Shown here: positions 1-36,838 of the stretch, piece by piece | Position numbering within the stretch: position 1 is the stretch's first letter | How the letters are laid out: each line of letters begins with the position of its first letter | Program-made: the position numbers and the translations under genes | The notes under the pieces: model-generated | The model's input: only the letters and a program-made list of their open reading frames with translations | Databases searched by the model: none | Told to the model about the DNA's origin: nothing | Virus record (IMG/VR): IMGVR_UViG_3300020413_000002 | Coordinates: 1 to 36,838 of that record | DNA length: 36,838 nt | Strand: one strand, 5' to 3' | DNA from: a virus | Lineage: Duplodnaviria; Caudoviricetes

Positions 1-77
1 AGGATTAACTTTATTATAAACCATACAACAATGATCGAAATATTCATCTAAATCAAAAGGTGTATGTAAATCTCCAA
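1..77. repeat. 77-bp terminal direct repeat (copy 1), probably an assembly overlap of a circular contig
   Basis: 1-77 is identical to 36762-36838. It lies inside a gene whose frame continues across the junction, and 77 is a common assembler k-mer length. Confidence 0.95.
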
Positions 78-300
78 TACATAATACTGTATTGCCTCCA
101 TTAATAACACATTCATTTCTTTGTTTTTTAATTTCGTCTTTTGGTTGCATTAATAAGTCTTCACGTTCATGTTGTCTAACATATCTTAATGCACGTTTTA
201 CAGAATCGTTAGCAATTCCAAATTCAATAGCTGTTTCGGAAATGCCAATTTCATCTACTCTTGTTGCGATTAATTTACATTTATCTATACTATATGCCAT
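1..300 (-). CDS. 5' part of a calcineurin-like metallophosphoesterase that wraps the contig ends (283 aa in total)
   Basis: ATG at 300 after an AGGAG RBS. It reads MAYSIDKCKLIATRVDEIGISETAIEFGIANDSVKRALRY...VLCIGDLHTPF...NKVNP and continues in frame at 36761. This part supplies the DxH motif missing from the listed ORF; the N-terminus looks HTH-like. Confidence 0.88.
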   Translation of the reverse strand, partial: MAYSIDKCKLIATRVDEIGISETAIEFGIANDSVKRALRYVRQHEREDLLMQPKDEIKKQRNECVINGGNTVLCIGDLHTPFDLDEYFDHCCMVYNKVNP

Positions 301-559
301 TTGATTTCTCCTTGTCTAATTTTCTTTGAAGTGCGGCCAGCGCTCTCCAGGCAACGCTAACTAAATCATCTTCTAATAAATGTCTCATCATAGCATCTAA
401 TTCATCTTGAGATTTTGATTTATCCCATCCTTTAGTGCCATGTTGTTTCATTCCCTTCATTGATTGTTTAGTAACTTCAACAATTGCATCGGGGAAATAT
501 TTAATAAATCCGTGATAGATAGGAATATCTTTTCTTTCCAGGCTATTTGTTGGTAACAT
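290..559 (-). CDS. dATP/dGTP diphosphohydrolase-like protein (DUF5664 type)
   Basis: Pattern ERKxxPIYxGFIKYFPDAI...W..SKSxDELDA..RHL...AWRALAxLQ is typical of this phage family. AGGAGG RBS. Confidence 0.75.
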   Translation of the reverse strand: MLPTNSLERKDIPIYHGFIKYFPDAIVEVTKQSMKGMKQHGTKGWDKSKSQDELDAMMRHLLEDDLVSVAWRALAALQRKLDKEKSNGI

Positions 560-977
560 TAGTAACCTCCTTTATCATTTCATAATATTTAATACCATAA
601 TCAGTACCATCAGCTTTAGTATTATTATGTAATTCTGCTAATAATACAGTAGGTATTTTCCATTTTAATTTAGCAGATTCCATTAAATAATAATATCGTG
701 TAGGAAATTTTTCTTGAAACCATTGTGTAGCATGAAGAACATCCTTATGCCACCAATGTAAATGACAATAAGAACAAAGGCACTTTAAATTAGAGGGGTC
801 TAACTCAAGTGCCTTGTGTGTGCCTACGTTAAGAACATGGCTTGCATGAGCATTTGATCCACTCACTTCTTTTAAACACTTTTGACAAATATACTTGTCT
901 CTATTTTTTATACAAAGTTTTACCTTTGCTAATAGTTTTTTTGTGTACCACGTTCTATTGTGTGGAAGTTTAGCCAT
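543..977 (-). CDS. NinG-like HNH endonuclease
   Basis: RD..CQKC...HASH...NLKCLCSYCH zinc-binding HNH pattern. Confidence 0.75.
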   Translation of the reverse strand: MAKLPHNRTWYTKKLLAKVKLCIKNRDKYICQKCLKEVSGSNAHASHVLNVGTHKALELDPSNLKCLCSYCHLHWWHKDVLHATQWFQEKFPTRYYYLMESAKLKWKIPTVLLAELHNNTKADGTDYGIKYYEMIKEVTNVTNK

Positions 978-978
978 T

Positions 979-1635
979 TTAGAATGGTATTTCTTCTAAC
1001 TCTTCCTTGTCTTTTGTTTCTGTAGATGTGTCTGATTGTTTATCAAACTGATTTCTAAATTCAGCTAATTCATCTAACATTCTTTTACCTAACTCTTTAT
1101 CATCGTCTTTTATATCGACTAGATAAATTTTAGGTGCATAGAATTTAATATGACCAACTTGTTTAAACTCGCCATCCTCATCAAAAGAAATAGCTTCTCC
1201 ATCTTTAATTTTACTTGAAATCCAAGAACCACTAGCAGAACCTTGTAAGTCAAATCTTGCTAACATTCCTTGATACTTTCCCGAAGTAATTAATGCATAA
1301 ACAATCTTCTGAAACTTAACGCCTTTTGCTTTTAAGTTATCTTTAATATCAGCATATAATCCCGACATTAATACAGATGATTCTCCGTCTTTCCAAACGC
1401 TTACAGTTAATTCTTCTTTTGCAAGATTCTTAACTTGATTAGATTGCGCTTGACCACTTCCTTGTGGCTGTAAGAAACCAGCTACTCCATTGAATTGTTC
1501 AAGGACAACACAAGTAAATTGTTTTTTATATGTGTCAGCTGTTTTTGTTGCACGATCGTAAGTTTTCCATAAACCCTTACCATCTTCTCCACCTTTCCAG
1601 GTAAAGATTATTTCTACTGGATTATCTAATTCCAT
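979..1635 (-). CDS. putative single-stranded DNA-binding protein
   Basis: Beta-rich body with an acidic tail ending EELEEIPF, the SSB C-terminal signature. Located among replication and recombination genes. Confidence 0.55.
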   Translation of the reverse strand: MELDNPVEIIFTWKGGEDGKGLWKTYDRATKTADTYKKQFTCVVLEQFNGVAGFLQPQGSGQAQSNQVKNLAKEELTVSVWKDGESSVLMSGLYADIKDNLKAKGVKFQKIVYALITSGKYQGMLARFDLQGSASGSWISSKIKDGEAISFDEDGEFKQVGHIKFYAPKIYLVDIKDDDKELGKRMLDELAEFRNQFDKQSDTSTETKDKEELEEIPF

Positions 1636-1700
1636 AATATTTCTCCTTATTGTTAAATGACTTCGTTATGTATATAGGATTTTTGAGTAAAAAACAAGAC

Positions 1701-1970
1701 TTATCTACATCTTTTTTTTCTCATTTGTTTTAGTTTTTCTAAAATCTTTTGACGTTTACGTTTTTCTGCAGCTTCTAATAGCTTTCTATATTTGGGATTA
1801 GCATTACGATAAGTTGTTCCACAAACTGTATTACCAGGAGCATTAATATCGTGAGTGTATTTACCTCCTTGCTTTTTGCCTTTTTCATACAGTCTACGTT
1901 GTTTGCGTTTATTTTTTTCTTTTTTACGTTTAGCGTCGTCTATACGAATTTGTGTTTTAAAATCTATCAT
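1701..1970 (-). CDS. hypothetical highly basic protein
   Basis: 89 aa, K/R-rich, AAGGA RBS, directly downstream of the structured RNA. Confidence 0.7.
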   Translation of the reverse strand: MIDFKTQIRIDDAKRKKEKNKRKQRRLYEKGKKQGGKYTHDINAPGNTVCGTTYRNANPKYRKLLEAAEKRKRQKILEKLKQMRKKRCR

Positions 1971-1992
1971 AAAATTATTTCCTTTTTAAAAA

Positions 1993-2240
1993 CAAGAGCA
2001 AAGAGGATGATCAGTCCTCTCACTCTCTAGGTAGTGGGATATACGAATCCCCAATGAGCCTTAAAGTATTGTTAGTACGTTAATTTTTATAACTCATACC
2101 TCTCACTAATTAAACCTTTCGGTTTGTTCGCTTTTGTTGTTGTCCTACTCGCACACTTTCGCCCAACAACCGAGTGCCTTACCCCCTAACAAATCCAGGG
2201 TTATTCAGCCATACCATATATTTGACTATGCCTAGTCAAA
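1993..2240 (-). ncRNA. large multi-stem structured RNA candidate (possibly manA-motif-like)
   Basis: GC-elevated intergenic gap with no listed ORF. It has at least seven complementary pairs, a GAAA-capped hairpin (AAACC-GAAA-GGUUU) and crossing pairs ACUCG/CGAGU and GUUGUUG/CAACAAC. Confidence 0.65.
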
Positions 2241-2441
2241 AAATTCTTCATCCAAAGTTTTCTTTTTTGTAATAGTCCATTGAGGATGTTGTGGTTCTTT
2301 CTCAATAGGCTCTAAAACATCATTGTATAAAAGCGCATTTAAATATTCATACATTTCTTTATGATAATTTTTAACAGCAACAATTTGCTGATAACGACTT
2401 AATGTTTTCCATTCGGGTTTTACTGTTTTAATTATTTCCAT
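2232..2441 (-). CDS. hypothetical protein (probable start MEIIKTV at 2441)
   Basis: GAGGA RBS precedes ATG 2441. The listed upstream TTG start overlaps a promoter-like region. Confidence 0.65.
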   Translation of the reverse strand: MEIIKTVKPEWKTLSRYQQIVAVKNYHKEMYEYLNALLYNDVLEPIEKEPQHPQWTITKKKTLDEEFFD

Positions 2442-2504
2442 TATCTTTTCCTCATTGTTTATACGAAAAGTATTACATAATTTTAACAATAAATCAATCC
2501 TTAA

Positions 2505-2533
2505 AACGTTTATAAACGTTATGTAACGTTACA
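2505..2533. promoter_or_regulatory. phased AACGTT palindrome array, operator-like
   Basis: AACGTT at 2505, 2515 and 2525. Perfect palindromes AACGTTTATAAACGTT (2505-2520) and TGTAACGTTACA (2522-2533). Confidence 0.5.
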
Positions 2534-2579
2534 CTTTCCAGGTAGTTAAAGTAAATATAATTACCTTAACCCACCTTGA

Positions 2580-3857
2580 CTAATCAATCCATTCTAAATG
2601 TTTAAATCTTTGATAGTCTCCTTCAAACTGAATTGAAGCTGTTGGAGAAATACCATTTCTATTTTTTTGAAATTTGCATAACAAATGTTTACCCGTTATA
2701 TCGTAATTAGGTAAAATATGTTTACCCGATATTTTAACTCCCTCGGGAGGACATTCCATTAAGAAAATAATAATGTCTGCAAAATTTTCTACTGATGAAC
2801 TATATGCAATTTTATTTTCTGCATTAGGATGTGCTAACAAACATATTGGTATTTCTAGATCGTCACGCAATTGTTTTAACTCACGAATAATATTATCATA
2901 CATAGTTGTTTTATTATCGTAATGTTTATTGCCTTCTTTAATACAAAGTAAGTTATCAATAAATAACATATCAGCGCCTTTTTGTTTTTCTGATATACTC
3001 CAGGCTTTTATTTCTGATATGTCCATTGCTTTATCACGAATAGTTAAGTTTAATAATTTTATTTTTTGATTTGCTTCACGACTATTAGTTATTTCATTAT
3101 CTGTAGCAAAACCTCTTGATCTCATAAAATATGTATTAACACCATAATTAGCAATTAATCTAGGCATTAATTCAGCTCTTAACATTTCTAAAGATGCTAA
3201 AGGACTTTTCATTTTATTGTTATGTAAATGTAACATCCATTGCAACATCAATGCTGTTTTACCCGTTGAACGTGGTGCATGAAGTATAATTAAATCAGTT
3301 GTAATTTTACCTAATTTATTAGTCCAATCATCACACCACCAAGGACATTTTCCAACTTCTCCAGCTATGCAATTATTAATAAATTGCTCTCCTAATTCAT
3401 CTAATGATTGTTCTTTCTTTTCTTTAATGTTTAAAGATATTAATTGGCTTAATATTTCTTCTGTAGATGAATCTCCATTATAAGAAGTTTTTAATCCATT
3501 AGATAAAATATTTATTTCTTTGCGTAACTTTTCTGATTCTAAAACTAAATTAGAATAATGTTCGCTGTGACTTGATATAACAAACGTATCCATTAAATTT
3601 AATAAGTATTCTTTACCACCTACCATATTTAATAATTTACGTTTATCTAATTCTTCTAATAAAACAATAGAATCAATAGTTTGATTTGATTGATTCATTT
3701 CTTTTAAAACAGAAAACAATACTTGATGCTTTCTATCTGTAAATGAATTTTCAGTTAATAGTTGTGTTACTTTTGGTACAACTCTATTTGGTTCAAGTAA
3801 ACAACTTCCAATAACTCCTTTTTCTGCTTCAAGGTTATTAGGCATATCTTTCATCAT
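2580..3857 (-). CDS. dnaB: DnaB-like replicative helicase
   Basis: N-terminal PNNLEAEKGVIG...FTDRKHQVLF domain, Walker A APRSTGKT, SLEM, FIDNL, ENFADII and KNRNG motifs. Confidence 0.93.
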   Translation of the reverse strand: MMKDMPNNLEAEKGVIGSCLLEPNRVVPKVTQLLTENSFTDRKHQVLFSVLKEMNQSNQTIDSIVLLEELDKRKLLNMVGGKEYLLNLMDTFVISSHSEHYSNLVLESEKLRKEINILSNGLKTSYNGDSSTEEILSQLISLNIKEKKEQSLDELGEQFINNCIAGEVGKCPWWCDDWTNKLGKITTDLIILHAPRSTGKTALMLQWMLHLHNNKMKSPLASLEMLRAELMPRLIANYGVNTYFMRSRGFATDNEITNSREANQKIKLLNLTIRDKAMDISEIKAWSISEKQKGADMLFIDNLLCIKEGNKHYDNKTTMYDNIIRELKQLRDDLEIPICLLAHPNAENKIAYSSSVENFADIIIFLMECPPEGVKISGKHILPNYDITGKHLLCKFQKNRNGISPTASIQFEGDYQRFKHLEWID

Positions 3858-4477
3858 AATTCTATAATCTCCTTATCTTGAGTTATAATTTCATCTTCGA
3901 ATCTTCTATATGTAGGATTTATCCAACCACTAAAATCTTTCATATATTTAAATTCACGAGATGCTTTGTATGGTTCAATAGCTTCTTTAATTTTTTTACG
4001 ATCTTCAAAATTATATTGTAACCAATAATTTAATGCTGATTTTTTATTTCCTTTCTTACCATATAAAGACCAACAATATTCAAAAGCATCAACAACAGCT
4101 TTATTAATACTTGTATTATTATTTCTAGTATTATTATCTGCGCTGTTTTTGTCTATACCTCTGTGACAAACTTTGCTATACCCCTCTGACACTTTTGTCG
4201 TTAGCTTAATAATCCTTTTATCGATTTCTTTCGAATTAGGCTTATAAGTATAACGAGTGTTGACATAATTGTAATCCACAAGTGAAGCAATCCAACGACT
4301 AATAGTACGATTGTTGCGTTGATATAACTTACTAAAGTAAGCATTACTTGCCCAACATTCTCCCGATTGAGATGCAAGCGCTGTAATCTCTCCATACAAT
4401 AATTTTTCATTCGCTGATAAATTTTCGTCATATCTAACCTCCGATGGTATAATTGCGTAATAACTTGGTTTTTCCAT
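3854..4477 (-). CDS. phage replication initiator (replisome organiser) with N-terminal HTH
   Basis: YYAIIPSEVRYDENLSANEKLLYGEITAL...CWASNAYF HTH family, low-complexity linker, FEYCWSLYGKK C-terminal domain. Directly upstream of dnaB. Confidence 0.85.
   Translation of the reverse strand: MEKPSYYAIIPSEVRYDENLSANEKLLYGEITALASQSGECWASNAYFSKLYQRNNRTISRWIASLVDYNYVNTRYTYKPNSKEIDKRIIKLTTKVSEGYSKVCHRGIDKNSADNNTRNNNTSINKAVVDAFEYCWSLYGKKGNKKSALNYWLQYNFEDRKKIKEAIEPYKASREFKYMKDFSGWINPTYRRFEDEIITQDKEIIEL
4100..4199. repeat. putative replication origin: 23-bp iterons plus AT-rich tract inside the initiator gene
   Basis: TATACCTCTGTGACAAACTTTGC (4154-4176) and TATACCCCTCTGACACTTTTGTC (4177-4199), a degenerate third copy at 4131-4153, and an AT-rich tract at about 4100-4137. 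Confidence 0.6.
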
Positions 4478-4728
4478 TATAAACTTACCTTTCTCATAAT
4501 GCAGCAGTAATCAAATCCCTCAACAGTATCTTCAACTACATAAGCACTATCCCCAATTCTTTGCGCATCTTTTAAACACCATTCCAGGTAGTGTTTTGCT
4601 TTGTGTGAATTATTTTGCATTGCAAGATGACTTTGTAACATTTCCGTTACTTGAACATCTCTTGATCCGATATACTCGTTTAGTTTTTCTCTATTTACTT
4701 TAATAGAATTTTCATCATAATATTTCAT
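4477..4728 (-). CDS. hypothetical protein
   Basis: 83-aa ORF with AAGGA RBS; stop overlaps the next start (TAATG). Confidence 0.75.
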   Translation of the reverse strand: MKYYDENSIKVNREKLNEYIGSRDVQVTEMLQSHLAMQNNSHKAKHYLEWCLKDAQRIGDSAYVVEDTVEGFDYCCIMRKVSL

Positions 4729-4736
4729 AATTTTCC

Positions 4737-5084
4737 TTAATCTTTATGTCTTAACGATTCTGTTTTTTGGTCATCTAATTCTGATGCACACCATTCGCAA
4801 ACTTTTCCTTTGCCTAAATGCATTTCATGGTGTTCTACAGAATCAACGAAATCTCCACAACAATCACATTCTACTTCTTCTTTGTCTAATGTAATATCTG
4901 TTGTTCCATAATATTCTTTAAAAGAAACAGACTCAACGTCATAGCCTTCTTTTAACGGACATCTTAATTCGCAATCATTTGCTTTTTCTCTTGCTTCTTC
5001 TTCACTAGAAGCTTCAACTTCAATATACACATAAAAATCTATTTCTTTTTTTACTGTGTATTTATTTCTTTTAGTATTTGCCAT
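4737..5084 (-). CDS. hypothetical protein with C-terminal CxxC...CxxC zinc finger
   Basis: AAGGAG RBS before ATG 5084 (MANTKR). EVEASSEEEAREKA motif, then CDCC and CEWC. Confidence 0.75.
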   Translation of the reverse strand: MANTKRNKYTVKKEIDFYVYIEVEASSEEEAREKANDCELRCPLKEGYDVESVSFKEYYGTTDITLDKEEVECDCCGDFVDSVEHHEMHLGKGKVCEWCASELDDQKTESLRHKD

Positions 5085-5109
5085 ATGATTCTCCTTATCT
5101 TTAAAAACC

Positions 5110-5137
5110 ATAATACAGATTTTTGCACTAAATTCAA
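5110..5137 (-). promoter_or_regulatory. sigma70-type promoter TTGAAT-N16-TATTAT
   Basis: Upstream of ATG 5084; spacer ends in AATCTG like the promoter at 6670. Confidence 0.55.
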
Positions 5138-5147
5138 GATTAAAGTG

Positions 5148-6104
5148 TTACAAATATTCATCTTTATTTTTGGGACAATTTGCTAAATCAATAACTTGCT
5201 GTAAATGTCTAGCAACTAAATAATAATTTTCTATTTCTTCACGATCTAAAACTGTAACTGAATATCCTTGTTTATTGTTAGCACCGAAACAAATAATAAA
5301 TGCTTTTTCGGGAGGCTGTTCTCCAGCTACTTCGCAATTTTTTGCATAAATAGATGCTTGTATTTTAAATTTTATTTTACATTTTTTAGAACTTTTCCAA
5401 TCAATTACGCATGAAGTATCAACACCTTTATATTTTACAACACCAACAAAATCGGGACATCCACTAACCATAAGTTTGTTATCCCAAAATCTTGTTTCTA
5501 ATTGTAAAGGTATTGGGTCAAATTTTTCTACAAAATTATTCCACCCTTTAGGTAAGTTTGTATTATCTGTTATTGAATTTTTAAAATAATTTTCAATTGC
5601 TTCATGCATAACTGTACCCGAATCAGCAATGTCTTTTAATTTTTCTGAATACTCTTGATAAGTTGAACCTTGACTAAATGCCCACATTAATAACCCGTCA
5701 AAATTTCCTTGTTCTGATAAATAAGATAATAAACTCGTTACTCTCATATATCTGCCACCAATAACTTTATTTTCGGGTTCATCTGATTCTAAAACTATTT
5801 CAATAGATTTTAAATTACCGATATGGTCATCATTCCATTTTGGAATTTTTAACTTTTCCCAATCGGGATGATGATATTTATAGGAACTAATACGACCCGT
5901 TTTTAATTTTTTAGCTAACTTTTGGTATCTTCCTTTTGGAACATAACCTAAAAACAAATCGTTTAATTTAATTTGTACAGCATTTGCATCATGGACATTT
6001 CCAGGGTCGGGAATAAATTTAACAATTCCATTTGGTTTCAACTTTTCTAGTTGACTATTTTCTTTAATTGCAAATGTAATTCCCGCGACATTAAAAGTAT
6101 TCAT
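5148..6104 (-). CDS. HIRAN domain fused to a PD-(D/E)XK (RecB/Cas4-like) exonuclease
   Basis: N-terminal VAGITF...PDPGNVHDANAV...LGYVPK is HIRAN-like. C-terminal RVTSLL, GTVMHEAIE, LETRF, SGCPD, VIDWKSS, QASIY is a PD-(D/E)XK nuclease. Confidence 0.8.
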   Translation of the reverse strand: MNTFNVAGITFAIKENSQLEKLKPNGIVKFIPDPGNVHDANAVQIKLNDLFLGYVPKGRYQKLAKKLKTGRISSYKYHHPDWEKLKIPKWNDDHIGNLKSIEIVLESDEPENKVIGGRYMRVTSLLSYLSEQGNFDGLLMWAFSQGSTYQEYSEKLKDIADSGTVMHEAIENYFKNSITDNTNLPKGWNNFVEKFDPIPLQLETRFWDNKLMVSGCPDFVGVVKYKGVDTSCVIDWKSSKKCKIKFKIQASIYAKNCEVAGEQPPEKAFIICFGANNKQGYSVTVLDREEIENYYLVARHLQQVIDLANCPKNKDEYL

Positions 6105-6316
6105 GTATTTAACTCTTTCATTTTTCTTAAAATATATTTTTTTAAGTAATGTAATTCATCTAAACATTTTTCTTTAACAACAATTTTATTATGTTTTTCG
6201 TTATCGATGGCATCATCTAACTCTTGTTCTAATATATCCATTCGATTATCTATTTTTTTAAATAACGATCTTAACAATCGCATTTGTTCTCTAAATGCTA
6301 CATTGGATTTATCCAT
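6101..6316 (-). CDS. hypothetical coiled-coil protein
   Basis: AGGAGGT RBS; ATGA overlap with the downstream gene. Confidence 0.75.
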   Translation of the reverse strand: MDKSNVAFREQMRLLRSLFKKIDNRMDILEQELDDAIDNEKHNKIVVKEKCLDELHYLKKYILRKMKELNT

Positions 6317-6325
6317 AATTACCTC

Positions 6326-6547
6326 CTATGTATGTGTATTGTGAATTTCATCGAAAGCATCCATATAATTAATGTCTGCTTGTGTCATTGGTTCATCGTT
6401 CATATGCATTAATTCAATTTCTAATTGATTTTTAATGATTTCAGCATCATGTTTGTCTAATCGAATAAATGCTATTTCTTCATTTATACAAATTTTACTT
6501 TTATGAACACGAAACTCTAAACAATCTTTTTTCTTCTCTATTCTCAT
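6326..6547 (-). CDS. hypothetical protein
   Basis: AAGGA RBS; fits the operon packing. Confidence 0.7.
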   Translation of the reverse strand: MRIEKKKDCLEFRVHKSKICINEEIAFIRLDKHDAEIIKNQLEIELMHMNDEPMTQADINYMDAFDEIHNTHT

Positions 6548-6549
6548 AA

Positions 6550-6642
6550 TTATAATTCCTTATTAATGATTAAAAATAAAATTAAACGTTTTGGTCTTGG
6601 TAACACTTCTATCCATTTTATTAGTAAATGGTCTAAACTCAT
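6550..6642 (-). CDS. 30-aa microprotein MSLDHLLIKWIEVLPRPKRLILFLIINKEL (not in ORF track)
   Basis: AAGGAG RBS; fills the gap between the promoter at 6670 and the next gene. Confidence 0.55.
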   Translation of the reverse strand: MSLDHLLIKWIEVLPRPKRLILFLIINKEL

Positions 6643-6669
6643 AATATAACTCCTTAATTTATAAAAGCT

Positions 6670-6697
6670 ATCATACAGATTATTAGCCAAAAAGCAA
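6670..6697 (-). promoter_or_regulatory. sigma70-type promoter TTGCTT-N16-TATGAT
   Basis: Intergenic; same architecture as 5110-5137. Confidence 0.55.
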
Positions 6698-6717
6698 TCC
6701 AAATCTTAAAAAGAATG

Positions 6718-7308
6718 TCATGCATTTTTATTTTTCCGTATTTTAAATAAAACTTTCTCGAACCAATCTATTAATTTTTCAGGTGTGTATTCTCTCATAT
6801 ATTGAGTTGCTCTCGTGGTTCGCTCTCCGTTAATTTTTACATCTCCACAAATTGAACGAAGCTTACCTTTTGCGCATCTATGAAGTGTATTATCTTTTTT
6901 TGGTAATTGTGGTAAATCTTTTTTATCAATTCCAACTATATATAATTTTGTATCTTTATGACAAACATGTCCAAAATCATATTGGTCAATTAAAATTACA
7001 AAACCTCCGTAACTATCTGTTATATTTGTATTTGCTTCGGGTAATGTTTTAAAAATTCTCGATCCTTTTGGATGTTCTAAAATACCTCCTAATTTTTGAA
7101 TTTTTTTAACAACCCATGGTGTTAGCTCTTTTTCTCCCTCTCTTGGATTTGACATATGAGATAATTGACCCCATGCTCTACAAGGAGGATGTGCAACAAT
7201 TGGCAAATTTAAATTATATGTTTTTGCGTTTCTATCAAAATCATACACTTGCCAGGTATCGCGTTTTTTATACGCTGAATCTTTACGAACAAATAATGCA
7301 ACATTCAT
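6718..7308 (-). CDS. short C5-cytosine DNA methyltransferase-like protein with degenerate motif I
   Basis: Catalytic AHPPC (motif IV), LEHP (motif VI) and DQYDFGH..HKDT.LYIVG (motif VIII-like). No FxGxG. Confidence 0.6.
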   Translation of the reverse strand: MNVALFVRKDSAYKKRDTWQVYDFDRNAKTYNLNLPIVAHPPCRAWGQLSHMSNPREGEKELTPWVVKKIQKLGGILEHPKGSRIFKTLPEANTNITDSYGGFVILIDQYDFGHVCHKDTKLYIVGIDKKDLPQLPKKDNTLHRCAKGKLRSICGDVKINGERTTRATQYMREYTPEKLIDWFEKVLFKIRKNKNA

Positions 7309-7751
7309 TAATTATTCTCCATTTTATTTTTATCAAAAACAACTAATGCGCTTGGAAATGGTGCAGAATTTTTACTCCCTCCGAATTTAATTCGTCCTTT
7401 AATAAATGTTATATCTCCTTTCATAACGTAATCGTGCCACCATTTTGTATCAGTGCGACTTGGAATAAGCATGCAAACCCAAGCTCCTTTTAATGATTCT
7501 TCATAAGCTTTTTTAATCCATTTCCCAATCTCTCTACCATATGGAGGATTACACCAAACGCTATCATAAGCACTCCAATTTTTAGTTAATCCGTTATCTT
7601 CTTTAGTATAAAATATATCTGCCTTTGCATTTTCTTTTGAAGCGCAAGCATCTAATTCGAACCAACCTAATCCGTAAGCTTCGCAAACATCATCTATTAT
7701 ATATTGTGGCGTGTACCAATTATCTGTTTTACTACTAAAATGAACACTCAT
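7308..7751 (-). CDS. phage DNA N6-adenine methyltransferase (phage Dam family)
   Basis: DNWYTPQ, LDACAS, DNGL, VWCNPPYG, LIPSRTDTKWWH, GRIKFG and APFPS motifs. Confidence 0.92.
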   Translation of the reverse strand: MSVHFSSKTDNWYTPQYIIDDVCEAYGLGWFELDACASKENAKADIFYTKEDNGLTKNWSAYDSVWCNPPYGREIGKWIKKAYEESLKGAWVCMLIPSRTDTKWWHDYVMKGDITFIKGRIKFGGSKNSAPFPSALVVFDKNKMENN

Positions 7752-7771
7752 TTTTTTTATTCTCCTTATCT

Positions 7772-7805
7772 AGAAAAATAAACCACACCCCGGAAGATGT
7801 GGCTT
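7772..7805 (-). terminator. intrinsic terminator
   Basis: AAGCCACAUC-UUCCGG-GGUGUGGUUU followed by AUUUUU on the minus strand. Confidence 0.65.
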
Positions 7806-7816
7806 ATTATATTTTT

Positions 7817-8068
7817 TTAATCAACTAATTTTAAATGCGTTGGATGAATTCTCCATTGCCCGTGGTCTGTATCAACAGCTATATTTTTAGGTAATAACTT
7901 CGAAACTGTACCTAAAAAAGTACGCCCTTTATGTGTCCAAGAAACTTTTACCCCTACCTTAAAAGCATCTTGAGAATTTCTTAATTCCCTAACTTCTAAC
8001 ATAAATAATTTTTGTTCCATTTTATCAAGCGCTTTGAACTCTTCTAGTAATGATTTAATCTTATTCAT
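7817..8068 (-). CDS. hypothetical protein with SH3/KOW-like C-terminus
   Basis: FKVGVKVSW...GTVSKL..KNIAV...WRI pattern; AAGGA RBS. Confidence 0.7.
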   Translation of the reverse strand: MNKIKSLLEEFKALDKMEQKLFMLEVRELRNSQDAFKVGVKVSWTHKGRTFLGTVSKLLPKNIAVDTDHGQWRIHPTHLKLVD

Positions 8069-8088
8069 AATTTCCTTATATTAATAAT

Positions 8089-8113
8089 TAATAAAAAGAG
8101 GGTTTCCCCTCTT
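8089..8113 (-). terminator. intrinsic terminator
   Basis: AAGAGGG-GAAA-CCCUCUU followed by UUUAUU. Confidence 0.75.
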
Positions 8114-8114
8114 G

Positions 8115-8282
8115 TTAAGCATCATACCCGATTGGGTTTAGATGTTCTTCAATTGTAATCTCATTATCTAAACTTGAATAATAAAGAGAATCACAAAATT
8201 CTTGTAACTCTAACCAACGCGTAAAAGTATTAGATTCTTTTACAATGTTAGTTGTTTCAGTTGTTGCGTAAATATCAGACAT
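8115..8282 (-). CDS. 55-aa acidic microprotein MSDIYATTETTNIVKES...IGYDA (not in ORF track)
   Basis: TAATG coupling to the DUF2958 gene, AAGGA RBS, stop immediately before the terminator. Confidence 0.65.
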   Translation of the reverse strand: MSDIYATTETTNIVKESNTFTRWLELQEFCDSLYYSSLDNEITIEEHLNPIGYDA

Positions 8283-8647
8283 TAAACTAATTCCTTTCCT
8301 TTGATTTTTTCTATTAAATCAAATTGTGATATTTCTGTAAAGTATAAATCTCGTTCAATTGTGTATTTAATATTCCTTTTACTCATTTCTTGCAACTCTT
8401 CTAATTCAGCTAAAGAAAAATAACCGTATTCCCCTTCGCATAAATGAGATGTTACATATCCAAAAAAACATTTATTTGATGGATCATATTCTAAAGCGTA
8501 CCAAGTAAATGAAGAAAACGGAGTAAAAAATTTAGCTATAAATTTATTCTCTCTTGCATTGTCCAATTCTTCTTGAGTCATTGCTCTAGTATTTTCATAA
8601 TTATTTATTAATTTTTTCTCGATTTCATTTGTTAATAATTTTTGCAT
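8282..8647 (-). CDS. DUF2958 family protein
   Basis: KFFTPFSSFTWYALEYD...FFGYV...EYGYFSLAELE...IERDLYF signature. Confidence 0.85.
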   Translation of the reverse strand: MQKLLTNEIEKKLINNYENTRAMTQEELDNARENKFIAKFFTPFSSFTWYALEYDPSNKCFFGYVTSHLCEGEYGYFSLAELEELQEMSKRNIKYTIERDLYFTEISQFDLIEKIKGKELV

Positions 8648-8667
8648 TTAATCATTCCTTATTTTAT

Positions 8668-8685
8668 GGGAGGTTTTACCCTCCC
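8668..8685 (-). other. intergenic hairpin (weak terminator or mRNA-stabilising stem)
   Basis: GGGAGG-N6-CCTCCC, with no strong U-run on the minus strand. Confidence 0.5.
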
Positions 8686-8690
8686 GTTTA

Positions 8691-9137
8691 TTAATATCTA
8701 TTATCGTTGATTTCCCATGTCATAGAAGTTAAATCTTCTTTACCTCTAGCATTTTCCCAACCCTCCCAATCAATATCATTAAGCTTTAAAATATCATCTA
8801 GGATAATCCAACCTAAACCAATTTTAGAAACCCAAATCCATTTATTATTATATTTAACGGGTCTTACTTTTTGATTTTCAATATCTGTCAGCTGACATCT
8901 TTGATTTTTAACTTCTAAACATGAATCTTCAATATCAAGAGTTATCATTTCGTATTCGTTCCAATCAACATTAGATATAACGATTCCGTGATTATCTCTT
9001 AATTCATCTTTAATTGAATTTATTTCAGATTCAACATCTCGGATCGTAGTTGTTTCTGTATCCCATGGAGTATCTGTCTCAACTTCAATCTCTATGTCTA
9101 CTTCTTTTATTTGTATGTCATTTATATTTTGTTGCAT
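8691..9137 (-). CDS. acidic first early protein
   Basis: GGGAG RBS; about 34 D/E versus 15 K/R in 148 aa; first gene of the leftward arm. Confidence 0.75.
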   Translation of the reverse strand: MQQNINDIQIKEVDIEIEVETDTPWDTETTTIRDVESEINSIKDELRDNHGIVISNVDWNEYEMITLDIEDSCLEVKNQRCQLTDIENQKVRPVKYNNKWIWVSKIGLGWIILDDILKLNDIDWEGWENARGKEDLTSMTWEINDNRY

Positions 9138-9295
9138 TGTCTAACTCCCTTTTATTTATGGACATAATTTTATCAAAAAAAAACATAAAAAAAAGAAAAA
9201 AGTGATAAAAAGTTGTATCTAATTTTGAATCAATAAATCGTGTTTTTTGAATTGCCTAAACTCCTGGAAATTATAAAAAATACCCCAAAAGCTGC

Positions 9296-9343
9296 ACACC
9301 ATATATTGTGGTATTAAAAATAAAAAACCACAACATATTGTAT
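9296..9343. promoter_or_regulatory. tandem NrdR-box-like operators
   Basis: ACACCATATATTGTGG (9296-9311) and CCACAACATATTGTAT (9328-9343) versus consensus acaCwAtATaTwGtgt; 32-bp start-to-start spacing. Confidence 0.65.
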
Positions 9344-9495
9344 GCCCTAAAATGGACAAACTAACCCTTATTAAGGTAGTTATATAGCTTAAGCCTAAAG
9401 TCCATTAAAACGCAAATATGGAGGTTTTAAGCATGTAAAGTAAAAAACACTAAATAATCATATTATTTTTATATCATTTGAATTATGTTTACATA

Positions 9496-9834
9496 ATGAA
9501 AGCACAAGAAATTTTTGACCAAATGAAAACAGCTGACAACAAAACCCTTTGGGTCATAGCTAAACAATACGCTTTAATAATTAGAAAATATGAAAAACTC
9601 ATAGAAGAGAATAAACAAACTAAATTAAAAAAAGAGAAGTTTGAACCTTTAGCCGATTTACTCAACGATAAACCGAAGCTACGCGCACGCGTATTGCAAC
9701 ATCTGTTCCAAGAGTCTGAAAAGGGAAACGCTCAAGCTTCTGATAAACTCGCAAGGCTTTCGGGTTTAGAAGTTGATAAACAAGATTTAATAATAGAAAT
9801 AATATCTTACAAAGATGTAATTAATAAGAAATAA
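9496..9834 (+). CDS. putative terminase small subunit
   Basis: First gene of the late arm, upstream of TerL; helical with GNAQASDKLARLSGL and a beta-like tail. Assignment is mostly positional. Confidence 0.55.
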   Translation: MKAQEIFDQMKTADNKTLWVIAKQYALIIRKYEKLIEENKQTKLKKEKFEPLADLLNDKPKLRARVLQHLFQESEKGNAQASDKLARLSGLEVDKQDLIIEIISYKDVINKK

Positions 9835-9959
9835 CTACAAATATGTAGTATTGTAATATATAGTATTTTTCTGACAGCTTTTGTAAAATGCCAATAAAAA
9901 ATTTTGACGATCAAGAATCAAAAATATAATTTAATATAATAAAAGAGGGTAAACAAAAT

Positions 9960-10130
9960 TTGGAAAATTTGAACCTACTACAACTCATACAAGAGTTATT
10001 ATACTGTGAATGTACAGATTGTAAGAATTATTTCTTCGTTAGAGAAATAGGCGAATATAATGATCCCAATTATTGTCCATATTGTGGTAGTAAGTTTAGA
10101 TACCAGGTAGATTATGATAGTATGCGATAA
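9960..10130 (+). CDS. 56-aa zinc-ribbon microprotein (CTDC...CPYCG; not in ORF track)
   Basis: TTG start after AGAGGG: MENLNLLQLIQELLYCECTDCKNYFFVREIGEYNDPNYCPYCGSKFRYQVDYDSMR. Confidence 0.65.
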   Translation: MENLNLLQLIQELLYCECTDCKNYFFVREIGEYNDPNYCPYCGSKFRYQVDYDSMR

Positions 10131-10257
10131 ATGTTTTTGTGAAGATACAAAGGATAATCCAGTAATAACAAGAATAACAACAGACGGGTTATTTAATGAA
10201 ACTATTTGTAAAGAATGTATAGAGGAAGATGACAACAATCCGATTACCTATCGTTGA
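10114..10257 (+). CDS. 47-aa zinc-finger microprotein (CDKC...CKEC; not in ORF track)
   Basis: MIVCDKCFCEDTKDNPVITRITTDGLFNETICKECIEEDDNNPITYR; overlaps both neighbours. Confidence 0.6.
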   Translation: MIVCDKCFCEDTKDNPVITRITTDGLFNETICKECIEEDDNNPITYR

Positions 10258-11635
10258 ACCTCGTGACTATCAAGTGCCTTTTATGAAGGCTTTTGACAAC
10301 GGGGCGCAGTATTGTCTTATATCCTGGCATAGACGTGCTGGTAAAGACGTAGCTTCTTTTAGTGCTATGGTTAGTAAAGCTATACAAACTACTGGAAACT
10401 ACTATTACTTATTCCCAACAAGAGCATGGGCGCAACGGGCATTATGGGATAATATATGTGAGTGGGGTGGAGGTAAGAAGCTTATTGATTTACTTTGTCC
10501 AAGTGAAATTGTAGCAAGAAAAAACAATAGTGACTTCTTTTTAGATTTAGTAAATGGTTCTAGAATAAAGATTGATGGTACAGATAACTTAAACTTTGTA
10601 GGACAAGGAGGATCAGGATATGTCTTATCAGAGTTTTCTTTACATAAAGAAGAAGTTACTGGATTTTTAGCGCCAATCCTAACAGAAGGTAATGCCTGGG
10701 TTATCTTTAATGGTACATTACGAGGTAAGGCTAATCATTTATGGAAGTTATATAATTCTAATAAAAATAGAGATAACTGGTTTACAGAACATTTAACGTT
10801 AGAAGATACTAAAACTAACTATTGGGTTAGTGATGAGATGAATGTTAATCCCGAATTAAAAGGTAAGATTAGCAAATATGATAATAGAGAATATAAAAAC
10901 ATACAAGATGATTTAGATGCAGGTATTATATCTTATGCTATGGCGCGCCAGGAGTATATGAATGAGGCAGTATCTCAAGTAGAAGGCTCATACTATGGTC
11001 GCGAATTAGAGATTATGAGAGGAGAGGGTCGGTATGGTTCATTTGATTTAAAAGATGACCATGTGTATACATTTTGGGATTTAGGTGTATCAGATAAGAC
11101 TTGCATTGTATTTGCACAAATTTTTAACGGCAAAGCCGTTGTGATCGACTACCATGAATCTAGTGGGAAAAAGATTCAAGATTATGCTGTTGTAGTAAAT
11201 AGCAAAACTTATAAGTATGGTGGTCACTATGCACCACATGATGTATCAAAACGTATGTTGTTTGGAGATTTAGTTACAAAAGCAAAAGAAGTAGGTATAG
11301 ATTTTAGACGTGTACCTAAAACAAATTCCGTTTTAGAAGATATAGAAATTTGTCGTAGAAGATTAAAAGATTGTTTTATACATGAAAGATGTGAAGATTT
11401 ATTAAATCATTTAGATTCATATAGAGAAAGTGGTAGTGGCAAACCAATACATGATGATCATTCGCATGGTGCAGATGCATTTAGAACAATGATGATGGCT
11501 ATACAATTAAATTTAATAACACCTTACTTATCTGTAGAAAATAATATAAAATTACCTGAATTTGTTAGTCCAGTAGCACAAAATTACGCAGGAGGATTGT
11601 TAAGTGTGGAACAAGATGAAGGATTATTTTGGTAG
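10229..11635 (+). CDS. terL: terminase large subunit
   Basis: Q motif RDYQ, Walker A WHRRAGKD, Walker B variant YVLSEFS, QEYM, nuclease WDLGVSD, APHD and SHGADAFR. Confidence 0.95.
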   Translation: MTTIRLPIVEPRDYQVPFMKAFDNGAQYCLISWHRRAGKDVASFSAMVSKAIQTTGNYYYLFPTRAWAQRALWDNICEWGGGKKLIDLLCPSEIVARKNNSDFFLDLVNGSRIKIDGTDNLNFVGQGGSGYVLSEFSLHKEEVTGFLAPILTEGNAWVIFNGTLRGKANHLWKLYNSNKNRDNWFTEHLTLEDTKTNYWVSDEMNVNPELKGKISKYDNREYKNIQDDLDAGIISYAMARQEYMNEAVSQVEGSYYGRELEIMRGEGRYGSFDLKDDHVYTFWDLGVSDKTCIVFAQIFNGKAVVIDYHESSGKKIQDYAVVVNSKTYKYGGHYAPHDVSKRMLFGDLVTKAKEVGIDFRRVPKTNSVLEDIEICRRRLKDCFIHERCEDLLNHLDSYRESGSGKPIHDDHSHGADAFRTMMMAIQLNLITPYLSVENNIKLPEFVSPVAQNYAGGLLSVEQDEGLFW

Positions 11636-11927
11636 TAATTATTTTGAAATAATAAATTATTACGGAGAACATGGATATATATATTCGGATAATCAATTAT
11701 TATTATTGGCTATGCCTCATAATACCGAGAATTTAATTAATGAAAAACAACTTGACACATGTAACTGTTGGTATGTACATTACGCGTCAGGTAATTTAAA
11801 AAGAGCATTTGAAATAATGCCATATGAATTAGAATGGGTAGCTTTTGAAAGAGGCGATGATAAACCTATAAAAAAATACAACTTAAAGAAGTTGAGAAAA
11901 AGGATAGAAAAAAATGGGTCGAAGTAG
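11604..11927 (+). CDS. hypothetical protein (possibly a degenerate GNAT fold)
   Basis: GTG start after AGGAGG; WYVHYASG...LEWVAFER pattern of a kind seen between terL and portal in podoviruses. Confidence 0.65.
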   Translation: MWNKMKDYFGSNYFEIINYYGEHGYIYSDNQLLLLAMPHNTENLINEKQLDTCNCWYVHYASGNLKRAFEIMPYELEWVAFERGDDKPIKKYNLKKLRKRIEKNGSK

Positions 11928-12324
11928 TAGTAAAAAATCATTTAAACCAAAGCCACCACCAAAACCCCCTGAAGCTGTAAATGTAGAATTTGTTAAACCT
12001 ATTGTCCAAGAACGAATGGCTATGAGACAAGGGAGACGCGCAGGTTATATAACAAGAGGTCAGGGTCTTGGTTCTGGAGGAGCAAGGTTAGGAAGTGGTT
12101 CATCAATGAAGGCTGATATTGCAGATAGAATGGGAGTAGATGATACTTCTACAGCTGGCACTATTGGAGAGTTCAGAGGTCAAAAAACCTATAAAGGCAA
12201 GAGAAAGTATGGTTTCTTTGGTAAAAGAAAAAAAAGAAATACAGCTCAATATAATGCATTTTTAGCTGCAAGAAAAAGACAAGCTTTGAACACGGGAAAA
12301 ATTAAAGAGCTTGGAGAAAAATAA
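11914..12324 (+). CDS. basic pre-portal virion protein
   Basis: MG...PKPPP start, G/R-rich, coupled to the portal gene (T7 gp7.3-like position). Confidence 0.65.
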   Translation: MGRSSSKKSFKPKPPPKPPEAVNVEFVKPIVQERMAMRQGRRAGYITRGQGLGSGGARLGSGSSMKADIADRMGVDDTSTAGTIGEFRGQKTYKGKRKYGFFGKRKKRNTAQYNAFLAARKRQALNTGKIKELGEK

Positions 12325-13973
12325 TGCCAGCTGACAATTTAATTAAGATGTATAACCGAGAAAAAGGTAGCTCGGAACGAAACAATTTTAATTCTGTATA
12401 TCAAACGTGTGCAGAATTTTGTAACCCTACAGCAGATACTTTATTAGGAAGACAATCAAAAGGCAATCGTAATGATAGCCAAAGAATAACTGATATTGGA
12501 ATAAAATCTAGACGTATGTTTACGGCTGGTATGATGTCGCACCTATTTCCACAAGGACAAAATTGGTTACGCATTGTAACTAAAAATAGAGACTTAATGG
12601 AAATAGATAATGTTAAAAGAGCATTAACTGATGCAACAAAACGTTTTATGTCTGCTATAGAAAACTCAAACTTCTATGAAGAAATGGGTCAATGTATCGA
12701 CCATTGTGGATATATAGGAACAACTTCATTATATTGTGAATCTAATATAGATAGTATATTTAATTTTAGATCGCATTATATAGACAAATTTTATTTTTGT
12801 GAAAATTATGAAGGTAAAGTTGACACATATATGCGTGACTTTATGCTTACTGCAAGACAAGCATATCAAAAGTTTGGAGATAGTTGTCCTGATGTAATTA
12901 AGGAAACTTATAGTGATCCTCGTTTATCTAATAAAGAATATAAATTTATTCATGTTGTTATGCCTAGAGCAGAATACAACGAAAAAAAGAAAGCTGAAAA
13001 ACTTAACTTACCAGTAGCTTCTTATTATGTTTCTATGGATAGCAAAGAAATAGTATTAGAAGAAGGTTTTCACGAAATGCCTTATAATGTTGGAAGATTT
13101 TATAAAAACAATTATGAAAAGTATGGTCGTAGTCCAGCATCAGAAGTAATAAGTACATTCCCATTATTAAATAGAATGGAAGTATCTCGTATTCGTGGAG
13201 CAGAAAGATTATCTAATCCTCCCTGGCTAGCACCTAATGATGGTAGTGTTAGACGTATATCTAATGATTCGGGTTCTATTATATATTGGAACGCTGGTAA
13301 TCCATTATCTAAACCTGAACAATTAAGACCCTCTGATAATGTTGTTATTAATGATGAAATGATTCAGAAAAAAGAAGAAGAAATAATGGATGCTTTTTAT
13401 ATTCCATTGTTTAATCCTTTACTTAATAAACGAAATATGACAGCACAAGAAACACAAGAAAGATTAAACTTATCTTTACAATTTCTTACACCAGCTGTTA
13501 ATCGTTTAAATAAATATTTTGTTAAACCATCTTTAGAAAGAGCATTTGCAATAATGTTACGTCAAGAAGGTTTAGGTTCATTAAATATACCTGAATTAGA
13601 AGATCAAGATATAGATTTTGATTTAGTAGGTAAAGCATCATTAGCTGCAAGACAAATAGAATTATTTGGGACAATGACTGCTATGAATCAGTTAGCTCTT
13701 GTAGGACAAGTTAAACCTGAAATATGGGATAACATTAATGCTGATAAAACTGCTAGATTTATACAAGAAGTTAATATGTGTCCAGTTGAATTACAAAATT
13801 CAGAAGAAGTTGTTAATGGTATTAGACAAGCGCAACAAGAACAGCTGGCCGCACAACAAGAAATGATGATGGCTCAAACAGCTGCTGACGCATATCAAAA
13901 AACTTCTAAAGCGCCTGAAGGCAATAGTCCAGGTGCAAGATTAAATGAATTAAACCCAGAGGAATTATTATAA
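12324..13973 (+). CDS. portal (head-tail connector) protein, T7/BPP-1 type
   Basis: 549 aa; SNFYEE, GTTSLY, EEGFHEMPY..GRF, YGRSPA and MTAQE...R motifs; Q-rich C-terminus. Confidence 0.95.
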   Translation: MPADNLIKMYNREKGSSERNNFNSVYQTCAEFCNPTADTLLGRQSKGNRNDSQRITDIGIKSRRMFTAGMMSHLFPQGQNWLRIVTKNRDLMEIDNVKRALTDATKRFMSAIENSNFYEEMGQCIDHCGYIGTTSLYCESNIDSIFNFRSHYIDKFYFCENYEGKVDTYMRDFMLTARQAYQKFGDSCPDVIKETYSDPRLSNKEYKFIHVVMPRAEYNEKKKAEKLNLPVASYYVSMDSKEIVLEEGFHEMPYNVGRFYKNNYEKYGRSPASEVISTFPLLNRMEVSRIRGAERLSNPPWLAPNDGSVRRISNDSGSIIYWNAGNPLSKPEQLRPSDNVVINDEMIQKKEEEIMDAFYIPLFNPLLNKRNMTAQETQERLNLSLQFLTPAVNRLNKYFVKPSLERAFAIMLRQEGLGSLNIPELEDQDIDFDLVGKASLAARQIELFGTMTAMNQLALVGQVKPEIWDNINADKTARFIQEVNMCPVELQNSEEVVNGIRQAQQEQLAAQQEMMMAQTAADAYQKTSKAPEGNSPGARLNELNPEELL

Positions 13974-14249
13974 ATGGATATAGTCGATAAAGTGTCGTAC
14001 GATTTTGAGTGGGACAACGAGGAGGACTTAATCGAAGCTACCAGGAGAGCTTACCACGAAGTCTTTGATATAGAAAACAAAAACTGTCAATTAGTAATGC
14101 GACATATTTGTAATCTATGCAAATGGAATGATATGAGTGAATTTAACGATTCTATAATGGAAGCTAAATACAATTCGTTAAAGAATGTTATTCATAATAT
14201 CAAATATATATTAAACAAACAACCTAGTAAGGAGGATTCTTATGAGTGA
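13974..14249 (+). CDS. small head-associated protein (Bbp19-like position)
   Basis: Lies between portal and scaffold; RAYHEVF...QLVMRHI pattern. Confidence 0.65.
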   Translation: MDIVDKVSYDFEWDNEEDLIEATRRAYHEVFDIENKNCQLVMRHICNLCKWNDMSEFNDSIMEAKYNSLKNVIHNIKYILNKQPSKEDSYE

Positions 14250-15096
14250 AGAATCAAATGAACCTACTGTAACAGAAACAGAAGAAACTAATGAAACAAC
14301 AACACCAAGTGCTGATAACTTTGTTGAGTCTATGTTAAATCAAATAGATGATACAGAAGTGAAGGATGCTGGGTTTTGGAAAAACTTGGAGGGAAAAAAT
14401 GCTAACGAAGTTGGTAAGTATATTAAAGAACTACAAAGTTTCGCAGGAAGAAAAGGCGATATACCGAAAGATGACGCAACGGATGAAGAGTGGAATGCTT
14501 TTTATCAAAAGCTGGGTCGTCCTGAAACTATTGAAGGATATGATTTTTCAGTTAATGAAGAATTTAAAGAACTTGTTGGCGAAGCTGCTCCGTTTTTCGA
14601 TAAAGTTGTATCTGATTTTAAAGAAAAAGCGTTTCAATTAGGTGCTACCCCTAAAGCTGCTGAAGATTTAGTTGGATGGTATCTTGAAACAGTTGGTGGT
14701 CAGTTTAAAGAAGCTGACGAAGTTTCTAAAGAAGAAACAGAAAATAATATAGAAACTTTAAGAAACGAATGGGGTTCATCATTTGATGGCATAACATCTC
14801 AAATAAATGGTTTGTTAAAATCAAATGGTATGTCTGATGAAGAATTACAATGGGCAAATGACATTGGTATTCTAACAGAACCTAGTATAGCTATACCTTT
14901 AGCAAATATAGCAAAACAATTTGCTGATTCTCCTGAAATTGGACATTTACATACATCTACAAATGCTGGAATACAAGATCAATTAGCAGAAGTAGAGATG
15001 GAAGTAGCTGATTTTATTAGACAAGGTAAGAATATACCACCACATATAGCTGAAAAAAGAATAAGTTTAATGCAGAAGCTAGGCGATAATCTTTAA
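14242..15096 (+). CDS. capsid scaffolding protein
   Basis: Acidic; IPKDDATDEEWNAFYQKLGRPE and LRNEWG motifs; precedes the capsid gene. Confidence 0.88.
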   Translation: MSEESNEPTVTETEETNETTTPSADNFVESMLNQIDDTEVKDAGFWKNLEGKNANEVGKYIKELQSFAGRKGDIPKDDATDEEWNAFYQKLGRPETIEGYDFSVNEEFKELVGEAAPFFDKVVSDFKEKAFQLGATPKAAEDLVGWYLETVGGQFKEADEVSKEETENNIETLRNEWGSSFDGITSQINGLLKSNGMSDEELQWANDIGILTEPSIAIPLANIAKQFADSPEIGHLHTSTNAGIQDQLAEVEMEVADFIRQGKNIPPHIAEKRISLMQKLGDNL

Positions 15097-15113
15097 AAAA
15101 AATACAATTTTGT

Positions 15114-15141
15114 TTGACATAAACTACAATTTTGTTATTTT
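15114..15141 (+). promoter_or_regulatory. capsid gene promoter TTGACA-N16-TATTTT (TGn-extended)
   Basis: Perfect -35 hexamer in the intergenic gap before the structured leader. Confidence 0.6.
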
Positions 15142-15152
15142 GCATAAATAAT

Positions 15153-15243
15153 GAAGAGGATAACCTTTATGACCCTCTAATTTAAACGTCAACCCAGACG
15201 TTAAGTGGTAGGCAAGACCTCCTATGGAGACAATCATAGCCGA
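15153..15243 (+). promoter_or_regulatory. structured 5' leader of the capsid gene
   Basis: Three stems: AGAGG/CCTCT, AACGTC/GACGTT, and GGC..CTCC-TAT-GGAG..GCC. Confidence 0.55.
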
Positions 15244-15286
15244 TTGTAAACTAGATTAATTAACTGTGATAAAATAGGAGAAAGAT

Positions 15287-16264
15287 ATGTCACATATAAA
15301 TAGTATTAACGTAAACTTCGTTAAACAATATGGTCGTACTCTTGACTTACTTACTCAAACAATGGGTGGAAAGTTTAAGGGTAAATGCTTGGAAGAAAGC
15401 ATTGAAGGTGAAGATAAATTTTACGACCAACTATCATCTGTAACTGCAACTGAAGCAACAACTTCAGGCGCTACAAATGGTATGGATTCGCCATTAAACG
15501 ACATTACTCATGCTCGTAGACGAGTACAAGCTACTCCATATGATGTTGGTCTAATGATTGACAGATTTGATAAGCTTAAATTACTTGTTGATCCTGCATC
15601 AGAATATGTTCAACAACAAGTACATGCATTAAATCGTAAAAGCGATATTGAGTTCCTTAAAGGTGCTTTAGGCGGAGCACAAAGTGGTGTAAATGGTGGA
15701 ACATCTGTTCCTTTCAACTCTACTGATACTGCTAGTCAGTTTTTAGATTTAGGTACTGGAGCTGAGGCGCAGAAATTCACGTTAGAAAAAATCATTGCAG
15801 CTAAAAGAACACTAGAAACTGCTGGTGTTGATTTAGATGATCCAATGAATACTGCTTACATTGCTGTTAGTCCGTTCCAAATGCATGAGTTATTAGAAAC
15901 ATCTAACGCTGTACAATCTATTGATTACAATAGTGTTAAAGCATTAGTTCGTGGAGAAATAAATTCATTTTATGGATTCCAGTTCTGTGTTTCTAACTTG
16001 TTACCATATATGGATAGTAGTTTATTAGCACCATACTTGTCTTGGACAAATGATGTTCCTCAAAAAGATGGTACTGGTACATCACGAATTGCATTTGCAT
16101 GGGTTAAGTCTGGCATTAGACAAGTAACTAACAACAACATAACAACTGAAATTGAAAAACGTGCTGATAAACGTTTTAACTGGTACTCTTACGCTTCAAT
16201 GCGTACAGGTGCTGTGAGAATGGAAGAAGAAAAAGTTGTAGTTATTCCTTGTACTCAAGCTTAA
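15287..16264 (+). CDS. major capsid protein (BPP-1/HTVC010P type)
   Basis: FVKQY, HARRR, IDRFDKLKLLVDPASEY, DYNSVKALVRGEINSFYGFQF and GAVRMEEEKVV motifs. Confidence 0.93.
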   Translation: MSHINSINVNFVKQYGRTLDLLTQTMGGKFKGKCLEESIEGEDKFYDQLSSVTATEATTSGATNGMDSPLNDITHARRRVQATPYDVGLMIDRFDKLKLLVDPASEYVQQQVHALNRKSDIEFLKGALGGAQSGVNGGTSVPFNSTDTASQFLDLGTGAEAQKFTLEKIIAAKRTLETAGVDLDDPMNTAYIAVSPFQMHELLETSNAVQSIDYNSVKALVRGEINSFYGFQFCVSNLLPYMDSSLLAPYLSWTNDVPQKDGTGTSRIAFAWVKSGIRQVTNNNITTEIEKRADKRFNWYSYASMRTGAVRMEEEKVVVIPCTQA

Positions 16265-16282
16265 TAAAATAATTGTAATACG

Positions 16283-16334
16283 GCTGGCTTTTAAGTGTAC
16301 CTTCTCTCACTTATTGTAAGACCAGCATTTTTTT
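16283..16334 (+). terminator. intrinsic terminator after the capsid gene
   Basis: GCTGG...TAAGTG/CACTTA...CCAGC followed by a T7 run. Confidence 0.65.
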
Positions 16335-16345
16335 AAAGGATTTTT

Positions 16346-16966
16346 ATGTCACTAACTAAAATAGATATTTGCAATCATGCTTTATTAAAAGTTGGTGCTG
16401 ACACAATAGCATCTTTAGATACAGCACAAGCAACAGATGAGGGAACAATAAGATCAGCAAAATTATGTAATGTATTTTTTGATCAAGCTTTAAATGAAAC
16501 ATTAAGAATGTATCCCTGGAATAGTTGTGTTAAAAGAGCTACATTAACACAGTTAACAGATAAACCAGCCTTTAAATGGAGTTATCAATACCAATTACCT
16601 AATGATTGTGTAAGAGTATTGATGGCTTATGACAATGCAGATGGTGTAGATAATAATTGCGAATATGTTATTGAAGGAAGACAGTTATTAACAAATATAA
16701 CTTCTGTATATTTAAGATATGTAGCATTGCCTCAAACAACAACAGATTTAGATTCATTAGCAGCTTCAGCAGTAATTTGTGTTTTAGCTATTAAATTATC
16801 AACACCATTACAATTAGATAATAAATTATCTGTATCTTTAATTAATGAATTAAATGAAGTTATTTTGCCACAAGCAAGAAGTATAGATACATTTGAAAAT
16901 CAATCATGGAGTAATGAACAATCTAACTGGATGTCTTCTAGATATTATCAATCTCCAATAACATAG
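16346..16966 (+). CDS. tail tubular protein A / adaptor (T7 gp11-like)
   Basis: IDICNHALLKVG, YPWN...RATL, YQYQLPNDCVRV and YVIEGRQLLTN motifs. Confidence 0.9.
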   Translation: MSLTKIDICNHALLKVGADTIASLDTAQATDEGTIRSAKLCNVFFDQALNETLRMYPWNSCVKRATLTQLTDKPAFKWSYQYQLPNDCVRVLMAYDNADGVDNNCEYVIEGRQLLTNITSVYLRYVALPQTTTDLDSLAASAVICVLAIKLSTPLQLDNKLSVSLINELNEVILPQARSIDTFENQSWSNEQSNWMSSRYYQSPIT

Positions 16967-16973
16967 GTATTAC

Positions 16974-19721
16974 ATGGCTATATCATATACAAGTAATTTT
17001 AATGGTGGAGAATTATCACGGAAACTAGACGGAAGATCAGATTTACCAATTTATAAAAATGGATGTAGGTCTTTAGAAAACTTTAAGGTTTTGCCACAAG
17101 GTGGTGTAGAAAGACGTACTGGTACAGAATTTATTTCACAAACAAAAAACAATACACAAGTAAAATTATTACCATTTGAATTTTCCTCTGATGTATCGTA
17201 TATAATGGAGATAGGCAATGATAGTGCTGGAACCGATGGTTATATTCGCATTTGGAATAGCAATGATTTATATAGCTCTACACCAACAAATGTAACAAGT
17301 GCTGATGGATCAACAATTCCTTATTTATTAACTGAATTACAAGATATACAAAGTGTAACCAGGTATGATTTAATTGTATTAACACATCCAAATCATCCTC
17401 CTTATTTAATAAAAAGAACAGCTATTACCCCAACGTTTACTTTTGAAAAACTAGATTTTAAATATCCTCCGTTATTAGCTAAAAACACAACTGTTGATAC
17501 TTTAATTACAACTCGTAGTATTTTTGATAATACAACTCCGTCTAATAATAATATAAAAATTATAGCTAGTCGTAGTGATTTTTTTAATGCAAATAGCGTA
17601 GATGGTTATATTGCTATGGACTATGTAAGAACAAGTGAACAAAGAGTAGCATCAGATACTTTAACTGTTTCATCAACTGGAAAAGAATTAGATGTTAGTT
17701 TTACAACTTGGTCTATAACAACTGATGGACTATGGAATGGTGCATTAATTATTGAACGATCTGTTGATGGTGGTGCTTTTGAAAATTTTTTAGTATTAGC
17801 AGACACTACTGGAGGAGGTGCAAGTGGTAGACAAAATGTAGCTTATAATAGTTTACAAAAAGAGGGTCGTAATACAAAAATTAGAGTAGACTATACAGCT
17901 GATACTAGTGTAACAAATTCATTAGAAACAAGATTAAGCACTACAGCAAATTATTTAAATGGATTAGTAAAAATAACTGCATTTGAAGATGGTCATGTTG
18001 CTCAAGGAGAAATATTATCAAGTATTGGTGGTAGACAAGGATTAAATAGTAGTGTTGCTGCTTATGATGCTACTGTTACTTATCAACCAACAAATGTTGT
18101 TAGAGATAGTTCTCAGATATGGATTTGTAGAGCAACATCTACTGGTAATGCTCCATCAGAAAGTACTTATTGGACTTTAGCTGGTGCGCAAACTGATGAC
18201 ACAATATCTAATGCAACTACATTAAATTGGTCAGAAGGTGCGTTTGATGGAACAAAAGGTTTTCCGACAACAGCTGCATTTTTTCAAAATAGATTATGGT
18301 TTGTAGGAACAGAATTAGAACCAGCATCATTATATGCTAGTACCTTTGATGATTTTTATAATTTTAAATTAGGAACAATTTCAAATGATGCTATAAAAAG
18401 AGAAATAGATACTCCTGAAAAAGCTAGTTGGCTTATTGGTAAAAAAGATTTGTTTTTAGGAACAACTGGTAGTGCTGTTCGTGTAACTTCTGCATCAAGT
18501 GATGAATTAATATCTCCATCTAATATACAAACTATATCAGAAAGTGTTTATGGTACATCAAAAATTAAAGCTGTTTATACTAATAATGTTATAGCTTATG
18601 TACAAAAAAACGGATTAAGTTTAAGAGAAATGGTATATTCAGAAAGTGAAAATTCATTTAGTGGACAAGATTTAAATTTATTAAGTGAAGACATTGTTAA
18701 TAGTGGTGTAGTAGAAGTCTTTACACAAAAACAACCAATGCAATTAATATGGTGTATATTAACAAATGGCGACATAGCATTATTGACTTATGAAAGATCA
18801 AGTGAAGTAACGGGATGGTCAAAAATAAAAACCGATGGTACTTTTATTAGTGGTACATCAGTAGCTTCTCCTACAGAAGATTCAGTTTGGTTTTGTGTAC
18901 AAAGAGGTAGTAATTATCAGTTAGAAAAAATACATAAAAAAGCTGATTTAGATTGGTATTTAGATGCGGCTCGTCAAACAGAATTAGCAACGCCATCTAC
19001 AAATATTACCTTTACCTGGGATAGTTCAAATAATTATTATACTACTTCTACCTCTCTTGGTACTGGATTAGATAATAAAAATATATTATTAACATCTGTC
19101 GTTGGTTTTTCACAATTACAAGGACAAATTTTAACATTACAAGATGATACTTCTGAATATAGATTAAGAACAAAAGATGATTCTGCTTATATTATAGGTA
19201 CTGAAAACTTTACTTGTACAGTAACTATTGTTGAAAACACAATGAACAACCTGGCTCATTTATCAGGTAAAAAAGTACAAGTTGTTGCTGATGATTCTTT
19301 TGCTAAAACATTAGATATACCAAGTGCAACAAGCGATAGTGATAATATTGATTTAGGATTATATGCTAATAAAATATTAGTTGGTTTACCTTTTACAAGT
19401 ACATTACGACCAATGCCTATTGAACCACAATTAGTAGGAAGAATATCGCAATCAAGAGTAAAAGCTATGTCTAAAGTTATTGCTAGATTTTTAAATACAA
19501 AAGGTGCAAAAATAGGCGAACAAGGTAAACAACCTACTAATTTTCCAGTAGCAAAAACAACAGATAAAGCTGGAGAACCTATAGCATTAACTACTGGAGA
19601 AAAAAGATTTTTTACATCTTCTGATTGGGATAGAGAAAAAGTAATTGAAATTATACAAGATTTACCATACCCTATGTCAGTATTGAGTTTAGCAGTATGG
19701 TTAGAAGTAGAGGGTGGATAA
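16974..19721 (+). CDS. tail tubular protein B / nozzle (T7 gp12-like)
   Basis: NFNGGELS...GRSD, QGGVERRTGT, LLPFEFS, WSEGAF...GFP...FFQNRLWF, and C-terminal QDLPYPMSVL. Confidence 0.92.
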   Translation: MAISYTSNFNGGELSRKLDGRSDLPIYKNGCRSLENFKVLPQGGVERRTGTEFISQTKNNTQVKLLPFEFSSDVSYIMEIGNDSAGTDGYIRIWNSNDLYSSTPTNVTSADGSTIPYLLTELQDIQSVTRYDLIVLTHPNHPPYLIKRTAITPTFTFEKLDFKYPPLLAKNTTVDTLITTRSIFDNTTPSNNNIKIIASRSDFFNANSVDGYIAMDYVRTSEQRVASDTLTVSSTGKELDVSFTTWSITTDGLWNGALIIERSVDGGAFENFLVLADTTGGGASGRQNVAYNSLQKEGRNTKIRVDYTADTSVTNSLETRLSTTANYLNGLVKITAFEDGHVAQGEILSSIGGRQGLNSSVAAYDATVTYQPTNVVRDSSQIWICRATSTGNAPSESTYWTLAGAQTDDTISNATTLNWSEGAFDGTKGFPTTAAFFQNRLWFVGTELEPASLYASTFDDFYNFKLGTISNDAIKREIDTPEKASWLIGKKDLFLGTTGSAVRVTSASSDELISPSNIQTISESVYGTSKIKAVYTNNVIAYVQKNGLSLREMVYSESENSFSGQDLNLLSEDIVNSGVVEVFTQKQPMQLIWCILTNGDIALLTYERSSEVTGWSKIKTDGTFISGTSVASPTEDSVWFCVQRGSNYQLEKIHKKADLDWYLDAARQTELATPSTNITFTWDSSNNYYTTSTSLGTGLDNKNILLTSVVGFSQLQGQILTLQDDTSEYRLRTKDDSAYIIGTENFTCTVTIVENTMNNLAHLSGKKVQVVADDSFAKTLDIPSATSDSDNIDLGLYANKILVGLPFTSTLRPMPIEPQLVGRISQSRVKAMSKVIARFLNTKGAKIGEQGKQPTNFPVAKTTDKAGEPIALTTGEKRFFTSSDWDREKVIEIIQDLPYPMSVLSLAVWLEVEGG

Positions 19722-20170
19722 TGCAATTAACAAGACGTAAACATATAGATCGAATAGAAAACTTTTTAAAACAAGTTCCTGAAAGTTGTACAAATGGAGA
19801 TGGAACAATTCCAGTTCATCATTATTTTCAAGATGGTATCTATACAAGAGAAATAGAAATTCCAGCTGGAACATTATTAACAAGCGAAATACATAGATAT
19901 GCTCATCCTAGTTTTTTAATGGTAGGTAAATGTATAGTAATGACAGAAAGAAATGGTACTGAAGTTATAGAAGCACCTAAATTAATGATTACGCAAGCTG
20001 GTACTAAAAGATTAATTTATGTTTTAGAAACTTGTGTATGGTGTACTGTACATAGAACAGATAAAACAACTATAAAAGCAGCAGAGGAAGATATTATTGC
20101 GCCTGATTATAATGATAAAATTTTATTACAGAATAAGGATAGATTATTGGAGGCAATATCATGTCAATAG
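19721..20170 (+). CDS. cupin-like protein
   Basis: HYFQDGIYTREIEIPAG...IHRYAH...GTKR...WCTVH; probable start is ATG 19721 (TAATG coupling). Confidence 0.75.
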   Translation: MQLTRRKHIDRIENFLKQVPESCTNGDGTIPVHHYFQDGIYTREIEIPAGTLLTSEIHRYAHPSFLMVGKCIVMTERNGTEVIEAPKLMITQAGTKRLIYVLETCVWCTVHRTDKTTIKAAEEDIIAPDYNDKILLQNKDRLLEAISCQ

Positions 20171-20688
20171 TAGCGATAGCAGTAGTTGGTGTAGGTACTG
20201 GTGTATATAGTGGTTATCAACAATATAAAGCTGGTAAAGAGGCAGATAAAATTTCAAAACAAAATGCAATTATATCAGAACAACAAGCACAAGCACAAGC
20301 AGAACAACTAGATCAAGAATTATTAAGAGGCGCTGAAAGTCAACAAGAAGCTTTTGCAAAACAACAAATGTCATCTATAGCATTAGGTGGTACTGGTAGT
20401 GAAAATGATTCATCATCATTAATGTTTCAATCAGATTTAGTTGAAAAACTATTTATGAATAATTTAGATAATAAATATTTACAAACACAAGCATTAACAT
20501 TAGGAACAAACGAAGCAAATTTAGAACGTTGGAGAGGAGATGCTACAAGAATAGCAGCAAGAAATCAAGGTATTTCAACAGCATTAAATAGCGCTGTTAG
20601 TTCTTATGGAATGTATGCTGGTTACCAGGCACAAGTTGATTTAGCAGCTCAATTAAAAAATAGACCCAAACCAGAGGGAACAGGTTAA
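20161..20688 (+). CDS. internal virion (ejection) protein, T7 gp14-like
   Basis: Hydrophobic Gly-rich N-terminus, A/Q-rich helices, canonical position. Confidence 0.75.
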   Translation: MSIVAIAVVGVGTGVYSGYQQYKAGKEADKISKQNAIISEQQAQAQAEQLDQELLRGAESQQEAFAKQQMSSIALGGTGSENDSSSLMFQSDLVEKLFMNNLDNKYLQTQALTLGTNEANLERWRGDATRIAARNQGISTALNSAVSSYGMYAGYQAQVDLAAQLKNRPKPEGTG

Positions 20689-22304
20689 TGAAACTACAAA
20701 AATCATTTTTTAATAATCCAAGAACAATAAATACTCAAGTTAAAGCTGATCCTGGTGTTGCATTAAAGTTAGGAGAATCTTCTGCTAAATTATCAGAAAC
20801 CATAGGTAATGCTTTTCAAGGCATATTAACACAAAATATGGAAACTAATAATATTATGAGTAAAGCAAAAGCTGAAGTATTTATTAATGATAAAATGCAA
20901 TCATTAAATAATCAAGCTCAAGCTAAAATATCTGACCCTGAAGATTCAGTAAATGTAGAAAATGCTTATGAAACTTTTTGGAAACCTGAATTACAAAAAG
21001 CAAGAGATCAGTTAGCTACAATGGATTTAACACCAGCTGCTCAAATTTCAGCATATCAAGATTGGGATAAAAAAGAAGATATGCAAATAATGAGTTCAGG
21101 TAAATTAGCATTTGATACAAAAATGGAAACAAATGGTATAAATTTATTAGAAGCTGGTAAAACAGCATTTTATCAAAATGAAATAGATAATTTTAAAGGC
21201 TATATGCAAGCTTATGAAAATACTTTTGGAGTAAGTGCTAAAAATCAAGCTGTAGATAAAATACATATTGCTCATATTGATGACACATTAAAAGCTATAA
21301 ATTCAAATTTTGAAACTAATGGTAATGTCCAAACTTCTAGTAAAGCATTATCAGATTATATAGATAACATTAATTTAGACGCAATGAGTCCTGAAGTGCA
21401 AAGACATTTAAAAACAAAATACACATCTACAGTTCTTAAAATGCAAGAAGAATTAACTCAAACTCAAAAAAAATATATAGATGATTTACAAAATAGATAT
21501 AACTTTGGTTTTACAGATGATGAAGAAGTAGACCCAACAACAAATGATAGTGATATGGATAAAGATTTAATTCTTATGGGTGATGAGATGCAAGATTTTG
21601 TTGGAAATGCAATGTATTCACAACTTGAATCTATTACTAAAGGAGACGAAGGATATTTTGTAAAAGGTAAATATCAAAAAGGACTAGATGTTATTGATAG
21701 AGTAATTACTGGAGAAATTAAATCTAAAAGTAAAGGACAATTTTTTAGAAATATAATTGGTTCTAAAGCTTATCTTACACCAGCTGAAGCAATGAAAACT
21801 ATTTATGATGAATATGGAGACCCTAAATCAGACAATTATAATACTGATGTTTATAATGATTTTAGACAAATATTATTTTCAGCTTATAGACAAGTATTAG
21901 AAAACAGAAATATGACCAGGTATTCTGAAAAAAGAACGTTAGGTAATACATTACATTTAGGTTTAAATATTGATTTAGATGAAGATGATTATGGCGAAGC
22001 TTTTTTAACACATTGGAACGCATTAAATGCTTATAGCGAATTACAAATAAATAGTAATCCTGGTTTTAATCCAATTAAATTATTTGCAAAAGATACTTAT
22101 GCATTTTCTAAATGGGTAAAGAAAAATCCTGATTTAGCAGAAAATGAAGAAGAAGTTAATAAATGGATTACAAATAGATATGGGCAAGGTATTCAAAATG
22201 CTTTGAAACAAATAAATAGTAGAAGTTTTTATGAACCATCACGATACAGTAAAGAAGCAGAAGATGACGCTATAATAGATCAATTTATAAAAGAGAATAA
22301 TTAA
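20688..22304 (+). CDS. internal virion (ejection) protein, gp15-like position
   Basis: 538-aa helical protein between the gp14-like gene and the giant gene. Confidence 0.6.
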   Translation: MKLQKSFFNNPRTINTQVKADPGVALKLGESSAKLSETIGNAFQGILTQNMETNNIMSKAKAEVFINDKMQSLNNQAQAKISDPEDSVNVENAYETFWKPELQKARDQLATMDLTPAAQISAYQDWDKKEDMQIMSSGKLAFDTKMETNGINLLEAGKTAFYQNEIDNFKGYMQAYENTFGVSAKNQAVDKIHIAHIDDTLKAINSNFETNGNVQTSSKALSDYIDNINLDAMSPEVQRHLKTKYTSTVLKMQEELTQTQKKYIDDLQNRYNFGFTDDEEVDPTTNDSDMDKDLILMGDEMQDFVGNAMYSQLESITKGDEGYFVKGKYQKGLDVIDRVITGEIKSKSKGQFFRNIIGSKAYLTPAEAMKTIYDEYGDPKSDNYNTDVYNDFRQILFSAYRQVLENRNMTRYSEKRTLGNTLHLGLNIDLDEDDYGEAFLTHWNALNAYSELQINSNPGFNPIKLFAKDTYAFSKWVKKNPDLAENEEEVNKWITNRYGQGIQNALKQINSRSFYEPSRYSKEAEDDAIIDQFIKENN

Positions 22305-22579
22305 TGGATGATACAGATTTTAAAATAGGTGCTTCTACAGATATAACAATACCTTTGCGTAATTTATTATCAATTATTGGTGCTGTTGCTGTAGGTGTAA
22401 TTGGATACTTTCATATCGATGAACGTATAATGTTACTTGAGCATGAACAAGTTAGAATGTTAGACGATATAAGTGCTAATGAAACATGGATAGATGAATG
22501 GGAGTCTGATGGTATATTACCTTTAGACGTAGAACAGAATATGCGTATAAATTTTCTTGAAAAGAAAGTTTTTAAGTAA
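22304..22579 (+). CDS. small single-pass membrane protein
   Basis: Hydrophobic LLSIIGAVAVGVIGYF followed by a coiled-coil-like segment; TAATG coupling. Confidence 0.7.
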   Translation: MDDTDFKIGASTDITIPLRNLLSIIGAVAVGVIGYFHIDERIMLLEHEQVRMLDDISANETWIDEWESDGILPLDVEQNMRINFLEKKVFK

Positions 22580-22692
22580 ATTAGAAAAAAAAAGCTTACG
22601 AGGATTGCGTATAATCGACTTTCTTATACTAACTAATAGTAAGAGTCGTTTAAAATTTAAAATAGATTTAACATACAAATACAGACGTTAAA

Positions 22693-25600
22693 ATGAAAAA
22701 AGCAGAATTTGAACAAAAACTATTAGATAAAGGTGTAAATAAAGATAAAATACCTAAATTATCTAAAAAATGGCAAACTCAATATGGAACATTTGAGGAT
22801 ACAGCTCCTGAATTTAGATTAGCACCTAAACAATATACTCCAAATTATTATGCAACATTAGGAGATGATTACCCTCAAAATAATTTAATATCTACAACTG
22901 ATCAAAATAATACAAAATTGTCAGAATTGTTTAGTTTAAACTATGAAACAAATATACCTACATCGTTAACATCAAGTATACTAAATTTAACTGAACCTAA
23001 TTCAAATTCAGAACAAGCTTTAGCTACAAGAAAAGAAGCATTAGCTGATCCTAATATAAATTTATTAAATAAAACTACAATGACTGGTGGAGAAAATTCA
23101 TATGAAACATATAAACCTTATTATGAATCAATTATTGAAAAATCAAACGAACCTAATTCTACTGGTCAACTTTTTACATGGATAGATAATCTTCCAAGTT
23201 GGGCAGCTAATATTTTTGGTTTACAAACTGCATCAAAAGGATTATTTGATATTGCGTCACAAGCTGTAAGAGGTATAGAAAAAGCAAACTACGATGCTAA
23301 TTTACCTTTTGAAGCTAACATTCCTACAGATTTATCAACTAATTCTCCATTAAAATTAAACTTTAATGGTTTTAGTGAGGCTGGAATAGATGTTGATATT
23401 AGACCATTTGACCCTAAAGAAGTTGAAATTAGAAATGCAGAAATGGAAAAACTTCATAAAGAAGTAGGAGACATGGTTGTTAATAATAGAACATACCAGG
23501 ATGATTTAACAATGGAAGAAATTCAAACTGGTATGTCTGATGTTGATAAATTAAATACTGGAAATAAACTAATAGAAGCTGGTACTGAATTATCTTCTTA
23601 TGCAATTGCTGCAGTTCCAGGATTAGGAATACCATTATCTGCTACAATAAACTTTGGAAGATTATATGATGAGGGTTACCAGGAAACAAGAGATGCTGAA
23701 TGGTCAACTGGTTATGGAATTATAGGTGGAATGTTAGAAACTGCATTAGATAGAATGATAAGTAGTTTACCTAGAAAAATAATGAAAAATCTTAATGTTA
23801 AAACATTACGAGGTTCTATGGGTAAAACAGTAGCTACTATGTTTGGTGTATCTCAAGCATCAGGTATAGGAGAGTTTTTAACAGAATCTTTACAATCTGC
23901 TGCTATACAAAAAAAATCCACAAATGTAATTAACTGGAGACAAGCATTTAATGAAGGTGCTTTAGCTTATATGATTGGTGTTACTGGTGGTAGTGTAGGT
24001 TCTATACAAGGTGTTAGAAATCAATCTAAAATAAGAAGTAGATTAGAATTAGTACAAGCAACAGAACAAGAACAAGTTGATATATTAGAAGATATAAATA
24101 ATGGAAATACAGAAGGCGCAGCACAAAAGTTTTCTGTTATTAGAGATCGATTATTTAAAAAGTTTGCTAAACAAGCTGCTATAAAATTAGACCCTAAAAA
24201 CAATATTGATTTACCTGATAATTTAAAGCCTTGGACATTAGATAGAATACAAGAAGTAAGAGATGCTTTAAATGATACTGAATTAGATAATTGGATTGAT
24301 GAAACTTTTGAAGCTCCTTTAAGAGATGTTGCACGAAAAGCTTTCAAAATGCCTAGCGATAAAACAAGAATAGAATTTAATAGAGCTAGAATAAATTATC
24401 AAAATCGTAAAGATAGTGATTATGATGTAATTGATAACAAAATAGAAGAAGAATCTAAACCAGAAAAAGATGCAATTGATCCTACTGGAGTATGGGATGC
24501 ATATGATTTAGAAAATACTGATGTTATTATTGATAAAGATGCATTTGGTCGTTTTGTTAAAATTGATATTAATAATAAAAATGAAATATTAACCAGGCAA
24601 AGAGTTGAAGAGTTAGCTGATTATAAAGATGGAAGAGTTATTCTTACTGATGAAGCAAAAGATTTACAAAATGTACCTAATTTTGAATTATTTGAAAATA
24701 TAAAAAATACTTCTGTTATTGGAAGTTTAATGAAAACATTAGACGAAGAATGGGATATTCCTGAAGATGTTATCAGGCAACTTTTAATAAATGATACAAG
24801 TAGTGATATAAATGTAACAATGAGTTCTGTTTATAACAACAAGTCATTATGGGATTTAACAAAAGAAATAGCAGATATTGTAAAAAATAATGGTACGCTA
24901 CCAATTGAATTAACTAATGCTGTTAATAATAAATTAAAAAATAATCCTTTCCAGGTTAAACTATTTTTTGATGTATTAAATACTCAAATAAATACAAAAA
25001 AAGATTTAACAAAATTAACTATTGGAGGTTTTGAAGTATTACCTGATAACGAAGCTACTCAAAGATGGGAAGCAATGCGTAATAAAGGATCAAATTTATT
25101 TGAATATGCATTAAGTCAACTTGAAGGTGTATTATTACCACAAGACAAAAATCATCCTACTTATGTTAAAACAGCAAAAGCATATGCAGAAAAATCACAT
25201 GATAAAGATTATAGAAATCATTTAAACCATGTATTTATTTGGAAACGTAAAGAAAGAGTTAAGCAAGTAAGAGAGGCTGTTTCTGATGCTGTTTATCAAG
25301 GTAATATACAATTACTATATAATCAGTTAGATAAATTAGGTATTAACCCTAAAGGCAAGCTAGCACAACTATTAAACCAAGCTACTTCACAATTTCATTT
25401 AGCAGAAAAAGTATTACAAGAATCTAATTCATTAGAAAAAACTAAAGGTAGAGCGCAAGTATCTAGAAGAGCAAAAGAAAATGTTTGGCAATTCCAGGAG
25501 GTACAAGAATTTAGCAGTAAATCTACAAGTCTAAATCAGCTGGCCGCACTTTTTACTACTGCTAAATATTCTAACTTAATTTTTCAAGAAGGTAATGCTA

Positions 25601-28600
25601 TACTTGATATAGGTGGTGGTAAAACTAATTTACTTTTAGATAAAGCTAATGAAAACAATGCAACAGCTTATATATTTGATCCTTATAATATAGTTGATAC
25701 AAGATTATCAAATCAAGAAGTTGTAGATATAGTTAAAAATGGTGGAGTAAATGTAGTTACAATTGCAAATGTATTAAATGTAGTACAAGAAGAATCAGCA
25801 AGAGCGCAAATATTAAAGAGAGCTGATAACGCATTAGCTGATGGTGGTACAATATTTATATCAATTCATAAAGGTAGTAAAGCAGACCAACAAAAAGGTT
25901 CAAGGAAAACTGGTAAAGACCAATTTCAAAATTATAAAAGAGCAAAAGATTATATTAAAGAAATAAGAAAAGTATTACCTAACTATGACATACAACTTGA
26001 CCCTAGTAATGAAGTGTTAACCTTAAAAAGAAGACCACAAGTTGTAACACAAAATGGCACTTTAATAAGAAGAGCAAATGGGATTGTAGGTAAAAAAGTT
26101 GGTAATGATTTATATTTGCATAAATCTTATTTAAATCAATATCCTGAATACCAGGATTTAGTAAAAGAAGCTAAAAACAAAATACCTAAAAACTTTAAGT
26201 ATAATACATTAAAGATTAATACTAAAACTGGAGAAGTTAGATTTGATCAATCTCCTGATTTTGATACAGCTAGTGAACCAAGAGTTGGTAAATATATTAC
26301 AGTTGGTAAACGTGGTAAAGTAACAGAAGGAGAATCTAATGCTGTGTGGCATCATAAATGGTTATGGGTACAAGACAATTATAAAGGATTTAATGTTTAT
26401 GAATCACAAAGTTGGAGCAGAACATGGTTATCAAAGCTTCAAGAAGTTGCTAAAGGGGGAAGTAAAAACGCCTGGCAAGAACAATTAAAATCTGTTGGGT
26501 TAGCTCAAGTAAGTTCATCAGGTAAAAAGGTTACTTCTAAAACTTTAAATAATCAAGTCGATGCTGCTTTAAAGGCTCTTTCTGAAATATCTCCTGAAAC
26601 AACTATTCTTATACATAAGACTCCTGAAGAATTTTTTAATGCTACTGGACAAAATGATATTAATGGATGGACTCAAGATAATGTTATTCATATAAATGAA
26701 ACTTATGCTAGAGAAACAACATTACCTCACGAAGTTTTGCATATTGTATTCAATGGTACATTTGGTTTTGATGCTACTGCTGAACAATTAGCATTAGATG
26801 TATTTGCTGAATTAACACCATTTTTAGATACAGAAACAACAGCATTTCTAGAAGAATTTGCATCTAATTATTCTGAAAATGTTAGAAATACAGAAATGTT
26901 AGCAGAGTTATTTGGAATAATGGCAGCTAATTACCAGGAAGCAAAACCTAAACCTAAACGTGCTATTAATAAATTAATTGATTATGTGGCTAATAAAGTT
27001 GGTTTAGGAAAATTTGTTAAAGGTAATAAAAATAAATATGATTTACTGCAAACTCTTGCTGGTCAAGTTTCTGAAGGCAAAACTATTACTAAAGAACAAA
27101 TACAACAAGCTTTTCAGATTGCACCTAAACAATACAATGTTGTAGATGAAAGTGGTAATGTAGATACTAACCCTATAAAAATTGAACAGTTACAAGATCA
27201 AGCTGTAGCTTTGATGAATGAGTTTATTGAAAAATTAAATTTAGATAACTTAAATCTAACTACAGAACAAAAAGAAACTATTATGATTTATGTTGCTAAA
27301 GAACAAGGTTATGATGCAGAACTAGATAACATAAATATTGATTTAGATTCTTTACCCCAGGAAGCTAAAGATTTATTAGACACTTGGTCAGAAATGGCTA
27401 AAGAAATTGCTGATAGATTAGATGCTGTTGCAGATGCTTTAAATTTACCATTTAGTTTATTAGATGGTTTTTATTTTCCATTACGTCATTACGAAGGTAC
27501 TGGAGAATTTGGAAGTGACATTGAAATAGCATTAGATTTAGCATTAAGAGGTTTTACAAAACGTAAAGGTAAGTTTTACGGAGAGCAAGAACAAGGTGGT
27601 GTTATATTAGACCCAGCTGAACAATTAAGATTATATCTACAAGATGCTTCTAAAATTATTATAATAGGAGAAGCAAAAATTGCTTTACAAGAAAAACTAG
27701 CAGAGAATCCAAAGATAGCAGAAAACATTGGAGCTGTATTAGAAAAATACGAAGATAATCAAGACCTTACTGAATACGAAGAAAGTGTATTAGAACAATA
27801 TACAGATATGCAAAATTTAGAAGAAGCTGGTGTCCCACTAGGTATGCCAAGAGGTGCATATGCTAATTCACAACATTTTGATCGTATAAATGATTATAAA
27901 AAACAAGGTACTGGCGAAGATTTACCTAATGCTCCTCAAAAAATAAAAGAATTTTTAAAAATATTTTCTCCTTCATTAGCTAAAAAACTAGGAGATGCTT
28001 TTGATAATTGGGGTAATATTATTGACCCACATTTTATATTACAACGTATGGATGGAAGTGGAGAAATAGATAGCCAGGGGAACTTGTATGGACAAAATTC
28101 AATACTATGGTCTCGTCTATTACAAGCAGAAGCTTTATCTAGACTAGCAGAAGCTAGCGACAAACAAATGCAAATGGATGTTTTAAAACCTATAAGAGAA
28201 CAAGGCGAAGAAGCTCTTGGAATGATAAACGTTTTATTAAATGAATACATATTAAGTAAAGATAATAAGTTAAATGAAATAGGAGCAGCAAAAGATTCTG
28301 AACAATTTTGGAAAATATCACAAACTTATAAAGGTAGAGATCGAGTTACTAAAGAACAATCTGATGTTATTTTTTGGTATGGTAAACGTGTTATATCAAT
28401 GAAACAAACATTAGGATTAGGTGGTAAATTAAGAAGTAATATTGCCGATGTTAAACGTAGTGAAAGAGCTAAATTTTTAGAAGTTGAACAAAAGCTTGAA
28501 CAAGGATTACCAGTAAGTGATGCAGAGCTAAAAAAACATTTAAGTTATTCTGTTAATGCAGATGAAGGAACAGCATTAAATACTATTGGTAAAATGATGA

Positions 28601-30087
28601 GATGGATTACAGAAAAAAATGCCATTAATACAAAAGACTTTTTAGGTTACTATGACAGTATTGTTTTAATTAATAATAAAGGTGGATATTTTTATGATTT
28701 AGTAAATCAAATGAACGCCTGGGCAGATTATTTAGATTCTATTGGACAAAAAAATAATGCTGCTTGGTGGAGAATGAAAATAGATAGTAATGTTATTGGT
28801 AACGTATTTAAATTTGAAAACCAGTTATTAGATTTTGCTGCAGAAAGAATTATTAAAACTTTAAAAACTGGAGAAGAATCTGGCGACCAGGAAGAAATAA
28901 TTAAACATGGTAGAGGAAGATCAGGTTTTTCTAAATCTGTTATTAATAGATTAAGAAATATGAGTCCACAAGAATTAAGAGCATCAGCTTTAGATGCTGC
29001 AACTCATTTACAAAGAGCAAGAATAAGCGCATTTCTTATAGGTAATGTTGGATGGACATTAACTACACAGCCAACAAGTATAGCATTTACTATTAAACAA
29101 ACTGGATTTAGTTATGTTGCAAAAGCTATTGCTGGAATGATTACTGGTAATAGTTATCAAACAACTAGTAATGTTTCTAAAATTAAAGGACAATTAAAAG
29201 GGATTGATAGATTAGAAGCATCATCAGAGTTTCACGATATGTCTATTAAACAAACTAAACGAGCAAAGTTTAGAAACCAATTGTCTTTCTTTGGTGGTAA
29301 AATGGAAGCAGCTTTAACAGATGTATCTTATAATGCTGGTTATATATATGCTAAACAAGAATTAGGATTAAATGATACTCAAGCTAAAATACATGGAGAT
29401 ATGGTAGCTGCAACAACACAATCTATGTACACAAGAGTTAGTCGTAATACAGCATTAAATTCACAAGTTATGAGATTTATGCAACCATTACAAACATATG
29501 TATTTACTGCAATGTCAAACGCATTAGATACTATGGGAGTAGTAGGAAGAAAACGATCTGTACAAACAAGAATGGCAGAATTTGCAAGATGGATATTAAC
29601 ACAAAGATTATTTGTTGTTTTATGGTCTATGCATTTTGGAGACGATTTAGAAAAAGCATTATTAAATCCAGTATGGGATAGAGCTGGTATAGGAAGTAAT
29701 ATACCTTTATTAGGTAAAAAAATAGATATTAAATTATCTAAAGTAATTCCATGGCAAGATGACAGAACCTGGCAAGATAAAGGTTATGCAGAACAATTTG
29801 TAGATAAAACTACTAAATTATTATTAGGTGTTGCTAACAATGAAGAAAATTGGGAACGAGAAGCTGCACAATATACAATAAGATATATTACGCCTATGAT
29901 AGGTATAGGTGGTACATCTCCAGTTAATAACGCAATAAGAATGTGGGATGCATCTTTAGATGATAATAGATTTGAAGGTATTACTGGATGGAAATATGCT
30001 GATTTTGCAGATGATGATATTGGTGGATGGGCTAATGGATTATTATTTGGAATCAAAGCTGTAGACGCAAAGGAAACTTTTAAATGA
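22693..30087 (+). CDS. giant polyvalent ejection protein (gp16-like) with methyltransferase and zincin domains
   Basis: 2464 aa. Gly-rich membrane-like segment around aa 300-440; ILDIGGG/FDPYN/NVLNVV methyltransferase motifs; GKKVG..LYLH/PDFDT/HHKWLWV domain; PHEVLH...EMLAE zincin. Confidence 0.8.
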   Translation: MKKAEFEQKLLDKGVNKDKIPKLSKKWQTQYGTFEDTAPEFRLAPKQYTPNYYATLGDDYPQNNLISTTDQNNTKLSELFSLNYETNIPTSLTSSILNLTEPNSNSEQALATRKEALADPNINLLNKTTMTGGENSYETYKPYYESIIEKSNEPNSTGQLFTWIDNLPSWAANIFGLQTASKGLFDIASQAVRGIEKANYDANLPFEANIPTDLSTNSPLKLNFNGFSEAGIDVDIRPFDPKEVEIRNAEMEKLHKEVGDMVVNNRTYQDDLTMEEIQTGMSDVDKLNTGNKLIEAGTELSSYAIAAVPGLGIPLSATINFGRLYDEGYQETRDAEWSTGYGIIGGMLETALDRMISSLPRKIMKNLNVKTLRGSMGKTVATMFGVSQASGIGEFLTESLQSAAIQKKSTNVINWRQAFNEGALAYMIGVTGGSVGSIQGVRNQSKIRSRLELVQATEQEQVDILEDINNGNTEGAAQKFSVIRDRLFKKFAKQAAIKLDPKNNIDLPDNLKPWTLDRIQEVRDALNDTELDNWIDETFEAPLRDVARKAFKMPSDKTRIEFNRARINYQNRKDSDYDVIDNKIEEESKPEKDAIDPTGVWDAYDLENTDVIIDKDAFGRFVKIDINNKNEILTRQRVEELADYKDGRVILTDEAKDLQNVPNFELFENIKNTSVIGSLMKTLDEEWDIPEDVIRQLLINDTSSDINVTMSSVYNNKSLWDLTKEIADIVKNNGTLPIELTNAVNNKLKNNPFQVKLFFDVLNTQINTKKDLTKLTIGGFEVLPDNEATQRWEAMRNKGSNLFEYALSQLEGVLLPQDKNHPTYVKTAKAYAEKSHDKDYRNHLNHVFIWKRKERVKQVREAVSDAVYQGNIQLLYNQLDKLGINPKGKLAQLLNQATSQFHLAEKVLQESNSLEKTKGRAQVSRRAKENVWQFQEVQEFSSKSTSLNQLAALFTTAKYSNLIFQEGNAILDIGGGKTNLLLDKANENNATAYIFDPYNIVDTRLSNQEVVDIVKNGGVNVVTIANVLNVVQEESARAQILKRADNALADGGTIFISIHKGSKADQQKGSRKTGKDQFQNYKRAKDYIKEIRKVLPNYDIQLDPSNEVLTLKRRPQVVTQNGTLIRRANGIVGKKVGNDLYLHKSYLNQYPEYQDLVKEAKNKIPKNFKYNTLKINTKTGEVRFDQSPDFDTASEPRVGKYITVGKRGKVTEGESNAVWHHKWLWVQDNYKGFNVYESQSWSRTWLSKLQEVAKGGSKNAWQEQLKSVGLAQVSSSGKKVTSKTLNNQVDAALKALSEISPETTILIHKTPEEFFNATGQNDINGWTQDNVIHINETYARETTLPHEVLHIVFNGTFGFDATAEQLALDVFAELTPFLDTETTAFLEEFASNYSENVRNTEMLAELFGIMAANYQEAKPKPKRAINKLIDYVANKVGLGKFVKGNKNKYDLLQTLAGQVSEGKTITKEQIQQAFQIAPKQYNVVDESGNVDTNPIKIEQLQDQAVALMNEFIEKLNLDNLNLTTEQKETIMIYVAKEQGYDAELDNINIDLDSLPQEAKDLLDTWSEMAKEIADRLDAVADALNLPFSLLDGFYFPLRHYEGTGEFGSDIEIALDLALRGFTKRKGKFYGEQEQGGVILDPAEQLRLYLQDASKIIIIGEAKIALQEKLAENPKIAENIGAVLEKYEDNQDLTEYEESVLEQYTDMQNLEEAGVPLGMPRGAYANSQHFDRINDYKKQGTGEDLPNAPQKIKEFLKIFSPSLAKKLGDAFDNWGNIIDPHFILQRMDGSGEIDSQGNLYGQNSILWSRLLQAEALSRLAEASDKQMQMDVLKPIREQGEEALGMINVLLNEYILSKDNKLNEIGAAKDSEQFWKISQTYKGRDRVTKEQSDVIFWYGKRVISMKQTLGLGGKLRSNIADVKRSERAKFLEVEQKLEQGLPVSDAELKKHLSYSVNADEGTALNTIGKMMRWITEKNAINTKDFLGYYDSIVLINNKGGYFYDLVNQMNAWADYLDSIGQKNNAAWWRMKIDSNVIGNVFKFENQLLDFAAERIIKTLKTGEESGDQEEIIKHGRGRSGFSKSVINRLRNMSPQELRASALDAATHLQRARISAFLIGNVGWTLTTQPTSIAFTIKQTGFSYVAKAIAGMITGNSYQTTSNVSKIKGQLKGIDRLEASSEFHDMSIKQTKRAKFRNQLSFFGGKMEAALTDVSYNAGYIYAKQELGLNDTQAKIHGDMVAATTQSMYTRVSRNTALNSQVMRFMQPLQTYVFTAMSNALDTMGVVGRKRSVQTRMAEFARWILTQRLFVVLWSMHFGDDLEKALLNPVWDRAGIGSNIPLLGKKIDIKLSKVIPWQDDRTWQDKGYAEQFVDKTTKLLLGVANNEENWEREAAQYTIRYITPMIGIGGTSPVNNAIRMWDASLDDNRFEGITGWKYADFADDDIGGWANGLLFGIKAVDAKETFK

Positions 30088-31748
30088 CATTAGCTGTAAA
30101 TCAACAAAGAATACAACATACAGTTACTTCTTATACTGGAAGAATAACCCAGTATTTTGAATTTCCTTATCCTTATTATAATGATACCGATATAGTTGTT
30201 AGTTTATTATACACAACTGGTATTATTAAAAATAATCAATTTAGAACTCTTACTCCTACTAATGGAGATACTTTACAAGGTGCATCTGTTGGTATACCTG
30301 GTGTTGTATTACCAGTAAATACAATAATAACTATTGAAAGAGTTGTTCCTTTAAGTCAAGAATATGATTTGCAAGAAGGAGCAACTATTGATCCTACAGC
30401 TATTAACACTAGTTTTGATAGAATTGTTGCACAAAACCAACAACAAGATGAAGACTTTCAAAGAAGTTTAATACATCCAGTAACTGACCCAGATGGTTTA
30501 AATTATACAGCTCCTTCAAGTGTAACGAGAGCTGGTAAAACTTGTGGATGGGATGCTAACGGAAATATAGTAGCTTTAGACGGAGGAGTAGATGTAGTAT
30601 ATGGCGATACAACAAAAGGTATAACTATATCGAATAATTTTGTATCAGCACAAATTGATACTACTCGTGGTATACAATTTAATACAAATGGAAAAATAGG
30701 AATTAGTGATGGTGGTGTAACAGCAGATATGTTAGACCCTAACTTTATTTCTAATGGTCAATTAAATTTAGATTTTTTACAAAATATTGCTACTGGAAAA
30801 GTATTAGGTAATACATCAGGTAGTACATCTAATGTTACAACAGTAGACATAAATCCTGATATAATAAATAATAATTATACTCAAGATACATCAATAGCTT
30901 CAAGTAAAGCAATACAACAATTAGTTAATATATTAAAACCTAATATTGTACAAACAGTAGATAAAACTTACAGAAAAGTAGAAAGCACTAAAAGTCCTTA
31001 TAATCCTACTTATAGTAGTTTTAGTGGAGATGATTCCTGGGAAACATTAAGTGGCTTTGAATGTTCACTTACTCCAAGATTTTCTACTAGTGAAATTTTA
31101 TTAAATATTAATTTAGTAGCTTCTCCTGATAATAGAAATAGTAATTTATACTTTAGAGTTAAAAGAGTTACTAATGGAGAAACTTCTTATTTACCAGTAG
31201 GCGATGACGGAGGTAATGGTCAAGCACAATGTTCTTTTGTTGCTATAACTAATGGATATAAAAATAATGCAACTACAACATCTTTTACTTTTTTAGATTC
31301 TCCAACATTAATAGCTAATTCAATTGTAACCTATTCATTAGAATGGAAAAACTATGGTATGTCTAATAGTCAATCTATAAATGTTAAAAATGGAGAGTAT
31401 TATCAAATAATGAATTTAGGTACTATTGGTAATAATGCATCGCCTAGACCAAGTGAACCAATTTTTGATTGGACATCAGTCGGTGCATCAAGTACAAATC
31501 CTAGTGTTAATGATATTTTTCAAGCAACTACTGATATGTTGTTTCCAAAAATAACACAACCTCCATTAGTAAAATTAGTTAGATCAGATGGTAAAGAAAG
31601 ATATTGTTATTCGGGATGGGCTTTAAATGGAAGTTATTGGGATAGAGACCAATCTTCTTTAAGAGCAAATAATTCAGGGCAAATGGAATACAAAAGTATT
31701 TCCCCTAGAGCAACTTCTAGTATAGTATTAGAAGAAATATATAAATAG
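30084..31748 (+). CDS. tail fibre 1 with T7 gp17-like N-terminal anchor
   Basis: FEFPYPYY...DIVV...IERVVP...FDRIVAQNQQ anchor; C-terminal LTPRFSTSEILL...FLDSP...TYSLEW...SSIVLEEI domain. Confidence 0.82.
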   Translation: MTLAVNQQRIQHTVTSYTGRITQYFEFPYPYYNDTDIVVSLLYTTGIIKNNQFRTLTPTNGDTLQGASVGIPGVVLPVNTIITIERVVPLSQEYDLQEGATIDPTAINTSFDRIVAQNQQQDEDFQRSLIHPVTDPDGLNYTAPSSVTRAGKTCGWDANGNIVALDGGVDVVYGDTTKGITISNNFVSAQIDTTRGIQFNTNGKIGISDGGVTADMLDPNFISNGQLNLDFLQNIATGKVLGNTSGSTSNVTTVDINPDIINNNYTQDTSIASSKAIQQLVNILKPNIVQTVDKTYRKVESTKSPYNPTYSSFSGDDSWETLSGFECSLTPRFSTSEILLNINLVASPDNRNSNLYFRVKRVTNGETSYLPVGDDGGNGQAQCSFVAITNGYKNNATTTSFTFLDSPTLIANSIVTYSLEWKNYGMSNSQSINVKNGEYYQIMNLGTIGNNASPRPSEPIFDWTSVGASSTNPSVNDIFQATTDMLFPKITQPPLVKLVRSDGKERYCYSGWALNGSYWDRDQSSLRANNSGQMEYKSISPRATSSIVLEEIYK

Positions 31749-31758
31749 AGGCAAAATT

Positions 31759-32931
31759 ATGGCATTAACAGACCAAACAAATAGAAAAGAATATACTGCT
31801 TCTGGTACAGCAAGCGAGGAATTTGCTTTTCCATTTCCTTATTTTGCTGAATCAGATTTAGTTGTAACAAAACAAAGTAGTGGAGTATTAACAACACTAA
31901 CAATAAATGTTGATTATACACAAGTAGCAACCAATGGAGATACTCTCCAGGGAGGTAAAGTTGTAGCAATTAATCCTTTTACAGCTGGAGATATAATTGT
32001 TGTTGCAAGAATTGTAAACTTTACACAAGAGTATGATTTACAAGAGGGTGCTGACATTGATCCTACTGGATTAAATACAGCATTAGACAGAGTCGTAGCA
32101 CAAAATCAACAGCAAGAAAATGATATATCAAGAATGATTGTTCATCCAATTACTGATCCTTCTTCGACTACATATACAGTTAGTACAACAACAGACAGAG
32201 CAAATAAAGCATTAGGTTATGATGCTAGTGGTAATATAACAGAGTTATCATTATTAACTACTGGTACAGTAACAGTAAATACACAATCAGGGTTAGATCA
32301 GGCAGGTAATATTATTTCTGCAAAAGTAGATAGTACAACAACTGATTTTAATTCTAGTGGACAAATAGAAGTTAAAACTATTAGTAATACTCAAATGGGT
32401 ACAAATGCTGTTAAGACAACAAACATTGAAGACGCTGCTGTTACATTTGCTAAATTAACAGATGTAAGTACAGATTTATCTACTGATTCTAGTGCTACTA
32501 AAATAGCTACAGCAAATGCAGTAAAAGTATATGCAGATGGGTTAGATGAAGAATATGTTACTGCAACTGGTGGTACTACTGATCTTGTTAAAACAACAAG
32601 TGGTAATGGTGCAGAAACAACTTATACATATAATATAGCTGATTTTACTGGAGTGATGGCTGATGGTTCATCTATTACTACTGCTAATATTAGACAAGTT
32701 ATTATTGAAAATAAAACAGTAAGTAGTGATACAACAGAGATAACATTAAGTGGAGATGCGCCAACTGGTTCTAGATTAGTTGCATTAACTACAGCTAGTG
32801 CTGGTACTCATGTCAATACTTTTTATTATCCAATTAATGCTAGTCAAGGAGCATTAAATTTGTATCATATATTTGACGCAAGTAGTGGGACATCTACTAC
32901 TACAATTAAAGGTTTTATAATTAAAAATTAA
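31759..32931 (+). CDS. tail fibre 2 with paralogous anchor
   Basis: Shares TNGDTLQG, QEYDLQEGAxIDPT, DRxVAQNQQQ and HPxTDP with fibre 1; AVKTTNIEDAAVTFAKL repeat. Confidence 0.82.
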   Translation: MALTDQTNRKEYTASGTASEEFAFPFPYFAESDLVVTKQSSGVLTTLTINVDYTQVATNGDTLQGGKVVAINPFTAGDIIVVARIVNFTQEYDLQEGADIDPTGLNTALDRVVAQNQQQENDISRMIVHPITDPSSTTYTVSTTTDRANKALGYDASGNITELSLLTTGTVTVNTQSGLDQAGNIISAKVDSTTTDFNSSGQIEVKTISNTQMGTNAVKTTNIEDAAVTFAKLTDVSTDLSTDSSATKIATANAVKVYADGLDEEYVTATGGTTDLVKTTSGNGAETTYTYNIADFTGVMADGSSITTANIRQVIIENKTVSSDTTEITLSGDAPTGSRLVALTTASAGTHVNTFYYPINASQGALNLYHIFDASSGTSTTTIKGFIIKN

Positions 32932-32942
32932 AAGGTAAAAAA

Positions 32943-33278
32943 ATGACAAATAAAATTAAAATAGGAAAAGACGAAGTTGGTCACAATTTGCAGTTTTCTC
33001 ATTTAAAAACATTAGAAGCATTTAATTTAACTTCTGCTGCTGGAGTAAATACTTCAATAGCTGCTAATTATGATGTTTCACTAGTTATTACTCCATTAAG
33101 TGGAGAAGCTTATGTTAATATTGGAACAACTGTAAGTGGCGTGCCAGCTGCGGGAGAAACACCAGGTACTGTAGGCGTACTAATTAAAAATGGTGCTTCT
33201 TATACTACTATAATCCGAAAGGGAGAAAAAATTGCTGTAAGTGCAACTTGCAACATTTGTCCACTCGGAGAAGAATAG
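32943..33278 (+). CDS. small beta-rich virion protein
   Basis: AAGGT RBS; located in the tail region. Confidence 0.65.
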   Translation: MTNKIKIGKDEVGHNLQFSHLKTLEAFNLTSAAGVNTSIAANYDVSLVITPLSGEAYVNIGTTVSGVPAAGETPGTVGVLIKNGASYTTIIRKGEKIAVSATCNICPLGEE

Positions 33279-33883
33279 TGAGTTTTGGAAATATACAAAA
33301 TGCTTTTGGTTTAGAAGGTGCAAGTCGTTCTTATGAAAATATTGAATCTATTAGAACTTTAACAAGTCCTCTTCAATATACTACAACCAGTAACCCAACA
33401 GCAATAGGAATGTGGTTTGCTCTTAATGCTAATGCTTATGTACCAGGAAGAAATGAAAATGAAGCATCGGTAAATGCAACTAATAGAACATTACATTTAC
33501 AACAAAGTGGTGCAAATGCAGGTGCAAGTGATACTTATAGATCAGCATATTGGAATTGTTGGAGAGTATTAGCTACATCTGTTCCTAATATAAGAAGTTA
33601 TTTTGATTTAAAATATACTGTTACAGCTCGTTCTACAACTGGAAATACAATAAGGTTTATGTTAGAGTACGGAGATACTCTTGGTACACCATCTACTTAT
33701 AGAAGTATTGAAATGCCAAACACTTTAGGAACACATACTGTTTCTTTTTTCAACGATTTAAAAACAACATTATCAATGCGTTTAAATTATGCATTCGATG
33801 CAGCAAGTGGTATAGATAGTGGTACAAGTACTATTACATTTAAAGATGTTATTCTTACTCAAAAATATAGGGAGACTGACTAA
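33278..33883 (+). CDS. putative tail or receptor-binding protein (probable GTG start at 33278)
   Basis: TAGTG coupling after GGAG; T/S-rich beta-sandwich-like composition. Confidence 0.6.
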   Translation: MSFGNIQNAFGLEGASRSYENIESIRTLTSPLQYTTTSNPTAIGMWFALNANAYVPGRNENEASVNATNRTLHLQQSGANAGASDTYRSAYWNCWRVLATSVPNIRSYFDLKYTVTARSTTGNTIRFMLEYGDTLGTPSTYRSIEMPNTLGTHTVSFFNDLKTTLSMRLNYAFDAASGIDSGTSTITFKDVILTQKYRETD

Positions 33884-34110
33884 TGGAAAATGAATATGGT
33901 TTTATAGAATATCCTGAAGAAACAACTTATTGGGTAGCATATAATGATACATCAGATTGGACTTGTGGTCATGTTACAATATTTGAAGATATGGCATCTC
34001 CTAAAAATATTTTATTAGAAAATACTGATGCACAAGAATTAACAGATTATGCTAATCAATTAGGAATACCAGTTACATATGAACAATTACTAGGAGACGG
34101 AAATGCCTAA
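33883..34110 (+). CDS. small acidic protein, possible fibre chaperone
   Basis: Translationally coupled to both neighbours. Confidence 0.6.
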   Translation: MENEYGFIEYPEETTYWVAYNDTSDWTCGHVTIFEDMASPKNILLENTDAQELTDYANQLGIPVTYEQLLGDGNA

Positions 34111-34363
34111 AGGAGTTAGTATGCGTAAGGTTCATAAGAATCCTACTGGAGGATTATCAGAAAGAGGTCGTAAATATTACAACGCTAAAACTGGTAGTAA
34201 TTTAAAAAGACCAGTTACTGGTAAAGTAAAACGAGGCAGTAAAGCTGCTAAAAGACGTAAATCATTTTGCGCTAGAATGAGTGGTATGAAAGGCGCGTTA
34301 AAAGATAGTAAAGGTAGACCAACAAGAAAAGCATTAGCTTTAAGAAAATGGAAGTGTAGATAA
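34103..34363 (+). CDS. conserved basic phage protein (DUF6321-like)
   Basis: KNPTGGLSERGR...SNLKRPV...RRKSFCARM...ALRKWKC. Confidence 0.75.
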   Translation: MPKGVSMRKVHKNPTGGLSERGRKYYNAKTGSNLKRPVTGKVKRGSKAAKRRKSFCARMSGMKGALKDSKGRPTRKALALRKWKCR

Positions 34364-34491
34364 TGAGCTTATATAGAAATATAAATAGACGTAGGAGATT
34401 AGGTATTAGTAGACCTAAAAGTAAATCAACTATTAGTAAGAAATCATATGCTAATATGAAACGAGGCTTCGTAAAGAAGAAAAAGAAATGA
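34363..34491 (+). CDS. 42-aa basic microprotein MSLYRNINRRRRLGISRPKSKSTISKKSYANMKRGFVKKKKK (not in ORF track)
   Basis: TAATG and ATGA couplings on either side. Confidence 0.75.
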   Translation: MSLYRNINRRRRLGISRPKSKSTISKKSYANMKRGFVKKKKK

Positions 34492-34640
34492 ATGAAATAA
34501 TAGGAAGAACAGGTGTGGGTATAATAGGTTTTACTGGAAGTGTAACTTTAATGCAGATTAATGCAATTTTATCAGCTATTGTTGCTATATTAACAATTGT
34601 ATATTTAATTATAAGTATTAAAAAAAGGATTTCTGAATAA
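34488..34640 (+). CDS. 50-aa holin-like membrane protein (not in ORF track)
   Basis: MNEIIGRTGVGIIGFTGSVTLMQINAILSAIVAILTIVYLIISIKKRISE: hydrophobic segments and a basic tail; coupled on both sides. Confidence 0.65.
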   Translation: MNEIIGRTGVGIIGFTGSVTLMQINAILSAIVAILTIVYLIISIKKRISE

Positions 34641-35029
34641 TGAATTCTACAACATCTTATATAGCTACAGCTTCAAGTATGATACCTATACAATATCAAG
34701 GTGGAATAAAATCGGATTATGAAAGACAATGGAAACAATCTGGCTCGACCAGTTCTTTTAATGCCTGGTTATTAAATGATTTAAAACAAAATGGAATTAG
34801 AAGAGGTACTAAATATATAAATATAAACAGTAAAAAAAGTAGAGATAACTATAAAGATGAAATGAATTTTTATAAAAAACAATTAGGTTTATCAGAAGAA
34901 CAAATAACAAGATTATCTATTGGAGATAACATTGATGTTACTCCCAGGAAATCAAAATATTTAATGACAAATCAACAATCTAATAGCGAAGCATTAATAC
35001 AAGCGCTAAAAGAGTTAGGAGTACAATGA
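34640..35029 (+). CDS. hypothetical protein
   Basis: 129-aa soluble ORF between two membrane-protein genes. Confidence 0.7.
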   Translation: MNSTTSYIATASSMIPIQYQGGIKSDYERQWKQSGSTSSFNAWLLNDLKQNGIRRGTKYININSKKSRDNYKDEMNFYKKQLGLSEEQITRLSIGDNIDVTPRKSKYLMTNQQSNSEALIQALKELGVQ

Positions 35030-35460
35030 TACTAGGACTACCATCAGAAGCAGCAGTAGGTTTAATATCTACTTTAGGTGGCTTTTTAATGAAGCAACAA
35101 GCTCAAAGACAAGCCGATCAAAAACAATTATTTGAATTAACATTACAGAAACAAGAAGCTAATAACGATAGTGCAAATCAAGCTTATCAAAGAAAAGCAC
35201 CTTATTTGCGTAAACTTGTAGGCACAGTAGTTATACTAGTAGCTTTTATAGGTGTTTATGTTGTAGCATTTTTTCCACAAATTCCAGTAACAATTGTTGA
35301 ACCAAATCCAACTAAATCTTTTTTAGGTATATTTGAATATGGAGGAGGTAATACAGTTACTATTGCAAACGGAATGGTTATTGCCGATTGGTTTAAATAT
35401 AGTGTAATAAGTATTATTCATTTTCTATTTGGGACTGGTGCAGCAAAAGTTGCAAAATAA
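35026..35460 (+). CDS. multi-pass membrane protein, holin-like
   Basis: Three hydrophobic segments with a coiled-coil between the first two; AGGAG RBS. Confidence 0.65.
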   Translation: MILGLPSEAAVGLISTLGGFLMKQQAQRQADQKQLFELTLQKQEANNDSANQAYQRKAPYLRKLVGTVVILVAFIGVYVVAFFPQIPVTIVEPNPTKSFLGIFEYGGGNTVTIANGMVIADWFKYSVISIIHFLFGTGAAKVAK

Positions 35461-35462
35461 TC

Positions 35463-35490
35463 TTGATAAATAAATACTATTCTGTATAGT
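35463..35490 (+). promoter_or_regulatory. sigma70-type promoter TTGATA-N16-TATAGT
   Basis: Directly after the preceding stop codon; spacer ends in TCTG. Confidence 0.6.
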
Positions 35491-35606
35491 GCTATTTACA
35501 GTTAGAGAATATACTGATCAGAAAACTAATTCCTTATCTAGGCGCGAGTATCGTCTATAAAATTCTCAAATGCTCATTTTTTTTTATCTTTAACCTTTGG
35601 AGTCTT

Positions 35607-35777
35607 ATGTCTTTATATACAATTATTCATGTCGAAACAAATCAAGAAATAACAATAGAATCAAGTCAGTTTGATAGGAATAAAATATTAGAAAACGTAA
35701 GTAAAAAGTTAGGGACAGAGTTTAACAAAAATAAATATGGGGAGTATAAAATACATCCCCAAGTTATGGCTACTTAA
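35607..35777 (+). CDS. 56-aa microprotein MSLYTIIHVETNQEITIES...HPQVMAT (not in ORF track)
   Basis: GGAG RBS, open frame of 57 codons, upstream promoter. Confidence 0.65.
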   Translation: MSLYTIIHVETNQEITIESSQFDRNKILENVSKKLGTEFNKNKYGEYKIHPQVMAT

Positions 35778-35823
35778 TTATTTTTTTATAAGTAGTTCCT
35801 CTGTAATTAAGAATCACTTCCAT
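35770..35823 (-). CDS. 17-aa DUF4278-like peptide MEVILNYRGTTYKKIIK
   Basis: GGAGGT RBS 7 nt before the ATG; LxYRGxxY motif; directly downstream of the riboswitch. Confidence 0.75.
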   Translation of the reverse strand: MEVILNYRGTTYKKIIK

Positions 35824-35844
35824 GATAAATACCTCCATGTTAGT

Positions 35845-35893
35845 GCGTTCCTTCGCAGACTTTCTGCTACTTCCGAGCAATAGCTTGAACGAT
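35845..35893 (-). ncRNA. glutamine-I riboswitch (glnA RNA motif)
   Basis: AUCGUUCA-AGC-UAUU-GCU-CGGAAGUA-GCAGA-AAG-UCUGC-GAAGGAACGC: P1 CGUUC/GAACG, short P2, E-loop and P3 match the glnA-motif consensus. Confidence 0.88.
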
Positions 35894-35902
35894 CTTATAA
35901 CC

Positions 35903-35932
35903 AATATATAAAAATTAGTTGCATATTGTCAA
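35903..35932 (-). promoter_or_regulatory. promoter for the riboswitch unit, TTGACA-N18-TATATT
   Basis: Perfect -35 at 35932-35927; the predicted start lies a few nt before the aptamer. Confidence 0.65.
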
Positions 35933-36133
35933 TTACATTCCTTCTTCTTCTGCTCTAACAGCAATAGGAGTAATAGGAAGTTTATCAACAATGTCTAGTC
36001 TTTTACCATCAAAAGAAAAACTAGATTTTTGAAATGCTAATTCTACAAGACTTATTGCATCTTCAAGAGTCCAGGCATTTTTATCTTTAACGCCAATTAT
36101 TTCTTCATCAGTTTCTATAGTAATTTTAATCAT
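35933..36133 (-). CDS. hypothetical protein (probable start MIKITIE at 36133)
   Basis: GGAG RBS and ATGA overlap with the upstream peptide. Confidence 0.7.
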   Translation of the reverse strand: MIKITIETDEEIIGVKDKNAWTLEDAISLVELAFQKSSFSFDGKRLDIVDKLPITPIAVRAEEEGM

Positions 36134-36213
36134 GCTGTTGCTCCATCTAATGCAGCTATTATTAATAATAACCACCATATTAAACATAATATTATTATAA
36201 TATTTGGTTTCAT
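36130..36213 (-). CDS. 27-aa transmembrane peptide MKPNIIIILCLIWWLLLIIAALDGATA (not in ORF track)
   Basis: ATGA overlaps at both ends. Confidence 0.55.
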   Translation of the reverse strand: MKPNIIIILCLIWWLLLIIAALDGATA

Positions 36214-36838
36214 AAATCCATCATCCAATTTGTACAATTTATTCCATCAATAATTACAGCACATCCAACAGCTGGCTTTTTGCCTTGTTTAGCATATGAC
36301 ATTGCATAAGTATTAAAGTCAATACCACATCCTACTTGACATCCAAATACTTTATGGCTTCTGCCTATTTGCCAATCTACATAAGCTTGTGTATGTAAAT
36401 GACCTTGTACTGTACTCATCATATCAGTTTTACATTTTATGCGTGCTGTTCCAGCTTCTCCATGTATATATTGAACGTTATCAATATCAACTCTATCAGT
36501 AAAATACCAATTAGGAGTTTCTAAAACTTCTTTATAAGATTTAATCCATCTCCTGGGAACATGAGATGTTTGTGATTTTCTCATAACCATTCTATCATGG
36601 TTACCAATAGTAACATAAGCATCGGGAAACATTTTATACCAACGCTTTAGTCGTTCTATTGCTAAATCTAATTCATCTCTGCCTCCCATTCCATCGGGGT
36701 CACTTTCATGGTAAGATGAATAATGATTGTCTATAACGTCTCCAATAAATACAATTATATTAGGATTAACTTTATTATAAACCATACAACAATGATCGAA
36801 ATATTCATCTAAATCAAAAGGTGTATGTAAATCTCCAA
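36210..36838 (-). CDS. 3' part of the calcineurin-like metallophosphoesterase (joins 300..1)
   Basis: GDLH, GDVID, GNHD, YIHGE and QGHLH motifs. Confidence 0.9.
   Translation of the reverse strand, partial: GDLHTPFDLDEYFDHCCMVYNKVNPNIIVFIGDVIDNHYSSYHESDPDGMGGRDELDLAIERLKRWYKMFPDAYVTIGNHDRMVMRKSQTSHVPRRWIKSYKEVLETPNWYFTDRVDIDNVQYIHGEAGTARIKCKTDMMSTVQGHLHTQAYVDWQIGRSHKVFGCQVGCGIDFNTYAMSYAKQGKKPAVGCAVIIDGINCTNWMMDL
36762..36838. repeat. 77-bp terminal direct repeat (copy 2)
   Basis: Identical to 1-77. Confidence 0.95.

Follow-up and report, generated by a model that had tools for sequence, protein, structure and literature searches.

Among the closest described relatives of the locus reported here is the leader of gifB, the gene for IF17, in Synechocystis, for which PMC6212724 postulates an ON model. 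Glutamine binding acts through the G23-C60 linchpin (PMC11477058, PMC6212724), and the pairing of G23 with C60 would melt a helix that otherwise blocks initiation. The same paper calls the way in which type-I glutamine riboswitches switch translation unclear. The gifB reading frame begins with the motif LxYRGxxY. The N-terminal part of IF17 is the DUF4278 domain, reported in PMC6316151 to be dispensable for function and to stabilise the protein; R110, there described as the most important inhibitory arginine of IF17, sits in the IF7-like C-terminal part. Glutamine riboswitches are also known from the phages Melnitz, Mosig and AG-345-P14 (PMC9004378) and from phage S-CREM1 (PMC9964418), and the Melnitz switch was assigned to control of ssrA (PMC9004378).

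The aptamer, the YRG motif and phage occurrence are all already known. A first-pass annotation of the present locus, which expected a non-cyanobacterial host to make it more novel, overstated the point, as phage glutamine riboswitches with non-cyanobacterial marine hosts are in print (PMC9004378) and the aptamer also precedes cellular amt and glnA. What is new is the shortest form, with one repeat, in a podovirus context and with a platform overlapping the coding start, as well as a predicted OFF hairpin that would hide the start codon by pairing codons 1-5 with the aptamer 3' strand and C60. No description of a phage cassette joining a riboswitch to a YRG peptide was found in the literature, and supplements (e.g., Klaehn Table S2 and Figure S3) may list such ORFs.

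The phage and its riboswitch cassette

The window (the whole stretch of DNA analysed) is a complete virus record of 36,838 bp with direct terminal repeats, a podovirus-type genome of 30.6% GC that is contained in marine metagenome runs. Portal, capsid, tail tubular and internal virion genes make up one arm, and DnaB, a replication initiator and an exonuclease lie in the other. A 2464-aa probable internal virion protein (22693-30087, plus strand) has a PHROG 16075 domain at residues 1114-1281 and, by eye, an internal methyltransferase-like stretch; no Pfam family was found in it. Near the cassette lies a gene for a very basic 86-aa protein (34103-34363, plus strand; PHROG 10346/4689, function not assigned), and in relatives several further small Lys/Arg-rich genes cluster there.

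All parts named in the first-pass annotation, a TTGACA promoter, a glnA aptamer, GGAGGT and a 17-codon ORF, were found in place on the minus strand. The predicted sigma-70-type promoter-like site (35903-35932) matches the consensus at 11 of 12 positions, with TTGACA at 35932-35927 and TATATT at 35908-35903 separated by 18 nt, and transcription would probably start near 35897. It is the best of seven such sites in 35300-36300, but with 6.9 expected by chance it proves little by itself. Its position is kept in relatives: of 32 distinct upstream regions, 24 have TTGAY 38-44 nt before P1 of the aptamer (background 0.02), in 22 cases with a C in front, and only 13 have a strict -10. Such CTTGAC-type promoters may resemble alphaproteobacterial ones. 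Downstream of the aptamer, the Shine-Dalgarno sequence GGAGGT (35831-35836) stands 7 nt before the ATG at 35823; an SD-like motif also precedes 29 of the 38 window genes checked. The ORF runs from this ATG to a TAG at 35770 (35770-35823) and encodes MEVILNYRGTTYKKIIK, a peptide with a single YRG repeat and a net charge of +3. A 44-codon frame opening with TTG and passing through the aptamer was rejected as the gene; no SD precedes it, and family members begin at the ATG that follows the SD.

A terminator-like hairpin with a T-rich tail follows the stop (35725-35761, minus strand). The hairpin, at 35761-35738, has a predicted stability of -11.7 kcal/mol (z -2.21; 4 of 200 shuffles were equally stable), and was missed by a simple terminator scan. 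Among distinct loci, 31 of 32 have a hairpin of -8 kcal/mol or below after the stop, a count made without a shuffled control. The unit had been described as complete at about 160 bp; its parts are indeed present, but the hairpin and tail belong to it as well and bring it to about 200-210 bp. Promoter, riboswitch, ORF and terminator form a self-contained, complete gene unit. Hairpin and tail share sequence with the 3' end of an SD-led 56-codon ORF that converges on the peptide gene (35607-35777, plus strand); this ORF contains the terminator hairpin and overlaps the last 8 bases of the peptide gene. Its relatives, at 29-44% identity, occur in 33 loci, of which many repeat a single contig, and the ORF seems to be part of the late arm, outside the cassette. 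An independent contig from another study, 98.4% identical, covers 34900-36838; none of its 31 differences over 1939 nt falls in the aptamer, and one, synonymous, falls in the 17-codon ORF.

The class of the RNA was tested with the Rfam search that the first-pass annotation had proposed. RF01739 matches at 35893-35842 on the minus strand with 51.4 bits (gathering score 35; E 1.3e-8) and is the sole Rfam match in the whole window; the six relatives tested pass as well, at 41-52 bits. The match forms a three-way junction of P1 (35891-35887/35850-35846), P2 (35885-35876) and P3 (35867-35855), with the CGGAAGUA/GAAG E-loop, J2/3 CGGAAGTA (35875-35868) bearing the G22 and G23 equivalents, and the linchpin C60 equivalent at 35845; pocket roles follow PMC11477058. 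The full core is present in 27 of 28 distinct family leaders, and the one miss is cut by a contig end. Of the 31 distinct leaders, 27 were aligned and the four with long inserts in P2 omitted; across the 27 aligned loci compensatory changes occur in all eight pairs of P2 and P3, and P1 is invariant. In three loci (L121, L125 and L141) an insert of about 40 nt in P2 gives a longer stem-loop, with the rest of the cassette unchanged. With this score, core and covariation, the assignment as a glnA-type riboswitch was upheld, and the element is almost certainly a genuine glutamine aptamer.

The first-pass annotation had also seen no cyanophage marker genes, and no cyanophage likeness was found among the best isolate matches listed. 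The nearest isolates are HTVC010P-type pelagiphages, at 34-37% identity by capsid and 28-30% by portal. These values are too low for membership in that group and too distant for naming a host; an Rfam scan of HTVC010P itself gave no match. The same aptamer subtype stands in front of amt and glnA in marine metagenome contigs of cellular origin whose GC is about 30%: scanning of 18 of 36 downstream ORFs gave five Amt and four GlnA matches above cut-off, with weaker matches to PII, GlnII and a TonB receptor, in agreement with environmental riboswitch links noted in PMC6212724. Non-cyanobacterial hosts with both the sensor and PII therefore exist, and the host of this phage is probably not cyanobacterial, as had been suspected.

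Cellular aptamers before amt (L399, L411, L421, L424, L430, L434, L438, L439 and others) are followed by an extra conserved element whose end, CTAAGCATG or a similar sequence, comes 20-35 nt after the aptamer; a strict pattern found it in 29 of 115 loci. Before glnA, a variant comes after tandem aptamers (L406, L417, L458). The element before amt lies beyond the Rfam model and is a candidate expression platform of the OFF type.

The predicted expression platform

Folding of the leader predicts an OFF hairpin at 35809-35852 (minus strand) that reaches well into the coding sequence. In the ligand-free fold, AGGAA at 35852-35848, which includes the P1 3' strand, pairs with TTCTT at 35813-35809 (codons 4-5); CACT at 35845-35842, starting at the C60 equivalent, pairs with AGTG at 35818-35815 (codons 2-3); and CATG at 35839-35836 pairs with the CATG at 35824-35821 that holds the start codon. 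C60 is paired downstream in 30 of 31 predicted ligand-free folds, and the 5' leader thus appears, by prediction, to carry an expression platform coupled to C60. Comparison of loci points the same way. The platform pair beside the AUG is changed on both sides in 10 of the 27 aligned sequences, and leader CACT accompanies codon 3 GTG in six of six cases, whereas other leaders accompany GTT in 16 of 18.

For the bound state, P1 was forced and C60 removed, imitating the G23-C60 linchpin. Opening the SD-AUG region then cost 5.8 rather than 9.1 kcal/mol in the window and, on average, 5.5 rather than 9.6 kcal/mol in the family, so that by nearest-neighbour prediction 5.8 kcal/mol of structure is left in the bound window leader. 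The bound fold was cheaper to open in all 31 family loci, and also in 79 of 93 other viral aptamer loci. Shuffling the codons after the AUG reduced the mean drop to 0.9 kcal/mol, against 4.1 for the native sequences, and made it smaller in 31 of 31. As the bound fold is cheaper to open throughout the family, a translational ON switch is predicted, and this direction is likely. Without ligand, codons 1-5 would be paired to the aptamer 3' strand and C60, hiding the AUG; with glutamine bound, P1 and the G23-C60 linchpin would form and the start region would open, such that high host glutamine would switch on translation of the 17-residue YRG peptide. Codons 1-5 are accordingly predicted to double as RNA structure, and RNA pairing alone can account for their conservation. 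The covarying platform variants, CATTG/CAATG among them, predict rescue mutants for translation control by type-I glutamine riboswitches.

The YRG peptide, its family and its possible targets

The cassette is present in 36 IMG/VR loci, found with a pattern that joins the aptamer end to MEVxLxYRG and so fixes ATGGAAGT and YRG; each encodes 17-20 residues, apart from one that is truncated at the end of its contig. The same pattern gave no match in GTDB genomes, a blastn search of the cassette against isolate phages returned chance matches only, and a related-locus scan with the neighbouring membrane-type gene as query found none. At most loci the unit occupies the meeting point of the replication and structural arms, and it may face either way. 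A tree made for the neighbouring gene requires three orientation changes but, being mostly unresolved, is given no weight here. The peptide is the same in five loci (L124, L132, L135, L144, L152) whose neighbours are unrelated to the genes of this phage. With its varied orientation and its presence among the genes of other phages, the unit behaves as an autonomous cassette. Two copies (L122 and L142), with differing aptamer stems and the same peptide, lie on one 62-kb IMG/VR contig that is possibly two joined genomes.

As the family pattern fixed part of the ORF, a search with the aptamer alone was added. Among 118 viral loci it gave 18 MEV-YRG ORFs, 8 other YRG ORFs and 81 short ORFs without YRG, with six loci lacking an SD-led start and five cut. 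Aptamer-only searches yielded 17 distinct single-YRG peptides of 16-27 residues, with YRGxxY in all 17 and YRGxxYxK in 15. Of complete ORFs behind viral aptamers, 88 of 107 are without any YRG motif and belong to several unrelated families. Separately, short basic ORFs that lack YRG, of about 27-65 aa and belonging to eight or more unrelated families, follow the viral aptamers L001-L120; a helix predicted to sequester the SD precedes each, and some of the aptamers are tandem. An IF7-like origin of these non-YRG peptides was tested and found no support (best match 10.2 bits, with shuffles reaching 10.9; profile-profile probabilities of about 1% or less).

Beyond the codons engaged in the predicted hairpin, the peptide is conserved as a protein. 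All 23 distinct coding sequences have Y12 and K14, neither of which the search pattern required, and over codons 10-17, which were left free, pN/pS is 0.45 (an uncorrected value from related sequences). Arg8 is encoded by five codons, and YRGxxYxK is kept with five Arg and three Gly codons. From the invariance of Y12 and K14, the Arg8 codons and the pN/pS value, the ORF is taken to be translated, as the first-pass annotation had supposed, and selected at the amino-acid level, and the peptide is probably made and functional. This conservation, like the aptamer class, the intact pocket core, the covarying stems and the anatomy of the cassette, is read directly from sequence and comparison. It also bears on the proposal that the RNA is what matters, as a glutamine-binding or regulatory small RNA or as an insulator at the arm junction, with the ORF a passenger serving RNA pairing and stability. 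That codons 1-5 are part of the RNA switch, that most viral aptamers lead unrelated short basic ORFs and that the unit lies mostly at the junction of the arms in either orientation would suit such a role. However, the predicted switch hairpin does not include YRGxxYxK, which is conserved at the amino-acid level through varied Arg and Gly codons, and a conserved switch acting on the AUG is sensible only if the product matters, which together make a passenger ORF quite unlikely.

The claimed likeness of LxYRGxxY to DUF4278/IF17 repeats was borne out by profile comparison. When the YRG columns are disregarded, a profile built from 270 cyanobacterial repeats gives the peptide a score of 4.7, versus a mean of -14.6 for only seven decoys; the peptide falls within the lowest 12% of the cyanobacterial repeats. 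Neither three relatives of 20 aa nor the window frame in which the peptide lies matched the 57-position Pfam model of DUF4278. The peptide carries the DUF4278 repeat motif, but once rather than the two to four times typical of the domain, and it has no IF7-like arginine-rich inhibitory region, its one Arg lying inside the YRG motif. With profile likeness but no Pfam match it is repeat-like and formally outside DUF4278, and it is likely a single-repeat cut-down of this cyanobacterial nitrogen-regulator domain. A beta-hairpin with Arg-Gly at the tip is the fold expected. In an AlphaFold model of a three-repeat DUF4278 stand-in, the first repeat is a hairpin with RG at the turn, at low confidence (pLDDT 64.7, pTM 0.23). 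A Foldseek search with that model returned nothing at E <= 0.001, the best PDB sequence match to the peptide profile had E 0.099, an IF17 homologue had no PDB match, and the ESM Atlas gave no usable match. The 17-mer represents a natural minimal construct for the role of the YRG repeat in DUF4278 and IF17.

That the peptide acts on host nitrogen control is favored, if only slightly. Glutamine synthetase had been named first as its target, and in such a scheme the same ON switch would deliver a minimal IF17-like factor, or a competitor, that binds the enzyme. The arrangement of riboswitch and DUF4278 is that of gifB, the timing at high glutamine fits, and the N-terminal part of IF17 seems to improve inactivation of the enzyme (PMC6316151). 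Yet this part is also the half reported as dispensable for inhibition, which weakens the case for the target, and R110 belongs to the IF7-like part that the one-repeat peptide lacks. Inhibition by inactivating factors is, moreover, described in PMC6212724 as confined to cyanobacteria, and no likeness to cyanophages appears among the listed best isolate matches. Binding to glutamine synthetase is therefore improbable.

Action resembling that of the PII T-loop would be a better candidate than glutamine synthetase. Five of six marine PII sequences found carry YRGAEY in the T-loop, and Arg47 at the loop apex enters the Amt channel (PMC3198391). The peptide shares YRG and the last Tyr with the T-loop consensus E-L-Y-R-G-A-E-Y, but neither the flanks nor Glu50: all six PII sequences have Glu or Gln two before the Tyr, a hydrophobic residue one before it and Glu two after the Gly, where the peptide has Leu, Asn and Thr. 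A complex prediction for a cyanobacterial three-repeat DUF4278 stand-in with Amt of the same genome scored 0.02 against a mark of 0.32, without controls, and counts neither for nor against that pairing. A target of the PII-loop type is suggested only tentatively. Speculatively, a one-repeat peptide would either block its target or only compete with the host's multivalent regulator, and such competition would keep nitrogen uptake running for virion synthesis.

Two further roles were weighed against action on nitrogen control. The charge of the peptide, from +2 to +4 in all complete family members, would suit a basic YRG hairpin that binds RNA or the ribosome and tunes translation at high glutamine, and IF17 stands on a 14-protein shortlist of RNA chaperone candidates from Grad-seq (PMC8136920); on this evidence RNA or ribosome binding has a small chance of being correct. 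The peptide might instead serve a phage process such as lysis timing or replication. Glutamine-linked lysis control was speculated upon for Melnitz (PMC9004378), and a short membrane-type gene related to 35026-35460 is found near the cassette in 28 of 37 loci. The motif, however, derives from a cellular nitrogen-regulator family, and the same peptide accompanies unrelated neighbours in the five loci noted above, so that a role in a phage process is very unlikely.

The reading as a whole, a glutamine-ON unit whose peptide likely acts on host nitrogen control, most likely at a surface bound by the PII T-loop, e.g., on the ammonium transporter, is given about an even chance. It indicates that marine phages may use RNA to sense the nitrogen status of the host and respond by making microproteins overlooked by gene callers. 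In its most specific form, marine phages of heterotrophic hosts would have cut DUF4278 down to one Arg-tipped hairpin mimicking the PII T-loop, made only at high glutamine and overriding the host's shut-down of ammonium uptake. This version is doubtful; were the mimicry true, DUF4278 would gain a function and a 17-residue viral regulator of nitrogen flow would be defined.

Comparison with described riboswitches and nitrogen regulators

A scan of GTDB for the aptamer followed by YRG returned 120 of about 350 stretches, nearly all of them cyanobacterial-type gifB/DUF4278 loci. Three YRG-type repeats lie within the first 75 residues of 91 of 116 cyanobacterial ORFs, and 112 of the 116 have two to four. 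With the gifB leader (PMC6212724) the phage unit shares the aptamer class and core and the same postulated ON mechanism; it differs in being phage-borne and compact. The OFF helices are also placed differently, in that the phage helix is predicted to bury the AUG and reaches codons 1-5 and P1, whereas the cyanobacterial one is mostly CGCCTC...GAGGCG over the SD. The products diverge further: the phage makes 17 aa with one repeat and no IF7-like part, and the cyanobacterial ORFs encode 57-180 aa, mostly with three repeats. Control by a glutamine riboswitch and the motif hydrophobic-x-Y-R-G-x-x-Y are common to the phage peptide and to DUF4278 proteins, including short IF17-like picocyanobacterial ones, but the latter family is recognized by Pfam (PF14105 matched three of three cyanobacterial controls) and the single-repeat peptide is not. 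With the T-loop of PII (GlnB/GlnK) the peptide has in common a YRGxxY hexamer and, by expectation, Arg at a hairpin tip; its flanks are out of register, Glu50 is missing and there is no PII body, and hence no ligand sensing.

Re-examination of one published phage suggests that a small product behind such an aptamer has been passed over. In Melnitz (MZ577097.1; L517:899-1068) the aptamer lies 3' of the tmRNA and directly 5' of an unannotated, SD-led 32-codon ORF without YRG, with a typical sequestering helix, where the record has an antisense hypothetical gene annotated instead. This position makes the assignment to ssrA doubtful, and the Melnitz switch probably controls the missed ORF. An estimated 580 or so IMG/VR stretches carry the exact core pattern, and if the reading proposed here is true, phage glutamine riboswitches, that of Melnitz included, would generally gate overlooked microproteins. 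Like the window phage, the published phages are marine and carry RF01739, and some have non-cyanobacterial hosts; those described as such are T4-like myoviruses, whereas the phage analysed here is of the podovirus type, with a 36.8-kb genome and direct terminal repeats.
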